64,000 bases of DNA. It comes from an uncultured Hyphomonas sp. (lineage in GTDB: Bacteria > Pseudomonadota > Alphaproteobacteria > Caulobacterales > Hyphomonadaceae). Positions within the stretch are counted from its first letter, which is position 1; each line of letters begins with the position of its first letter. This document shows positions 1 to 64,000 of the stretch, in pieces. The stretch is taken from positions 20,616-84,615 of the forward strand of contig CAYGKE010000004.1 in assembly GCA_964350465.1 (NCBI GenBank). The letters run 5' to 3'. Under the pieces are notes generated by a model that did no database searches, was not told the DNA's origin, and saw only the letters and a list, made by a program, of their open reading frames with translations. The translations under genes were made by a program, and so were the position numbers.

Positions 1-453
1 CGTCAGGGTGTCATCGAGTGCGAAAGCTACGGACCCAGTATCGGGCGCCTGTCGCAAAAGGTTGCAACTAATGGCGCGTTTGATGGTTTTGGTACGCATC
101 CGATTATTGGCGATGCCCAGATGTGCCGGGTGATAGATCGCTCTGGCGGCCCGACACGTCGGCAGGTGCGGGTCTTCCTGCCCTCACCAGACCATCGCGG
201 CGCGACCCCGCCCATGGTATCGGAGGTGTCAATTGGCCTCGAATATGTTGGTGACGAGACGGTTACGGTCGAAGCAGGCACTTTCGACTGTCATCACTTC
301 CGCTATGTCGATGAGGATGGCCCGGGTATGGGCGGCACTCAGCATCCCAATTACGATATGTGGGTCACCAAGGATGACTTCATCTTCGTGCAGGGCGGCG
401 TCGGCGGCTATATGTCGACCTGGTATGAGTTAGTTGAGCTCGAACGCGGTTAG
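1..453 (+). CDS. Hypothetical protein, 5'-truncated by window edge
   Basis: Frame is open from base 1 (RQGVIECESYGPSIGRLSQ...) through track ORF 121..453; stop overlaps that of the convergent ORF at 450. Confidence 0.7.
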   Translation, partial: RQGVIECESYGPSIGRLSQKVATNGAFDGFGTHPIIGDAQMCRVIDRSGGPTRRQVRVFLPSPDHRGATPPMVSEVSIGLEYVGDETVTVEAGTFDCHHFRYVDEDGPGMGGTQHPNYDMWVTKDDFIFVQGGVGGYMSTWYELVELERG

Positions 454-815
454 TCGACTTTCGCAAACTCTTCGGCGACATCCTCGCTCGATGCTTCGTC
501 GCCGCGATCCAGCGCTTCGCGGTCTTGCTGCAGGATGCGGAAGATACGGGCGATATATTCCTGCATCCACAGGCCGCGCTCATCGGCGGCCTGCTTGCTC
601 GGGACATACGCGTCGATACTGGCCTTGGACACGGTCTCGCCCGCTTCAAGCAAGCGCTCGATCGTATCCATACGTTCGTGCATGACGGCGATTTCCTGGA
701 TCAGCGCGAGGTTTATGTTCATCACCCGCTCGACATCAGGGTTTTCGAGGAACCAGGGGCGTTTACCTTTGGCCTTGGCTCCGGCGAGAGCAATTGGGTC
801 AATGGTCTGTGTCAT
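450..815 (-). CDS. Conserved hypothetical protein (121 aa) coupled to the methyltransferase
   Basis: Starts 2 nt after the methyltransferase stop; helical, AKGKRPWF motif. Confidence 0.75.
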   Translation of the reverse strand: MTQTIDPIALAGAKAKGKRPWFLENPDVERVMNINLALIQEIAVMHERMDTIERLLEAGETVSKASIDAYVPSKQAADERGLWMQEYIARIFRILQQDREALDRGDEASSEDVAEEFAKVD

Positions 816-817
816 GG

Positions 818-2056
818 TCAGGCTACCTTTTTCGCGCCGACGACATGCCAGGCAGCTTTTCGGCCAAAGTCTTCGCTGTCATCGTCAGCCGCGTCCGGGA
901 AGACGTCCTTGTCGACCACCGCGGCAACGCCGCCATGCATGATCTGATTGGCACCGAAGCCGGCGTCTTTCATCCAGGCGTCCATGTCGATTTCATGCAT
1001 CTTGGTCCAGAACGGCTCATTATTGTAGAAGGCATCCCAGTCGCGCATGGCCTGCTCAAATAGTGGCATGTCCTCGCTATATTGCGGCTGTTCGACATGC
1101 AGGACGATGCCGCCGGGTTTCAGAAGACGCTGCGTCTCGGCAAAGATTTTGGGCATCGACTTGTAGCTGGTCTCATGCAGGAACATGGTCGACTGCACCC
1201 AGTCAAAGCTTTCATCTTCGAAACAGGAAAGATCAGAAACATCATCCTGAATGAAGGTGACATTCTCGATCCCCATACTCTTGGCGCGAGCGAGCCCGTA
1301 GCGCAGCATAGGTGCCCCGGCATCAACGGCGATGACCTCGGCATCGGGGAAGGCGGCTGCAATGGGGAGGACATTGTGGCCAAGACCTGCCCCGATGTCG
1401 AGGATACGTTTAGGCTTGAAATCATCGCCAAAGGTCTGCTTGACCCATTCGGCAACAGCGACCCCACCGCCATCATTATAACGTCCGAGCATGCCGCCCG
1501 TTGTGGCGAAGATGCCCGCGTCGTAATTAGCGGGACCAGTAATGTCGCCCGGGACAAGTTCGGTATGATAGCTGCCCGGCATACAGTGATGGTCGATCGC
1601 TTCGGTTGAGCGTGGCTGTTTGAATTTCGGGTCCAGCACGAGGCGCTCGTCGCCTTCGGTAAGCTGTCGCACTTTTTCATTTAGCTCTTCGGCCTGACGC
1701 AGTGTGACCCAGCGACCAGCCTGCTGGCGGGTTTCCATCGTTGCCCGGCGCAGCGCCGACCACCACTGAAACATCGGATCTTTGGTCAGGGCTTTGCGAA
1801 CCTCATGACGGGATTTGAAATCGCGTTTGTTCTCTTTTTTGAAGGCAGGCTCTACGCGTGCCCCAAAGGCCTCGCCAACACCTGGCATGACTTTGGTCGA
1901 AAGATGCCGATTCATCTGTGCCAGAAAATTGAACCGTGCAATCTCGTCATGAGTTGTTTCGGGATAGACGCCATGGCGACCAACGACACGGTAATCCGGC
2001 GGTCCATCATACTCGATATCAGCTTTTTCTGGGACTGAGTGCGCGCTATCTGCCAT
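818..2056 (-). CDS. Class I SAM-dependent methyltransferase with long N-terminal extension
   Basis: Motif I RILDIGAGLG, VIAVDAG, FDWVQSTMFLHE, LLKPGG; upstream GGAG. Confidence 0.85.
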   Translation of the reverse strand: MADSAHSVPEKADIEYDGPPDYRVVGRHGVYPETTHDEIARFNFLAQMNRHLSTKVMPGVGEAFGARVEPAFKKENKRDFKSRHEVRKALTKDPMFQWWSALRRATMETRQQAGRWVTLRQAEELNEKVRQLTEGDERLVLDPKFKQPRSTEAIDHHCMPGSYHTELVPGDITGPANYDAGIFATTGGMLGRYNDGGGVAVAEWVKQTFGDDFKPKRILDIGAGLGHNVLPIAAAFPDAEVIAVDAGAPMLRYGLARAKSMGIENVTFIQDDVSDLSCFEDESFDWVQSTMFLHETSYKSMPKIFAETQRLLKPGGIVLHVEQPQYSEDMPLFEQAMRDWDAFYNNEPFWTKMHEIDMDAWMKDAGFGANQIMHGGVAAVVDKDVFPDAADDDSEDFGRKAAWHVVGAKKVA

Positions 2057-2132
2057 GTTTCATCTCCGTCTACCCTTAACAAAATGGCCGCGAAGCGCGA
2101 CTGTTTCAAGCAAGGGACTATTCAAGTTCGCT

Positions 2133-2148
2133 AAAAGATATATCATTT
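2133..2148 (+). promoter_or_regulatory. Operator A copy 1 (AAAAGATATATCATTT)
   Basis: 16-mer with palindromic GATATATC core in a divergent intergenic region; identical copies at 24171 and 29209. Confidence 0.75.
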
Positions 2149-2179
2149 GCAAAATATAGCCATAGGGGAGTTTACGGAT

Positions 2180-2494
2180 ATGAGCACCAAAATCGTCGCA
2201 CTGTTCAACTTGAAGCCAGGTATCAGCGTTTCAGACTATGAGGCCTGGGCCCAGAGCAAAGACATTCCGACCGTCAACGGATTGCAATCGGTTGATTCAT
2301 TTGAAGTCTATAAATCGGTTGGCCTGCTCGGTACCGACGACAAGCCGCCCTATGCCTATATCGAGACCATAGACGTCAATGACATGGAAAAGTTTGGCGG
2401 CGAGGTGTCGACTGACACCATGCAGTCCATTGCCGGCGAATTTCAGGCGATGGCCGATGACCTGGTCTTCATTCTGACGGACAAGCTGGGCTGA
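2180..2494 (+). CDS. HapK/REDY-like dimeric alpha+beta barrel protein
   Basis: IVALFNLKPGISVSDYEAWA...DIPTVNGL..VDSFEV, PYAYIE; ATG 2180 after GGGGAG preferred over the track's TTG 2147. Confidence 0.7.
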   Translation: MSTKIVALFNLKPGISVSDYEAWAQSKDIPTVNGLQSVDSFEVYKSVGLLGTDDKPPYAYIETIDVNDMEKFGGEVSTDTMQSIAGEFQAMADDLVFILTDKLG

Positions 2495-2499
2495 GCGCG

Positions 2500-3336
2500 A
2501 TGGGACGGTTTTCAGGAAAAACGGCCGTGATCACCGGCTCAGGCCGTCGCAAGGGCCTTGGGGAAGCGATTGCCAAACGCCTCGCCGAGGATGGCGCAAA
2601 TATTGTCATCTCGGATATTGGTGCACCGCGTGATGACGCCACTGGCGCGGAACACATTGGCTCCACCGATGAGATGGAAGCCATCGCTGCCGACATGCGC
2701 GCGCTTGGCGTCGATGCTTCGACCTGCGTGTGCGATGTTCGCTCACTCGAAGACGTGCGCGCGCTTGCGAAACATGCTGTCGACACGCATGGCAGTCTCG
2801 ATATCTGGGTCAATAATGCCGGCATCGGCTATATCATGAAGCCGCTGCTGGAGGTGACCGAAGACGACTGGCGCGCTGTGATCGATGTCAATCTGACGGG
2901 TGCCTTTTTCGGCGTGAAGGCGGCTGCCGAAGTTATGACCAAGCAAGGCAAGGGCGGGCGGATTATTAATGTCGCATCGCAGGCGGCCAAGTCGGGCTTC
3001 CCGCATGCGCAAGCCTATACGTCCTCGAAACATGGACTCGTTGGTCTTGTGCGCTCAGCCGCAGTTGAACTGGGCGGCGACAAGATCACGGTCAACAATG
3101 TTTGCCCGAACCATGTCACGACGGGGCTTGGCGCCTGGCAGAATGAGTATTTCGCAAAAGTCGTTGGCGCAGATTCGGTTGATGATTATCTCAAGGCCAT
3201 GGCGGCGCGGATTCCATTGGGACGACCCGGATTGCCTGAGGACACTGCGAATGCGGTGGCCTGGCTATGCTCTGATGAGGCCAACTATATTACTGCTGAG
3301 AGCATGAATGTCTCAGGCGGCGAGGAACCGCACTGA
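2500..3336 (+). CDS. SDR family oxidoreductase
   Basis: TGSGRRKGLG, NNAG, YTSSK catalytic motif. Confidence 0.9.
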   Translation: MGRFSGKTAVITGSGRRKGLGEAIAKRLAEDGANIVISDIGAPRDDATGAEHIGSTDEMEAIAADMRALGVDASTCVCDVRSLEDVRALAKHAVDTHGSLDIWVNNAGIGYIMKPLLEVTEDDWRAVIDVNLTGAFFGVKAAAEVMTKQGKGGRIINVASQAAKSGFPHAQAYTSSKHGLVGLVRSAAVELGGDKITVNNVCPNHVTTGLGAWQNEYFAKVVGADSVDDYLKAMAARIPLGRPGLPEDTANAVAWLCSDEANYITAESMNVSGGEEPH

Positions 3337-4235
3337 TGGTGGTCCCTCCCGATCCTGCCCCGAAGGACTTCACTTGGCCGGGCGGCGCCAAACTTGCGCT
3401 GTCAATTGTCGTGAATGTCGAGGAAGGCGCTGAGAAGCGCGTTGATGAGGGCGACAAGAAGCCTGAACCGGTCGATGAGCTGAAAGCGGTGCCATCTGCG
3501 CCGATCCGCGTATTCTCGAATGAAAGCAACTACCAGTACGGTATCAATCGTGGCGCGCCGCGTGTCTTGAAGCTGCTCGACAAGGCGGGCGTGAACGCAA
3601 CCTGGACCGTCTGCGGGCAAGCGCTTGAAAAGGCACAATGGCTTGCCGATGCCTTGATGGCGCGCGGGGATGAACCGGCCGACCATGGCCATAAATGGGC
3701 CTTCACGGCCTTTATGGATGAAGACCGAGAGACGGCATTTATCGAGAAGAGCGCGGCCAGTATCGAGAAGACCTGCGGGCGTCGTCCGGCCGGTTGGCTG
3801 TCACGCTACCTCTATTCAGAAAATACCCGGCGCATTCTCAAGGCGCAGGGCTACACCTACCATATGGATGATTTTTCCGACGACTTTCCGTATTGGGATC
3901 AGGTCGACATGGGCAACGGAACGCGTGAGCCGATGGTGATCCTGCCTTATGCGATCGATAGCAATGACATGAAATTCTGGATTGATCCGTCTTTCACGAC
4001 GCAGATGTGGATCGACTATGCCAAGCAGACTTTTGATTGGCTGCTCAATGAGTCTGAAACTGAAGGCGCGCGGATGATGAGCCTTGGGCTGCATTTGCGT
4101 ATCATCGGTCGACCCGGCCGTATCGGCGCGCTGGAAGAAGTGCTGGATTATGTGACCAGTAAATCCGGGGTCTGGATCGCCACACGTGAACAAATCGCGC
4201 AGCACTTTGCTGTGCACGTGAAGCCGGAGAGTTGA
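3336..4235 (+). CDS. PuuE/allantoinase-like CE4 (polysaccharide deacetylase fold) hydrolase
   Basis: WPGGAKLALSIVVNVEEG, DHGHKW, GLHLRIIGRPGR. Confidence 0.8.
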   Translation: MVVPPDPAPKDFTWPGGAKLALSIVVNVEEGAEKRVDEGDKKPEPVDELKAVPSAPIRVFSNESNYQYGINRGAPRVLKLLDKAGVNATWTVCGQALEKAQWLADALMARGDEPADHGHKWAFTAFMDEDRETAFIEKSAASIEKTCGRRPAGWLSRYLYSENTRRILKAQGYTYHMDDFSDDFPYWDQVDMGNGTREPMVILPYAIDSNDMKFWIDPSFTTQMWIDYAKQTFDWLLNESETEGARMMSLGLHLRIIGRPGRIGALEEVLDYVTSKSGVWIATREQIAQHFAVHVKPES

Positions 4236-4236
4236 G

Positions 4237-4863
4237 ATGACACGGAAACTATTGGCAGTGCTTAGTGTGCTAGCTCTATCTGGCTGCATCGTCATCGAGT
4301 CAGATGAAGTTCATTCTGAAGTCGCGCGAGAGATTGAGCGCGAGATCGTTGCCGACAAAGCCGAGGCTGCTGTCGCCAACCCGCTTGATCTACGCCGCAC
4401 AACTTTGGTCGTTCGGGACATTGAGAGGTCGCTCGCTCTATATCGCGACGCGCTGGGCATGACCGTCGAGTATGATCAGGAATTGACCTCACCGGGCCTT
4501 AGCATGCGATATGGCGCCGATGGTGCGAACCGCTCGCGCCTCGTGCTCTTGAAAGCCAATGACAGCTTCATCGGTATGCTTGGTCTGTGGCAGTTCCTTG
4601 ATCAGACCGAGAAAGATCTGGCTGGACCTGACGCCGCCGATTTCACGCCCGGAGAGATCGTTCTCCTGTTCAATTCCAAGACCCTGGATGAGACTTTTCC
4701 TGCCGCCGCCGCAGCGCCGGGTGTGCAAATAGTCGGCGAACCGCATGAGCGGCGTTATCCCTCACCGGCCGGCGACATTGTCGTGATGGTGTCTATGCTG
4801 GTCGATAATGACGGGCATACGATCGAGCTCAACCAGATTATTTCCGATCCGCGTAATCCATGA
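4237..4863 (+). CDS. VOC/glyoxalase-fold lipoprotein
   Basis: Lipobox LALSG-C; TLVVRDIERSLALYRDALG and DNDGHTIEL VOC motifs. Confidence 0.75.
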   Translation: MTRKLLAVLSVLALSGCIVIESDEVHSEVAREIEREIVADKAEAAVANPLDLRRTTLVVRDIERSLALYRDALGMTVEYDQELTSPGLSMRYGADGANRSRLVLLKANDSFIGMLGLWQFLDQTEKDLAGPDAADFTPGEIVLLFNSKTLDETFPAAAAAPGVQIVGEPHERRYPSPAGDIVVMVSMLVDNDGHTIELNQIISDPRNP

Positions 4864-5420
4864 CACGGCTATCTCCCTTGTCCCTTGATCAGGTCGATCC
4901 GGAAACACGGTCCATGATCGAGAATGCAGAGAATCTGATGGGGTTTGTCCCGAATGATGCGCTGGTCATGGCCCGCCACCCGGCTTTGCTCAAAGCCATG
5001 TGGGGCTTAGTTGCAGCGATCTATGGACCGGGCGATGTGGACAATGGCTTGAAGCGATTGGTCGGAGAAGCAGCAAGCAAAGCTGCCGGTTGTTTCTATT
5101 GCTCGGCCCATGCCGCTCATGGCGCGCGGGAACATGGTGTCTCAGCTGAGAAGATCGAAGCGGTCTGGTCGTTTGAGGATAGCCCGCTTTTCACTGAGGC
5201 TGAACGTGCAGCTATTGCACTGGCCATGAAGGCGGGTGCCATACCTAATGAAACCGAAGACACGGATTTTGATCGCTTGAAACAGAATTTCAGCGATCGT
5301 CAGATCACAGAAATCGTTGCCGTCATTGCCATGTTTGGCTTCCTCAATCGATGGAACACAACGCTGGGCACAGCGCTGGAGCCGATGCCGATGGCTTCAG
5401 TGGAAGGACTTGCCTCATGA
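4860..5420 (+). CDS. AhpD-like / carboxymuconolactone decarboxylase family protein
   Basis: GCFYCSAH (CxxCxxH), FTEAERAAI, FLNRWN. Confidence 0.8.
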   Translation: MTRLSPLSLDQVDPETRSMIENAENLMGFVPNDALVMARHPALLKAMWGLVAAIYGPGDVDNGLKRLVGEAASKAAGCFYCSAHAAHGAREHGVSAEKIEAVWSFEDSPLFTEAERAAIALAMKAGAIPNETEDTDFDRLKQNFSDRQITEIVAVIAMFGFLNRWNTTLGTALEPMPMASVEGLAS

Positions 5421-6520
5421 TCAGGACGTTACGGCTGCTTGCTATTCTTGGCGGTCTTGGCCTCGCGTCTTGTGTAGCCCCAGCACCGCAGACCCCCGCC
5501 ATTGCACAGACTACGGCAGCGCCCTGGTCGCCGCCGCCGATGGTTAAGCCGGAACCGATCACGCGCCAGCCCTGGCAGGAGGCGGTCGTCAGTGTGCGTG
5601 ATATCGACACGACAGCCCGGTTTTTTCTTGAAGTAGCCGGTTACGAGGTCCGCACACGCGGACCGGTCGATTCCGCCATGCTTGAACATTGGGGGCTGCC
5701 CGCTGAAGCGAGTGCTGAGGCACTCGTTCTTGGTCGTCCTGGGCACGATCAGGGTCAGGTCAGGCTGGTTGAATTCAAAGACGCCGGCCGGCAAGTGCCG
5801 ATGCGTCCGGGCGCGCGTGCTTGGGATACGGGTTGTTACTTCTCACTCATGGTGCGCGCCAAAGATCTTGAGGCACGTTACGAAGAAGCGCTCGCGCTGG
5901 GCTGGTGGACCGAAACGCCCATTGCCGATCTTGAGTTTGGCACGTCAGTCCTGAAGATCGTCATCTTTCGCGGCCCTGACGGATTGCAGGTCCAAGCCTA
6001 TGAGCGTATCAGTCCGGAACTGCCCGAGGCGATTGGGCCATTTGAGCGTATGACGCAGCCTTTCAACGTGATGCAAATGGTGGCTGACCGCGACAAGACG
6101 CGAGAGCTTCTGGTCGGTGTCCTAGGTTTCGATACGTTCTGGTTCGGCCCGCCCTATGTTGATGAAGAGCCGACCTATATGCCAATTGGCATTCCTTATA
6201 ATCTGACGACCAGTGTGCATTATGGCGCCGGCATCTTCTATCCGCAGCCAGGTGAGTTCGGCCGGATGGAAAGTATTGAAATCATGGATCTGGAAGGCCG
6301 TGATTATTCCGACCGCTGCGCCGCGCCGAATTACGGCATCTTGGCGGTCCGTTTCCCTGTCGAGGATCTCGAAACGGCTCGTACCATGATTGAAGCGCGC
6401 GGCTGGCCGATTGCACGGGCAAAGACACAAACTGATATTGCTGGACTGGGCGAGGTTGAGATATTGGGCATCGATACGCCAGACGGTGCGATGGTAGATT
6501 TCTATGCGCTGGTTCCCTGA
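5417..6520 (+). CDS. Tandem-VOC-domain lipoprotein
   Basis: ATG 5417 overlaps the previous stop (ATGA); lipobox LAS-C; repeated VOC strands (SVRDIDTTARFF, GPDGL, TPDGAMVDF). Confidence 0.7.
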   Translation: MIRTLRLLAILGGLGLASCVAPAPQTPAIAQTTAAPWSPPPMVKPEPITRQPWQEAVVSVRDIDTTARFFLEVAGYEVRTRGPVDSAMLEHWGLPAEASAEALVLGRPGHDQGQVRLVEFKDAGRQVPMRPGARAWDTGCYFSLMVRAKDLEARYEEALALGWWTETPIADLEFGTSVLKIVIFRGPDGLQVQAYERISPELPEAIGPFERMTQPFNVMQMVADRDKTRELLVGVLGFDTFWFGPPYVDEEPTYMPIGIPYNLTTSVHYGAGIFYPQPGEFGRMESIEIMDLEGRDYSDRCAAPNYGILAVRFPVEDLETARTMIEARGWPIARAKTQTDIAGLGEVEILGIDTPDGAMVDFYALVP

Positions 6521-6535
6521 GGGCGCGGATTCCTG

Positions 6536-6564
6536 TTGACCTCTGCTTATACGCGCCCTAATTT
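6536..6564 (+). promoter_or_regulatory. Putative sigma70 promoter of the CitE-MaoC operon
   Basis: TTGACC-17 nt-TAATTT; the -10 overlaps operator B. Confidence 0.55.
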
Positions 6565-6576
6565 GTCCGGACAAAT
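6561..6576. promoter_or_regulatory. Operator B copy 1 (ATTTGTCCGGACAAAT, perfect palindrome)
   Basis: Perfect 16-bp palindrome 11 nt upstream of ATG 6588; resembles HutC-subfamily GntR boxes. Confidence 0.75.
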
Positions 6577-6587
6577 CCGGATGAGTC

Positions 6588-7406
6588 ATGATACCCACTT
6601 TTCGTTCCTTGCTTTTCGTGCCAGGCGCACGGCCTGATCGTTTTGATAAAGCGGCGTCGGCTGGCGCTGATACGATTATCATTGATCTGGAAGACGCTGT
6701 TCTGCGCGCTGACAAAGTTGAGGCGCGATCAGCTTCGCTCGGTTGGCTGGCGCACCGTGAAAAGACCGTTTGCGCCGGCATACGCATCAATTCGCCGAGA
6801 ACTGCCGAGGGGTGCGCCGATATCGCCGCGCTCGCCATGTCCGGCTGCAGCCCGGACTTTGTCATGGTGCCGAAAGCCGAAACGGGCGTGGATATGGAAA
6901 TTGTCGGCGAAGCCTTGGGCGGCGGTGCCTCACTAATCGCAGTGATCGAAAGTGGACGCGGCTTGCGCCGAGCTTTTGACATTGCCCAGCAATCGGCTGG
7001 CGGTATCCTGTTTGGTGGCGCAGATTTCAGCGCAAGTGTCGGCGCAGACCTGTCAGATTGGGATGCCATGCTGACAGCGCGAGGAACAATCGCAGCAGCC
7101 AGCGGTGCTGCGGGTATCCCCTGCTATGACGTGCCTTACCTGGACATAAAAAATGACGAAGGGCTGCGCGCCAGCACTGCGAAGGCCAAGTCCCTGGGTT
7201 TCTCCGGCCGTACCTGTATTCACCCTGTACAAGTGGAGGGTGTGAACGACGTGTTTTCGCCGACCCCCGCAGAAATTGTAGAGGCCCGCGAAATTATCAA
7301 ATCCCTTAATGACTCAGATGGCGGTGCTGTCCTGCACAAAGGAAAACTGGTCGATCGCCCGATCATTCTCGCGGCGCAAAGAACACTCGCCAAGATCGAC
7401 GAATAG
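6588..7406 (+). CDS. CitE-like acyl-CoA lyase (HpcH/HpaI aldolase-citrate lyase family; citramalyl/malyl-CoA lyase type)
   Basis: RSLLFVPG, IIDLEDAV, GIRIN, VPKAE, IES, FGGADF, CIHP. Confidence 0.85.
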   Translation: MIPTFRSLLFVPGARPDRFDKAASAGADTIIIDLEDAVLRADKVEARSASLGWLAHREKTVCAGIRINSPRTAEGCADIAALAMSGCSPDFVMVPKAETGVDMEIVGEALGGGASLIAVIESGRGLRRAFDIAQQSAGGILFGGADFSASVGADLSDWDAMLTARGTIAAASGAAGIPCYDVPYLDIKNDEGLRASTAKAKSLGFSGRTCIHPVQVEGVNDVFSPTPAEIVEAREIIKSLNDSDGGAVLHKGKLVDRPIILAAQRTLAKIDE

Positions 7407-7419
7407 AGAGGCAATAGAC

Positions 7420-7941
7420 ATGGTCAAAACTGTAAAAGAGGTTGGTCCTAATCGCTACCGCGAGACCTTCGGGCGCTATTTCGAAGATTTCAAAGAAGGC
7501 GACATATACGAACACCGCCCCGGTAAGACGGTAACCGAGTATGACAATCACATGTTCACGTTAATGACGATGAACACACATCCGATGCATTTCGATGCCG
7601 AGTTCGCTGCCGCTAGTGAGTTCAAAAAGAACCTGGTCGTCTCGCCTTACACGCTGGCCTTGCTGATCGGCATGAGCGTCACCGATACATCCCAGAAAGC
7701 TATCGCCAATCTCGGTATGGACGAGGTGAAGTTCACCGCGCCTGTCTTTGCAGGGGATACGATCTATGGCGAGAGTGAAGTTCTCGGCAAACGCGAAAGC
7801 AAGAGCCGGCCAGGTCAAGGCATCGTGACCATCGTGACGCGCGGCTACAATCAGGACGGGGTGATGATCTGCACGTTCAAACGCAATATGCTGATCCCAT
7901 CAGCCGGTAACGCCGTCGAAGACAAGATAGACACATATTAG
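7420..7941 (+). CDS. MaoC-family (R)-specific enoyl-CoA hydratase, RipB/Ich-like
   Basis: GRYFEDF, DNHMFTLMTMNTHPMHFD, PVFAGDTIYGESEVL; ATG 7420 preferred over the track's 7309. Confidence 0.85.
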   Translation: MVKTVKEVGPNRYRETFGRYFEDFKEGDIYEHRPGKTVTEYDNHMFTLMTMNTHPMHFDAEFAAASEFKKNLVVSPYTLALLIGMSVTDTSQKAIANLGMDEVKFTAPVFAGDTIYGESEVLGKRESKSRPGQGIVTIVTRGYNQDGVMICTFKRNMLIPSAGNAVEDKIDTY

Positions 7942-7950
7942 GAGGCCATC

Positions 7951-9150
7951 ATGGCAGATAGTGCATACATGTCGGCAGAGGCCGCAGAAGAAGAAGCGAT
8001 CATGCTGGACGCCATCGACAAATGGCTCGAGCAGAAGGTTAAGCCGGTTGCGATGGAGCTGGAGCACGCCAACGAGTATCCGCATGCGCTGGTCGAGGAT
8101 ATGAAAGAGATGGGTCTGTTTGGCGCTCTGATCGATCCTGAATTCGGCGGCCTTGGCCTGACAGCATCGCTGTACGCCAAAATTGTCACGCGTATCTCCG
8201 AAGAGTGGATGAGCCTCACGGGTATCTTCAACTCGCATCTTATGATGGCGCAGATTGTTCAGCGTTTCGGGACGCAGAAACAGAAAGAACACTGGCTGCC
8301 GAAATTTGCGACCGGTGAAATTCGCGGCGGCCTCGCATTGACCGAACCCAATGCAGGGACCGACCTGCAAGCGCTGACCACCAAGGCAACTCGCGTGGGC
8401 GACAAATATGTTGTCGAAGGCGCCAAGACGTGGATTTCAAACGCGATTGAAGGCCATTGCGTTGCGTTGCTTTGCAAGACCGACACGAAAGCTGAACCGC
8501 GTTACAAAGGCATGTCGATCCTGATCACGCAGACCAAGATTCCTGAGACGCGCGAAGACCTGCCAGGTGTCAAGAATGGCAACAAGCTGGAGAAGCTTGG
8601 CTATAAGGGCATCGATAGCGGCGAGCTGATCTACGATAATTATGAATGCGATGCTGAGCTTTGCCTGGTCGGCGGCGAAGAAGGCAAGGGCTTCTTCATG
8701 GCGACCGGCGGCTTGGAGATTGGCCGGATCAATATTGCTGCGCGCTCGGTTGGGATTGCGCGCCGCGCGCTCAAGGAAAGTGTTGCCTATGCCCAGACGC
8801 GCAAGTCCATGGGCAAGCCGATCTGTGAGCATCAGGCGATCCAACTCAAGCTTGGTGAAATGGGGGCCAAGACCCGCGCCGCTGAACTACTCGTGGCAGA
8901 TGCGGCGCGCGCCTATGACACGGGCGAACGGATCGATATGGAGGCTGGCATGGCGAAGTATTTTGCCTCGGAGACCGCTGTCGAAGTCGCCACTGAAGCG
9001 ATGCGTATTCATGGCGGTTATGGCTACTCAAAGGAATATGTGATCGAGCGGCTCTACCGCGACGCCCCACTGATGTGCATTGGCGAAGGCACGAATGAGA
9101 TGCAGCGCATCATCATCTCGAAACAGCTGGTCAAGCGGAACCCGGTCTGA
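7951..9150 (+). CDS. Acyl-CoA dehydrogenase
   Basis: LTEPNAGTD, GAKTWISN, KLGYKG, RIHGGYGY, IGEGTNEMQR. Confidence 0.92.
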   Translation: MADSAYMSAEAAEEEAIMLDAIDKWLEQKVKPVAMELEHANEYPHALVEDMKEMGLFGALIDPEFGGLGLTASLYAKIVTRISEEWMSLTGIFNSHLMMAQIVQRFGTQKQKEHWLPKFATGEIRGGLALTEPNAGTDLQALTTKATRVGDKYVVEGAKTWISNAIEGHCVALLCKTDTKAEPRYKGMSILITQTKIPETREDLPGVKNGNKLEKLGYKGIDSGELIYDNYECDAELCLVGGEEGKGFFMATGGLEIGRINIAARSVGIARRALKESVAYAQTRKSMGKPICEHQAIQLKLGEMGAKTRAAELLVADAARAYDTGERIDMEAGMAKYFASETAVEVATEAMRIHGGYGYSKEYVIERLYRDAPLMCIGEGTNEMQRIIISKQLVKRNPV

Positions 9151-10292
9151 TGTCTGACCTGCCTCTCAAGGGCATCCGTATCCTGTCAGTGGAGCAGTAT
9201 GGCGCCGGACCGTATGGCACCATGCTGCTCGCTGATCTCGGTGCCGAGGTGATCAAGATCGAGGACCCGTCGCGCGGCGGCGATGTCTCGCGCTCCGTTG
9301 GACCATACATGCTGGGGGAGGGCGATAGTGAATTCTTCCAGACATTCTCCTATGGAAAAAAATCGGTCGCGCTTGATCTCAAGTCAGCGGAAGGTCGCGC
9401 GAGATTTGAGGCACTGGTGAAAACCGCAGATGCCGTTTCCAATAACTTACGCGGCGACCAACCGGGCAAGCTCGGCCTGACTTATGAAGCGCTGAAAGCG
9501 ATCAATCCGAAAATTGTCTGCGCGCATCTGTCGGCCTATGGCCGCAAGTCTGAACGCGCTGCCTGGCCGGGTTATGATTATCTGATGCAGGCGGAAGCTG
9601 GCTTCATGTCGGTGACAGGCGAGCCGGATGGACCGCCTGTTCGCTTTGGCCTGTCCATGGTCGACTTTCATACCGGCAGCCAGATGGCGACGGCATTGCT
9701 GGCCGGTATTCTTGGCGCGAGCCGGACCGGCGAAGGCTGCGATCTCGACGTCTGCCTGTTTGATACAGCGCTGCACCAGCTGTCTTATCCCGGCACCTGG
9801 TATCTCAATCAGGGCCATATTACCGGCCGCCTACCGCGCGGAAGTCATCCGGCGATCACGCCAAGCCAGACGGTCAAAACCAAGGATGGTTGGGGTCTGC
9901 TAATGTGCCAGACACCGAAATTCTGGTTGCTCTGGTGCGAGCTCGCAGGGGCGCAGCACCTCAATGAAGATAAGCGCTTTTCATCGATCCCGAAACGGCG
10001 TGAGAACCTCACAGCCCTCAGTGATGCGGTCGATGCAGTGATGATGGCGAAGACCACTGAAGAGTGGATGCAGGTGCTTGGCGGGCATGTGCCCTTCGCG
10101 CCAGTATTGGATGTCGCTGAGGCACTAGATAATCCGTATGTCGCAAGCGTTGAGATGACCTCGCGCGTCGATCACCCGAATACCGATACCGGCTTGCGCG
10201 CACTGTCTTCCCCTTTCCGCGTCAATGGCGATCGGCCAAAGCTCACACGCGCACCAAAGATGGGTGAACATTCAGATGAGTTGCTAAAATGA
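9150..10292 (+). CDS. Class III CoA-transferase (CaiB/BaiF)
   Basis: LADLGAEVIKIE, GKKSVALDLK, catalytic Asp in MVDFHTG. Confidence 0.9.
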   Translation: MSDLPLKGIRILSVEQYGAGPYGTMLLADLGAEVIKIEDPSRGGDVSRSVGPYMLGEGDSEFFQTFSYGKKSVALDLKSAEGRARFEALVKTADAVSNNLRGDQPGKLGLTYEALKAINPKIVCAHLSAYGRKSERAAWPGYDYLMQAEAGFMSVTGEPDGPPVRFGLSMVDFHTGSQMATALLAGILGASRTGEGCDLDVCLFDTALHQLSYPGTWYLNQGHITGRLPRGSHPAITPSQTVKTKDGWGLLMCQTPKFWLLWCELAGAQHLNEDKRFSSIPKRRENLTALSDAVDAVMMAKTTEEWMQVLGGHVPFAPVLDVAEALDNPYVASVEMTSRVDHPNTDTGLRALSSPFRVNGDRPKLTRAPKMGEHSDELLK

Positions 10293-11458
10293 AGCTGGAC
10301 GGCGTCAAAGTCCTCGATCTTTCGGCTTTCCTGCCGGGGCCGCACATGACGATGATGATGGCTGACCATGGTGCCGACGTGATCATGATCGAACCAGCTA
10401 ACGGCGTTGGCGAGCCAACCCGCCAGATTGGCGAGAAAACCGCGGACGGCGTTTCGGTGTGGTTTCGCAATATTGCCCGCGGCAAGCGTAGCTTGAAACT
10501 GAACCTCAAGGATGAAGACGGCCGTGCGCTCTTCTATCGTCTGGCGGATCAGGCAGATGTCGTGCTCGAGGCGTTCAGGCCAGGCGTCGTCAAGCGTCTT
10601 GGCGTTGATTATGAGACTGTATCAGCGCGCAATCCACGTATCGTTTACTGCTCGATTTCGGCCTTTGGCCAGGACAGTTCGCTGGCCCACAAACCCTCAC
10701 ACGATACGGGCGTGCAAGCGTTGGCGGGGCTGATCGACCTCAATCGCGGGCTAGAGGATGATAAGCCGGCCATGCCGAGCATCCCTTTTGCTGATGCCGG
10801 GGCCTCCCTCATGGCGCTCTCGGCAGTTTTGATGGCGCTCTACCGGCGCGAGAAAACCGGTCGAGGCGACTATATCGACATGGCGATGTATGACGCTGCG
10901 ATTGCCTGGACCCCGAACGTATTGGGACCAGTCTTCGCCAGGGACGAACATCGTGAGCCAAAACAAATGCGCAGTTTTGGTGGCTCCGCTCTGACCAATC
11001 TTTACGAAACTTCGGATGGAGAGTTCATCGCATTCAGTGGGCCAGAACTGAAATTCGCAACCAATCTTCTAAGCGCGCTTGGCCGCCCTGATCTCATAGA
11101 GATCGTCAAGCTTGAGCCAGGCCCTGATCAGGTCCCGTTGCGCGCGTATTTGACAGCCACTTTCAAGTCCAAGCCTCTAGCGCATTGGCAAGCGTTTCTG
11201 GAGCCGCTTGACTGCGCCTGGTCGTGGGTACGTAGCCTGAAGGATGCTTTCGATGATCCGTTCACGGCAGAACGCGGCATGGTTTTTACCGATACTCAGG
11301 GCCATCGCCATATCGGCCCACCGATCAAGTTCAGAGATGAACCACCAAAGCCGGACACTCGCGTCCCTGGCTTCGGGGAAGACAGCCAGGCCATTGCTGA
11401 CGAGGCCGGACTTACCCCCGAAGCCATTGCCGGCCTCAAAGCCAAAGGAGTGATCTGA
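10289..11458 (+). CDS. Class III CoA-transferase (CaiB/BaiF), second paralogue
   Basis: GVKVLDLS, DHGADVIMIE, EAFRPGV, FADAGAS. Confidence 0.9.
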   Translation: MKLDGVKVLDLSAFLPGPHMTMMMADHGADVIMIEPANGVGEPTRQIGEKTADGVSVWFRNIARGKRSLKLNLKDEDGRALFYRLADQADVVLEAFRPGVVKRLGVDYETVSARNPRIVYCSISAFGQDSSLAHKPSHDTGVQALAGLIDLNRGLEDDKPAMPSIPFADAGASLMALSAVLMALYRREKTGRGDYIDMAMYDAAIAWTPNVLGPVFARDEHREPKQMRSFGGSALTNLYETSDGEFIAFSGPELKFATNLLSALGRPDLIEIVKLEPGPDQVPLRAYLTATFKSKPLAHWQAFLEPLDCAWSWVRSLKDAFDDPFTAERGMVFTDTQGHRHIGPPIKFRDEPPKPDTRVPGFGEDSQAIADEAGLTPEAIAGLKAKGVI

Positions 11459-11910
11459 TGCCAATCTATCCAAAGGACATGTTTGCCGCGACGCGAGCAC
11501 ACGAGGGTATTTGGGAAGGGACCTACACGCACATTGACGCTGACGCGCAGATCGAAGATCAGCACCGCACCCGGGTTGTCTGCGAGTTTCCTGACGATGG
11601 CGGCGATGTCTTCTATCGCCAACACATTCACTTCATGTGGGATGATGGCCGCACGCGCGATGACATGTTCGAAGGCATCCCGCGAGATGACAAGCTCTGG
11701 TATGACACACCGGCTTTCAAGGGACCGAGCTGGGAAACCCATGATGGTCTGATCATGCTCAATCTGCAACGTAAGGATGAGCCTGGGTCAAACTTCTTTG
11801 AAGTGATCATGATGGGTGATACCGGCAAACATCGCGCACGGACCTGGCACTGGTTCAGGGATGGCAAGCTGTATCGCCGTACACTTTGTAACGAGACGAG
11901 AGTTGGCTAA
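11458..11910 (+). CDS. DUF3598-like beta-barrel protein
   Basis: HEGIWEGTY start, all-beta pattern, RARTWHWF...RTLCNETR end; translationally coupled. Confidence 0.55.
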   Translation: MPIYPKDMFAATRAHEGIWEGTYTHIDADAQIEDQHRTRVVCEFPDDGGDVFYRQHIHFMWDDGRTRDDMFEGIPRDDKLWYDTPAFKGPSWETHDGLIMLNLQRKDEPGSNFFEVIMMGDTGKHRARTWHWFRDGKLYRRTLCNETRVG

Positions 11911-12285
11911 CTATCCAGCATGCTGATCAAGTAGGATCTGGTTTCCATCCGGATCAACAATCATGCAGGAGCCGGGCCCGGACCCGGCCTCGTCGACTTC
12001 GCTGACCGGCGTAATTCCGCTGGCTTTCAGACGCTTTTGAATGTCGCGCACATCTTCGAATGAATCCAGCGGCTGTGCGTCAGCGTCCCAGCCCGGATTG
12101 AAAGTCAGGATGTTCTTCTCAAACATGCCTTGGAACAGGCCAATCGTCGCTGTGGGTGATTTCAGGATGGCCCAGTTGTGAGCGGTCTGGTCATGATACA
12201 TCGAAAAGCCCAATGTCTCGTAGAACTTGATCGAGGCAGTCAGGTCTTTCACAGCAAGGCTGACGGAAAAATTTCCAAGCGACAT
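11911..12285 (-). CDS. VOC family protein
   Basis: SLAVKDLTASIKFYETLGF; DPDGNQILLDQH. Confidence 0.85.
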   Translation of the reverse strand: MSLGNFSVSLAVKDLTASIKFYETLGFSMYHDQTAHNWAILKSPTATIGLFQGMFEKNILTFNPGWDADAQPLDSFEDVRDIQKRLKASGITPVSEVDEAGSGPGSCMIVDPDGNQILLDQHAG

Positions 12286-12302
12286 GGGCAGGCTCCTGTT
12301 TT

Positions 12303-13019
12303 CTAACCGCGGGTGCGGTCAAGGCGCATTTCATACGCGAAACGGCCAGCCGGGTGAAGGCTCTCTGAAAACAGGATGATTTTACCCTTGCTGTCGCGGT
12401 AACGACGGACCGTTCTGAGTGCGGGAAAGCCTTGATCGGTGCCTAGCCGTTTGGCTTGGCTGGCATTGAGTGCCACGGCTTCCATACGCTGCACGACGCG
12501 ATCTACGCCGACGCCATGCTTATCCTCGATCCACTCTGATATCGAGCCGGACAAACCCTCGATGGTCTCGCGGTCAGGGGAAAGATCACTTCGAATATAG
12601 ACGGCCGTGATAGCCTGAGGTGCCTGGTCCTTAACCCGTCTGAATCCGATCAGCTGCTTGTAAGCGCCGGTTAGGCCAAGCCGGTCCAGTGTTTCATCGT
12701 CAGCATCTTGCATGACCGTAACTTCGAACTGGGAGTCTCGGGCATATTGCAGGATCGAGTCGAAGTCGCCGATCGGTTGGGCGAAGGCCGGTGCAGATGC
12801 TGCGGAGACAACTGTTCCTGCGCCCCGGCGGCGCTCGATCCTGCCTTCTTCGACAAGGATCCTAAGTGCATCACGCGCGGTATGCCGAGACACCGAATAG
12901 GTCTCGCAAATCTCCATTTCCGTCGGCAGCGCGTCGCCCGGTTTCAGCTTGCCATTCACAATCTGAGCCCGGAACTTGTCAGCCATTTCCCGGTAGCGTG
13001 GTTGTTTCGGCTTAGCCAT
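12303..13019 (-). CDS. GntR family regulator (HutC subfamily, UTRA domain) #1
   Basis: PRY..MAD, LPTEMEI, VSRHTARDAL wHTH; C-terminal UTRA. Confidence 0.9.
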   Translation of the reverse strand: MAKPKQPRYREMADKFRAQIVNGKLKPGDALPTEMEICETYSVSRHTARDALRILVEEGRIERRRGAGTVVSAASAPAFAQPIGDFDSILQYARDSQFEVTVMQDADDETLDRLGLTGAYKQLIGFRRVKDQAPQAITAVYIRSDLSPDRETIEGLSGSISEWIEDKHGVGVDRVVQRMEAVALNASQAKRLGTDQGFPALRTVRRYRDSKGKIILFSESLHPAGRFAYEMRLDRTRG

Positions 13020-14284
13020 TACATTGCTTTCCTGATTGCCGCCCAGTCGCTGGCAAGATGATCTCGGTGCGCTGGATCGGCGATAGAGATAAGTGACTTG
13101 GCGCGCTGGTCCAGCGATTTGTGAGCTAGGCTGGCGATCCCGTGCTCTGTGACCACAGTGTCGATATCGGCTCGCGTAATGGAGGTGGCATCTGGTGCCA
13201 GGCGAGGGACGATGCGGCTGATGCTCCCGCCTTTTGCGGTTGAGGTGAGCGCGATAATCCCTCGCCCCTGTGGTGAAGCTGCGGCGCCGCGCAGGAAATC
13301 GACCAGACCACCCGTGCCCGAGACCTGTCGCCCGCCGATGAATTCTGCGTTGACCTGGCCGAAAAGGTCGATCTCGATACAGGAATTGATCGCTTTGAGT
13401 TTGGGAATGGCGGCCAGTGTTGTGATCGAATGCGTATAGCTGACGGGCTGAAAGCGAATGCGGCGATCATGCGCGGCGCGCGCGTACAGCGTGTCAGTTC
13501 CGATCGCGACCCCGGTTGTAATTGCGCTTGGATAGTCAGCGATGGCCCCCGCATCGAGTAGGCCCAGTATAGGGTCAGAGATCATGCCAGCATGGATGCG
13601 CAGGTCGCGGCGATCACGCAGCGCTTCAAGGACCGCTTGCTGAACATTGCCAAGCCCGAATTGCAACGTGTCGCCATCGTCAATCAGTGATGCGATGTGT
13701 CTGCCAATCGAGGCGAAGGCAGGCGGCAAGCTTTTAGGTGGAACCTGAACCAGCGGCGTATCGTCCTCAGCAACATGTGTAAAGCGCGATAGTGGGACAT
13801 GTGGTGCATCTTGCGGCGTTTTCAGATGCGGGTTGATCACGGCCATACAGCGCACATCCTGTCGCTCCAGAACGGCACCGGCAAAATCAGACGAGACACC
13901 AAGGCTGACACGGTTGCCAGCGTCAGGCGGGCTGACCATGATGATTGCGCCATGCAGGGGCGTTGTCTCCAGCCATGTCCAGCTTTGCGTATAACTAAGC
14001 GGCAGAAAGTCGGTTTTGCCAGCTTCGAAACTGCCGCGTAGTGCTGGCGAGAGAAAAATGCTTTCTGCCCTCGCATCCTCGTGCAGGTTTGCCCAATCCG
14101 TCTGGTTGACACCTGGGATCCATATCCCGAGAAAAGTCACACCCGCAGCAAGCTGAGGCACTTGCCTGAACGCGTCCGCGACGGCCAACGGCTCACCGCT
14201 ACAGCCGCCAACATATAGCCTTGCTTTGCCTGGCAGGCTCAAACGGAACTCTTTTAGCGTGGATAAGAGCGGCGGATGCGTCAT
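13019..14284 (-). CDS. Acetyl-CoA hydrolase/transferase family (4-hydroxybutyrate CoA-transferase/RipA-like)
   Basis: DGDTLQFGLG, EIDLFGQVNAE, GTGGLVDF, VVTEHG. Confidence 0.88.
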   Translation of the reverse strand: MTHPPLLSTLKEFRLSLPGKARLYVGGCSGEPLAVADAFRQVPQLAAGVTFLGIWIPGVNQTDWANLHEDARAESIFLSPALRGSFEAGKTDFLPLSYTQSWTWLETTPLHGAIIMVSPPDAGNRVSLGVSSDFAGAVLERQDVRCMAVINPHLKTPQDAPHVPLSRFTHVAEDDTPLVQVPPKSLPPAFASIGRHIASLIDDGDTLQFGLGNVQQAVLEALRDRRDLRIHAGMISDPILGLLDAGAIADYPSAITTGVAIGTDTLYARAAHDRRIRFQPVSYTHSITTLAAIPKLKAINSCIEIDLFGQVNAEFIGGRQVSGTGGLVDFLRGAAASPQGRGIIALTSTAKGGSISRIVPRLAPDATSITRADIDTVVTEHGIASLAHKSLDQRAKSLISIADPAHRDHLASDWAAIRKAM

Positions 14285-14346
14285 TTATTCCTGTCTTGGG
14301 TTAGTTTTCGGGTTCACTCAAGCTTGTAACTTATGCTAGCACAATA

Positions 14347-14362
14347 AAATGTCCGGACAAAT
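14347..14362. promoter_or_regulatory. Operator B copy 2 (AAATGTCCGGACAAAT)
   Basis: 14/16 match to copy 1, in the divergent gap between the CoA-transferase/GntR#1 operon and the prpD operon; next to a TAAAAT -10-like hexamer. Confidence 0.7.
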
Positions 14363-15650
14363 GCAATCACAAACGATCTTGCAATCCCTGGCCAAGCATT
14401 TGGCACGGCCTGTGGATATTGCGACGGTCGACCGTGCGCGATTGCATCTGACTGACTGGATCGGGTGTGCGGTTGCCGGAGCAAAAGAGGTGCCGGGCGA
14501 GGTGCTGCGGCGCACCAAGGGGCAGGGCCGAAGCGGGGATGCCTTTTACTGGGGCGGTTTAGGCAATATTCTTGAAATGGATGATGTTGACAAACGCGCC
14601 ATCCTGCATCCCGGACCAGCTATTATTCCTGCCGTTTTGGCGCTTGCCGAAGGTCACAATGGCAACGCACTGTTGACTGCCATCGTTCGCGGTTATGAGG
14701 CGACGATTAGGCTCGGCCGCGCGGTCGGGCTGAGCCATTACGCTTTTTGGCATAGTACAGGCACGTGCGGGTCGATCGGAGCTGCCGCCGCATCTGCCAG
14801 CCTTCTTGAACTCGATGAAGAACAGACTGCTCAGGCCATGGCGCTCGCCCTGAGCCAGGCCGCAGGTCTATGGCAAACCCGGCACGAGACCTTCAGTATG
14901 GGCAAGCAATTGCACACGGCCCATGCGGCGCGGGCAGGGCTTGAAGCGGCTGAACTGGCAGCTGCGAGTTTCAAGGGACCATTGTCGATCCTTGAGGGCG
15001 AGCAGGGCTTTTTTGCCGCCATGTGCCAGGGCGCAAATCCACACACTGTGTTGGCTGAGTATGAAAGCGACTGGCTGATCCATGATGTCAGCTTCAAACC
15101 GTGGCCCGCTTGTCGGCATGCCCACCCAACCATTGATGCGGCGCTTGAACTTGCTGGCCAGATTGAAGACGCAGGCAGTGACAAGATCGACGTGCGCACC
15201 TATGGGGATGCCTTGAAATTCTGTGACCGGCCTAACCCTCAAACACCGCATCAGGCGAAGTTTTCATTACAGCATGTAGTTGCCATTTGTCTGACGCGAG
15301 GCGCGCCGCAGCTTGAAGACTTTGAAATGGCGACGGTCCGCGATCCTGAGATTACCGATATCCGGGCCCGCGTGAGTGTCAGTGTCGGCGAACCCTATGC
15401 CTCGGCCTATCCCGATCGTTACGGTGCCGAAGTCTCGGCAGAGGGTAAAATTGCCAGAGTTCCGGATGCTTTGGGTGATCCGGAGAACCCCGTCACCGCT
15501 GAGCAAATTTATACCAAGGCTACAACACTTATGCAGGTTGGTGGTTTAGACGATGGCCAAGCCAAAGCGCTGATTGCGCAGGTCAATAACCTTGGCCCAA
15601 ACGACAGCGCCGCGAATCTGTTGAAGGCTGTGCGGGAGGCGCTGACATGA
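14361..15650 (+). CDS. MmgE/PrpD family protein #1
   Basis: LEMDDV...HPG, KQLHTAHAA, SFKPWPACRHAHP; start 14361 (or 14349). Confidence 0.88.
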   Translation: MQSQTILQSLAKHLARPVDIATVDRARLHLTDWIGCAVAGAKEVPGEVLRRTKGQGRSGDAFYWGGLGNILEMDDVDKRAILHPGPAIIPAVLALAEGHNGNALLTAIVRGYEATIRLGRAVGLSHYAFWHSTGTCGSIGAAAASASLLELDEEQTAQAMALALSQAAGLWQTRHETFSMGKQLHTAHAARAGLEAAELAAASFKGPLSILEGEQGFFAAMCQGANPHTVLAEYESDWLIHDVSFKPWPACRHAHPTIDAALELAGQIEDAGSDKIDVRTYGDALKFCDRPNPQTPHQAKFSLQHVVAICLTRGAPQLEDFEMATVRDPEITDIRARVSVSVGEPYASAYPDRYGAEVSAEGKIARVPDALGDPENPVTAEQIYTKATTLMQVGGLDDGQAKALIAQVNNLGPNDSAANLLKAVREALT

Positions 15651-17020
15651 CGGATATGGTATCTGCCTTTGTTCACCATGGTCTGACGGCGCGCTATGAA
15701 GCCATGCCCGAGGCGGCGCGTATAGCTGCTCAAACCTATCTACTGGATTCACTTGGCGTCGGGATTGCCGGGGCCGTCGTTCCGTTGACGCATAATGTAC
15801 GTGCGTCGGCGGCTGAGTGGGCCGGTTCCGGCGACGCCTGGGTCTGGGGTCAGGGCAGCTTTCAGACAACACCGGCTAATGCTGCTTTTATCAATGGCTT
15901 TCAGATTCATTGTCAGGAGTTTGACTGCGTTCACGAGCCCGCTGTTGTGCATCCAATGGCGACGATTCTTGCAGCCATCATGGCCGAAGTGGACGGTAGC
16001 AATGCGAAGGTCAGCGGCAAGGAGCTCGCAATGGCGCTAGTCGTTGCGGCAGACCTCGCCACTGGTATCGGTGTGTCAGTAACCAGCCCGATCAAATTCT
16101 TCCGCCCTGCCAATGCCGGCATCTTTGGTGCGACACTCGGTATCTCGCGGTTGCGTAGCTTCACTGCAGAGCAGACAAAAGACGCACTCGGCTATGCGCT
16201 GGCTTTCTGTTCCGGCACCATGCAGGCGCATGTCGAAGGCAAACCTGCTCTACCGATCCAGATTGGAAATGCCGCACGCGGCGCGATCATGGCGTGCGAT
16301 CTTGCCCGCAATGGCATACCGGGTCCGCATGACAGTCTGGAAGGTCCGTTTGGTTATTTCAACTTGTTTGAGGATGAATCTAATCCCACAGAAGTAATCG
16401 CGTCACTCGGCAAGACCTGGCGAATTGCCGAGGTCAGCCACAAACCCTTCCCCACCGGCCGAGCCGCGCAGGGCGGTATCGTCCTGATGCAAAAACTCCG
16501 CGAGCAGGGCACGCGCGCTGATGATATCCAAAAGATAACGCTGACGGCACCGCCAATTATCAAACGTCTGGTTGGACGCCCTCTGAAAGCTGGTATGGGC
16601 GTCAATTATGCCCGGCTCTGTTTTCAGTATTCCGGTGCCGTAGCGCTGATAAGCGGCAATGTCGGCCTGGATGACTTCAGTGAAGCGGCACTGCGCGACC
16701 CGGATGTTCACGCGCTTGGCCAGAAGATCGAAGTGATTGATGATGGTTCAACAAACCCCGCTGCCTTTAAGCCGCAAGTTGCGGTTGCGACGCTTAAAGA
16801 CGGCCGCTTGGTCGAGGCGCGGATTGATGCGCTCTATGGGTCGCCATCTGATCCGATGACGCATGAGGCGCATCTCACCAAGTTCCGTGCCTGTGTCGAT
16901 TTCGGGTTTGGCGCCCCAAGATCAGACATCGCTGCAAGACTCATTGCGCTCACCGAAACACTCGAAACCCTTGAGGATGCGCGCATCCTCTCCCGACTAT
17001 CTGCTGGACAGGAGGCCTGA
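15647..17020 (+). CDS. MmgE/PrpD family protein #2
   Basis: QEFDCVHEPAVVHP, LEGPFGYF, HKPFPTGR, GSPSDPM. Confidence 0.88.
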   Translation: MTDMVSAFVHHGLTARYEAMPEAARIAAQTYLLDSLGVGIAGAVVPLTHNVRASAAEWAGSGDAWVWGQGSFQTTPANAAFINGFQIHCQEFDCVHEPAVVHPMATILAAIMAEVDGSNAKVSGKELAMALVVAADLATGIGVSVTSPIKFFRPANAGIFGATLGISRLRSFTAEQTKDALGYALAFCSGTMQAHVEGKPALPIQIGNAARGAIMACDLARNGIPGPHDSLEGPFGYFNLFEDESNPTEVIASLGKTWRIAEVSHKPFPTGRAAQGGIVLMQKLREQGTRADDIQKITLTAPPIIKRLVGRPLKAGMGVNYARLCFQYSGAVALISGNVGLDDFSEAALRDPDVHALGQKIEVIDDGSTNPAAFKPQVAVATLKDGRLVEARIDALYGSPSDPMTHEAHLTKFRACVDFGFGAPRSDIAARLIALTETLETLEDARILSRLSAGQEA

Positions 17021-17022
17021 CC

Positions 17023-18417
17023 TTGGCTGCTCAACACAAGACCTATTTTAATTCCGTCGATTGGAATGCCCTGCAAAAGGATCACCCCATTGGTGACGAT
17101 TTCCTGGCCTTTGCCAAGAAGAGCAAAGACGAGATCCGCACGCATCAGGAACGGTTATTTGCGCGTTGCGTGGACCGGGCCTGGAAAGTCCCGTTCTATC
17201 AGAGACTCTGGGGCGAAGCCGGGGTCGAGCCGGGTGACATCAAGGGTCTGGAGACACTGCCTCAGCTTCCGGTATTCGACAAATCAGACATCATGGCGTC
17301 AATCGCCCGCACACCGCCGCTTGGCGATTTCTCCGGGTTCGAAAGCCATAAAGACGGCCGCCCACCGGTCATCATGCATACGACATCCGGCACGACTGGC
17401 ACACCGCAAGTGCTGCTGTTTGGGGCGAAATCGCGTGAAGCACAGAACCTGCTGCTCGGGCGTCTTTACCGCTTTCAGGGTCTGCGCCCGGATGATGTCG
17501 TCCACTCGGTCTATGGTCATGGCATGATCAATGGTGGTCACTATGTCCGCGAAAGCGTCATTCACTGGACCAGCGCGATTTTCATGTCGGCGGGCACAGG
17601 TGTCGAAACGCGCTCTGTTCGTCAGGTCGAGCTGATGCGAGACTTTGGGGCGACCGTGATTGTCGGTTTTGCCGACTATATCAAGAAGCTCGCCAAGGTT
17701 GCTGCCGAACAAGGCATCGATCCCGTCAAGGATCTCAAAATCCGCATGGTATCCGGTCATCTTGGCCGCGAGGACAAGCAAGGCCTGTCGCAGTCCTGGG
17801 GTGGGGTCGAATGCTATGACTGGTACGGCGTTGGCGATACCGGCTGTATTGCCGGTGAAGGCCCGGACCGGGACGGTCTCTATGTCATGGAGGACGCGCA
17901 ATATCTTGAGGTTTGCGGCATTGAGGACGGCCTTCCCGTTGCCGAGGGTGAGTCAGGCGACATGGTCTGCACCTGTCTCTACAAGGATGACATTTATCCG
18001 ATCATTCGCTTCAACACACACGATGTGACCAAGGTGAAGACTGGTAACTCATCACTGGGTCTGAACTTCAAGCGCATTGAAGGCTTTCTTGGTCGTTCAG
18101 ATAATATGGTGAAGATCCGAGGCATCAATATCTTCCCGCAGGCCATGGGCCCACTGCTTGAGGAGGTCGACAGCTTTGCTGGCGAGTTTATCTGCAAGGC
18201 TGAGCGTGATGCTTCAGGCCGCGACGAGTTCATCGTCTGCGCCGAAGTGAACGGCCCGCGCGGTGACAGTGAGGTCAGCAAATTCAAGGCGTTTCTAAAA
18301 CAGAAGATCGGCATCGATTGCGGCGTTGAACTCTCAGGTCCGGGCGAGCTTTCCGCTCTGACCCAGACTGAAGTGCGCCAGAAACCCATCCGCCTGATCG
18401 ATGAGCGTTTTAAGTGA
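17023..18417 (+). CDS. Phenylacetate-CoA ligase-like (PaaK-type) adenylate-forming enzyme
   Basis: TTSGTTGTP P-loop, DWYGVGDTG, GRSDNMVKIRGINIFP; TTG start after GGAGG. Confidence 0.82.
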   Translation: MAAQHKTYFNSVDWNALQKDHPIGDDFLAFAKKSKDEIRTHQERLFARCVDRAWKVPFYQRLWGEAGVEPGDIKGLETLPQLPVFDKSDIMASIARTPPLGDFSGFESHKDGRPPVIMHTTSGTTGTPQVLLFGAKSREAQNLLLGRLYRFQGLRPDDVVHSVYGHGMINGGHYVRESVIHWTSAIFMSAGTGVETRSVRQVELMRDFGATVIVGFADYIKKLAKVAAEQGIDPVKDLKIRMVSGHLGREDKQGLSQSWGGVECYDWYGVGDTGCIAGEGPDRDGLYVMEDAQYLEVCGIEDGLPVAEGESGDMVCTCLYKDDIYPIIRFNTHDVTKVKTGNSSLGLNFKRIEGFLGRSDNMVKIRGINIFPQAMGPLLEEVDSFAGEFICKAERDASGRDEFIVCAEVNGPRGDSEVSKFKAFLKQKIGIDCGVELSGPGELSALTQTEVRQKPIRLIDERFK

Positions 18418-19691
18418 GCCCGCAAGAACGGTTTGCCTTTTACAAAGACCGGATTGCGCGCTTCAATCCGGGTCTGAATGCTTTCATCCATTTGCGTCTT
18501 GATGAGGCGAAAGCGGAGGCCGAAGCAGCAGAGCGCCGCGCCGAAGCTGGTGCACTTCTCTCGCCAATTGATGGCTGGTGCATTGCGGTAAAAGCAAATA
18601 TCGCGGTCGCGGGCCTGCCGCATCATGCAGGGATTGGCGCCTATAAGGATGACATTGCGGCGGCGGATGCCGAGGTTGTCAGACGCCTAAAGGTCGCTGG
18701 CGCGATCATCCTCGGCATCATCAACATGCATGAAGGCGCGCTTGGTGCCACGACAGACAATGAAGTCTTTGGTCGGACGCAAAACCCCTGGCGCGAGGGT
18801 GTAACGCCCGGCGGGTCATCAGGTGGATCGGGTTGCGCGGTTGCTGCTGGTCTATGCGATGCGGCGCTCGGCTCTGATACAATGGGCTCGGTCAGAATTC
18901 CATCTGCCTATTGCGGCATCCAGGGGCACAAGCCAACAACCGGTCTTGTGCCGGATGATGGCGTTTTGGCTTTGTCCCACACGCTCGACCATGTCGGCCC
19001 GCATGCGCGGCAGGTCAGTGGTCTTGCGCAGATTCTGGAAGTGCTTGCGGGAAAGTCGATGAGTATCCCCATCCCCGATCTTGATCAGGCGAGTTTTGGG
19101 GTCTGGCACGGAACCGGCCAAATCGAATGCGCTCAGACCGTAAAGGATGGGTTCCGCAACGCGCTAGAAACACTCGGCGACAGTTTACAGATCAAGATTG
19201 AGCCACCCGCCTATGCCTACGGAAAATCTCGCCGGGCGGGCCTCCTGATCTCAGAAATCGAGGGCCACGCAATCCATGTCGAGCGCCTAAAAACGGATCC
19301 AGAGGGGTTCAGTCAGACGTTCCGAAAACTCCTTGAATGGGGCGCGGCGCAATCCGCCCAAAAGGTCGATGCCGCCTATGCGCATATCCGCAATATAAGG
19401 GAGGCCGCCGGAGCGATCTTCGAGAAAGTCGATTTCGTCCTGGCCCCAACTGCGCCGCAGCTCGCTTTCGCATTCGACGAGGAAGTGCCCGCCAATCAAG
19501 CTGACTTTACAGCATGGGCCGATTTTGCGGCGCTGCCTGCGACAGCAATCTATACGGGGCTTAGCGAAACCGGTTTACCATGTTCAATGCAGGTCATCGG
19601 GCCAGAAGGCAGAGATGCCGAAACACTGGCCGTGGCGGCTGCCATGGAAGCACGGATCGGTCTGCCACCAATGCCGCCAGGGTTTGACTAG
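18414..19691 (+). CDS. Amidase-signature family amidase
   Basis: AVKANI, PGGSSGGSG, GSDTMGSVRIP (Lys-Ser-Ser triad). Confidence 0.9.
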   Translation: MSPQERFAFYKDRIARFNPGLNAFIHLRLDEAKAEAEAAERRAEAGALLSPIDGWCIAVKANIAVAGLPHHAGIGAYKDDIAAADAEVVRRLKVAGAIILGIINMHEGALGATTDNEVFGRTQNPWREGVTPGGSSGGSGCAVAAGLCDAALGSDTMGSVRIPSAYCGIQGHKPTTGLVPDDGVLALSHTLDHVGPHARQVSGLAQILEVLAGKSMSIPIPDLDQASFGVWHGTGQIECAQTVKDGFRNALETLGDSLQIKIEPPAYAYGKSRRAGLLISEIEGHAIHVERLKTDPEGFSQTFRKLLEWGAAQSAQKVDAAYAHIRNIREAAGAIFEKVDFVLAPTAPQLAFAFDEEVPANQADFTAWADFAALPATAIYTGLSETGLPCSMQVIGPEGRDAETLAVAAAMEARIGLPPMPPGFD

Positions 19692-20467
19692 AGCGTGAAT
19701 TTTGGTGGCCGTTTTTCTAGAAAGGCTTTGTAGCCATCCTTGAAGTCGGCATTTGAGAACCCTTCCAGAAACAGCGCTTCAGCTTCGGCCTGATCATCGA
19801 TCCAGCCGGATTGCAGGCCCCGTATCATCTTTTTTGTCGCACGCGTGGACCATTGCGAGATCGCAGCGATCTGCTCGCCAAATTCGCGTGCCGTCTGCAG
19901 CGCCTCACCTTTCGTGGCTAGGCGATCAATCAAGCGCATAGATTTGGCCTCTTCAGCCAAAAAAATGCGCCCGGTAAACAGAATGTCCTTGGTTGCGCCG
20001 GGTCCGATTGCTTGCAACAGGCGGCGCGTATCACCGGCCGGATAGACCAAGCCAAGTTTTCCTGGAGTGACACCAAACTTGCTGCCCTCGGAAGCGACAC
20101 GCAGGTCGCAGGCCATGGCGAGACTGACCCCGCCGCCAACACAGGCCCCGTCAATCGCGGCAATGGTCGGCTTGGGACAGTCCTCGACGGTGCGCAATGC
20201 TGCATCAATTCTCTGTCCCGCAGCCTTGGCGCTTTGAGCTGTCGCATAGATGGTTTCAAATTCGGATATGTCCGCGCCCGCTGCAAAAGCGCCTGCCTCA
20301 CCGCCATGTAAGATCAGGACTTTGACATCGGGGTTGGCTGTCGCTTGCGCCACAAGCTTCGGGATTGCTGACCACATCTCGACACTGAGCGCGTTGCGCT
20401 TGGCGGGTTGGTTGAGGACGATTTCGGCAAAGGGCGGCGCAAGATCTAGGCGGATTGAAGCGGTCAC
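19688..20467 (-). CDS. Enoyl-CoA hydratase/isomerase (crotonase) family
   Basis: KRNALS, FAAGADISEF, GACVGGG, ACDLR. Confidence 0.9.
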   Translation of the reverse strand: MTASIRLDLAPPFAEIVLNQPAKRNALSVEMWSAIPKLVAQATANPDVKVLILHGGEAGAFAAGADISEFETIYATAQSAKAAGQRIDAALRTVEDCPKPTIAAIDGACVGGGVSLAMACDLRVASEGSKFGVTPGKLGLVYPAGDTRRLLQAIGPGATKDILFTGRIFLAEEAKSMRLIDRLATKGEALQTAREFGEQIAAISQWSTRATKKMIRGLQSGWIDDQAEAEALFLEGFSNADFKDGYKAFLEKRPPKFTL

Positions 20468-21888
20468 ATGGCATCCTCGGAAAAGGCCTGTATCGCGGCC
20501 GGTGCGCCAGTATTAGCGATCAATGCCTTGCGCCTCAAGAAGCGCTGGAAACCGGCTGGACCCATCCGGCTGCCGCCCATGCCGGAGAGTTTGAAACTGT
20601 GCTTCTCGGCTTCATGAAACTGCGCCGTCAGTGCCGCATCGTTGAGGCTGACACCGCCGGCATCTATCTGGCGACCGATCGCCTCGGCCTCCTCAAGTGT
20701 GCCAGCAAATACGGCTGCCGAAAGACCATATTCGCTGTCATTGGCTTTGGTGATGGCCTCTTCAATTGTATCGAAAACCAATACAGGCATGATCGGGCCA
20801 AAGGTTTCCTCGGTCACGACTTTCATCTCATGCGTGGCATCGGCAATCACCGTTGGGCGTAGCCAGAGGCCACCGCCATGCGTTTCGATCTCGCCGCCGG
20901 TCAGGATGCGAGCGTCTTTTTCTTTCGCATCCTCAATGTGCGCGCGCAGAATGTCGGCCTGTTTGTCAAAGATGATCGGCCCGATCTCGCCTTGCGAAAT
21001 GTCAGGCCAGTTCAGCCGCACAGCCTTGGCTTTTTGGGTCAGGCGTTCGACAAAAGCTGCGTAGAGTGGCTTCGCCACATAGATGCGCTCAATCGATTGG
21101 CAGGCTTGGCCAGTGGACAGCACGGACCCGCGCAAAGCGGCATCCGTTGCCAAGTCAAGATTGGCGCTTTCCGTAACGATCAGCGGGTCTTTGCCACCAA
21201 GCTCCAGAAAAGCCGGGATCATGTTGGCGGCGGCCCCCGCAGCAACTTTGCGGCCCGTTGCGACCGAACCGGTAAAACAGATCGCATCAACAGCATTGAT
21301 CAGCGCCGCGCCTGTCTCTCCGTCCCCCTGAACGAAGGTCAGAACATCACTCATGCCGGCCTGCTCAATCGCGGTAAGGAGTGGGTCAACAAAGCGAGGT
21401 GTCACTTCCGAAGGTTTGATCATCACTGTACAACCCGCGAGCAGAGCTGGGATCGTATCGATCATGCTCAGCGTCAGTGGAAAATTCCATGGTGAGATGA
21501 CGCCGACCAGTTCATAGGGAACAAATTGCGGCGCATGGCGGATGGCCGGGTTTGATCGTCCCTCGGTCCAGCCAGTTGGCATTAGGCCCGGTGCCTGCGC
21601 CAGCCAGCCATGAATCGCGCCCGCAGCGCCTTTCACTTCCATAAGCGCGATGCGGCGGCGGCCCGTATCAATTTCCAGGGCTGCCGCAATCGAATGGGCA
21701 TGTTGATCAATGGCACGTGCGAGATTGGCGAGCTTGTTGCCGCGCTGCTCAAGCGTCATGGCCCTCCAACCCGGTGCCGACCCGCGCAAATGGTTCGCGG
21801 TCTCGTTGATCTCTTCCAGCCTTGCCGCTGCAAAGGAGAAATCCTGCTCGCCTGTGCGGGGATTGCGCGCCTGTAGCTGTCTGGACAT
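20464..21888 (-). CDS. Aldehyde dehydrogenase
   Basis: ISPWNFP, FTGSVATG, LELGGKDP, GQACQS, EETFGP. Confidence 0.92.
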   Translation of the reverse strand: MSRQLQARNPRTGEQDFSFAAARLEEINETANHLRGSAPGWRAMTLEQRGNKLANLARAIDQHAHSIAAALEIDTGRRRIALMEVKGAAGAIHGWLAQAPGLMPTGWTEGRSNPAIRHAPQFVPYELVGVISPWNFPLTLSMIDTIPALLAGCTVMIKPSEVTPRFVDPLLTAIEQAGMSDVLTFVQGDGETGAALINAVDAICFTGSVATGRKVAAGAAANMIPAFLELGGKDPLIVTESANLDLATDAALRGSVLSTGQACQSIERIYVAKPLYAAFVERLTQKAKAVRLNWPDISQGEIGPIIFDKQADILRAHIEDAKEKDARILTGGEIETHGGGLWLRPTVIADATHEMKVVTEETFGPIMPVLVFDTIEEAITKANDSEYGLSAAVFAGTLEEAEAIGRQIDAGGVSLNDAALTAQFHEAEKHSFKLSGMGGSRMGPAGFQRFLRRKALIANTGAPAAIQAFSEDAM

Positions 21889-21891
21889 GTT

Positions 21892-23478
21892 TCAGCCAAG
21901 CCCCAGCGCGCCAGGGTTTACAATGCCCTTGTCATCGACAGCCTGCTTGATCGCTTCGAGTAGTTTCCACGTCGCTTCGTCCCGGCCTTCGCGATAGGGG
22001 TAGGTTCGTCCAATCTGGAAATGCGCCGCGCCATGCTCCGTAAAGACGTCAAGGACGGCTTGTCGCGCTTTCTGAACGACCGCCGTGGCTTCCGGATTGG
22101 CTTCAAACCGTGTGACGCGTTTGGCGACATCCGGTTCAACTGTTTGCTCGTGTATGTCCCAGATCTCTTCCGGCCAGATAAATACCGGCTCGATCAGATA
22201 GCCGGTCGTGCCGAGACTGGTGATGAGATACCCGGTCAGGATGTCATGCATGTCCAACTCATCGCGCATGGCGTCGAAGCGGGTTTCGATGTCCCGCCAG
22301 GTCGCCTCGCCCTCCGAAACTGGAACAATGCCATGGATCGGGACCCAGCGCTCGCCTTGTGGCCCGAGGATGTTGTTCAATGGACCAAACGGATTGGCGC
22401 GTATGATGGTTGGTATAGAGTTTTCGATCTCCTTGCCGCCAAGATCCTTGGCGATCTTTTTCAGAACCGCCATATCTTCTTTGACGCCGGTCTTTGATCG
22501 CCCCTCGACCGAAACGTGCAGTGAATAGTCGACCTTATCCATGAAGCCGCGCCCGGCCATGGCAACTTTGGCCCCGGCTTTCAGGCCCTTCAGAATTGAG
22601 CCTTGCCCCTTGATGACATTGGTCAGGGACTTCGCGTCGGCCAGGATGCTGGCGCGTGCCATGCGCACCTTGGTCAGGTTGGGGTCAAAGCCGTAGATTT
22701 CGCAGGCAATATCCTCGCGCATCATCCTAGCCTGTGCCTGTGCGCAGGCGTCGCGTGTCGCAAACTCAAAGCTCGCATGTTCGTCTGCTTGCGGTAGAGG
22801 GATCAGGCGGAACGTGATCTCTGCCTTGTAGCCAAGCGTCCCGGCATCACCGCAGAATAGACCTGTCAGGTCGGGTCCGTAATGCCGCCAGAAAGGCTTG
22901 CCATTTTTGGTGCCGCCTGTGCCGGTCCGCACCAGTGTGCCATCCGCCAGAATGACCGTGACAGAAAGGACGCTATCGCCTGTCGTGCCGTATTTGCCAG
23001 CGCCGAAGAAGGCGTTGTTCTGTGACAGGCCGCCACCAATCGTTGAGGAGATGCCGGAAAGCGGCCCCCAGAAAGGTGTCCGCACGCCCTGCTTCTTCAG
23101 CGCCTCATAGAGTTGCGCCCAGGTCACGCCGGCTTGAACCGAGACATACATGTCGTCTGTATTGATCTCGATAATCTGGTCGAGTTTCGACATATCGAGA
23201 ATGCCGACATTGTCGCGGTCGGGCGTATAGCCTTTGGTATAGGACATGCCGCCACCGCGCGGGTTGAGCGATATTCCGCGCTCATAGGCGGCACACACGA
23301 CCGCCTGCAAATCCTCTAGGTTGGACGGCGACGCAACAAAGGCCGCAGTGTCACCCTTGTGCCAGATGTCCTGGCTCATCAGCTCGCGTGTGGCAGTATC
23401 CTCCTGCAGACCGTTTTCGCCCAGTTTCTGCTTCAGAACGCCGGGCAGGTCGCTGATGGATTTGATATCGTCAGGCAT
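21892..23478 (-). CDS. FAD-binding oxidoreductase (VAO/PCMH, D-lactate dehydrogenase-like)
   Basis: PRGGGMSY, VQAGVTW, STIGG, DAGTLG, HFQIGR, DDKGIVNPG. Confidence 0.85.
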   Translation of the reverse strand: MPDDIKSISDLPGVLKQKLGENGLQEDTATRELMSQDIWHKGDTAAFVASPSNLEDLQAVVCAAYERGISLNPRGGGMSYTKGYTPDRDNVGILDMSKLDQIIEINTDDMYVSVQAGVTWAQLYEALKKQGVRTPFWGPLSGISSTIGGGLSQNNAFFGAGKYGTTGDSVLSVTVILADGTLVRTGTGGTKNGKPFWRHYGPDLTGLFCGDAGTLGYKAEITFRLIPLPQADEHASFEFATRDACAQAQARMMREDIACEIYGFDPNLTKVRMARASILADAKSLTNVIKGQGSILKGLKAGAKVAMAGRGFMDKVDYSLHVSVEGRSKTGVKEDMAVLKKIAKDLGGKEIENSIPTIIRANPFGPLNNILGPQGERWVPIHGIVPVSEGEATWRDIETRFDAMRDELDMHDILTGYLITSLGTTGYLIEPVFIWPEEIWDIHEQTVEPDVAKRVTRFEANPEATAVVQKARQAVLDVFTEHGAAHFQIGRTYPYREGRDEATWKLLEAIKQAVDDKGIVNPGALGLG

Positions 23479-23492
23479 AGTTTGAGAGTCTC

Positions 23493-24155
23493 CTAGAATG
23501 AGGTCGGCGTCCAGAGGCCGAAGAAGGCGGCGAGCAGCAAGAGCAGCCAGATGGCCATTACCAGCGGCCGGGCGCGCTTGAGAGTGAGGGCAAGACTGGC
23601 TTCGGCAGCTTCGGCATTCTTACCCGATAGTCCCATCAGTGCAGGACCAAGCGGGCGCAATACAACGCGAATGAACAGACCGAGGCCAATACAACCCGCA
23701 AGCAATAGCATCTTGATGGCCAGAAAGGCGGGGATGTTTGTTTCGCCGAACAGGACCCAGATTGCTGTGGCGGTTAGACCAATGATCAGGAGCCAACGGA
23801 TGGCGAGATCCAGATTCTTCATCCAGCCCGGCGCGCCGCCATGGCTGAGATGTAATTTCCAGGCGAGAGCCAGCCAGACCACCGCGGCAAGGCAGATGGC
23901 GATGGTGACTGGCCAACCCAGACTCATCCATGACTTGCTCTCGGCAAGCACAAGACCTGTTGGCAATGCCAGGATCAGCGCGCTCCGCGGTGCCATATCG
24001 ACATCACCGACAATCTTGGCCGCCATCATACGCCGATCGGCACTCACGCCAGGCCGGGTCAGGAAATGACTTGTATAGAATGCGCCCAGGTCGCCGCCCA
24101 GCCAGTAGACAAAGACGAGAATATGCAAGAGTGCAAAAAGCGCCTGATCGGTCAT
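23493..24155 (-). CDS. Integral membrane protein of unknown function (about 5-6 TM)
   Basis: HILVFVYWLGGDLG first helix, multiple hydrophobic segments; GGAGG RBS. Confidence 0.75.
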   Translation of the reverse strand: MTDQALFALLHILVFVYWLGGDLGAFYTSHFLTRPGVSADRRMMAAKIVGDVDMAPRSALILALPTGLVLAESKSWMSLGWPVTIAICLAAVVWLALAWKLHLSHGGAPGWMKNLDLAIRWLLIIGLTATAIWVLFGETNIPAFLAIKMLLLAGCIGLGLFIRVVLRPLGPALMGLSGKNAEAAEASLALTLKRARPLVMAIWLLLLLAAFFGLWTPTSF

Positions 24156-24163
24156 GCGATCCT

Positions 24164-24193
24164 CCGATTTAAAAGATATATCATTTAAATCGG
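24164..24193. promoter_or_regulatory. Operator A copy 2 inside a 30-bp palindrome (CCGATTTAAAAGATATATCATTTAAATCGG)
   Basis: 14 of 15 pairs complementary; lies between the GntR#2 stop and the RBS of the membrane protein/FAD oxidoreductase/ALDH/crotonase operon. Confidence 0.8.
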
Positions 24194-24212
24194 TTTAGGC
24201 GAGACCCTTGCG

Positions 24213-25010
24213 CTATTTTTCGGTCTTCCAGTCTGTTTGAGCGGCATCATTACGGGTCAGGCGCATGTGATATTCGAAACGATCAGCGCGGTAATGGGCC
24301 GTAATGTCCTGAACCGGTCGTCCACTCTTGTCGCTCATGACGCGGTGGATGCGTAGCAAAGGTGACCCGGGCGCAACGCCGAGCGTTGCTGCAACCGCTG
24401 GTTCCGCTGCTGCCGCTGAAATGCTTTGTTCGGCTTCGACAGGTCCATGACCTGCCTTTTCCAGAAGCTTGATCAAGGACTGGCTTGTCAGCTCGGACTC
24501 CTCATAACCTTGAGCGACATCATAAGGTATATAGGTTATAAGATGAGAGAAGGGTTCGCCGTCCATCGACCTTACGCGAACGATCCTCTGCACACTTTCC
24601 CCGGCTTTCAGCTTCAGCGCGCCGCGAATGGCAGGACTGGCTGTGCCCACTGTGCAATCGAGCAGTTTAACGCTGGTCTCAACACCCATGCGCGTCAGTC
24701 CGTCGATCATTGTCTCAAAGCTGCCTTTGATCATCGACCCGTTGGCATCATAGGTGACGACGGTACCAATGCCCCGTTGACGTCTGACCAGACCGGCGAC
24801 AGCGAGTTCGTTCATCGCGCGCTTTACAGTGATCCGCGAAACGCCCAGCATTTGCGTTACGTCCTGCTCGGCTGGCAGATGATCACCATGCGCGAGGCCA
24901 CCATCGAGGATTTTCTTGCGCAGAATATCATAGATCTGCTGGTATAGCGGCGTTCCTGATTTCTCGTCGATCTGGCTGGGTTTGAGTTTCAGCATGGGAG
25001 TCCGGGCCAT
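24213..25010 (-). CDS. GntR family regulator (HutC subfamily, UTRA domain) #2
   Basis: PLYQQI, LPAEQDV, VSRITVKRAM; C-terminal UTRA ending YRADRFEY. Confidence 0.9.
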   Translation of the reverse strand: MARTPMLKLKPSQIDEKSGTPLYQQIYDILRKKILDGGLAHGDHLPAEQDVTQMLGVSRITVKRAMNELAVAGLVRRQRGIGTVVTYDANGSMIKGSFETMIDGLTRMGVETSVKLLDCTVGTASPAIRGALKLKAGESVQRIVRVRSMDGEPFSHLITYIPYDVAQGYEESELTSQSLIKLLEKAGHGPVEAEQSISAAAAEPAVAATLGVAPGSPLLRIHRVMSDKSGRPVQDITAHYRADRFEYHMRLTRNDAAQTDWKTEK

Positions 25011-25086
25011 TGTGTTTGTCTTGCCAGTTCAGTTGATTCAGAGTGCAAGGACACAGATGCCTGCAATCTAGGCGCGAGTATAGAGG

Positions 25087-25509
25087 CTATTCTCCTAGCC
25101 CCTTGGAAAGATCATTCGTTGGCCCGCCGGCGGCGCGGTGAGCGACAGAGTCAGGGCTACCCCAGATCTTGCCGCCAATATACTGGCCGATCGAGTTGGA
25201 AAACTCCTTGTATTCAATCGATTCATACATGCCGCAGGTCAGGTAGGGGTCGCCATTCATCAGCGCCTGTGCATCGCTAATATCGTCGGCGAGGACTAGA
25301 AAAACCGAACCAACCAGCGCTTCTCCGCCCGGCTCTCGGATCGGGCCGGCCGTAATATAGCGCGTCCAGTTGTCCTCGACATGCTGCAAATGCCCGGCAA
25401 GATGATCAAGGCGCGGTTTGGCACTGTCAGGACCGTCCCGGCAAATCACGAGATAGCATTTTTGCGGGAGCCGAGGCACTTCAGGGGGCTGCTTGGGAAA
25501 GGTCGGCAT
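25087..25509 (-). CDS. YciI family protein
   Basis: CRDGPD..PRLDHLAGHL, AGP, GSVFLV, DPY. Confidence 0.78.
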   Translation of the reverse strand: MPTFPKQPPEVPRLPQKCYLVICRDGPDSAKPRLDHLAGHLQHVEDNWTRYITAGPIREPGGEALVGSVFLVLADDISDAQALMNGDPYLTCGMYESIEYKEFSNSIGQYIGGKIWGSPDSVAHRAAGGPTNDLSKGLGE

Positions 25510-25518
25510 GGTCGTCTC

Positions 25519-26634
25519 CTATTTCAAAACGCCGCTGGCAACGAGGCGATCTATGACAGCTTGCTGCTGGGCGATAGCGTCAGCGCGTTCAATCATCTGA
25601 GCATCAGGTGTGCGATTGGCCGGCGCATGATTGGCTTGCCCGTATCCGCTTGCAAAAGCCGCATTAGGAAGGCGCGACAGCGTATTGGTCATGCCTGTCT
25701 TACGCCGGGTTTCCCGCAGCGCGCCAATGTCCAATACGGCATTTGCGTTCAGGGTTTCGCCCTGGTTCGCCTCTGCGAGACTGCGGCCATACCAGTCGAG
25801 CACGATTGACATGCCGTCAGTTGATGCGCTGGGCACTGGCGTACCGATTATCTCGGCGCTGTTGGCGGAAACGACGTAGGCAATATTCTCGATTGCACGT
25901 GCCTTCTTTGTAATGTGCTTTGGTGTCAGCGTGGGCGCGCCGACTTCGCTGGTTGGGTGGCAGAATATCTCCGCGCCCTTAAAGGCCTGCATCCGGGCAA
26001 TCTCTGGATAGAGAATTTCTTCACTGGCAATCGATCCAAGCACGCCAATTTCCGTGTGTGCGACCGGGAAAACGGCATCCTCGCCATAGATATCCAGATA
26101 CTTGTCCCAGACGTCATAAGGGCTTGGTGTGTACAGTGAAATCATCCTGCGATAGCGCAGCACAATATCGCCATTAGGGCCGTAGATCACGTTCGATTGG
26201 AAATAGAGATCCGGAAAGTTCGGATCAGTCTCGTAATGGTTGGAGCAAAGATAGATGCCAAAAGTCTGGGCGAGGCTTGCTAGCTTATCTGGAAAAGCGC
26301 CTTCCATGGGAATAGCGGCCTTATCCTGCCATTCTTCGCGCGTTTCCCCGAGTGGGAACCCAGTCATCCAGTATTCAGGCAAGACAACCAGTTTTACATC
26401 ATAGCCATTGAAGCCTTTCAGAAAGCCCCGGGCTGAGCCGATTTGGCCCCGGACACGGCCAATTGCCAGCTCTATTCGTGCGTGTGCGTCTTCAATCGTG
26501 CTGTCCTGATTGACCGCATCGCAAACAGTTTGAAGGGCAAGAGCGGTATAGCGCATTGATGGGTTTCCTTGGGCGAGAACGGGAGCAGCTAAAGTCGCCG
26601 CTCCGGCACTGAGAAGAAGTTCACGGCGGGTCAT
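25519..26634 (-). CDS. Nitrilase/carbon-nitrogen hydrolase-fold protein, Tat signal, non-canonical triad
   Basis: MTRRELLL..VLA-Q Tat signal; LVVLPEY; YRR in place of YRK; IASEEILYPE in place of ICYD..FPE. Confidence 0.8.
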   Translation of the reverse strand: MTRRELLLSAGAATLAAPVLAQGNPSMRYTALALQTVCDAVNQDSTIEDAHARIELAIGRVRGQIGSARGFLKGFNGYDVKLVVLPEYWMTGFPLGETREEWQDKAAIPMEGAFPDKLASLAQTFGIYLCSNHYETDPNFPDLYFQSNVIYGPNGDIVLRYRRMISLYTPSPYDVWDKYLDIYGEDAVFPVAHTEIGVLGSIASEEILYPEIARMQAFKGAEIFCHPTSEVGAPTLTPKHITKKARAIENIAYVVSANSAEIIGTPVPSASTDGMSIVLDWYGRSLAEANQGETLNANAVLDIGALRETRRKTGMTNTLSRLPNAAFASGYGQANHAPANRTPDAQMIERADAIAQQQAVIDRLVASGVLK

Positions 26635-27533
26635 GAGGCGTCCTGAAATGTGCGTATACTATCAGCGGCGGTCATTAGCTTTAGGCCTGTGCTTGTAGCG
26701 AGTGCATTGAGGATTTTACGTACGGCATGTATTCGAAACGGCTGCCCAAGCACATAGGGGGTCATCGTGAAGGCGAGGGCGGCGGCGCCCTCTTTATCGT
26801 GCAGGTCGACGCTATACTGCGCCGCTTCGATAATCTGCTCAGCCCAATCGTCTTCGGATTGCGAGCGATCAAGCAAGAGTTTGAAATCGCCAAGCTCGCC
26901 ATAGTGGGGCAGCGCGGTGATCGAACCGTTTGCTGTTCTCATAGCAAGCGGACGCTGGTCGGCCTCCCAGTCGAGTACAGTATTGAAACCTGCCTCAGTG
27001 AGGAGATCGAGCGTGCGATAGCTCTCGTTTCGCGCCGGGCTCATCCAGGTCGTGGCATCTGGGAACACTGATCGCGCATCGGCGATGAGCGCTCGCTCTT
27101 CAGCCTCGCTCAGGCCATCATGATGAATATGTGCGGTAGATACACCGTGGGCCGCGACCTCGTGCCCGCCCGCTTTAATGGCATCGATGAGTGGCGGATA
27201 GCGTTTTGCAATCTCGGCATCTACCGCGAACGTGGCCGTCACGCCCGTTGCCGAAAATTCGCGCATTAGGCGAAAAATGCCGATACGGTTGCCGTAATCC
27301 CGCGTCGTGAAATGGCGCAGATCCGGATAGGGCGTCTTCATCGCGCCGGGGTGTTTGAACGGCACGGAAGGCGGGTTCAGAGGAAAAAATTCGACTGGCA
27401 CAATGATTGTGGCGATCGCTTTGGTCCCATCTTTCAAGTAAACCGGCGCGCGTCTGTCGGCAGGCTCCCAGCCATAGTGCGGGTTATCCATGCCAGGCTT
27501 ACGGTGTGGGTAAATCAGATAGTCATCAGGCAT
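26631..27533 (-). CDS. PuuE-like CE4 hydrolase paralogue (conserved His apparently replaced)
   Basis: RDYGNRIGIFRL, EVAAHG, MTPYVLGQPFR; ATG 27533 follows the upstream stop, preferred over the track's 27668. Confidence 0.8.
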   Translation of the reverse strand: MPDDYLIYPHRKPGMDNPHYGWEPADRRAPVYLKDGTKAIATIIVPVEFFPLNPPSVPFKHPGAMKTPYPDLRHFTTRDYGNRIGIFRLMREFSATGVTATFAVDAEIAKRYPPLIDAIKAGGHEVAAHGVSTAHIHHDGLSEAEERALIADARSVFPDATTWMSPARNESYRTLDLLTEAGFNTVLDWEADQRPLAMRTANGSITALPHYGELGDFKLLLDRSQSEDDWAEQIIEAAQYSVDLHDKEGAAALAFTMTPYVLGQPFRIHAVRKILNALATSTGLKLMTAADSIRTFQDAS

Positions 27534-27537
27534 TTTG

Positions 27538-28482
27538 CTAGGAGATTGGGACAAAGCCGGTTCCTCCCGTCGCGACACCTCGGGCTGCGACATCCGCCAA
27601 TGTCTGATCCCAATAGTTCTCGCAGTAGAATTCAGCGATCTCTGCGCCCGTTGTGAACCAGACATCATCGCGGTGGCTGCAAATATGCCTCAGCGCCTCT
27701 TCAAACACGCGCAGGCGATGCGGTTGGCTGACCAGATAGGCGTGCAGTGGGATACACATCACGGTTCCGGACTGTTCGCCTTCCTTCAGCAACTGATCGA
27801 AATGCTTGATCAGCAGATCTGTGTAGCGCTGCGGGCTCCAACCCTGGACCGAATATGTGATGACATCATTCACTTCCAGCGAGTAGGGCATCGACACCAG
27901 CTTTCCGGTCTTGGTCTTGATCGGCTGGGGCTGATCATCCTGGAACAGATCGCACGTATACCAGAAATCATGCTCGGCGATCAGGTCCAGCGTATGCTCG
28001 GTATGCGTCAGCGCCGGGGCGAGATAGCCGCGGATACGTTTGCCGGTTGCACGTTCAACTGTTTCGATACTGTCTGTTAGTACCGCCACTTCCTGCTCTG
28101 GCGACATGCCATACGAATAACGCGTGTTATAAATGCCGTGGGAGAAGAACTCCCAGTTTCTTTCGTTCACGGCTTCGATGATTTCCGGGTGGTGATCAAC
28201 AAGCCCCACCGAGAGCGAGATACTCCCGCGTAGATCATACTTGTCGAACAGATCCATCAGCCGCCAATGACCGACCGTATTGCCCCAGGTGCGCTGTGAA
28301 TAGGCGACGACATCCGGGTTGCCACGTGGCCAGCCGGGACGCTTGTTATTATGTGGCGGCTGAAATTCGTAATACTCTATGTTTGGTGCGATCCAGAAGG
28401 CGAGCTTCTTGCCGCCCGGCCAGACGATCTTGGGCCGTCCTTCATAGGGCCAATAATCATAGAGGTTGGGATCAGCGTGCAT
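27538..28482 (-). CDS. PuuE-like CE4 hydrolase
   Basis: WPGGKKLAFWIAPNIEYYE, EFFSHG, IPLHAYLVSQPHR. Confidence 0.85.
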   Translation of the reverse strand: MHADPNLYDYWPYEGRPKIVWPGGKKLAFWIAPNIEYYEFQPPHNNKRPGWPRGNPDVVAYSQRTWGNTVGHWRLMDLFDKYDLRGSISLSVGLVDHHPEIIEAVNERNWEFFSHGIYNTRYSYGMSPEQEVAVLTDSIETVERATGKRIRGYLAPALTHTEHTLDLIAEHDFWYTCDLFQDDQPQPIKTKTGKLVSMPYSLEVNDVITYSVQGWSPQRYTDLLIKHFDQLLKEGEQSGTVMCIPLHAYLVSQPHRLRVFEEALRHICSHRDDVWFTTGAEIAEFYCENYWDQTLADVAARGVATGGTGFVPIS

Positions 28483-29177
28483 CAGCCCTGATACCTCGCA
28501 ATCGCCTCATGTACCTCGCTGACCGGCACAACGTCGGCATATTTGATCAGCAAGTCGGTCAGGTTCGCAAAGTGATAGCTCTCATGCTTGTCGGCGACGC
28601 ATTCCTCCGGGACGATGGTGCGGTAGCCATAACTTAAACTATCAACCGCAGTAGCGCGCACGCATCCTGACGTTGAGCCGCCGGTAACAACAACCGTGTC
28701 GACCTTGTGCCATGTCAGGAAACTGTTGAGCGGCGTTTCAAAGAAAGCGGACGGCATACGTTTGGTGTAGACCGCATCCACAGCCGGATCGATGGTCAAA
28801 CGATCATCAAACGCGGTGCGCTCTGAGCCATATTTGATATTCTGCAGGCTGTCCGGCGTATCCGTTCGCGTGCCCCAGACGCCGGCATCAGCGGCATTGT
28901 CCATATAGGCAACATGCGTCCAGATCACTGGCAGACCTTTTGAACGTGCGGCGTTTGAGATGGCATCAATATGCTCCATCTGACGAGGGTCCGTGATGTA
29001 GGCGGTCTTGTAGAGATCAGGCCGTGTGTACGCTTTTTGCGGGTCAACATTCACGATAGCGAGCTTGTCGCCAAACCCGAACCGCGCGCGCATAGGGTTG
29101 GAGCGAACCTCTTCGAATATCTCACGCGCTGTTTTGTCTGAGGTTACCATGGTCGGTTGGGACATATCGTGGGTCAT
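28482..29177 (-). CDS. Isochorismatase/cysteine hydrolase (maleamate amidohydrolase / N-carbamoylsarcosine amidase-like)
   Basis: Asp-Lys-Cys triad: VNVDPQ, TKRMPSAFF, STSGCVRATAVD. Confidence 0.88.
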   Translation of the reverse strand: MTHDMSQPTMVTSDKTAREIFEEVRSNPMRARFGFGDKLAIVNVDPQKAYTRPDLYKTAYITDPRQMEHIDAISNAARSKGLPVIWTHVAYMDNAADAGVWGTRTDTPDSLQNIKYGSERTAFDDRLTIDPAVDAVYTKRMPSAFFETPLNSFLTWHKVDTVVVTGGSTSGCVRATAVDSLSYGYRTIVPEECVADKHESYHFANLTDLLIKYADVVPVSEVHEAIARYQG

Positions 29178-29208
29178 AGGAATTCCGCTTGCATTCTATC
29201 TCTCATTC

Positions 29209-29224
29209 AAATGATATATCTTTT
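29209..29224 (-). promoter_or_regulatory. Operator A copy 3 (AAATGATATATCTTTT on +)
   Basis: Exact reverse complement of copies 1 and 2, in a divergent intergenic region. Confidence 0.75.
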
Positions 29225-29253
29225 TGCGCAAGTCTAGCCAATTGGAGGAAGTT

Positions 29254-29688
29254 ATGAAGAGTTTTATTCTGGGTGCGATACTTGGCTTGGCAGGCGGGGT
29301 TGGTATTGCTGCTTGCGTTGGCGTTCAGCCGCAGATCGCGCAAGGACAAGAAACTGCGCCAGAACCACCAGCTTACATGATCGTGCTTGGTGAAGTGCAT
29401 GACCGCCCGGCCTTTATGGAAGGGTACGCAGCCAAGTTACCGCCCATCTACGAGCAATATGGGGGTCACTATATCGCAATTGGGGGAGGTCCAGGCATCG
29501 AAGTCCTCGAGGGTGACTATGCCCCGCCGAGCTATGTGATCAGTAAATGGGAGAAGGCGCAGGACGCGCGGGATTTCTGGAACAGCCCGGAATATGACGC
29601 GCTCAGGCGCGCACGCATCAACAATAATTGGGGCACATTCGACGTCCTATTGGTGAACGGTCTCCCAAACCCTGCTGCCGCTGAATGA
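29254..29688 (+). CDS. DUF1330 family protein with signal/lipoprotein peptide
   Basis: GGAGG-ATG 29254; GIAA-C; AYMIV, YGGHYI, VLEG, FWNSPEY..LR. Confidence 0.75.
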   Translation: MKSFILGAILGLAGGVGIAACVGVQPQIAQGQETAPEPPAYMIVLGEVHDRPAFMEGYAAKLPPIYEQYGGHYIAIGGGPGIEVLEGDYAPPSYVISKWEKAQDARDFWNSPEYDALRRARINNNWGTFDVLLVNGLPNPAAAE

Positions 29689-29732
29689 AGCGTGCTGCCT
29701 CAGGTGCGGCAGATTTACAACATTGCCGCATT

Positions 29733-29748
29733 AAATGACCGGACAAAG
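29733..29748. promoter_or_regulatory. Operator B copy 3 (AAATGACCGGACAAAG)
   Basis: One substitution in the TGTCCGGACA core; abuts the -35 of the receptor promoter. Confidence 0.6.
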
Positions 29749-29777
29749 TTGGACATCTCGCGCAAAAGGTATATCAT
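29749..29777 (+). promoter_or_regulatory. Putative sigma70 promoter of the TonB-dependent receptor
   Basis: TTGGAC-17 nt-TATCAT. Confidence 0.55.
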
Positions 29778-29779
29778 TT
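29764..29779 (+). promoter_or_regulatory. Operator A copy 4 (AAAAGGTATATCATTT)
   Basis: 15/16 match; covers the -10 hexamer. Confidence 0.68.
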
Positions 29780-29839
29780 GTGCGGGAGATAAAAAAAGCC
29801 CGGTCAAAAACAATGCCTAAATTTGAGGAGATTTTGGTG

Positions 29840-32002
29840 ATGAAAAAGAATTTGATAGGAACAGCGGCGGCTTTTGCCATCGCAGCCGCATGGTCTGCAC
29901 CAGCGGTCGCGCAAGACTCAGGCGAAACGGATGCGCGCCGCCTAGGCACAGTAACCGTCACATCGCAGCGCACCGAGGAAAATCTGCAGGATGTCCCGAT
30001 TGCCGTAACAGCGCTTTCGGCCGTCCAGCTCGAGGACAAGCAAGTCGCGGATATGCTTGATCTGCAATTTCAGGTCCCGAACATCAACCTTGCGACAAAT
30101 ACGGGTACAGCCAACGCGGCCCGTATTTTCCTGCGCGGTGTGGGTGAGGATGAAAGCCGCGGCGCGGTCGATCAGGCGGTCGGAATCTATGTGGACGGAG
30201 TTTATATCGGCCGTTCCGTAGGTTCACTCTTTGACGTGGTTGACCTGGAGCAGATCGAAGTCCTGCGTGGCCCACAAGGCACGCTTTATGGCCGCAACAC
30301 GATTGGCGGCGCGATCAAGCTGACATCGGTCAAGCCACAGTTCGAGAATAGTGGTGACATCCGCACAACGATTGGCGACAATGGCCGCTTCGACCTGCGC
30401 GGTACCGGAAACATGCAGCTTGGCGAGAATACTGCTTTCCGTGTCACTGGCCTACTGCGCGAGCGTGATGGCTTCCATACCGTCATTCCGAATGGCGGCA
30501 ATGCCGGTCAGGGCAAGGACGTTGGCCGCCTGCACATTGCGTCCTTCCGCGCCAGCCTCCTGCACAATTTCAATGAAGACTGGAGTATTTTCGTTGCGGC
30601 GGACTCAACGATTGATCGTTCTGATCCAATCCCTGATTCAGCAGCGCCGCCAAATGATGCCGACAATAACCTGTTCACCATCGAACCTCTGGGTGCCACC
30701 GTATGTCCGCCAGGAAATGGCCCTTTCACCCCGATTGGGTGTTTCACGGCCTATGACCAGCGGGCTAAAACGCAAGGCATTTCTGCGAATATCGAGGGCA
30801 ATCTGGGTAATTTCACCTTCAACTCTTTGACCGGATACCGGCAGTTGGATGATGAACTGTCGACCCGCATCGGCTTCCCGTTCACGCAGATGACCGATCA
30901 GGATCAGCTCAGCCAGGAATTCACCTTGGCGTCCAACCATGACGGTCCCTTCAATTATGTTGTCGGCTACTATTACTGGAGCGAAGACCTTCAGCTGGAC
31001 TCGGTCTTTGTCTTCCCGTTCACCCTGAACTCGTCGACTGATTCCCATGCGATCTTCGGGCAGGGTACATATGAAGTGAATGACCAGTTGTCTCTGACAG
31101 GCGGTCTGCGCTTCACATCCGAATCCAAGGACTTTGACGGCGAGGCACTCTTGTCCGGTTTGTCACGGACCGATTCAGCTGACTTCGATAATGTCAGCTA
31201 TACAATCGGTGCCGATTATCGCTTCAATGAGTCTGTTCTGGGCTATGCCAAGTTCTCAACTGGCTTCAAGTCGGGCGGCTGGTCGCCGGATGCGTTCAGT
31301 CCAGCAGCTGTGTTCCTGCCTGTCCGCGAAGAAACGCTCGATTCGTTTGAGATTGGCTTCAAGTCGGACCTGTTTGACGACAGTCTTCGCCTGAACGCCG
31401 CCTACTTCTTCAACGACTATACCGATCTTCAAATCGGGGCGACGGTGCCAGGTCTCGGCTTTACCCGGTTCAATGTTGAAGGTGTTGAGATCCAGGGTCT
31501 TGAATTCGAGGCAACCTTGCAAGTGACCGACAATTTCCAGCTGAACGGTAATCTTGGCATCCTCGACGGGGAGTATACCGATCTTAGCACGTCATCGGCG
31601 GGCGGCTTGACCAATAGCGGCGCCACGCCAGCTTGCGGCGGCGTTGTTTCAATCGATTGTGCGAAAACACTCAGCCTCAAGAACGCGCCGGAATACAAGG
31701 GCAGCATTGGTGCCCTATTCAGCGTGCCAATGGGCTCAGGTGAGCTGATCGCCTCGGGTGACATCAATTTCGAGGATGAGAGCTGGAGCCTTGTTGCCAA
31801 CAGCCCGGATCATGCCCTGATCGATGTGCCAACCATCATCAATGCCCGGATCAAGTATCAGTCCGATGCTGGCTGGTCGGCGGCAATCTGGGGCAAGAAT
31901 ATCGGTGATGAGGAATATTACCGTGCTTCCTCGGCTGGTTCCTTCACAGCCTATGCCTCCGAACCAGCAACCTTTGGTATTGATCTCGGCTACGAATTCT
32001 AA
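29840..32002 (+). CDS. TonB-dependent receptor
   Basis: Signal peptide, TonB-box-like TVTVTSQR, plug motifs (IFLRGVG, LRGPQGTLYGRN), C-terminal Phe; ATG 29840 after GAGGAG. Confidence 0.93.
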   Translation: MKKNLIGTAAAFAIAAAWSAPAVAQDSGETDARRLGTVTVTSQRTEENLQDVPIAVTALSAVQLEDKQVADMLDLQFQVPNINLATNTGTANAARIFLRGVGEDESRGAVDQAVGIYVDGVYIGRSVGSLFDVVDLEQIEVLRGPQGTLYGRNTIGGAIKLTSVKPQFENSGDIRTTIGDNGRFDLRGTGNMQLGENTAFRVTGLLRERDGFHTVIPNGGNAGQGKDVGRLHIASFRASLLHNFNEDWSIFVAADSTIDRSDPIPDSAAPPNDADNNLFTIEPLGATVCPPGNGPFTPIGCFTAYDQRAKTQGISANIEGNLGNFTFNSLTGYRQLDDELSTRIGFPFTQMTDQDQLSQEFTLASNHDGPFNYVVGYYYWSEDLQLDSVFVFPFTLNSSTDSHAIFGQGTYEVNDQLSLTGGLRFTSESKDFDGEALLSGLSRTDSADFDNVSYTIGADYRFNESVLGYAKFSTGFKSGGWSPDAFSPAAVFLPVREETLDSFEIGFKSDLFDDSLRLNAAYFFNDYTDLQIGATVPGLGFTRFNVEGVEIQGLEFEATLQVTDNFQLNGNLGILDGEYTDLSTSSAGGLTNSGATPACGGVVSIDCAKTLSLKNAPEYKGSIGALFSVPMGSGELIASGDINFEDESWSLVANSPDHALIDVPTIINARIKYQSDAGWSAAIWGKNIGDEEYYRASSAGSFTAYASEPATFGIDLGYEF

Positions 32003-32028
32003 GCCAGGACCAACTGACTACCATTTAG

Positions 32029-32057
32029 AAGCCCCGGCCTCGCGCCGGGGCTTTTTT
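32029..32057 (+). terminator. Rho-independent terminator
   Basis: AAGCCCCGGC-CTCGC-GCCGGGGC-TTTTTT after the receptor stop. Confidence 0.85.
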
Positions 32058-32225
32058 ATCGACTCGTGTTTTGATCCGGCTATGGCAGTATCAGACACGT
32101 TTGCTTCAAAACGTCTTATCGACTTGCGATTTCATGCCTGTGATGGAACAAGCCGGAAAGATAATGTGCGCAATCCGGGTCATGTGTGGAATAAACATGT
32201 CCGAACTGCGGATCAGGAGGAATAA

Positions 32226-33725
32226 ATGCGCCAGGTCAGTCACTTCATTAATGGTCAGATGGTTGCTGGCTCATCCGGCCGGTTCAGCGATATCTACAAC
32301 CCGAACACGGGTGAGGTTCAGGCGCAGGTTGCCCTTGCGACGGAGGCCGAAATGGCAGGCGCCATTGAGGCTGCCGAGGCAGCGTTTCCGGCCTGGGCGG
32401 CGACCAATCCACAGCGCCGCGCCCGCGTCATGTTCGAATTCAAGCGCCTGCTGGAAGCGCATATGGACGAATTGGCGGAGTTACTTTCCTCCGAGCACGG
32501 CAAGGTCATTGCAGACTCACGCGGCGATGTGCAGCGCGGGCTTGAAGTCGTCGAGTATGCCTGCGGCATGCCGCAGGTCCAGAAAGGCGAATATACAGGC
32601 GCTGCCGGGCCTGGCATTGATGTCTATTCGATGCGCCAGCCACTTGGGGTTTGTGCTGGGATCACACCTTTCAATTTTCCCGCGATGATCCCGATGTGGA
32701 TGTTCGCCATGGCGATTTCGGCCGGCAACACATTCATCCTCAAGCCATCCGAGAAAGACCCGTCCGTGCCGATGCGACTGGCGGAGCTGTTCCTTGAAGC
32801 TGGCGCGCCGGACGGCGTCCTGAATGTCGTCAATGGCGACAAGACCGCTGTCGATGCCATCCTGGATCATCCCTCGATCAAGGCGGTGAGTTTTGTCGGC
32901 TCGTCAGATATTGCGCAGTACATTTACAGCCGCGGCACCGCCAACGGAACACGTGTCCAGGCCATGGGCGGGGCCAAGAACCACGGCATCATCCTGCCGG
33001 ATGCGAACATGGATCAGGCGGTGAAAGATATTGTCGGCGCGGCCTATGGATCTGCTGGCGAGCGCTGCATGGCATTACCGGTCGTCGTGCCGGTTGGCCA
33101 GAAAACAGCCGATGAGTTTATCGAGCGGATTTCCGATGAGGCGCGCAAGCTCAAGGTCGGCATCTCGACGGATGCGGACGCCCATTATGGTCCGGTTGTC
33201 TCCGCCGCCCATAAGGCCAAGGTCGAGGACTATATCCGCATCGGGGCAGAAGAAGACGGCGCGGACCTGCTGATTGATGGCCGCGGTTTCGAACTGCAAG
33301 GCTATGAGAATGGTTTCTTCATCGGCCCAACCCTGTTCGACAATGTAAAGCCCGGTATGAAAACCTATGAGGAAGAGATCTTCGGCCCCGTGTTGCAGGT
33401 TGTGCGCGCCGAAAGTCTTGAAGAAGCCGCCGCGCTGCCGAGCAACCACCAGTACGGCAACGGCGTTGCGATCTTTACCCGCAATGGCCGCGCCGCTCGT
33501 GACTTTGCCGCTTCGGTGAATGTCGGCATGGTCGGCGTGAATGTGCCGATCCCGGTGCCAGTCAGCTACCATACGTTCGGGGGTTGGAAGCGCTCGGCCT
33601 TTGGCGATACAAATCAGTATGGCACTGAGGGGATGAAGTTCTGGACCAAGATCAAGACCGTCACCCAGCGCTGGCCCGAAGGCGATATCGGCGACCAGGC
33701 CTTCATCATTCCAACCATGGGGTAG
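32226..33725 (+). CDS. mmsA: CoA-acylating methylmalonate-semialdehyde dehydrogenase
   Basis: ITPFNFPAMIPMW, AMGGAKNH, GSAGERCMA, EEIFGP. Confidence 0.93.
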   Translation: MRQVSHFINGQMVAGSSGRFSDIYNPNTGEVQAQVALATEAEMAGAIEAAEAAFPAWAATNPQRRARVMFEFKRLLEAHMDELAELLSSEHGKVIADSRGDVQRGLEVVEYACGMPQVQKGEYTGAAGPGIDVYSMRQPLGVCAGITPFNFPAMIPMWMFAMAISAGNTFILKPSEKDPSVPMRLAELFLEAGAPDGVLNVVNGDKTAVDAILDHPSIKAVSFVGSSDIAQYIYSRGTANGTRVQAMGGAKNHGIILPDANMDQAVKDIVGAAYGSAGERCMALPVVVPVGQKTADEFIERISDEARKLKVGISTDADAHYGPVVSAAHKAKVEDYIRIGAEEDGADLLIDGRGFELQGYENGFFIGPTLFDNVKPGMKTYEEEIFGPVLQVVRAESLEEAAALPSNHQYGNGVAIFTRNGRAARDFAASVNVGMVGVNVPIPVPVSYHTFGGWKRSAFGDTNQYGTEGMKFWTKIKTVTQRWPEGDIGDQAFIIPTMG

Positions 33726-33728
33726 GCC

Positions 33729-34865
33729 ATGCAGCTTAGCGAAGAACAGACCATGATTGCCGACATGGCGTCGGCTTTCTCAAAGGATCGCCTCCGACCC
33801 AATGCATCGGCCTGGGAGCGCGAGGAACGGCTTGACCGCGATACGCTGAAGGCCCTGGCCGAGCTTGGCTTTGGCGGCATCTATACGGGCGAAGAGCATG
33901 GCGGCTCCGGCCTTGGTCGGCTGGACGCTGTGCTGATTTTCGAACAGCTTTCGAAAGGCTGTGTCAGTCACGCCTCCTTCCTGTCGATCCACAATATGGC
34001 GACCTGGATGGTAGACCGGTTCGGCGATGCTGAGCTTCGCGCGAAATACATCCCGCAGCTCACCCGCGCTGACCTGATTGCCTCCTATTGCCTGACCGAG
34101 CCGGGCGCAGGGTCAGACGCTGCCAGCCTCAAGACCTCGGCCACTGCTGACGGCAATTCGCATTATGTCCTGAACGGTGCCAAGGCTTTCATTTCCGGCG
34201 GCGGCTTTTCTGATCTCTATCTTGTCATGGCGCGCACGTCGGATGATGGTGCGCGCGGCGTATCGGCATTTCTGGTCGAGAATGGCACACCGGGTCTCTC
34301 CTTTGGCAAGAAAGAAGAGAAGATGGGCTGGCGTGCCCAGCCGACCACGATTGTGAATTTCGATGAATGCCGCATCCCGGCGGAAAACCGCATTGGTCCT
34401 GTTGGCGAGGGTTTCAAATACGCTATGGCTGGGCTGGATGGCGGACGGCTTAACATTGCCGCCTGCTCGCTTGGCGGGGCACAGGACGCGATGGACCGCG
34501 CCATGGCCTATGCTGACGAGCGCAAACAATTTGGCAAATCTATCTCAGCCTTCCAGGCGACCCAGTTCAAGCTTGCCGATATGGAAATCGAGCTACAGGC
34601 TGCCCGCGCGCTGCTCTATACAGCTGCGACGCGCCTCGATCAGAAAGCCTCTGATGCCACAAAAATGTGCGCGGCGGCCAAGCGTTTCGTCACCGATACC
34701 GGGTTCAAGGTGGCCAATGATGCGCTGCAGATTCATGGCGGCTATGGCTACCTCGCCGACTATGAAGTCGAGCGTATCGTGCGCGACCTCCGCGTGCACC
34801 AGATCCTTGAGGGCACCAATGAGATCATGCGTGTCATCGTCTCGCGCGAACTGATGAAAGGCTAG
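33729..34865 (+). CDS. Acyl-CoA dehydrogenase (isobutyryl-CoA dehydrogenase type)
   Basis: YCLTEPGAGSDAA, QIHGGYGY, QILEGTNEIMR; between mmsA and mmsB. Confidence 0.88.
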   Translation: MQLSEEQTMIADMASAFSKDRLRPNASAWEREERLDRDTLKALAELGFGGIYTGEEHGGSGLGRLDAVLIFEQLSKGCVSHASFLSIHNMATWMVDRFGDAELRAKYIPQLTRADLIASYCLTEPGAGSDAASLKTSATADGNSHYVLNGAKAFISGGGFSDLYLVMARTSDDGARGVSAFLVENGTPGLSFGKKEEKMGWRAQPTTIVNFDECRIPAENRIGPVGEGFKYAMAGLDGGRLNIAACSLGGAQDAMDRAMAYADERKQFGKSISAFQATQFKLADMEIELQAARALLYTAATRLDQKASDATKMCAAAKRFVTDTGFKVANDALQIHGGYGYLADYEVERIVRDLRVHQILEGTNEIMRVIVSRELMKG

Positions 34866-34868
34866 GCC

Positions 34869-35759
34869 ATGACAAAGATCGCATTCATCGGCCTTGGTAA
34901 TATGGGCAGCGGCATGTGCGCGAACCTCGTCAAGGCTGGCCATTCGGTGCGCGCGTTTGACCTGAACCCGGAGGCGGTGAAGCAGGCAGAAAGTGTCGGC
35001 GCCAGGGGCGCGGGCAGTCTTGGCGATGCCGTCCGGGAGGCTGATGTGATCGTCACCATGCTGCCTGCGGGCAAGCACGTCCTGTCAGTCTATTTCGGTA
35101 ATCAGGGTGTCGCGGCTGAGGCCAAGCCCGGTGCACTATTCCTCGATTGCTCAACCATTGCCGTTGAAGATGCCCGCGCGGCTGCCAAACAGGCCGAGCA
35201 AGCTGGGTTCACCATGGTCGACGCCCCGGTCTCAGGCGGCACGGCGGCGGCATCTGCCGGGACGCTGACCTTCATGGTCGGCGGCACCAGCGATGGCTTT
35301 GCCCGCGCCAAGCCTGTGCTGGAAGCGATGGGCAAGACGATTGTTCATGCTGGCGCATCCGGCAATGGGCAGGTCGCCAAGATCGCCAATAATATGCTGC
35401 TCGGCATCTCGATGATTGCGACCTGCGAGGCCTTCAATCTGGCCGAGAAGCTCGGACTTGATGCCCAGACTTTTTTCGACATCTCGTCCAGGGCCTCCGG
35501 CCAGAACTGGTCCATGACATCCTATTGTCCGGCGCCCGGGCCTGTACCGGCTGCGCCTTCCAACAATGACTATAAGGCCGGGTTTGCCGTTGACATGATG
35601 CTCAAGGATTTACGGCTCGCCGCAGATGCTGCAGACAGCGCTGGCGCAGAGACGGTATTCGGCGACAAGGCAAGAGATATCTATGCCGCGCTCAGCAAGG
35701 ACGGTTTCGGCGCCCTTGATTTTTCCGGCGTGATGAAGCGCGTGAAAGCTGAGATCTAG
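34869..35759 (+). CDS. mmsB: 3-hydroxyisobutyrate dehydrogenase
   Basis: IAFIGLGNMG, DAPVSGG, AKIANNM, MMLKDL. Confidence 0.92.
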   Translation: MTKIAFIGLGNMGSGMCANLVKAGHSVRAFDLNPEAVKQAESVGARGAGSLGDAVREADVIVTMLPAGKHVLSVYFGNQGVAAEAKPGALFLDCSTIAVEDARAAAKQAEQAGFTMVDAPVSGGTAAASAGTLTFMVGGTSDGFARAKPVLEAMGKTIVHAGASGNGQVAKIANNMLLGISMIATCEAFNLAEKLGLDAQTFFDISSRASGQNWSMTSYCPAPGPVPAAPSNNDYKAGFAVDMMLKDLRLAADAADSAGAETVFGDKARDIYAALSKDGFGALDFSGVMKRVKAEI

Positions 35760-36250
35760 TCAATCGATTCCGGCGTGACATAGTCGCCATCGACATAAAT
35801 CAGCGGATCGACCTCGCCATGGGTGAAGACGTCCTCGACTTCACCGATAAAGATCGAATGCGTCCCGAAGGGCATTGACGAGACATTCTTGCAGACAAAG
35901 GAGGACTGGGCATCGACCAAGCGCGGCGCGCCATTATGTGCATCTGCCCACGTGCCGTCCTCAAACCGTTCCACACCGCGCTTGCCGCCGCTGCAGGCAA
36001 CCGCCAGATCAACCTGATCGGTGCGCAGGATATTGATACAAAAATCGGCACCAGTCTGCAGAACCGTATGCAAAGTGGCGGCCTGATTGACGCAAATCAG
36101 CATGCTTGGCGGGTCAAGGCTTAACTCGCTCACCGCTGTTGCCACCATGGCATAGGGCCGCGTCGCATCGGCGGCTGTGATAATCACAACAGCCTTACCC
36201 AGCCGCCGTAGACCGAGGCGCATTTCATCAGCAGAGACTGCGTGTTTCAT
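35756..36250 (-). CDS. Flavin reductase family protein
   Basis: AVVIITA, SLDPPSMLIC, GTHSIFIGEV, PLIYVDG. Confidence 0.85.
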   Translation of the reverse strand: MKHAVSADEMRLGLRRLGKAVVIITAADATRPYAMVATAVSELSLDPPSMLICVNQAATLHTVLQTGADFCINILRTDQVDLAVACSGGKRGVERFEDGTWADAHNGAPRLVDAQSSFVCKNVSSMPFGTHSIFIGEVEDVFTHGEVDPLIYVDGDYVTPESID

Positions 36251-36326
36251 TGCAACGTCCATTCAGCGCATCCAACAGCTATCGCAGCTAGCCTGCGACG
36301 TGCAAATTGCAAGCCGGTCGTACGGG

Positions 36327-37211
36327 TCAATCGCTCAGGCGCTCAACCGGGACTTCAAATCCGCAAATATCAAGGATTTCAGGCGGTTTGCGGTAGAAGA
36401 ACTCGTCATCGCGTACGCGTTTGGCTGTCTTGGCGTCTTCAAAGGCCGGGCTATCGCTGATCATCACTTGATAGTCCGGGCGCTCATCCTGGGGCAGGTC
36501 GGCTGCAACCGTCATGGAGATGATTTCGTCGCCGGTATCCGGGGCCTGGATCACACCACTTTCAATCGCGCGATCACCGCGCTGCAATTTCTGGATATAT
36601 TCAAAGCCATCAATCACCCGGCCAAAGACGGTCAGGTTGCGGTCGAGATAGCGCTGCGCATCAAGCACAATATAGAATTCTGTTCCGCCAGAGTCTGGGT
36701 CGGTATCACGCGCCATGGCCAGCGCGCCGGGACAATGGAGCAGCCATTCACGGTCGAAATTGTAGGACCTGCCAACCGCAAATCCATCAATATGACCAAC
36801 TTCTTCAGCGAACAGGTCGCCATTGCCAAGCGGGACAAAGGCCGCATCCGAGACCGGACGGTCATTCTCGTTTTCCAGGCTGGCAAAGCCTTCAATGACC
36901 GTTTCGTCTTTCAGGCCGCCTTGTGCGACAAAGCCATCAATGACCCGGTAGAAATACTGGCCATCATAAACGCCGTCACTCGCCAGTGTGCGAAACTGTT
37001 CGGCATGGCCTGGCGCAAAATCCGGGTTCAGCTCGATCGCGATCTCGCCATGGACGGTTTCGATCAGGACCAGATTTTCCGGCGCAAGCGGGCGCCAGAT
37101 CGGTGCCGTATCAATATCCACAAGTGCAGGTTCCTGAGGAAAGGCCACAGGTGCTGCTGCGCAAGCAGTGATTGCGGCAAGGGAAAGTCCAACAAGGCTA
37201 CGGATCAACAT
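36327..37211 (-). CDS. Cyclophilin-type peptidyl-prolyl isomerase, lipoprotein
   Basis: ITA-C lipobox; FYRVIDGFVAQGG, GALAMAR, YLDRNLTVFGRV. Confidence 0.85.
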   Translation of the reverse strand: MLIRSLVGLSLAAITACAAAPVAFPQEPALVDIDTAPIWRPLAPENLVLIETVHGEIAIELNPDFAPGHAEQFRTLASDGVYDGQYFYRVIDGFVAQGGLKDETVIEGFASLENENDRPVSDAAFVPLGNGDLFAEEVGHIDGFAVGRSYNFDREWLLHCPGALAMARDTDPDSGGTEFYIVLDAQRYLDRNLTVFGRVIDGFEYIQKLQRGDRAIESGVIQAPDTGDEIISMTVAADLPQDERPDYQVMISDSPAFEDAKTAKRVRDDEFFYRKPPEILDICGFEVPVERLSD

Positions 37212-37313
37212 GAGGGGTCCTCCGGGAAACAAGCTCAGGGCGTATCACAGAACGAACCATGAGGAGGCGCGGGCTGCAACGCGTTGATACAGCCCTGCAC
37301 CATGTGCCGCTGC

Positions 37314-37901
37314 CTAGGCCGCCGCAAGATTGGCGTTGGCAAAGTCCCAATTAACCAGATTGTCGAGCCAGCCTGCCATATAGGCCGGGCGGGCATTCTG
37401 GTGATCAAGATAATAGGCGTGCTCCCAGACATCCATGGTCAGGATCGGGGTGACACCGGCTTCGGTCAGAGGCGTCTCGGCATTGGCCGTCTTGCGCACT
37501 TCCAGCTTGCCGTCTGCCAGAACCAGCCAGGCCCAGCCAGAACCGAACTGTGTCGCGCCAGCTTTCGAAAACTCATCCTTGAAGGCCACATAGGAGCCAA
37601 AATCTTCCGCGATCTTGTCAGCAATTGCGCCGGTTGCCGCGCCGCCGCCACCTGGCTTCATCGAATGCCAGAAAAAGGTGTGGTTCCAGACCTGCGCCGC
37701 ATTGTTGAACACGCCGCCATCTGAAGAGCGCACGATATCCTCAAGCGATTTGCCAGCATGATCCGTGCCTTCAATCATCTTGTTCAGATTGGTGACATAG
37801 GCATTATGGTGCTTGTTATAGTGGTAGCTGAACGTATTGGCCGACATATGTGGCTCAAGGGCATCCGGGGCATAGGGAAGGGCTGGAAGTTCAAAAGCCA
37901 T
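37314..37901 (-). CDS. sodB: Superoxide dismutase [Fe]
   Basis: HYNKHH, AAQVWNHTFFW, QFGSGWAW, DVWEHAYY. Confidence 0.93.
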   Translation of the reverse strand: MAFELPALPYAPDALEPHMSANTFSYHYNKHHNAYVTNLNKMIEGTDHAGKSLEDIVRSSDGGVFNNAAQVWNHTFFWHSMKPGGGGAATGAIADKIAEDFGSYVAFKDEFSKAGATQFGSGWAWLVLADGKLEVRKTANAETPLTEAGVTPILTMDVWEHAYYLDHQNARPAYMAGWLDNLVNWDFANANLAAA

Positions 37902-38047
37902 GTAGAAAAGTCCTCCTGAGGGGCATCTGTGAATATCTGTGCAAGCCATGCCATACATATTGGCGGCCTGTACAGCCAGATCGGTTGAAATTGCGCCGGG
38001 ACAAGGGGTTAAGGCCCGGTCGCGTCATATTGTCGGAACAAATGAGC

Positions 38048-38461
38048 CTATGTATCCGCTGTCAGCACCGCGATCAGCTCAACCCATTCCAGAACGTCAT
38101 CACCGACGCCCTCGTCCTCCAGGAATGTAATAAAGGCTGGCAGTAGCGCCTCAACGCTGCCGCACTGGTCGGCAGCCGCTTTCAGCGCGGGCCAGGCATC
38201 CTGCTCGAAATCCTGTGCCAGATCCTCGAAATCCTCGATCATGCCCGGCACTTGCAACAGGGTTAGCGGTCCGGGATCATCATCCAGTTTTTCAGAGAAA
38301 TTCTTCAGCCGGTTGATCGTGCGATAATTGGCGATACTGAAATTGCTCAGGATGCGCTCGCTTTTCCATTCCACCCATTCCGGGGTGCAGGGCTCTGGGC
38401 CGGTCGCGCATGCCCCAAGGACTGCAAGTCCGGCGAGCGCGCCAAAACATCGCGTGATCAT
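38048..38461 (-). CDS. Hypothetical lipoprotein
   Basis: LGA-C lipobox; coupled to the upstream ORF. Confidence 0.65.
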   Translation of the reverse strand: MITRCFGALAGLAVLGACATGPEPCTPEWVEWKSERILSNFSIANYRTINRLKNFSEKLDDDPGPLTLLQVPGMIEDFEDLAQDFEQDAWPALKAAADQCGSVEALLPAFITFLEDEGVGDDVLEWVELIAVLTADT

Positions 38462-38703
38462 TCGCCGGCCTCTTCGACCCAGGCTTCAACCTCACCCTTC
38501 AGCTTCAGCGTTAGCGGGTTGCCCTTGCGGTCCACCGCCTTGCCAGCAGCCACCTTGATCCAGCCTTCGGAGATACAATACTCCTCGACATTGGTCTTCT
38601 CTTCGCCATTGAAGCGAATGCCGACGCCCTTGGCGAGCAAGTCGGCATGATAGAACGGGCTGTTTGGATCGACGCTCAGGCGGTCAGGGATCGTATCTGT
38701 CAT
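38458..38703 (-). CDS. DUF3297 family protein
   Basis: PDRLSVDPNSPFY, VEEYCISEGWI, G.VEAW. Confidence 0.8.
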   Translation of the reverse strand: MTDTIPDRLSVDPNSPFYHADLLAKGVGIRFNGEEKTNVEEYCISEGWIKVAAGKAVDRKGNPLTLKLKGEVEAWVEEAGE

Positions 38704-38731
38704 CGCTTCGCTTTAAACCAGGCCTTACCGT

Positions 38732-39076
38732 CTATTCAAGCAGATCATGTAGCTGCGGCGGCGCGGCCCGGCGCCATGACATGGTCAGCGCCGATAGGAC
38801 CGTTGCCCTGTCGGCGCTTGCGAGTGTGATCGTGGTCGCGCCTTTGTCACCCCATTTGTTCGGGACTTTGGAAAAGATGCCGGGTTCTGCCACGATCAGC
38901 ATCTCCTGCTCTTCGACACTCAGAAACACATTCGCCGTCTCATCGGCCTCGAGCAAAGTCGCTATGATCTTGCCGCGCGGCGCATCGACGCGAAAGCTGG
39001 CCCGGTCAAAATGCGGCTTCTCAATCGCCTTGGGCAGGCCAAGCGCCAGTGTTCGAAACTCTGCTACAGAAACCAC
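38732..39076 (-). CDS. MmcQ/YjbR family protein
   Basis: LALGLPKAIEKPHFDRASFRV, WGDKGATT. Confidence 0.75.
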   Translation of the reverse strand: MVSVAEFRTLALGLPKAIEKPHFDRASFRVDAPRGKIIATLLEADETANVFLSVEEQEMLIVAEPGIFSKVPNKWGDKGATTITLASADRATVLSALTMSWRRAAPPQLHDLLE

Positions 39077-39098
39077 GGCATATCCCCGACCTCAAAGA

Positions 39099-39860
39099 TC
39101 AGAATACGCGCGGACGCTCCACCTTGTCGACATGCAGACCGCATTCGGTCTTGTCCAAACCGGCCCACCGACCGGAGCGGATATCGGTCAGGCTTTCAGC
39201 CGGCTTGGTGCATGGCCAGCAACCTACTGACGGATAGCCTTGGCCAACCAGAGGATGGCGCGGCAGGCGGTGGCGGTCGAAATAGGCCTGGACATCGCCC
39301 TGCGTCCAGCTTGCCAGCGGGTTGACCTTGAACCGGCCATTGGCGTGCTCAACAACCGGCAGAGATAGGCGTGCCCCGCCATGGAAGCGTTTGCGACCTG
39401 TAATCCAGGCATCATAACCTTCGAGTGCAGGTTCCAGTGGGCGCACCTTGCGCAGGGCGCAGCAGGCATCCGGATTGTCTTTCCACAGCGTATTTTTTGG
39501 GTCCTCTGCCTGGCGCTCGCTTTCTTCTGGCGCAATCTCACGGACATTTGTCAGGCCGAGCTGGTCGATCAGCTCATCCTTATAGTCCAGCGTCTGCGGG
39601 AAATGCATGCCGGTCTCAAGAAACACGATGGGCAGGTTTGGATCAACTTCAGCGATCAGCGAAAGCATTACTGCGCTTTCAGTGCCAAAGGATGAGACAT
39701 AGGTGATCTCGCCCAGCCACTCGCGTAGCAGAGAAGATCGCAGAATGGTTTGCGCAGAAGCTTCGCGCAGCTCCTCATTCAAACGAACCAGGCGCTCTGC
39801 AACCGTTTCTTCAAGCGTAATTCGGATATCCGAATAAGGCATCTGGTCAGGCTTTCTCAT
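39099..39860 (-). CDS. cysH: Adenylyl-sulfate (APS/PAPS) reductase, 4Fe-4S type
   Basis: SSFG.ES, CCALRKV, GCWPCT, ECGLH; start 39860 or 39842. Confidence 0.9.
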   Translation of the reverse strand: MRKPDQMPYSDIRITLEETVAERLVRLNEELREASAQTILRSSLLREWLGEITYVSSFGTESAVMLSLIAEVDPNLPIVFLETGMHFPQTLDYKDELIDQLGLTNVREIAPEESERQAEDPKNTLWKDNPDACCALRKVRPLEPALEGYDAWITGRKRFHGGARLSLPVVEHANGRFKVNPLASWTQGDVQAYFDRHRLPRHPLVGQGYPSVGCWPCTKPAESLTDIRSGRWAGLDKTECGLHVDKVERPRVF

Positions 39861-40338
39861 GCCGCCTTGCAAACACAGATCCATGTGCATCCGCAGCGGG
39901 CTGATAGAACGCTGAATACTCTTCCAGCGCTTTCAACACATCAGATAGGTCAGCGCGGGCCGTCTCGAAAGCATCGAAGCCTGAACGGTTCATATAGAGA
40001 ATCTGATCTCTCAGCACGTGGCCGACCGCGCGCAGCTCTCCGGTATAGCCCAAACGACGCCTCAATAGCTGTGCCTGGCTGTAGCCGCGGCCATCGGTAT
40101 ATTTCGGAAAACTCACCTCGATCAGGCCAATTCGGTCCAGAAATGGCGCCAGATCATGTGGATCATCGTCCGGTTCCAGACGTACCCCAATTTGCGTGTT
40201 TCGGGCCAGTAGAGTTTCGGATTCCTGCACCAGGTGGGCCAGCGGCAGTGTCACGCAACCTGTAACAGGTATTGCAGTTTCACCCTCTATATGGGTCCAC
40301 ATATTCTCGGCTTCGGCGCCATCCTTAATCAGTGGCAT
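39847..40338 (-). CDS. DUF934 family protein
   Basis: IEVSFPKYTDGRGYSQAQLLR, ELRAVGHVLRDQ; ATG overlaps the cysI end. Confidence 0.85.
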   Translation of the reverse strand: MPLIKDGAEAENMWTHIEGETAIPVTGCVTLPLAHLVQESETLLARNTQIGVRLEPDDDPHDLAPFLDRIGLIEVSFPKYTDGRGYSQAQLLRRRLGYTGELRAVGHVLRDQILYMNRSGFDAFETARADLSDVLKALEEYSAFYQPAADAHGSVFARRHEKA

Positions 40339-41983
40339 AGACAGCCTCCTTGAACGGGTCGTGGCCGGTGCGGGACAGGGTATCGATGAATTTTTCATCT
40401 GCTGTGCTGCGCAGTTGGCGATAGGTGTCGACAATGCGTTTGACGGCGCCTGGCACAGCATCATGCGGCAGGGCAGGGCCAACAATGTCGCCGATGGCGG
40501 CTTTCTCGTCGGCGCGGCCACCTAAAGATATCTGATAGTATTCCTCACCTTTCCGGTCGACACCGAGAATACCGATATGGCCGACATGGTGATGGCCGCA
40601 GGCATTGATACAGCCTGAGATATTGATGTGCAGCTTGCCAATATCCTTCTGATAGGCCGGATCAGCAAACACTTTCTGGATATCCTGACCGACCGGAATG
40701 CTGCGCGCATTGGCGAGATTACAATAATCGAGGCCCGGGCAGACGATCATGTCCGTGATCAGGCTCTCATTCGCTGTCGCAAGGCCTGCTGCATCCAGCT
40801 CGCGGTAAACCTCATAAAGATCATCCAGCGCAATATGTGGCAGCACCAGGTTCTGTGCGTGGGTGACGCGGATATCGTCAAAGCCATAAGTCTCGGCGAG
40901 ATGTGCCGCGACCATCATTTGCGCATCGGTTGCGTCGCCCGCCAGCCCGCCAATCGGCTTCAGGCTGATCGTGGCCGAAGTATAGCCTGCCACCTTGTGC
41001 TTGTGCAGGTTGACGTCCGCCCAATTGGCAAAGGCCGGGTCGGCTGCCCTGGCGCGTTCAAAACCGTCGCTGGTCGCCGGCTTGTCTGCGAAGGCAGGCG
41101 GCGCAAAATAGGCATGAATGCGATCAATCTCGTCCTGCGGCAGGTCGATTTTTTCGGCGCTGCGCTGGGCGGCAAACTCTTCGTTCACCAGCCGCGCGAA
41201 CTCGGCCTCTCCGGTCTCCGAGACCAGAATCTTGATCCGCGCCTTATACTTGTTATCGCGGCGGCCAAAGCGGTTATAGACGCGCATGATCGCCTCGAGA
41301 TAATCCAGCAAGTCGGCTTCCGGCACGAATTCATTGACCAGGGCGGCAATGTGCGGTGTACGCCCCTGGCCCCCGCCAACATGAACCTCAAACCCAATCT
41401 CATCGCCGCGCTTGCGTATGTGCAGGCCGATATCGTGAACCCGGATCGCTGCGCGATCATGCTCTGCCGCCGTCACCGCGATCTTGAACTTGCGCGGCAG
41501 GAAAGCGAATTCCGGGTGGAACGTACTCCACTGGCGGATGATCTCGCACCACGGGCGCGGGTCCATGATCTCGTCCAGGGTCGCCCCGGCAAAATGATCG
41601 CTGGTTGTGTTGCGAATACAGTTGCCGCTGGTCTGGATGGCATGCATCTCAACTTCGGCAAGTTCGGCCAACACGTCCGGAATATCTTTCAGCGCGACCC
41701 AGTTATACTGAATGTTCTGGCGCGTCGTCATATGACCATAGCCGCGATCATAGACCCGCGCGATCTTGGCGAGCTTGCGCATCTTGGCGCTGTCGAGCTG
41801 ACCATACGGGATCGCCACGCGCAGCATATAGGCATGCAGTTGCAGGTAGACGCCGTTCTGCAGGCGCAGCGGCTTGAACTCGTCTTCCAGAATGTCTCCG
41901 GACAGGCGACGCGCGACCTGGCCGCGGAACTGGTCCACGCGTTCCTTGACGATCTGCGCGTCGAATTGATCATATCTGTACAT
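40325..41983 (-). CDS. cysI: Nitrite/sulfite reductase hemoprotein
   Basis: TTRQNIQ, QTSGNCIRN, CPGLDYC, ISGCINACGHHH siroheme/4Fe-4S motifs. Confidence 0.9.
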   Translation of the reverse strand: MYRYDQFDAQIVKERVDQFRGQVARRLSGDILEDEFKPLRLQNGVYLQLHAYMLRVAIPYGQLDSAKMRKLAKIARVYDRGYGHMTTRQNIQYNWVALKDIPDVLAELAEVEMHAIQTSGNCIRNTTSDHFAGATLDEIMDPRPWCEIIRQWSTFHPEFAFLPRKFKIAVTAAEHDRAAIRVHDIGLHIRKRGDEIGFEVHVGGGQGRTPHIAALVNEFVPEADLLDYLEAIMRVYNRFGRRDNKYKARIKILVSETGEAEFARLVNEEFAAQRSAEKIDLPQDEIDRIHAYFAPPAFADKPATSDGFERARAADPAFANWADVNLHKHKVAGYTSATISLKPIGGLAGDATDAQMMVAAHLAETYGFDDIRVTHAQNLVLPHIALDDLYEVYRELDAAGLATANESLITDMIVCPGLDYCNLANARSIPVGQDIQKVFADPAYQKDIGKLHINISGCINACGHHHVGHIGILGVDRKGEEYYQISLGGRADEKAAIGDIVGPALPHDAVPGAVKRIVDTYRQLRSTADEKFIDTLSRTGHDPFKEAVYATD

Positions 41984-42619
41984 CTAAAGCGTCACCCCTT
42001 CTTTGGGCATGGCGTGGCCAATGCCGACCGCGGTTTCAGTGCGGCCAACCCAGCGTTCGACATTCGGAAATTCGGAAAGATCAAACCCGCCTTCATGCGC
42101 GACGCGTGTATAGGCGACGAGGGCAATGTCTGTGCAGGATAAGGCAGTTCCAACCAGCCAGTCGCTCCAGGTCAGCTGCATGTCCATGACGCCGAGCGCC
42201 CTGCGTCCCTTGGCCATTAGTTGCGGGTCAATCTCATCATCCGGCAGGTCCAGATAGTGTTTCTTGAACCGGCGCACCGCGATGGCGGTCTCGTGGGAAT
42301 ATTGCTCCCAGAACAGCCAACTATTCATTTGCGCCCGTTGAAACGCGTCGCTTGGAATAAGGTCAGACCCCTCGGCCAGATATAGCATGATCGCGTTTGA
42401 CTGCGGCAAGACACGGCCATCCGGCCAGCGCGCCAGTGGCACTTGCCCGACCGGGTTCAGTGCCAGGAAGTCTTCGCTCCTCGTCCCACCATTCAGGATA
42501 TCAATCTCGACCCAGTCATGATCGATATCGAGATAATCGGCCGTCCAGCGCGGCTTCTGGCAATTGCCGGAAATGCTATCGCCATACAGGGTCAGTTTGG
42601 TAATCGCACGCGATGGCAT
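41984..42619 (-). CDS. Glutathione S-transferase family protein
   Basis: SGNCQK, NPVGQVP, QSNAIMLYLA, TDIAL. Confidence 0.88.
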   Translation of the reverse strand: MPSRAITKLTLYGDSISGNCQKPRWTADYLDIDHDWVEIDILNGGTRSEDFLALNPVGQVPLARWPDGRVLPQSNAIMLYLAEGSDLIPSDAFQRAQMNSWLFWEQYSHETAIAVRRFKKHYLDLPDDEIDPQLMAKGRRALGVMDMQLTWSDWLVGTALSCTDIALVAYTRVAHEGGFDLSEFPNVERWVGRTETAVGIGHAMPKEGVTL

Positions 42620-42924
42620 CAGATGATCACCCCATAGGGTACGGTCGGACCCTTGGCACGAATGGTCTCGCGCAGGGTCTCACGTCCGGCAATCTTGCCG
42701 TCTTCGCTGACCTCCATGAAGTATGGATCGGTGATCAGGTCTTGCTGGGTGTTGGCGAGCGCTAGAGCAGCTTCGGCTTCGTCGCCGGCGAAGACTCCAA
42801 TCTCGCTGGCATCATCGCTCCAGCTTCGATCCTGCCTCATCCAGACCACTTTCCCGGTCAGCGTCGCCCAGGCGGTAATCGTCTTCGGTGTTTCCGGTTT
42901 CAGTTTCGGGCGCACAGAGGTCAT
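42619..42924 (-). CDS. DUF2849 family protein
   Basis: ITAWATLTGKVVW, DPY, RETIRAKGPTV; usual cys-operon position. Confidence 0.75.
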   Translation of the reverse strand: MTSVRPKLKPETPKTITAWATLTGKVVWMRQDRSWSDDASEIGVFAGDEAEAALALANTQQDLITDPYFMEVSEDGKIAGRETLRETIRAKGPTVPYGVII

Positions 42925-44324
42925 GCCACGGACTCCAGTTCAAATCTTGCCAGCGCCTCGGCCGGTATCGCGCTGACCTCGCCAATGATCAGCAAGGCAG
43001 GACCCTTGATCCCGGCGCGGTCAATCAGTGACGGCAGTTCAGCCAGCGTGCCGAAAACCTTGATCTCATTTTCGCGGGTGCCGTTTTCGATGACAGCAAC
43101 CGGCGTTGATGCAGCGCGCCCGGCATGGATCAGTTTTTCTGCAATTGCAGCAGATGTGCCGACACCCATGAACACGACGACAGTTTGATTCTCACGCGCC
43201 AGGGCTGGCCAATCGAGGTCGGGGACACCGCCCTGCTTGGCGTGGCCGGTGACAAAAGTCAGGCTCTGGGCGTGGTCACGGTGGGTCAGCGGCAGGCCAG
43301 CTGACGCGGCGCACCCCAATGCAGAGGAGATGCCGGGTACGACCTGCGCTTCGATGCCCGCTTCGCGCAAGGCTTCAACTTCCTCGCCGCCGCGCCCGAA
43401 GACAAATGGGTCGCCGCCCTTCAGGCGCACAACGCGTTTGCCGGACTGTGCCGCCTCAATCATTAGCTCGTGGATCTGGCCTTGCGGTACGGAATGGTTG
43501 GCTTTGGCCTTGCCGACCGGAACGCGGTCCGCATCGCGCCGGACAAGATCGAGGATCTCATCGCTGACCAGGCGGTCATGGAACACCACGTCGGCATTCT
43601 GGATCAGGCGGAACGCTTTCAGGGTCAAAAGCTCCGGGTCACCAGGGCCTGCGCCGACAATGTGGACCGGGCCGGTTGTCGTCTCGCCTTGGCTGAACGT
43701 GGTCAGCATCTCGTGCAGCGCAGCCTCGGCGCCTTTCAGGTCACCGGCCAGCGCCAGTTCGGCCGGGGCGCCATTCATCGCGGCTTCCCAGAATTGGCGG
43801 CGCTGCGTGCTCACCGACAGGGCCTTGGCGACTTCAGGTCGGAAGGCCTTAGCCAAAGCCGCCAGCGGCCCGATATTTTGCGGGGTCAGCGCTTCCAGCT
43901 GTGTGCGGATTTTCTTGGCCAGAACCGGCGCCGCGCCGCCTGATCCAACCGCCGCGACCAGGTCGCCGCGATCCATGATCGACGGAACGGTAAAGTCGCA
44001 AAGCTCGGGTCGGTCGACGACATTGATCGGCACGCCATACTGCCGCGCCCAGGTCATGGCCCGCTCGGTATTGTCGTCAACGCGGCAAGCAATGATGGCG
44101 AACTTGGCGCGGTCCAGTGCCTGTCCGGCCTGATCCTGCGGCGCGATGGTGATCCGCCCTGAAAATTCCTCGGCGAAACCTGGCTCCAGCTCCTTGCCGA
44201 CAATCACGGTGATATTCGCGCCCGTCTTGGCCAGAAGGCGAACCTTACGCCGCGCCTCTTCGCCGCCGCCAAACACGACCACATGCGCGTCATCCATATA
44301 AAAAAAGGCTGGAAACAGCCGCAT
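42921..44324 (-). CDS. cysG: Siroheme synthase
   Basis: N-terminal dehydrogenase/chelatase, VGAGPGDPELLTLKA, RLKGGDPFVFGRGGEE. Confidence 0.93.
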   Translation of the reverse strand: MRLFPAFFYMDDAHVVVFGGGEEARRKVRLLAKTGANITVIVGKELEPGFAEEFSGRITIAPQDQAGQALDRAKFAIIACRVDDNTERAMTWARQYGVPINVVDRPELCDFTVPSIMDRGDLVAAVGSGGAAPVLAKKIRTQLEALTPQNIGPLAALAKAFRPEVAKALSVSTQRRQFWEAAMNGAPAELALAGDLKGAEAALHEMLTTFSQGETTTGPVHIVGAGPGDPELLTLKAFRLIQNADVVFHDRLVSDEILDLVRRDADRVPVGKAKANHSVPQGQIHELMIEAAQSGKRVVRLKGGDPFVFGRGGEEVEALREAGIEAQVVPGISSALGCAASAGLPLTHRDHAQSLTFVTGHAKQGGVPDLDWPALARENQTVVVFMGVGTSAAIAEKLIHAGRAASTPVAVIENGTRENEIKVFGTLAELPSLIDRAGIKGPALLIIGEVSAIPAEALARFELESVA

Positions 44325-44452
44325 GGGCGCTTACTCCCGAGAGTTTAGAAATTGCGCCGCACAAATGGGCTTGAGACCCCGCTCCGGCAAGCGTATGGCT
44401 CTTACTCCATTGTTTAGAGAAACTATAGTCAAAATCTGCTTAGAAGCGCGCC

Positions 44453-45388
44453 ATGTCCGACCCCACTGATCGCCTGCCCCCGCTGAATGCCCTGCGCGCC
44501 TTTGAGGCCGCCGCCCGCCGCCTGTCTTTCACCAAGGCCGCTGACGAGCTCAACGTCACACCGGGCGCGATTTCGCAGCACATCCGCCAGCTTGAAGACT
44601 ATGCTGGAACGCCGCTATTCAAGCGGACCGGGCGCAGCGTCCTGCTGACCGATGCAGCGCAGGCCGCGCTACCCCTTGTCCGCGAGGCATTTGACCAGAT
44701 CGCCGAGGCCGGCCGCATCATGCAGGCGCCAGCGCGCAAGGGCCGGGTCATGGTCAGCTCCGCGCCGAGCTTCGCCGCCAAATGGCTGGCCCCGCGCCTT
44801 GATGGGTTCCACAGCGCCCACCCGGATGTCGAAGCCTGGGTCAGCGCGGATAGTGGCATTACCGATTTCACCACTGCCGATGCTGACTTCGCCATCCGCT
44901 ATGGCGGCGGCGATTATGATGGCCTGAAAGCAGAAAAACTGCTCGATGAGACGGTGCTGCCAATCTGTTCGCCCGCGCTGCTCGAAGGCCCTGACCCGAT
45001 CCGTAAACCGGCTGATCTTGCCAAGCATACGCTCATTCATGATGTCTCGGCGGAGGTTGATCCATCCTGCCCGGACTGGAATAGCTGGCTGCAGGCGCGC
45101 GGCGCTGGCGCTGATGTCGATGGCACGCGCGGGCCGCGGTTCAATCAGTCGGCTTTGGCCATCGAAGCGGCTGCAACGGGCCGCGGCGTGGTCCTTGCCA
45201 AGCGTGCCATTGCCTCGGCCGATATCGCTGCCGGGCGGCTTGTTGCGCCCTTTGCAGATGGCTCAATCAGCGTCGATTATGGCTATTGGCTGGTCTGGCC
45301 GAAAGGTCGCCATCTCTCTGAAGACGTCCGCGCCTTCATCAAATGGGTCAAAGCTGAAGCGCATGCGAGCGAAGTCGCCGGGGTTTAG
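44453..45388 (+). CDS. LysR family regulator (GcvA-like)
   Basis: LPPLNALRAFEAAARRLSF HTH; divergent from cysG. Confidence 0.9.
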   Translation: MSDPTDRLPPLNALRAFEAAARRLSFTKAADELNVTPGAISQHIRQLEDYAGTPLFKRTGRSVLLTDAAQAALPLVREAFDQIAEAGRIMQAPARKGRVMVSSAPSFAAKWLAPRLDGFHSAHPDVEAWVSADSGITDFTTADADFAIRYGGGDYDGLKAEKLLDETVLPICSPALLEGPDPIRKPADLAKHTLIHDVSAEVDPSCPDWNSWLQARGAGADVDGTRGPRFNQSALAIEAAATGRGVVLAKRAIASADIAAGRLVAPFADGSISVDYGYWLVWPKGRHLSEDVRAFIKWVKAEAHASEVAGV

Positions 45389-45395
45389 GGCGGCC

Positions 45396-45704
45396 TTATC
45401 CCTTTAGCGCAGTGCCGAGCACGCCCGACAGCGCTTCGAGATAGGCAGCAAAGGCCTTGCGCCCTTCAGCCGTCAACCTGATCGTTGTCAGCGGTTTGCG
45501 CCCGACAATGGCTTTTTCAATCTCGATATAGCCAGCATCTTCCAGTTTGCGCATCTGGATCGACAGGTTGCCCTGCGTCACCTTCAGTGCGGTCTTCAGC
45601 TCGGTAAAGGAAGCCACTTCAGCGTTGGCGAGATAGGCCATCGCCCCAAGCCGAAGGCGGCCATGAATCACATCACTGATTTTGTCGATATCATAATCGG
45701 ACAT
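45396..45704 (-). CDS. Winged-helix transcriptional regulator
   Basis: IHGRLRLG, TQGNLSIQMRKLE.AGY. Confidence 0.85.
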   Translation of the reverse strand: MSDYDIDKISDVIHGRLRLGAMAYLANAEVASFTELKTALKVTQGNLSIQMRKLEDAGYIEIEKAIVGRKPLTTIRLTAEGRKAFAAYLEALSGVLGTALKG

Positions 45705-45713
45705 GTCGCGGCC

Positions 45714-46334
45714 TTACGGCTTTCCGCCCGGGCTGCGAAGCATGACATAGCCTGGAAGCGCCATGCAGAGGAGCAAGCCAACGCCCAGAATGAGAACATA
45801 ATGAGCTGGTTGATCAATGAAGAAGCTGAGGACGACCGTCGAGACGAACCATCCGACGGCCGTCAGTCCATACCAGGCCCGCCTGCGAATAATCGATGCA
45901 GCGAACCAGATCGCGCCCTGAAAGGCACAGACCACAACAGGAAACAGTAACCAGACCGACCAGTCGTTTCTCTGGTAGGCGACCGCCCCGAAAACCAGTG
46001 CCAGAATGAGATTGGCAATACCGCCGCCGGAAAACGCCGCCTCAATGGCACGTCTTGCTGTGCCGGTGCCGAAAGGTTGGGCACGGTTTCGCCAGAGATA
46101 GTAGAAATTCACCATCAGAAACAAGATGGTTGGGAGGAAACCAATCGCCATCCAGACAAGTGGTGATGCCTCAATTTCCCAAATCAGAAGCGCTCCGTTC
46201 AGGAAACATTGCAGGCCATAAAGCAGTCCAGCGGCGAGATAATTGATGCCCAAACCGCGATTGTCGAAGCCGCCATCCTCAACCAGCGCCCGCATGAAGG
46301 CGAGATCGCCCTCGGCTGTTTTCTGATCAATCAT
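45714..46334 (-). CDS. Hypothetical membrane protein (about 6 TM)
   Basis: ATG 46334 overlaps the acyltransferase stop; DLAFMRALVE then TM segments. Confidence 0.75.
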   Translation of the reverse strand: MIDQKTAEGDLAFMRALVEDGGFDNRGLGINYLAAGLLYGLQCFLNGALLIWEIEASPLVWMAIGFLPTILFLMVNFYYLWRNRAQPFGTGTARRAIEAAFSGGGIANLILALVFGAVAYQRNDWSVWLLFPVVVCAFQGAIWFAASIIRRRAWYGLTAVGWFVSTVVLSFFIDQPAHYVLILGVGLLLCMALPGYVMLRSPGGKP

Positions 46335-47539
46335 TGTACTGCCTCCGCGATTAGCCGCTTGTGGCGGGTGCGTTTCTTTCCGTTCAACACCCAGCCGATA
46401 AAAGTATAGCGCACGAGAAGCTCGTAGCTCGCCAGCATCAGGGGAATCGATAGTGCGAGGATCATGACGTATTTCACCTCGGCGGGCCACGCCCATTGCG
46501 ATACCCAGACCTGCAGGGCCATGATGATGGGCAAGTGGATGATATAGAGCCAGTAGGACGCATCGGCGATATAGCGGCGCATGGGGCTCTCTTTCGCCCA
46601 GATCTTCATGCACAGCCCAATCAGACCGAACGTCCAGAGCCAGATCGAGAGGGCATAGGCGACCGGGTAAAGCTGCGTCGCACTCTCAGGCAGGGGTTGA
46701 AAATAAGCGACCCTCACGCCGACCATGGACAGGCAATAGCCGGTCAAAACCACTGCGCCCGCCAGATAGATCGGCCAGAGCCTCGTTGCCCGAACAAGAT
46801 GCTGCGGGTCGCGCTGCATCAGCCAGCCAAGTCCAAACGCGCCGCCATAAGCAATGGTCGCGGTCAGGTTGGGCACAAATCCGTAGTCCGGTGTCGGAAT
46901 ACCGAAGAAGGGGTGCCAGTTCGCATGGTTCATGAAGGCGACTGCAGTCGGGAGTGCGATGAGGACTGGCAGAAGCCCAATCGGCGACAGCCAATTCAAA
47001 ACGCGGTCGCTAAGCGTTCCGAGCGTGCTCTTCAAACCAATGAGAGACAGTAGTGCTCGGCCCGCCAACATACCGGCATAGAGCAGCAGCAGGGCATATA
47101 GAAACCAGAGATGCGTTAGTGGAAACGTCTTCAAGGTCATTGGCGGTGGCGGCGGTGCATTCTCCGGCATCGTGCCGCCATTCGCGGTAATCATTGCCCA
47201 GATCGCGACGGCAATGAAACCTGCCATGATGATCGGCCAGAATACGACCATGGGAATACCGATCCGCTTCAGGCGGTCCTGAACAAATTTCCCGGTTCCG
47301 AGACGGTAGGTCTGCATGCGGCCGAAATATCCTGCCAGCAGGAAGAAAATCGTCATGCGAAAAATGTGCAGGGTGAAGGCGGTTCCGGAGATCGCGCCGG
47401 ACCGCTGCGTATCCATGACCAACCAGAGCTGATCACCTGGAAAGAAAGAGAAGGCGGCGTGAAAAACGATACCGAGCAATAGCGCGCTGCCGCGAACGGC
47501 ATCCAGGCCATGCAAGCGTGTGGGAGGGGTGTGAGACAT
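46331..47539 (-). CDS. Membrane acyltransferase-3 (OpgC/MdoC-like)
   Basis: LDAVR, HIFRM..FF.LAGYF, LTHLWFL, YIADASYWLYIIHLP. Confidence 0.85.
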   Translation of the reverse strand: MSHTPPTRLHGLDAVRGSALLLGIVFHAAFSFFPGDQLWLVMDTQRSGAISGTAFTLHIFRMTIFFLLAGYFGRMQTYRLGTGKFVQDRLKRIGIPMVVFWPIIMAGFIAVAIWAMITANGGTMPENAPPPPPMTLKTFPLTHLWFLYALLLLYAGMLAGRALLSLIGLKSTLGTLSDRVLNWLSPIGLLPVLIALPTAVAFMNHANWHPFFGIPTPDYGFVPNLTATIAYGGAFGLGWLMQRDPQHLVRATRLWPIYLAGAVVLTGYCLSMVGVRVAYFQPLPESATQLYPVAYALSIWLWTFGLIGLCMKIWAKESPMRRYIADASYWLYIIHLPIIMALQVWVSQWAWPAEVKYVMILALSIPLMLASYELLVRYTFIGWVLNGKKRTRHKRLIAEAVQ

Positions 47540-47579
47540 GGTTTGATCCTCAATTCATGCGGATCTCATACCTCATAAG

Positions 47580-47594
47580 GTTTATAATGTAAAC
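47580..47594. promoter_or_regulatory. Possible operator of the acyltransferase-membrane protein-wHTH operon
   Basis: GTTTA-N5-TAAAC palindrome, with GGTTTATAA repeated directly after. Confidence 0.35.
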
Positions 47595-47679
47595 TGGTTT
47601 ATAAATTTCCATTCCCACGCCTCGTGCCAATGCCGTCATTCCGGCTGAGTGATTGGCAAGAATCATTTAGACAGGGTCC

Positions 47680-48270
47680 ATGTCGAAACTCTATTTCACC
47701 TATTCTGCAATGAATGCTGGCAAGTCGGCGATCCTGCTTCAGGCTGCCTACAATTATCGCGAGCGCGGGATGGAGGTCATGCTATGGACCTCCGGCCACT
47801 ATAGTGCCGAGCCTGAGGCCGAGTTTGGCGAGATTGAATCCCGCATCGGGCTTAGCCAGCACGCCCATCTTTATCGCGGCCAGACGGATCTTTATGCCGC
47901 GATCAGCCAGCAGCATGCCGAGACGCAGCTCGGCGCCATCTTCCTTGACGAGGCGCAGTTCCTGACCAAGGCGCAGGTCTGGCAGCTTGCGCGGATTGGT
48001 GATGATCTTGGCCTGCCAGTCCTCTGCTATGGCCTGCGCACGGATTTTCAGGGCGAGACGTTTGAGGGCTCGGCCGCGCTTCTGGCGCTCGCCGATGATC
48101 TGCGCGAAGCCCGCACGATCTGTCATTGCGGCCGTAAGGCGACCATGACCGCGCGAATGGACAAAAAAGGGGGCGCCCTCAAAGAGGGCGCCCAAGTCAG
48201 TGTGGGTAAAGAGGTTTACGTCTCTCTTTGCCGCAAACACTGGGAGAAAGCGTTAGAGCGAACGGCTTAG
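47680..48270 (+). CDS. tdk: Thymidine kinase
   Basis: YSAMNAGKS, DEAQF, YGLRTDF, CHCG...Y.SLCRKH. Confidence 0.93.
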   Translation: MSKLYFTYSAMNAGKSAILLQAAYNYRERGMEVMLWTSGHYSAEPEAEFGEIESRIGLSQHAHLYRGQTDLYAAISQQHAETQLGAIFLDEAQFLTKAQVWQLARIGDDLGLPVLCYGLRTDFQGETFEGSAALLALADDLREARTICHCGRKATMTARMDKKGGALKEGAQVSVGKEVYVSLCRKHWEKALERTA

Positions 48271-50657
48271 TCGGCTTCAGAATTGCCGTAATAGCGTCGC
48301 TCATAAAGGTCCGCGCCGACCTCTTTCGAAGCCTCAACCAGCGGCGCGTACGGAATGTCGGTCACGGATACGATACCGGAATTGTAATTCTCGCCATCAT
48401 AGGCGCGGCCAGTAATCGGGCCGTCCATATACTGGAACATGTGCACGCCGACAAAATGCGGTGCCTCAATAAACGAAAACATATAGTCCTTGAACTTGCG
48501 GCCGCGATCTTCCTGGTCAGCCGCGAGCACAATGCCGGGATGCTCATGGCCGGCATCATCGGCGCCAAAGCTGAACTCACCGATCAATGACGGCCGATCG
48601 ACTTCGTCGAGAATTTCCCAATGCTCAGGGCGGTAGCCATCTTCATAGAGATTGAAGGAGAGGATGTCGGACTCTTCGGCGGCCGCGCGAACGATTTCAT
48701 CCGGCCGGCCCCAATCGGCCATACGGGCCCCAAGATAGAGATGGTTCGGCATGACCGATTTGGTGGCCCGGCGGATCGTCGAGAAATATTGCTTGCCATA
48801 GGCATAGAGCAGGTCGGAATAATCCTGGCGCTGTGCTGGCGTGGTGAAGCCCTCATCGACGCCGGCATCGAATACGTCCCATGACGCGATATCTGTTTCC
48901 CAGGCCGCGTTCAGTGCATCAATCGTCTCATACTTGTCTTTCAGGATTTGCGAGAAGGCCGCCTTGGCGGGCTTGTCATCGACACTTTCCTTCAGCGTAT
49001 TCAGGACCAGACCATAATACAGATAGTCATTGTCCGGGCGGCCAAAGCTCTGCTCATTGTCGTAGAATATGCCCATACACCAGGGGCTGGCCTGCATCTG
49101 GTCACGGACAAATTCTGCCGACACCACAGCGCGGTCATAGAATACCGGGTCGAACGGATCTGGCAGTGGATGCCAGAGATCAAAGCCACTGGTCAGGGTT
49201 TCAAATTCGCCATTGATATCGGCAAAGGCGATGAATGGGATGCGGGTGTTTTCGTAATATTCCGGCTCCGACCAATTGCCGAGCGAGGTATACCCCCAGT
49301 CAATCATCCGCTTGATGGTCACATCGCGCCAGGTGTCCATATAGGACTTCTCATAAGTCTCGCCGTAGCGGCGCTCGAGATTGGCGCTGTAGAAGCTGTA
49401 AGTCTCTCCCCGTGTGAGCGGACCGGCCACAACAGAGCGCCGATAGCCAAAGTGATCCCCAAGCGGATCATCATAGGCTGGCAGCCATTCGAACATATCA
49501 GCGCGCAGGTCAGATTTCAGCTCACGCGTTGGAATGGCCTCTTCATTGACCCGGTTCAGCGGTTGGTCGTCTTCGGATATGATTTCATTGACATCGCGCT
49601 CACTGATCAGGTCGTGGTCAAAATCATAGCCGGTGACGGTTGAGGAATTGGACAGGCGGATAATGTCGATGCCCGTCGAGAAATAGAGATAGCCTTCAGG
49701 ATCGACCAGCCACCACTTGCCATCGACTTTCTCGGTTCGGAAAAAGCCGGTGGCCTCAAGCTGTGGCCCATCTTTCCAGCCATGGAACTTGCTGCGCCCT
49801 GGCAGTGGCTCACCGACAAGTGCCGCCATCTCGGTTTCTGCGATGGCGCGTAGCTCCTCGTCAGAGCTGACCTTGGTCGCATAGTCGACCTTGGCGTTCT
49901 GGCCGAACTTGTCGAGAATACCGACCAGGAAATTGGGATCGATTTCAGGGTTCGGGCGCAAGCGAATATTGTCGATTGTGAATTCACGGTCGGAGAGATT
50001 ACCGGACACGGAAAGTGCGACCTGAGTGATCCCATCGAGGTTGAGTTTCTTCTTCCCCCAAAAGGAATAGACCTGACGGTCATCGCCGTCCCAACTCTCC
50101 GGGTTGGCGCGCAAACCGGACGGGAAGTTGAAATCATTGATTGCCGTGCCGTCAGCCTGCGTCTGGTCGTGACCATCCATCTTGCCATAGACCGTGCTTG
50201 CCGGGCCAACCGGTATCACGAAGCCGCGCGTATAGCCGTCACCGCTAATGTCAGACATGTTCAGATCAATCTGGACCGACTCTGACCCTGTGCCAGAAAT
50301 ATCAAAGGCGAAGTTGAAATCCTTATAGGCGCTCCAGTCCCAGGGTTCAGATGGGAGCAGGGCAAGGCTCGCGCTCCAATGATCCTTGGAGTTCAGAACA
50401 ACTTTCAGCGCCTTGCCGCCATCCGCGCTGTCGACAATTTCGAGCGACCCATTGTTTACCTTCACAAAGCCCGGCACAGCGCCGTCTTCAAAGTCGGCAA
50501 GCATGATGTCGCCCGGTAGTGTTGACGCGGCCTCAGGCGTTTCCGGCATATCAGTAGCGGGCTCAGCAGGTACCGTCTCGGCGCACGCCGCCAGAGCAAG
50601 TGCTGTTGACCCGGCAAGCCATATCCTGAGTGTTGGTCTTTTAATACGGTGGATCAT
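48267..50657 (-). CDS. GH50 beta-agarase-like lipoprotein
   Basis: LAA-C lipobox; WWLVDPEGY, WGYTSLGNW, catalytic Glu in FYDNEQSFG and IGEFSFG, RAYDGENYN. Confidence 0.87.
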   Translation of the reverse strand: MIHRIKRPTLRIWLAGSTALALAACAETVPAEPATDMPETPEAASTLPGDIMLADFEDGAVPGFVKVNNGSLEIVDSADGGKALKVVLNSKDHWSASLALLPSEPWDWSAYKDFNFAFDISGTGSESVQIDLNMSDISGDGYTRGFVIPVGPASTVYGKMDGHDQTQADGTAINDFNFPSGLRANPESWDGDDRQVYSFWGKKKLNLDGITQVALSVSGNLSDREFTIDNIRLRPNPEIDPNFLVGILDKFGQNAKVDYATKVSSDEELRAIAETEMAALVGEPLPGRSKFHGWKDGPQLEATGFFRTEKVDGKWWLVDPEGYLYFSTGIDIIRLSNSSTVTGYDFDHDLISERDVNEIISEDDQPLNRVNEEAIPTRELKSDLRADMFEWLPAYDDPLGDHFGYRRSVVAGPLTRGETYSFYSANLERRYGETYEKSYMDTWRDVTIKRMIDWGYTSLGNWSEPEYYENTRIPFIAFADINGEFETLTSGFDLWHPLPDPFDPVFYDRAVVSAEFVRDQMQASPWCMGIFYDNEQSFGRPDNDYLYYGLVLNTLKESVDDKPAKAAFSQILKDKYETIDALNAAWETDIASWDVFDAGVDEGFTTPAQRQDYSDLLYAYGKQYFSTIRRATKSVMPNHLYLGARMADWGRPDEIVRAAAEESDILSFNLYEDGYRPEHWEILDEVDRPSLIGEFSFGADDAGHEHPGIVLAADQEDRGRKFKDYMFSFIEAPHFVGVHMFQYMDGPITGRAYDGENYNSGIVSVTDIPYAPLVEASKEVGADLYERRYYGNSEAD

Positions 50658-50871
50658 GTAAGTCCTCCCATGGACATTTGTTGTGCCTTGAGGCCGCGTT
50701 TGGCACGCTTTTCTGGCTCATATATACACAGGAGAAGTGCGTCGGTCATCTTATTTTGTCAACAATCAACAAGATTCGAGTGGTCGTGTCGCACGCGAAA
50801 AATCGAACTTTGCCCCCATTTCGGCCATAATGAGCAGTTACTCACATAGACTGGAGACAATGGAGGTTCCA

Positions 50872-51426
50872 ATGCGCGACCGCACCCGTGGATGGATTTC
50901 AAGCTTGATCCTTGGCCTGGCGACCCTTCTGGCTTTTGTCGGCATCGGGCTTGCCGCCAATTCGCAGAGTGAAGCACCGGGCTCGCCTTTGATTGACTAT
51001 CAGGGCTTTGAGGCGCTGACAGACGAAGTCTTCGAAATTCGCAATCAGCGCTTGATAGACATTGCGAGCTTCAACGCCATGAAAGCCGACCCTGACACAA
51101 TCATTCTCGATACGCGCAGCGCCGCAGCCTTTGACATGGGTCATATCGAGGGCGCGATAAACCTGCCTTTCTCCGACTTCACAGACGAGAAACTGGCCAA
51201 AGTGATCCCGTCCATGGACACGCGTATCCTGATCTATTGCAACAATAATTTCATGGACAATATCGAGCCGGTGCCGGTCAAGCGCGTCGAACTGGCGCTG
51301 AATATCCCGACCTTCATCAATCTCTACGGCTATGGCTACGAGAATATCTATGAACTGGGCGACCTGCTCCAGACCGGCGATGCAGACGTCAACTGGGTCT
51401 CGGCTTTCGACCTTCAGGAAAACTAA
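50872..51426 (+). CDS. Exported rhodanese-like domain protein
   Basis: N-terminal hydrophobic helix; ILDTRS, GHIEGAINL, LIYCNNN; GGAGG before ATG 50872. Confidence 0.78.
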   Translation: MRDRTRGWISSLILGLATLLAFVGIGLAANSQSEAPGSPLIDYQGFEALTDEVFEIRNQRLIDIASFNAMKADPDTIILDTRSAAAFDMGHIEGAINLPFSDFTDEKLAKVIPSMDTRILIYCNNNFMDNIEPVPVKRVELALNIPTFINLYGYGYENIYELGDLLQTGDADVNWVSAFDLQEN

Positions 51427-51516
51427 ACCGCGTATTCTACCTATTGAATTCGCGGGCATTCGCCTGCAAATGGCCGCCTGAAGAGTAATTCCGGGCTGAT
51501 GGAGGCCGACTTGACG

Positions 51517-52332
51517 ATGACTGCAGCGCCAGAGGCGGCCGCGCCAAAAAAAGTGAACCCGAATGCGCCGACAGAGGAAACCGTCCTGTCGGTGCATCAC
51601 TATACTGACCGGCTGTTCAAGTTCCGCATCACACGCCCGACCAGTTTCCGCTTCCGCTCTGGCGAGTTCATCATGATCGGTCTGATGGGCGATAATGGCA
51701 AACCGCTGCTGCGCGCCTATTCGGTTGCCTCGCCGAACTGGGATGACACGCTTGAATTCTACTCGATCAAAGTGCCGGACGGCCCGCTGACCTCAAAGCT
51801 CCAACTGATCAAGGAAGGCGACAAGGTCCTGCTCGGCAAGAAGCCGGTCGGCACACTTGTCCATGACGCGCTTGTGCCGGGCAAACGGCTCTATTGCTTC
51901 TCGACCGGGACCGGCTTTGCGCCGTTCGCCAGCGTCATTCGTGACCCGGAAACCTATGACAAGTTTGACGAGGTCATCGTCACTCATACCTGCCGCGATG
52001 TTGCTGAGCTCGCCTATTCGAAAGAGGTGGTCGAGAGCTTTTTGAGCGATCCCGATATTGGCGAACTGGGCCGCGGCAAGCTTCGCCTCTACCAGACCTG
52101 CACGCGCGAAGCGTTCGACAAGGCCGGGCGTGTGACCGACCTGATCCGCTCCGGAAAACTGTTTGAGGATCTTGGCGTTCCGCGTCTCGATCCGGTAACG
52201 GACCGCGCGATGATTTGCGGCTCCATCGATATGACCAAGGAACTGAAAGGCCTGATGGAAGAACACGGCCTGAAAGAAGGCTCAAACGCTGAACCGGCCG
52301 ACTTCGTCATTGAACGCGCCTTTGTCGGCTAG
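51517..52332 (+). CDS. fpr: Ferredoxin-NADP+ reductase
   Basis: RAYSVAS, GPLTS, STGTGFAPF, MICGS, FVIERAFVG. Confidence 0.92.
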   Translation: MTAAPEAAAPKKVNPNAPTEETVLSVHHYTDRLFKFRITRPTSFRFRSGEFIMIGLMGDNGKPLLRAYSVASPNWDDTLEFYSIKVPDGPLTSKLQLIKEGDKVLLGKKPVGTLVHDALVPGKRLYCFSTGTGFAPFASVIRDPETYDKFDEVIVTHTCRDVAELAYSKEVVESFLSDPDIGELGRGKLRLYQTCTREAFDKAGRVTDLIRSGKLFEDLGVPRLDPVTDRAMICGSIDMTKELKGLMEEHGLKEGSNAEPADFVIERAFVG

Positions 52333-52356
52333 TTTTACAATCCTCAAACGCGTCAG

Positions 52357-52383
52357 TCATCCTTCGACTTCGCTCAGGATGAG
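52357..52383 (-). repeat. REP-like palindromic repeat, copy 1
   Basis: TCATCCTTCGACTTCGCTCAGGATGAG; terminal TCATCCT/AGGATGA stem. Confidence 0.9.
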
Positions 52384-52398
52384 CGTTATCCTCGCTTG

Positions 52399-52725
52399 AT
52401 GCAATTTTTCGTTTACATCCTTCGATGCGCTGATGGCGCATACTATGTCGGCAGTCATCGCGGGGATGATGTCATGGTCAGGGTTCATGATCACAATCAT
52501 GGAACAAACTCTAAGGCCTACACATACTCAAGGCGACCTGTTGAGTTGCTTTGGAGCGAGGCATTTGATGATCCACACGACATGGTCGCTGCTGAGCGTC
52601 GGCTCAAAGGTTGGAGCAGAGCAAAAAAAGAAGCTTTCATAAGTGGTGACATTGAGCGTTTGAAGCGCTCTCCAAATCCAGAACTGCGCCACCGGATTCC
52701 GCTAAGGGTTTGTATTACAAGCTGA
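52399..52725 (+). CDS. Small stand-alone GIY-YIG nuclease
   Basis: FVYILRCADGAYYVG, RVHDH, RRPVEL, ERRLKGWSRAKKEA; C-terminus possibly frameshifted. Confidence 0.88.
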   Translation: MQFFVYILRCADGAYYVGSHRGDDVMVRVHDHNHGTNSKAYTYSRRPVELLWSEAFDDPHDMVAAERRLKGWSRAKKEAFISGDIERLKRSPNPELRHRIPLRVCITS

Positions 52726-52744
52726 CAGGCCAGAAGAAACCGGA

Positions 52745-52771
52745 CTCATCCTGAGCGAAGTCGAAGGATGA
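52745..52771 (+). repeat. REP-like palindromic repeat, copy 2
   Basis: CTCATCCTGAGCGAAGTCGAAGGATGA, exact reverse complement of copy 1. Confidence 0.9.
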
Positions 52772-52856
52772 AGCGAACGACCGGACCCTTTGATCATACC
52801 AACCATTCCAAATCCTCAGATTGACACCGCATAGCGCGCAGCCTGATCTTGGGCAA

Positions 52857-53324
52857 ATGATCACTGTCCGGCCCTTCATCTCGTCCGACGCATCCGCTTT
52901 CCGCGAGCTCAACCTCGACTGGATCCGGCAATATTTTGAGATCGAGCCCGAAGACCAGGCCCAGCTCGATGACCCGCAGCGCCATATCCTGGACAAGGGC
53001 GGCCGTATCCTGATCGCTGATCATGATGGCGTTCCGGTCGGAACCGTCGCTCTGGTCAACGGCCACCAAGCCGGCACCGTCGAACTCATAAAGATGTCAA
53101 CACGATCAGATCTGCGCGGGCAGGGGATCGGCAAGGCGTTGATGATGGCCGCGCTCGAAACTGCGCGCGACATGGGCGCGTCCCGTATATGGCTGGAAAC
53201 CAGCACCAAACTGGACGCCGCCATCGCGCTCTACACAAAGTCGGGGTTTCGCGAGCTGAAGCCGGAAGAATGGGGCGATACGCCCTTCAGCCGCTGCAAT
53301 TGCCAGATGGTTTTGCAGCTATAA
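52857..53324 (+). CDS. GNAT family N-acetyltransferase
   Basis: ELIKM, RGQGIGKALM, AIALYTKSGF. Confidence 0.87.
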   Translation: MITVRPFISSDASAFRELNLDWIRQYFEIEPEDQAQLDDPQRHILDKGGRILIADHDGVPVGTVALVNGHQAGTVELIKMSTRSDLRGQGIGKALMMAALETARDMGASRIWLETSTKLDAAIALYTKSGFRELKPEEWGDTPFSRCNCQMVLQL

Positions 53325-53336
53325 ATTCAAAAGCCC

Positions 53337-53407
53337 TCATCCTGAGCAGAGCTGAAGGATGAGGGCTGAAGCAATACGAGATCATCCTTCGACGTCGCTC
53401 AGGATGA
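53337..53407. repeat. REP doublet (copies 3 and 4, inverted, 19-nt spacer)
   Basis: TCATCCTGAGCAGAGCTGAAGGATGA (53337-53362) and TCATCCTTCGACGTCGCTCAGGATGA (53382-53407), between convergent genes. Confidence 0.85.
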
Positions 53408-53422
53408 ACAAGCGGGTCAGAG

Positions 53423-54181
53423 CTACTTCCCGAAAGCATAGACCAGCGAAACGCGGCTGATCGTGTCAGTCGCCTCAAACCCGTCTACAGGATCGGTGTC
53501 ATGGCGCACTTCGAACGAGACCCGCGCCGACAGAGTATTGGTCAGGCTCGCCGTGATTGCTGCGACATTGCCAAACTGCGTCGAGGTTTCGGCATACAGC
53601 ATACTGGTATCATTGGTGAAACCGACATTGTCATTGAACTGGTAGGCAAAGTTCGATTTGGCCGTTGCACCAAAGGACTCCTCGGTCATGGCTGGGGTCA
53701 GAACCGTGAGGGGTGAGTTGGGATCAGCAACGGGGCGGATCTCGTCGATCTTGAAACCCGGGCCACCACGAACGGTCCAGCTGAGCGCATCGCTGTTATA
53801 AATTTCGTAGCCAAGGCCGCCGCCGACAAAGGCGCGGGACTCAAAGCCTGAAAACTCGTCCTTCTCGTAAGACAGTTCACCGAAGCCGAACAGTCTGTCA
53901 TTGATCTGACGGTCCAGGTTTGCACCCAGGAAAATCCGGTTTCTGGTCTCGACTTCATCAGTTTCGCCATAATCGATTGCGGCGTTGACACCGGCCGCCC
54001 AGACGCCCCAATCGCGGCCAAGGTCAACTGCCAGACCAAGATCGGTGGTTTCAGTATTACCGGTCGAAACCCCGGCGCTCAGGGAACCCTCGCCGGTCCA
54101 GGTTGCGTCTTCGGCTGCAAAGGCAGGCGCTGCGCCTGCCACAAGAAGGGCAGCGGCAGCAAGTTTAAGGTGTTTGATCAT
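53423..54181 (-). CDS. DUF481/YdiY-like outer-membrane beta-barrel protein
   Basis: Signal peptide AFA-A; STGNTET, amphipathic strands, C-terminal LVYAF. Confidence 0.82.
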   Translation of the reverse strand: MIKHLKLAAAALLVAGAAPAFAAEDATWTGEGSLSAGVSTGNTETTDLGLAVDLGRDWGVWAAGVNAAIDYGETDEVETRNRIFLGANLDRQINDRLFGFGELSYEKDEFSGFESRAFVGGGLGYEIYNSDALSWTVRGGPGFKIDEIRPVADPNSPLTVLTPAMTEESFGATAKSNFAYQFNDNVGFTNDTSMLYAETSTQFGNVAAITASLTNTLSARVSFEVRHDTDPVDGFEATDTISRVSLVYAFGK

Positions 54182-54257
54182 GATTGTATTCGCTCCTGTT
54201 GATCGCAGCGCGCGACATGGAGCCAAAAGCCTGAATTCAAAATGAATTTGGTGCAGT

Positions 54258-55349
54258 CTAGCTGCCAACCTGACCTCGGTGTCGCAATTTTGCATCAGCC
54301 AGCACACAGGCCATCATGGCCTCAGCGACAGGCACGGCGCGAATGCCAACACAAGGGTCATGCCGCCCCTTGGTGCGGACATCCACCTCTTCGCCGTCTC
54401 GTGTCACTGATTTGGTCTCGGTCAGGATCGAGCTGGTCGGCTTGATTGCGAGCCGCACGACAACATCCTGTCCGGTTGAGATACCGCCCGCAACGCCGCC
54501 ATTATTGTTGGAAAGAAAAGCAACCTTGTCGCCTTCCATGCGCATCTCGTCGGCATTCTCTTCGCCGCTGAACGCGGCTGCTGCGAACCCTGCGCCGATC
54601 TCAACGCCCTTGGCGGCATTGATACTCATCATCGCCCCGGCAAGTTCGCTGTCGAGCTTGCCATAGACCGGCGCGCCCCAACCGGCGGGAACACCGCTGG
54701 CCTGCACCTCGACCACGGCACCTGCCGATGACCCGGCTTTGCGTGTGTCATCCAGAAAGCTTTCCCACTGTTTTGCCATCGCAGCGTCCGGGCACCAGAA
54801 CGGATTGTTCTGTGTCTCGGCCCAGTCCCAGTTCTCGGGGTCGATCATGTGCGGGCCGATCTGCACCACCGCGCCGCGAATGATAATCTCCTCGCCCAGA
54901 ACCTGCCTTGCCACGGCACCTGCGGCGACCCGTGCTGCTGTTTCCCGCGCCGAACTGCGACCGCCGCCGCGATAGTCGCGCACGCCATATTTCTGATCAT
55001 AGGTATAATCGGCATGGCCGGGCCGGTAGCGATCGCGGATTTCGCTATAGTCTTTCGAGCGCTGATCGACATTTTCGATCATCAGGCTGATCGGCGTTCC
55101 GGTCGTGACCGCGCCATCCGTGCGATCATCTTCAAACACGCCGGACAGGATTTTCACATGATCCGGTTCCTTGCGCTGGGTCACGAAACGGCTGGTGCCG
55201 GGCCGTCTTTTGTCGAGGAAGCTCTGGATCAGCTCTGGCGTCAGCGCCAATCCGGGCGGGCAGCCATCCACCACACAGCCGAGCGCCGGGCCATGGCTCT
55301 CGCCCCAGGTGGTGACGCGAAACAGGTGTCCAAATGTATTGTGCGACAT
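54258..55349 (-). CDS. aroC: Chorismate synthase
   Basis: [34 protein letters not shown]. Confidence 0.95.
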
Positions 55350-55427
55350 ACAGGATTGTCCGTGGTTTCAAATCTAGCGGTGTCCTATATGCAATCTGGA
55401 GAACAAACAAACTCTTAGGATCAAGCC

Positions 55428-56090
55428 ATGAGCGACGAAACGACCGCGATCCCGCCCAGCCCAAGCGCAACCGATTATGCCGGCCATGGTGACCGCCCGC
55501 TGATCCCGGAGGCGAGCGAGCCTTATGCGCTGCTGAAAGCCTGGCTGGCTGAAGCCCGCGAGCATGAGCCAAATGACGGCAATGCGATGACGCTCGCCAC
55601 TGTCGACGCAGATGGCTTGCCAGATGCCCGCATTGTTCTGCTCAAAGGCGTCAGCGAAAAAGGCCTCGCCTTCTACACAAATTATGAAAGCGCCAAGGCC
55701 GAGCAATTGATGACCCATCCCAAGGCCGCTCTGGTCTTTCACTGGAAAAGCCTGCGCCGTCAGGTCCGGGTGCGCGGCGAGATCACCAAGGGCAGCGCCG
55801 AAGAGGCCGATACCTATTTCGCCTCCCGCGCCGCGCAAAGCCGGATCAGCGCCATCGCCTCTGACCAGTCGCGCCCGATGCCGGACCGTTCCGTGTTCGA
55901 GAACCGCATCGCAGAGCTTTCATCAATCTACGGCGATGATGACGATATCCCGCGCCCACCGCATTGGGGCGGCTTCTGGTTACAGCCTAGCCAGATCGAG
56001 TTCTGGCAGGACCAGGCCTTCCGCATGCATGACCGGCTGAGATTGCAACGAAGCGGCGCAGGCTGGACCGCAACCCGGCTGTATCCCTAG
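55428..56090 (+). CDS. pdxH: Pyridoxamine 5'-phosphate oxidase
   Basis: NAMTLAT, RIVLLK, FYTNYES.K, RPPHWGG, EFWQ..RMHDR, RLYP. Confidence 0.93.
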   Translation: MSDETTAIPPSPSATDYAGHGDRPLIPEASEPYALLKAWLAEAREHEPNDGNAMTLATVDADGLPDARIVLLKGVSEKGLAFYTNYESAKAEQLMTHPKAALVFHWKSLRRQVRVRGEITKGSAEEADTYFASRAAQSRISAIASDQSRPMPDRSVFENRIAELSSIYGDDDDIPRPPHWGGFWLQPSQIEFWQDQAFRMHDRLRLQRSGAGWTATRLYP

Positions 56091-56899
56091 CTTAGCGCAG
56101 GGCCGCCGCCTTCAGGCTCAAAGATATGTCCCGCATTTGGGTTGTCACGATCGATAATCTGTTCTGGTCCAAGCGCCACGAAATCGACAGCGCTATGCGT
56201 GCGCAGATACATGGTCAGGCTGAAATTATCTGGCGGCGGCATGTCGGGCGCAAGTGACGTCTGGACCGAGGCCTGGAACGTCAGATCATTGCCGCCGGTT
56301 GATTCAGCCTTCAGCACTTTCAACTTGTCATCGGCCGCTTGCATCCGGGCCTTGTCGCCGTCTGCCAGTCTATAAGTATTGATGTGAAAGCCGGGGCGCA
56401 TCTCACCTTGCAAGAGTTCGCTTTGCACGCCGCTCGACAGTTCCAGCACAAATGTCTCGTCAATCGGCACAGAGCCATCCGCCATAACGACCTTGAACAG
56501 CCAACGCGCCTCGCCCTCTTTGGCACGGAACTCGTTGCGCAGGCGGATCGCGACTTCGAGATTCGCCAGGTCGTTTTCAAACGGATTGGTTGAGGCGACA
56601 GCTGCGCCATTGCTCGCCGGCGCGCGCGTCTCAGATGCTGGCGCTGGTGCAGGTGTCGGCCGCTCAGCCGCAGGCGCAGGACTAGATGCCGGCGCAGGAC
56701 TTGGCGAGGGGGCAGGATTTTGCGTCGGCGCTGGCGAAGGCGAAGGGCTTGGCGATGGAGCAGGTGATGGCGCCGGACTTGGCGCGGGTGCTGGTGATGG
56801 CGCTGCTGGGGCCTGTACGGGTGCAGGCGCTGCACTTTTTCCGCACGCACCAAGCGCCGCTGCGGCTACGCTGATAAGAAGAAGTCTACGCATATTCAT
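56087..56899 (-). CDS. Hypothetical lipoprotein with Pro/Ala/Ser-rich linker
   Basis: LGA-C lipobox, about 10 SPAP/SPSP units, then a globular domain. Confidence 0.75.
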   Translation of the reverse strand: MNMRRLLLISVAAAALGACGKSAAPAPVQAPAAPSPAPAPSPAPSPAPSPSPSPSPAPTQNPAPSPSPAPASSPAPAAERPTPAPAPASETRAPASNGAAVASTNPFENDLANLEVAIRLRNEFRAKEGEARWLFKVVMADGSVPIDETFVLELSSGVQSELLQGEMRPGFHINTYRLADGDKARMQAADDKLKVLKAESTGGNDLTFQASVQTSLAPDMPPPDNFSLTMYLRTHSAVDFVALGPEQIIDRDNPNAGHIFEPEGGGPALS

Positions 56900-57005
56900 C
56901 CCTCATGTCTTGTTCCCTCAATAAGGCCTGCCGGCTGTCATTGGCAATCACCCAGCTTCACCCTGACCATTGCAAGACAGCCTGAGCCCGCCTAAAGCGC
57001 GGGGC

Positions 57006-57677
57006 ATGAGCCTGAAACTTGCCATATGGGATATGGATGGCACCATCGTGGACAGCCGCGAGGTGATCCAGACCGCGATGGTGCGCGCCTTTGAGGGCGA
57101 GGGTCTCGCCCCGCCCAGCTATGACCAGACACGCCAGATTGTCGGACTTGGCCTTGAGGAGGCGATTGCAAAACTCGCCCCTGAGCATGATGACATCGCG
57201 GCGCTGGCGGAGCGCTACAAACAGGCCTTTGTGCTGCGCCGGACAGAGCCGGAATTCAAGGAACATCTTTATGACGGCGCGCAGGAAACACTGGAGCGCC
57301 TTGCCAATGATAACTGGCTGATTGCGCTCGCGACCGGCAAGTCGCATCGCGGTATCCGTGCCATCTTCGACATGCATCCGCTAGAACAGTATTTCGATAC
57401 GATCTGGTGCGCCGATGATGGCCCCGGCAAGCCGCATCCGTTCATGTGCGAAGAGGCGATGAAGGCACTTGGCGCTGAGGCACATCAAAGTCTGATCATC
57501 GGTGACGCCATCCATGACATCGCCATGGGCCGCGCGGCGGGCATTCGCGCCATCGGTGTCGACTGGGGCTTTGGCGAGGCGCACGAGCTTCACGCCGCTG
57601 GCGCGCACGAAGTACACAGCGCGTTCGAGACACTGAATGACAGCCTCGACCAGTTTGCCGACGCACTCATCAAATGA
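57006..57677 (+). CDS. HAD-IA family hydrolase
   Basis: WDMDGT, ATGK, PGKPHP, IGDAIHD. Confidence 0.88.
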   Translation: MSLKLAIWDMDGTIVDSREVIQTAMVRAFEGEGLAPPSYDQTRQIVGLGLEEAIAKLAPEHDDIAALAERYKQAFVLRRTEPEFKEHLYDGAQETLERLANDNWLIALATGKSHRGIRAIFDMHPLEQYFDTIWCADDGPGKPHPFMCEEAMKALGAEAHQSLIIGDAIHDIAMGRAAGIRAIGVDWGFGEAHELHAAGAHEVHSAFETLNDSLDQFADALIK

Positions 57678-58381
57678 CCGCCAACCCCAAACGCTTCTAC
57701 AAATCCGCCTCTGTTGAGCAGTCCGGCGAGATCTGGGCAGTCACCCTCGATGGTCGTCCGATAAAAACCCCGGCAAAGGCTGATCTCAGCCTGCCGACTG
57801 AGGCACTGGCAGAAGCCATCGCTGCGGAATGGAATGCGCAGGGCGAGACCATCGACCTGCCATCGATGACGCTGACCCGTCTGGCCAATGTTGCACTTGA
57901 CCGGACACCAGAAACCCGCGCCGAACTGGCCGATGAACTCGCACGCTACGCCGAAACCGATGTCACCTGCTTTCTGGCCGAAGGTCCGGCAGCCCTTCGA
58001 GACAGACAGGACGCAGCCTGGCGGCCCTGGCGTGATTGGGCAGGGCAGGCGCTCGGCATCATGCTGGTGCCGGTCGAGGGTCTGATTGCGTCGCCGCAAC
58101 CTGCCGCGTCACTCGAGGCGGCAAAAGCCCACGCGCTTGGTCTGGATGATTTTCGCCTGACCGGCCTTGCCTGGGCCTACAGCCTGTTTGGCTCAGCCAT
58201 CCTGGCGCTTGCGCTTGAGCAGGAGCAGCTGAGCGGCGCCGATGCCCTGACCGCATCGTGTGTGGATGAGGACTGGCAGGCTGAACAATGGGGCGAAGAC
58301 GAGGAAGCAAAATCCATCCGCCTTGCCCGCGTCCGCGACGCTGAAGCAGTATCAGCTTGGTTTCAGGCACTTTCGGGCTAG
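57674..58381 (+). CDS. ATP12 family chaperone
   Basis: KRFYK, LDGRPIKTP, AEW.AQ, MTLTRLAN, VDEDWQ..QWGED.EA. Confidence 0.88.
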   Translation: MTANPKRFYKSASVEQSGEIWAVTLDGRPIKTPAKADLSLPTEALAEAIAAEWNAQGETIDLPSMTLTRLANVALDRTPETRAELADELARYAETDVTCFLAEGPAALRDRQDAAWRPWRDWAGQALGIMLVPVEGLIASPQPAASLEAAKAHALGLDDFRLTGLAWAYSLFGSAILALALEQEQLSGADALTASCVDEDWQAEQWGEDEEAKSIRLARVRDAEAVSAWFQALSG

Positions 58382-58413
58382 TCTATCCTTCATAAAAAGA
58401 AGGACAGGGCCCC

Positions 58414-59079
58414 ATGATCATCGTTCATCATCTCGAAAATTCGCGTTCACAGCGCGTCCTCTGGCTGCTCGAGGAGCTTGGCATTGAGTATGAGGTGAAA
58501 CGTTATGAGCGCGACAAGCAGACCATGCTGGCACCGCCTGAATTGCGCGCCGTGCATCCGCTCGGCAAGTCGCCGGTGATCGAGGACAAGGGCATCATCG
58601 TCGCTGAAACCGGCGCGATTTTCGAATACCTGCTCGAGACCTACGATACCGGCCACACGCTGTCGGCGGCCAAGGGCACACAGGAGGCCCGCGACATCAC
58701 CTATTGGCTACACTATGCCGAGGGCTCGGCCATGGCGCCGCTGCTGATGAAGCTGATCTTTGCCACTCTACCAGACCGCGCGCCCGGCCTGATGCGGCCC
58801 GTGGTCAAGAAAATCGCCAAGCGCACGCAGGACAGTTTCATCGATCCGCGCATCATGGAACATGTCAGCTATTGGAACGGTGCGCTGGCCAAGACCGGCT
58901 GGCTGGTTGGCGACAAGTTGTCAGCTGCCGACATCATGATGAGCTTCCCGGCTGAAGCCGCCAAGATCCGTATCGATCTTTCCGGACAGGCCAACGTCCT
59001 GACCTTTGTCGATAATTGCCACGCCCGGCCTGCTTACCAGAAAGCTCTCGAAACCGGCGGTCCCTATGCCTATGCGTGA
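58414..59079 (+). CDS. Glutathione S-transferase
   Basis: HLENSRSQRVLWLLEEL, HPLGKSP, ETGAI. Confidence 0.9.
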   Translation: MIIVHHLENSRSQRVLWLLEELGIEYEVKRYERDKQTMLAPPELRAVHPLGKSPVIEDKGIIVAETGAIFEYLLETYDTGHTLSAAKGTQEARDITYWLHYAEGSAMAPLLMKLIFATLPDRAPGLMRPVVKKIAKRTQDSFIDPRIMEHVSYWNGALAKTGWLVGDKLSAADIMMSFPAEAAKIRIDLSGQANVLTFVDNCHARPAYQKALETGGPYAYA

Positions 59080-59187
59080 CAACTATCTGGTTTGAGAAGC
59101 CAGCCCTAATCACCTGTTAATCCACATGAATGTCGCTGAAACGCGGCACTCACGCTGGGTTGCGTGTGGCTGTGTTTGTCTGCAGCC

Positions 59188-59697
59188 ATGATGAACCGCA
59201 TCATGACTACCCGAGTAGCCGCGCTAGCCCTAGCAGCGCCCCTGCTCTTCACCGCGCCAGCCTTGGCTGACAAGGCGCATGGCAAACGCTCTGGTGCCAC
59301 CATTTCGGTCCAGACCGGTAATGGCGCCATCACCTATTCGACCCGGTCGAACCGGATCAGCTATGCCGGTTATGGCTATCGGGATCGCGCTTATGCCCGT
59401 GATCGCTACGGCCGTCCGGAGCTTGAGCGCCAGGCCAAACGTGCCTGCCGCCGGGCGATTGCCCAGAAGGCGAGCTATATCGGTTTCCGCGATATCGACT
59501 TTGACAGCCGAGGGCGTGCCTACCAGATCGGCCCACGCGGCTTTGAGGTGACCTTTAACGAGGTCGAGTTTGAAGGTCGCCGCCGTGACTTTGAACGCCC
59601 TGTGACCTGTATCGTACGTCAGGGCCAGGTTCACCGGGTCGATGGCATCCCGCAGCCGGGCCGCCACCATCGCCGCCATAACGGCTACCGCTACTAA
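59188..59697 (+). CDS. Hypothetical secreted protein
   Basis: Signal peptide (PALA-D), Arg/Tyr/Gly-rich, two Cys; start uncertain (59188-59203). Confidence 0.6.
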   Translation: MMNRIMTTRVAALALAAPLLFTAPALADKAHGKRSGATISVQTGNGAITYSTRSNRISYAGYGYRDRAYARDRYGRPELERQAKRACRRAIAQKASYIGFRDIDFDSRGRAYQIGPRGFEVTFNEVEFEGRRRDFERPVTCIVRQGQVHRVDGIPQPGRHHRRHNGYRY

Positions 59698-59821
59698 CCC
59701 ATCCCGAACTGCAGAAAGCAGATGACGGTCCTGCCTCTCCATAACCTTGGGGCAGGGCCGTCTTTTACTTGTCAGCGTGCGCTGCAGCATTAATAACCCC
59801 TTCAGAACGCTGGAGGAATGA

Positions 59822-61354
59822 ATGCAAGACGTAATCGACGCCCTGGAAGCCCGCCGTGAACAAGCCCGCCTCGGCGGCGGCGAGAAGCGCATCGCCCGCC
59901 AGCATGAAAAGGGCAAGCTGACCGCCCGCGAGCGTGTCGCGCTCCTGCTCGACGAAAACAGTTTCGAAGAGACCGACATGTTCGTCGAGCATCGCTCGCA
60001 TGATTTCGGCATGGAAAAGCAGCGCATTCCCGGCGACGGCGTCGTTACCGGCCACGGCACGATCAATGGCCGCCTGGTCTATGTCTTCTCCAAGGATTTC
60101 ACCGTGTTCGGTGGCTCGCTCTCGCTGGCTCAGTCGGAAAAGATCGTCAAAGTCCAGAAAGCCGCGGCGAAAGTCGGCGCACCCGTCATCGGCATCTTTG
60201 ATGCTGGCGGCGCGCGCATTCAGGAAGGCGTCGACAGTCTGGCGGGCTATGCCGACATCTTCATGGAGAATGTCCTCTCCTCCGGCGTCATCCCGCAGAT
60301 CAGCGTCATCATGGGCCCGTGCGCCGGCGGCGATGTCTACAGCCCGGCGATGACCGACTTCATCTTCATGGTGAAGGATACCAGCTACATGTATGTCACC
60401 GGCCCGGACGTGGTGAAGACCGTGACCAATGAGGAGGTCAGCCACGAAAGCCTTGGCGGGGCGTCTGTCCATGCCACCAAGTCCGGCGTCGTCGATGGCG
60501 CGTTCGAGAACGACATCGAGGCGCTGACCCAGATGCGCCGCCTGATCGATTTCCTGCCCGGCTCCAACCGCGACAAGCCGCCAGTGCGCCCGACCTTCGA
60601 CACCATAGAGCGCCAGGATGAAAGCCTCGACACGCTGATCCCGGCCAATCCGAACCAGCCCTATGACATGAAGGAGCTGATCGAGAAGACCGTCGATGAG
60701 GGCGACTTTTTCGAGATCAGTCCCGCCTTTGGCGGCAATGTCATTTGCGGCTTCGGGCGCATGGAAGGCGCGCCCATCGGCGTCGTCGCCAACCAGCCGA
60801 TGACGCTGGCCGGCGTGCTCGATATTGACGCCAGCCGCAAGGCGGCGCGCTTCGTGCGTTTCTGTGACTGTTTCAATATCCCGATCGTCACCTTCGTGGA
60901 CGTCCCGGGCTTCATGCCGGGCACCAAGCAGGAATATGGCGGCCTGATCAAACACGGCGCCAAGCTGCTCTTCGCCTTTGCCGAGGCGACTGTGCCCAAG
61001 GTCACGGTGATCACGCGCAAGGCCTATGGCGGCGCCTATGACGTGATGAGCTCCAAACACCTGCGCGGTGATGTGAACTATGCCTGGCCGACGGCCGAGA
61101 TCGCGGTGATGGGGGCCAAGGGCGCGGTCGAGATCATCTTCCGCCAGGATATCGGCGATGCCGACAAGATCGCGGCGCATACGAAGAATTACGAAGACAA
61201 TTTCGCCAATCCGTATGTTGCGGCCAAGAAGGGTTATATTGACGATATCATCATGCCGCACTCAACCCGGCGGCGCGTCGCCAAGGCCCTGCGAACGTTG
61301 CAAGGCAAACAGCTCGAAAACCCGTGGAAGAAGCACGACAATATTCCGCTTTAG
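59822..61354 (+). CDS. pccB: Propionyl-CoA carboxylase beta subunit
   Basis: [45 protein letters not shown]. Confidence 0.93.
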
Positions 61355-61434
61355 GAAGTGGCGCTTAAGTGAACATTGGTAGAAGACACCAATGCCTCCT
61401 TGGGGTCAGGCGCGAACGTAAGCTCTATAGGCCC

Positions 61435-61512
61435 TCATCCTGAGCGAAGTCGAAGGATAAAGGGCCGTGCTTCCCAGACGCCCGCCTCACCCTTCGACTT
61501 CGCTCAGGATGA
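61435..61512. repeat. REP doublet (copies 5 and 6, inverted, 26-nt spacer)
   Basis: TCATCCTGAGCGAAGTCGAAGGATAA (61435-61460) and TCACCCTTCGACTTCGCTCAGGATGA (61487-61512). Confidence 0.88.
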
Positions 61513-61742
61513 GTCTCAAAGGGGCCAACCTTCTGCTCTCGCTCCCTCCGACGCCGAAAGCTGAAATTGGCGTACTGCCCCTTGAGGTCGAGACATGACC
61601 CAAATGTCGGCTTTCAGAGCTTTTCGAAGAAATTGAAAACTGCATATCAATTCAACACTTTCGTTTAATGCGTACATTGCGTGAAAAATTTTCATGAGCG
61701 CAGATAGCAGTTCGAGCAAAAAATGTGTTATGCGCGGCATTC

Positions 61743-62216
61743 CTACGCAAAGCCAAGCCAAGCAAAAATGTGGTCTTTGATAGCGCTGAAAATCACCGGC
61801 CAAGCGCTAAGCCAGCGACCAATTAACCGCCCAACCAAATCAAAAATACTGTCGCCCTCGATTGGCACCGTGCCGACAAAGAGCGGACCAAAAAGAAACC
61901 CCAAAACAACCAGACCCCAAAACATCTCAATAATAAACGCTTTGAGATCTTGCCAACCCTGCCTGCGCCTTGAGGTCCTGTACACCCAATTTATCCTTTC
62001 TCGCGGATCGGTTGGCCCGTTGCTCCAATCGCGGGCAAGGGCCCTCATAGAAGGCAACAAACGTTCAAAGTCTGGGTTTGATTCCGCGAGAGCTTTTATT
62101 TTCTCATAGACGGTTAGCACCTGCTCATCGGAGTAATCCGCGATGAGGTCAGCACCGTACTTCTGCTTAAATGCTTCCCGCGTTTGCTGGACTGTTTGGG
62201 TTGTGGGCTTGTTCAT
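61743..62216 (-). CDS. Low-GC hypothetical membrane protein
   Basis: 157 aa, GGAG RBS, C-terminal hydrophobic segments; no family recognised. Confidence 0.6.
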   Translation of the reverse strand: MNKPTTQTVQQTREAFKQKYGADLIADYSDEQVLTVYEKIKALAESNPDFERLLPSMRALARDWSNGPTDPRERINWVYRTSRRRQGWQDLKAFIIEMFWGLVVLGFLFGPLFVGTVPIEGDSIFDLVGRLIGRWLSAWPVIFSAIKDHIFAWLGFA

Positions 62217-62560
62217 CTTACTCCTACGCTGGTTACAACAGAGCTAGGACCCATGAATAGCATCGTCTTCGAATGCGCTACGGTGACCAGGAAATCCCAA
62301 ATGCCTAGAACACGTTCAATTCGTTTACCAATCTCAAATACCACTCAATCAACCGCTGTGGCAAGTTCGCTCCAGCCTGCAGCAATGGTCCAGTCGAACA
62401 GAGAATTGTTGTGGAGGTTTGCACCTTTTCACCATTGAGTTGACGCTGCGGCGCTGCCAACATCAAACTGGCTCCGAACCGGGGTATCTGCCTCGGGTTT
62501 CGTTTGGCCAACACGTTTCAGCATAGCACCAAAACCACCTAAGCCCATGGACAGGCGGCC

Positions 62561-62584
62561 GATCCCGGAATGAGTCGAGGATGA
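62561..62584. repeat. Degenerate REP-like remnant of a related family
   Basis: GATCCCGGAATGAGTCGAGGATGA; shares the AGGATGA end; single imperfect copy. Confidence 0.3.
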
Positions 62585-62710
62585 TCATCATGTAGGGGCC
62601 TTGGTCGGAAACTGACGCCTCTCAATGCGAAATGTCTCCTCCGACGCCGAAACCAGACATTCCAATTGATGCATTGTTGAGCGGAGCCAAATCGTCCTAC
62701 ACTTCCGCCC

Positions 62711-63208
62711 ATGGCCGAACCCGAAACAAACCCCGCCGAAAGAGACGCGGCTGGCGTCAAGGTCTGGCCGCCGGGTGTGCCGCTGGTCATCCTCATTCTT
62801 GGCGCGCTGCTGCAGCGCTTTGCGCCCTTGCCGAATGGCTGGATGCCTGCCTCGCCTTGGTCGAGCATTCTTGGCTGGGGCATCGTTATTGCCTCGGTCT
62901 ATTTTCTCGGCTTTCAGGCGGTGAAGACGATGCGGTCGACCGGCCAGTCGGAAATCCCCTACAAGCCCTCGACCGAGATTGTTGATCGCGGCCCGTTCGG
63001 TTTCACCCGCAACCCGATGTATCTGCAAATGGTGCTCGCCTGTCTCGGTTTTGGCATTGCCTTCGCTAATCCGTGGCTGCTGATCGGGACGCCGCTTTGC
63101 GCGCTGGGGCTCTATGCGCTCGTCATCCGCTATGAGGAGGCGTATCTGACCCGCAAGTTCGGACAGGCCTATCTCGACTATCAGGCGCGTGTTCGCCGCT
63201 GGCTTTGA
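62711..63208 (+). CDS. Isoprenylcysteine carboxyl methyltransferase/PEMT family membrane protein
   Basis: GPFGFTRNPMYL, EEAYL...FG..Y..Y...VRRW. Confidence 0.87.
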   Translation: MAEPETNPAERDAAGVKVWPPGVPLVILILGALLQRFAPLPNGWMPASPWSSILGWGIVIASVYFLGFQAVKTMRSTGQSEIPYKPSTEIVDRGPFGFTRNPMYLQMVLACLGFGIAFANPWLLIGTPLCALGLYALVIRYEEAYLTRKFGQAYLDYQARVRRWL

Positions 63209-63325
63209 CGGCTTGGTCTGACCCGCCGCCTATCCTCGCCGACGCGCCATCAGGTATTGGCAAAATGGCCGATCTATCCGCCCCCTCTCGGAATGGCCCT
63301 ATACTGAACCTCGATTGACCCTTTT

Positions 63326-63745
63326 GTGACCCTGCTTCTGGACCTTTGCTTTCGCCTGATGACCCTGCGTGTGCTTGACCCTCGACACTACCGCGACGTG
63401 CCGGTCTGGCTCTGGCCTTATGTGCTCTGGCAGCTTTTCTGCTTGCAGGGCTGGATGGAGGAGACCGGGCATCAGGCCCTGTTTACGATTTGCCCGGCGA
63501 CGGGCCGTCTCGACATTCTTTACACAACCGAACCGCTCTGGCCGCAGCGCGGCTGGCAGATGGATGAAATCTATGACGGCCTGCCCGACTGGCGGCTGTC
63601 CGACAGCCTTGATGATGGCGGGGCCAAGCTCAACCTGCTCAACCGGATTGGCGTCTATGTCTCGCGCGACCCCAGCCTTTGCATGGAAACCTTGGGCGCT
63701 GTGCCCCTGACCGAGCTGGCGCAAAGCACCACCGACCCGCCATAA
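63326..63745 (+). CDS. Hypothetical protein
   Basis: 139-aa ORF filling an intergenic gap; weak start signal. Confidence 0.4.
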   Translation: MTLLLDLCFRLMTLRVLDPRHYRDVPVWLWPYVLWQLFCLQGWMEETGHQALFTICPATGRLDILYTTEPLWPQRGWQMDEIYDGLPDWRLSDSLDDGGAKLNLLNRIGVYVSRDPSLCMETLGAVPLTELAQSTTDPP

Positions 63746-63783
63746 CCGATTGCCCTCGCCAAACCCTTCGGGCATGAAGGCGT

Positions 63784-64000
63784 ATGGCGAAACAGTCTCA
63801 AACGATTACCCTGATCGGTGCCGGGCGAATGGGCTCAGCGCTGGCGGGCGGCTGGCTGAAAGCTGGCCTTACCGGCGCAATCCACATTGTCGATCCGCGC
63901 GTCTCGCCGCTGGTGCAGTCCTGGGCCGATGACAGCAAGATCGTTCTCAATGGCGAGGCGCAGCCTGCCGACATTCTCGTTGTTGCCGTCAAGCCGCAAA
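63784..64000 (+). CDS. proC: Pyrroline-5-carboxylate reductase, 3'-truncated by window edge
   Basis: Hand translation MAKQSQTITLIGAGRMGSAL...ADILVVAVKPQ (absent from the ORF track). Confidence 0.85.
   Translation, partial: MAKQSQTITLIGAGRMGSALAGGWLKAGLTGAIHIVDPRVSPLVQSWADDSKIVLNGEAQPADILVVAVKPQ

Follow-up and report, generated by a model that had tools for sequence, protein, structure and literature searches.

The gene at 52399-52725 of the window (the whole 64,000-nt stretch of DNA analysed here) probably encodes an Ssn-like GIY-YIG endonuclease of the COG2827 / UPF0213 / Slx1 branch, which is positioned between inverted copies of its cognate REP and, by analogy with Ssn, would nick REP hairpins. 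Comparison of homologous loci indicates that the pairing of nuclease and REP is not a matter of chance and is widespread in Alphaproteobacteria. This kind of nuclease-repeat partnership is already published, and the window system varies on the Ssn theme. Small GIY-YIG Ssn proteins, which are flanked by CGTC-type hairpin repeats, cut those repeats site-specifically as ssDNA, cleavage being the only activity reported, and the analogy with RAYTs and IS200-IS605 was already drawn in the same study (Chenal et al., Nat Commun 2025; PMC11893778). The first-pass annotation knew of no characterised mobiliser for the repeats, a statement that needs correction since the cognate enzyme type had been published as Ssn (PMC11893778). 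Its proposal that a GIY-YIG nuclease fills the RAYT role stood as regards the pairing with REPs, which is specific and general; mobilisation of REPs by the nuclease is hypothetical, both for this locus and in the literature.

The 108-aa ORF matches a single Pfam domain, PF01541 (GIY-YIG, E=1.6e-13). The left REP ends 15 nt before the ATG and the right REP starts 19 nt after the stop, and the two arms, 27 nt each (52357-52383 and 52745-52771), are 100% complementary with a separation of 361 nt. Immediately upstream lies a FAD/NAD-binding ferredoxin-NADP reductase gene (fpr) and downstream a GNAT acetyltransferase gene, both assigned by Pfam, and the GC content of the cassette (0.49-0.50) is below that of fpr (0.58-0.59) and of the GNAT gene (0.58-0.61). 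The first-pass annotation had read the locus in the same way, as a single small GIY-YIG gene tightly bracketed by exact inverted repeats, poorer in GC than its neighbour (about 49% vs about 57%), inserted just after fpr and accompanied by four further nuclease-free copies of the repeat, which proved to be two inverted doublets within 9.2 kb. The features are as follows.

52357-52383, minus strand: left flanking REP; bottom strand cgCTCATCCTGAGCGAAGTCGAAGGATGA, 0 mismatches to the core, tagged 5' end toward the gene
52399-52725, plus strand: GIY-YIG gene; ATG at 52399 or in-frame TTG at 52396, 108 aa counted from the ATG
52667-52754, plus strand: frameshifted C-terminal tail; 1-nt deletion (about 52667-52669) relative to relatives in DNA alignment A2
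52745-52771, plus strand: right flanking REP; ggaCTCATCCTGAGCGAAGTCGAAGGATGA, exact inverted-repeat arm, tagged 5' end toward the gene
52857-53324, plus strand: GNAT acetyltransferase gene (Pfam Acetyltransf_1, E=5.7e-21), between the REP at 52746(+) and the doublet 53337(+)/53382(-)
53337-53362 (plus) and 53382-53407 (minus): REP doublet with tags outward, in the gap where the GNAT and DUF481 genes converge
61435-61460 (plus) and 61487-61512 (minus): REPIN-like REP doublet, forming a single long hairpin
52357(-), 52746(+), 53337(+), 53382(-), 61435(+) and 61487(-): all REP copies in the window, by core search

The identical locus sequence, with zero indel variants, is present in contigs from four biofilm-metagenome runs. 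An exact-sequence look-up of the nuclease (with both start codons) and of fpr returned no record, and a promoter and terminator scan found nothing adjoining the cassette.

The 26-nt core of the repeat, TCATCCTGAGCGAAGTCGAAGGATGA, occurs five times at no more than 3 mismatches, against 0.00 expected (100 shuffles), and a sixth copy has 4 mismatches. As ssDNA, a single window REP is predicted to form a 7-bp stem (TCATCCT/AGGATGA, with AT at positions 3-4) with a 12-nt loop, and by folding the lone hairpin is of marginal stability. The doublets at 53337-53407 and 61435-61512 fold at -19.8 kcal/mol (z=-3.5) and -31.8 kcal/mol (z=-6.75), respectively, and more REP doublets are present in metagenome runs X1-X7. 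Across 129 gene-adjacent REPs, the tag consensus is C(54%) C(85%) C/G(51/37%) T C A T C C T G A G, and its 5' part, CC(C/G)TCAT, resembles the CGTCAT of NTS. The window copies carry the tags (C/G/A)CTC or GTTC, and in many copies the tag is able to pair with a 3' GAGGG. In homologous loci the stem variants TCATCCT, TCACCCT, TCATGCT and TCATGGT are compensated by their 3' arms, while the loops reach up to about 60 nt in related loci (Bradyrhizobium). No terminator-like T-tract was seen at the REPs, and the REP does not belong to any known RNA family, because the Rfam search gave a sub-threshold chance match only.

Read from these sequences, the REP is a CC(C/G)TC-tagged bulged hairpin (CTCATCCT-GAG...TCGA-AGGATGA) within the alphaproteobacterial CGTC/CCTC superfamily. 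This superfamily was described as alphaproteobacterial REPs tagged with CGTC or CCTC and having no associated transposase, with stems of 8-9 bp and loops of 4-5 nt, the Bradyrhizobium loops being atypical and Neisseria dRS3 being included; Hyphomonadaceae were not covered by that survey (Di Nocera, De Gregorio, Rocco, BMC Genomics 2013; PMC3733652). The likeness lies in the mostly alphaproteobacterial distribution, the CCTC/CGTC tag, the intergenic position, the inverted dimers and the stem starting with AT. Superfamily repeats have CGTC, TGTC or CCTC at one end, as does the consensus CC(C/G)TC, and they occur as intergenic inverted dimers, as do the two doublets and the gene-flanking pair in the window. 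The window REP differs in its shorter stem, its bulge and its 12-nt loop, and so falls outside the 8-9-bp and 4-5-nt ranges.

The association of nuclease and REP extends to homologs in other genomes. A flanking inverted repeat with a score of at least 16 was found at 63 of 80 homologous loci, against 1 of 1263 shifted controls. REP density is 2.82/kb beside the gene vs 0.085/kb elsewhere, and a REP is present in 77 of the 131 adjacent intergenic gaps (59%) vs 6 of 292 other gaps (2%; odds ratio 68, p=5e-41). It is the inverted pairs and the gap occupancy that argue against chance, and with them the enrichment of flanking REPs around homologs, on which the first-pass annotation had made its proposal depend, is borne out. 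The co-variation of REP sequence with the nuclease, which it had also named, is seen as well, in that REP type follows protein clade (identity 67% within type vs 57% between; 0 of 2000 permutations). In 120 metagenome stretches only 19 of 161 REP copies are adjacent to a GIY-YIG gene, and about 2,900 clusters (50% identity) score at E<=1e-10 for the subfamily.

With Ssn, of which N. meningitidis SsnA NMV_0044 (cd10448) is the reference (PMC11893778), the window protein shares the single GIY-YIG domain of about 100 aa and the catalytic Tyr/Tyr/Glu; its 108 aa with PF01541 alone lie within the limit of 150 aa for single-domain Ssn proteins. The gene is likewise placed between inverted hairpin repeats with a (C)GTCAT-like 5' tag, in the 20-50-nt range and recurring elsewhere, and in both systems the repeat is dispersed genome-wide, mainly in intergenic DNA and often as inverted pairs, and brackets cargo genes. 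In an alignment of 33 homologs (A1), Y6, R28, H32 and E66 are fully conserved, and Y15/Y16 almost so. The counterparts of SsnA Y6, Y17 and E64, which abolish cleavage when mutated, are conserved, as matched by motif position and not by direct alignment with SsnA. The AlphaFold2 model consists of one compact GIY-YIG domain and a disordered tail (pLDDT >92 over residues 1-80 and 81 over residues 81-90), and the catalytic core, residues 1 to ~90, is intact.

The comparison with SsnA used a proxy, the protein of L258 (IMG/VR), in which a canonical NTS-ssn-NTS unit was recovered (gene 7826-8137, with exact-consensus NTS on both sides), with a phage portal gene on one side and a terminase gene on the other. 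Aligned over 81 aa, which is 75% of the query, the window protein is 31% identical to this proxy (E=2e-9); the family definition asks for a BLASTP match to SsnA itself (CAX49033.1) at E<1e-10 and a coverage of at least 75%. Its closest sequence and fold neighbours are UPF0213 / YhbQ-type proteins (cd10456; 1zg2, 1ywl), of the same size and single-domain: BH0048 and EF2693 match at E=1.8e-8 and 7.2e-8 and are both top in Foldseek, where Slx1 follows as the next PDB fold. Slx1 has an extra RING domain, requires Slx4 and cuts branched dsDNA. We know of no report of repeat association for UPF0213 proteins; a literature search for YhbQ with GIY-YIG found nothing, and NCBIfam gave zero family matches for the window protein. 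Subfamily members have median HMM scores of 51.6 bits for UPF0213 vs 41.2 bits for canonical NTS-flanked Ssn, and since UPF0213 scores at least as well as Ssn, the protein is a putative member of the Ssn clade proper.

The repeats differ as well. The window hairpin has a 7-bp stem, a conserved GAG...TCGA asymmetry and a 12-nt loop, whereas NTS combines an 8-bp stem with a loop of 3-4 nt. The published SRM motif, which in the Ssn family is expected within 500 bp of the gene on both sides, matches 0 of the 6 window REPs and shows no enrichment around the 80 homologs (0.030 vs 0.023/kb); the subfamily repeat thus escapes that search motif. The tags point inward to the gene (-,+) in the Hyphomonadaceae lineage, and outward (+,-) in canonical Ssn and in most loci analysed, and the predicted nick sites of the inward clade therefore differ from those of canonical Ssn.

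The unit of gene and REPs varies in its presence. A 457-nt segment (52333-52789), which comprises REP-gene-REP with 24 and 18 nt of flank, is missing in the closely related strain X5, where the joint 52332->52790 links the fpr stop to 52790 by 'GA' only (918-nt contig, depth 20.5) and read depth is zero over 52436-52683. An empty fpr-GNAT site, which the first-pass annotation had proposed to look for in relatives, is thus found at this joint. X5 retains REP doublets, though a close copy of the gene is lacking from it, and the GNAT gene is 90% identical between the window and X5, while neighbouring genes are 97-99% identical. In L001 a homolog of 78% identity, flanked by the same REPs, is located between ribH and nusB, and in the Bradyrhizobium group the cassette of L049 is inverted in place relative to that of L029. 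In L086-L088 fpr and DUF481 converge directly and no REPs lie between them; the GNAT gene is absent from the fpr-DUF481 interval in more distant relatives, and L087 and L088 are without GNAT. The GNAT gene of L086 was considered as an orthologue of the window GNAT gene and rejected, being unrelated and in a different location.

REP-gene-REP is therefore a discrete cassette: it comes and goes as a whole, is able to occupy unrelated intergenic sites, can be inverted in place and is otherwise inherited vertically. Loss of the unit through recombination between its own REPs was rejected, because inverted repeats invert and do not delete, and the empty allele is without both REPs. Neither end of the 457-nt segment shows a convincing target-site duplication, and no conserved unit ends were seen beyond the REPs. 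The nuclease is present in one copy per locus set and is rare on plasmids, and synteny of the locus is kept within several genera (Bradyrhizobium, Sphingomonas and Pseudolabrys). From this synteny and the rarity on plasmids it follows that movement of the cassette is infrequent. The first-pass annotation had held that a fixed and syntenic locus would speak against its proposal; such synteny is seen within several genera, and presence/absence and relocation are seen beside it.

The cassette can be set beside two other systems. As in RAYT/REPIN, inverted REPs flank a single gene, REPs outnumber the gene, doublets fold into long hairpins, and inheritance is mostly vertical with synteny within genera; RAYTs are likewise single-copy and vertically inherited. 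The enzymes and tags differ, RAYT being an HUH phosphotyrosine transposase with GTAG-tagged repeats and the window protein a GIY-YIG hydrolase with CCTC/CGTC-tagged ones; an HUH Y1 (IS200/IS605-like) transposase was sought in the ORF and was absent, GIY-YIG alone being detected. With homing endonucleases of the I-TevI type the cassette shares a selfish-looking small nuclease gene in intergenic DNA, and the canonical Ssn unit lies between phage genes, but the window gene has neither a separate DNA-binding domain nor an intron or intein, and no REP doublet is present in the empty allele to act as a homing site. Homing into an existing REP doublet was rejected for the window site, the empty allele being REP-free.

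By analogy with Ssn of Neisseria and Wolbachia, the nuclease would bind the REP hairpin in single-stranded DNA, as in replication, repair or incoming DNA, and would place a nick a few nt 5' of the tagged end. Host repair and recombination after REP nicking may then drive REP turnover and REP-bounded rearrangements. We do not think that covalent transposition of the RAYT type is involved. To our knowledge GIY-YIG enzymes are hydrolytic and have no covalent intermediate, and a RAYT-like cut-and-rejoin is therefore not to be assumed.

A stronger reading, which takes the first-pass proposal in its strong form, makes the cassette an autonomous transposon, a 'REPtron', whose dedicated nuclease would copy or move solitary REPs and doublets in trans, as a functional equivalent of RAYT/REPIN. 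On this reading the cassette would be a mobile element that works by a new class of mechanism: a hydrolytic GIY-YIG ssDNA nickase would recognise CGTC/CCTC-tagged hairpins and, together with host replication and repair, would move itself and spread the 'orphan' CGTC-type REPs of Alphaproteobacteria in a non-HUH manner. The RAYT architecture with inverted REPs around the gene is in line with it, as are the inverted REP doublets, the large excess of REPs over the gene, the polymorphism of the whole unit including both REPs, which is not a product of inverted-repeat recombination, and the occurrence at unrelated sites, to which the phage-borne canonical unit adds one between portal and terminase; no transposase was found for CGTC REPs in 2013 (PMC3733652). 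Nevertheless, we consider this reading rather unlikely, given that strand transfer by GIY-YIG enzymes is not known and cleavage alone is reported (Chenal 2025; PMC11893778), that the unit lacks target-site duplications and conserved ends beyond its REPs, that it is syntenic within genera, occurs once per locus set and seldom on plasmids, and that X5 has REP doublets with no close copy of the gene.

Still less probable is a domesticated host function as in Neisseria SsnA, in which the enzyme would cut REP-bearing ssDNA, brought in by transformation or conjugation or formed during repair, and modulate recombination at REP loci, the flanking REPs being a legacy or regulatory and having no role in spread. 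For it there is direct experimental precedent (PMC11893778), and the vertical, syntenic inheritance in Bradyrhizobium, Sphingomonas and Pseudolabrys fits; the lower identity of the GNAT gene relative to its neighbours echoes the raised diversity of genes adjacent to dRS3/NTS (cited in PMC11893778). However, it accounts neither for the inverted REPs around the gene in about 80% of lineages nor for the gain, loss and relocation of whole units. Coincidence, or an insertion preference by which independent intergenic elements such as terminators or RNA hairpins gather round a small, AT-richer, horizontally acquired gene whose nuclease would not act on them, could draw on the REPs between convergent genes and on the lower GC of the nuclease gene, but it is strongly disfavoured by the gap occupancy and the inverted pairs given above, by the co-variation of REP type with protein clade, by the lack of a T-tract terminator or an Rfam family, and by experiments which prove that homologs recognise hairpins (PMC11893778).

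If the preferred reading of an Ssn-like nuclease with its cognate REP is true, the principle behind Ssn, in which a tiny nuclease is paired with a hairpin repeat of its own, reaches a large subfamily in Alphaproteobacteria, the long-known and unexplained alphaproteobacterial CGTC/CCTC REPs are tied to a specific enzyme, and new specificities become available among ssDNA cutters, a kind of enzyme proposed as biotechnology tools. If the cassette is a mobile element of the kind described above, the 2013 question of what mobilises CGTC REPs would be answered. Presence/absence, relocation and in-place inversion are natural substrates for distinguishing the cutting of REPs from their mobilisation.

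Because its basic C-terminal tail is frameshifted, the window copy of the nuclease may be impaired. The 1-nt deletion shows no indel variants across the four metagenome runs. The +1 frame from 52671 reads SKSRTAPPDSAKGLYYKLTGQKKPDSS and then a stop, which lies inside the right REP, as it does in intact relatives.

The nuclease gene in the fpr-GNAT gap is enclosed by two inverted REPs and forms with them a REP-gene-REP cassette, laid out as follows.

REP and nuclease features, in window positions
52357-52383 (-): left flanking REP, a 27-nt arm perfectly complementary to 52745-52771
52399-52725: nuclease ORF from ATG 52399 (in-frame TTG at 52396), the sole ORF between the arms; Pfam GIY-YIG, E=1.6e-13
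52745-52771 (+): right flanking REP, a 27-nt arm 361 nt from the left arm
53337(+)/53382(-): inverted REP doublet, no nuclease between
61435(+)/61487(-): inverted REP doublet, no nuclease between

The left REP ends 15 nt upstream of the ATG and the right one begins 19 nt downstream of the stop, and GIY-YIG is the one Pfam match of the ORF. The 26-nt REP core (TCATCCTGAGCGAAGTCGAAGGATGA) occurs six times within the 64-kb window, compared with none in shuffles; two copies flank the gene and four form the two doublets. The GC content of the cassette is 0.49-0.50 vs. 0.58-0.61 for adjoining genes, the gene order being rhodanese, fpr, cassette, GNAT, REP doublet, DUF481(-) and chorismate synthase(-). 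The cassette sequence was reproduced, without variants, in contigs from four biofilm-metagenome runs. The nuclease-REP layout claimed by the first-pass annotation (arms, gaps, GC drop and four further copies) was borne out. An isolated half-site (CATCCTGAGC, minus strand, 38345-38354), remote from the other REPs, may be a decayed copy or due to chance.

The association of the nuclease gene with REPs is not due to chance. Homologs with 45-69% identity to the window protein were collected at 80 loci, on contigs from one genome per species, mostly from Alphaproteobacteria (Hyphomonas, Henriciella, Caulobacter, Bradyrhizobium, Methylobacterium, and Sphingomonas), with one locus each from Flavobacteriales, Chloroflexia, Eremiobacterota, and Acidovorax. 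When the best ungapped inverted match between the 200 nt upstream and the ~330 nt downstream of the gene was scored, 63 of the 80 loci reached the threshold of 16, compared with 1 of 1263 controls in which the identical geometry was shifted to other places within the same loci. By a structural definition (7-nt stem, GAG, 3-62 nt, YMGA, complementary stem), REP density was 2.82/kb beside the gene vs. 0.085/kb elsewhere, and among intergenic gaps of similar length only, REPs were present in 77/131 adjoining the gene and 6/292 others (odds ratio 68, p=5e-41). The flanking repeats all belong to one superfamily with conserved ends, CC(C/G)TCATCCTGAG ... TCGAAGGATGA(GGG), and a variable middle, and the hairpin is conserved through compensatory changes, as the stem variants TCACCCT, TCATGCT, and TCATGGT each have a compensating 3' arm. 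The REP type follows the protein clade (identity 67% within a type vs. 57% between types; 0/2000 permutations as large), part of this signal coming from shared host ancestry.

The cassette is a discrete unit, occasionally moving and mainly inherited vertically, for which gain or loss, relocation, and inversion are all seen. An empty fpr-GNAT site, which the first-pass annotation suggested looking for in relatives, was found in X5, a metagenome run with a closely related strain. Here, a 918-nt contig (depth 20.5) carries a 97% identical fpr up to its stop at 52332, then 'GA', and picks up again at 52790, upstream of GNAT; the nuclease gene and both REPs are absent, and at 85% identity or above X5 gave no coverage of the nuclease gene. 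Both REPs are gone too, an outcome not expected from recombination between inverted repeats. In more distant relatives (fpr protein 86-90% identical), fpr is directly convergent on DUF481, and no nuclease, GNAT(+) or REP was found in 7.8 kb. The 78% identical homolog P0005 is positioned between ribH and nusB on a 1.58-Mb contig, with the REP of the window on either side, oriented as it is there, and with its stop codon within the REP. The similarity of the two units is limited to the REP-to-REP interval, and none of the 80 other loci has the flanks of the window. In the Bradyrhizobium group, L049 (4971-5278) and L029 (4981-5287) have flanking genes in common, while the REP-bounded cassette is inverted in place. 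Groups such as Bradyrhizobium, Sphingomonas and Pseudolabrys each keep the nuclease locus syntenic, plasmids carry almost no members of the subfamily (3 records, every one a megaplasmid or chromid), and phage homologs are distant ones only; therefore, movement is rare and inheritance mostly vertical. The RAYTs likewise move rarely and are mostly inherited vertically. On one short contig (L080), two divergently oriented nuclease copies, 1475-1723(-) and 2068-2316(+), 57-60% identical to the query, adjoin ribH-nusB.

In the protein, Y6, R28, H32, and E66 are invariant and Y15/Y16 nearly so among 33 aligned homologs, and AlphaFold2 modelled residues 1-90 confidently as a GIY-YIG fold (mean pLDDT 87). 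In the PDB, sequence and fold comparisons both put the UPF0213 entries 1zg2 and 1ywl first, followed by Slx1, and a subfamily profile search recovered 2,941 clusters at 50% identity (E<=1e-10). Compared with all close relatives, the window gene has a 1-nt deletion at ~52667-52669, which was seen in contigs of four independent runs. The annotated frame retains the catalytic core intact and loses the basic C-terminal tail; the +1 frame recovers this conserved tail (SKSRTAPPD...KLTG.K.P.SS*, region 52667-52754), its stop lying within the right REP. The gene may be at the onset of decay, or its product may be impaired. In four Sphingomonadaceae loci syntenic with one another (L064, L069, L071, and L085, from ~5001), the nuclease frame runs on for ~1.06-1.14 kb beyond the GIY-YIG domain, through the downstream REP; a high-GC artefact or a fusion may account for this.

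The CGTC-tagged REP superfamily, whose tag may also be TGTC or CCTC, is mainly alphaproteobacterial, includes Neisseria dRS3 and Rickettsia RPEs, and was stressed to be without an associated transposase (Di Nocera et al., 2013, PMC3733652). In N. meningitidis, the 94-aa SsnA, with a single GIY-YIG domain (cd10448), binds the NTS hairpin (CGTCATTCCCGCGMAVGCGGGAATCYRG) in ssDNA only, cuts a few nt upstream, and reduces transformation by NTS-bearing DNA (Chenal et al., 2025, PMC11893778). A related repeat (SRM) lies close to 71% of the Ssn homologs and on both sides of 42%, and NTS-ssnA-NTS was likened to an insertion sequence and to RAYT/REP in the discussion (PMC11893778). The first-pass annotation knew of no characterised mobiliser; the nuclease-repeat idea, RAYT/REP comparison included, had essentially been published (PMC11893778), and REP mobilisation itself is a hypothesis. 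The observation is thus a real one, with robust statistics and a coherent biology, but its kind was described in 2025; new are a repeat and a protein subfamily distinct from those published, tags in reversed orientation, and the direct natural evidence of the cassette acting as a unit.

A canonical NTS-ssn-NTS unit is found in L258 (IMG/VR, 7785-8165), where a 103-aa GIY-YIG ORF has an exact-consensus NTS on either side. On its viral contig, this unit is wedged between the genes for the portal and the large terminase, a position typical for selfish nuclease insertions. The window protein is a distant homolog of its nuclease (31% identity over 81 residues, E=2e-9), and the subfamily scores higher with the small UPF0213 profile than with the canonical-Ssn profile (medians 52 vs. 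41 bits). None of the window REPs matched the published SRM motif, which was not enriched near the 80 homologs. The tags point outward (+,-) in the canonical unit and at most loci here (23), whereas they face the gene (-,+) at 7 loci, those of the window and the relatives closest to it. At some Hyphomonadaceae loci, a (+,-) doublet precedes the gene on its upstream side. From the distant homology, UPF0213 scores, SRM mismatch and reversed tags, we would file the window cassette as a distinct variant within the Ssn kind in a broad sense, and at most as a candidate member of the Ssn clade in the strict sense. Two repeat types meet at L017, where the subfamily gene is flanked by the TCATCCTGAG-type REP and an NTS-like doublet (CGTCATCCCCGGGCTTGTCCCGGGGAYCCAT; ~820-960) that fits the SRM motif has its two repeats beginning 535 and 643 nt from the gene start, ~140-250 nt beyond the stop.

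By analogy with its homologs, the enzyme would recognize the REP hairpin in ssDNA and nick 5' of the tag; more speculatively, host replication and repair of such nicks could yield additional copies of the REP as well as rearrangements bounded by REPs. Covalent cut-and-paste of the RAYT type is unlikely, since GIY-YIG enzymes act by hydrolysis and are not known to have strand-transfer activity. The main rival to REP mobilisation is a purely domesticated role, as in Neisseria, and the neighbouring GNAT gene fits it. This cargo gene (52857-53324) lies between REP 52746(+) and the doublet 53337(+)/53382(-), a REP-bounded span of 52746-53407, and more distant relatives do not have it where fpr meets DUF481. 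The window and X5 versions are 90% identical, compared with 96-99% for its neighbours (fpr 97%, DUF481 99%), and this raised divergence within REP bounds recalls the NTS-flanked genes in Neisseria.

The REPs outnumber the nuclease genes. At least 120 stretches of metagenome contigs (L089-L208) from soil, freshwater, marine, and engineered samples contain the exact 26-mer, and such conservation of the core is unusually strong for a non-coding repeat. Among the stretches listed, 161 copies (<=3 mismatches) were counted: 19 are next to a GIY-YIG gene, 102 are clearly not, and for the other 40, a contig end within 450 nt leaves no gene in reach; a homolog is encoded in only 8 of the 120. An Rfam search of the REP gave no matching family, and no terminator-like signal was found at it. 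The single hairpin is weak (7-bp stem, 12-nt loop, about -6 to -9 kcal/mol) and like shuffles, while a folding energy of -31.8 kcal/mol (z=-6.75) was obtained for the doublet at 61.4 kb. Furthermore, the metagenome runs X1-X7 contain more REP doublets in both orientations, with spacers of 14-32 nt. In X1-X5, a joint 52383->52745 marks a second locus, REP(-)-31 nt-REP(+), oriented as around the gene and with a spacer unrelated to it; X5 retains this doublet despite having no cassette at fpr.
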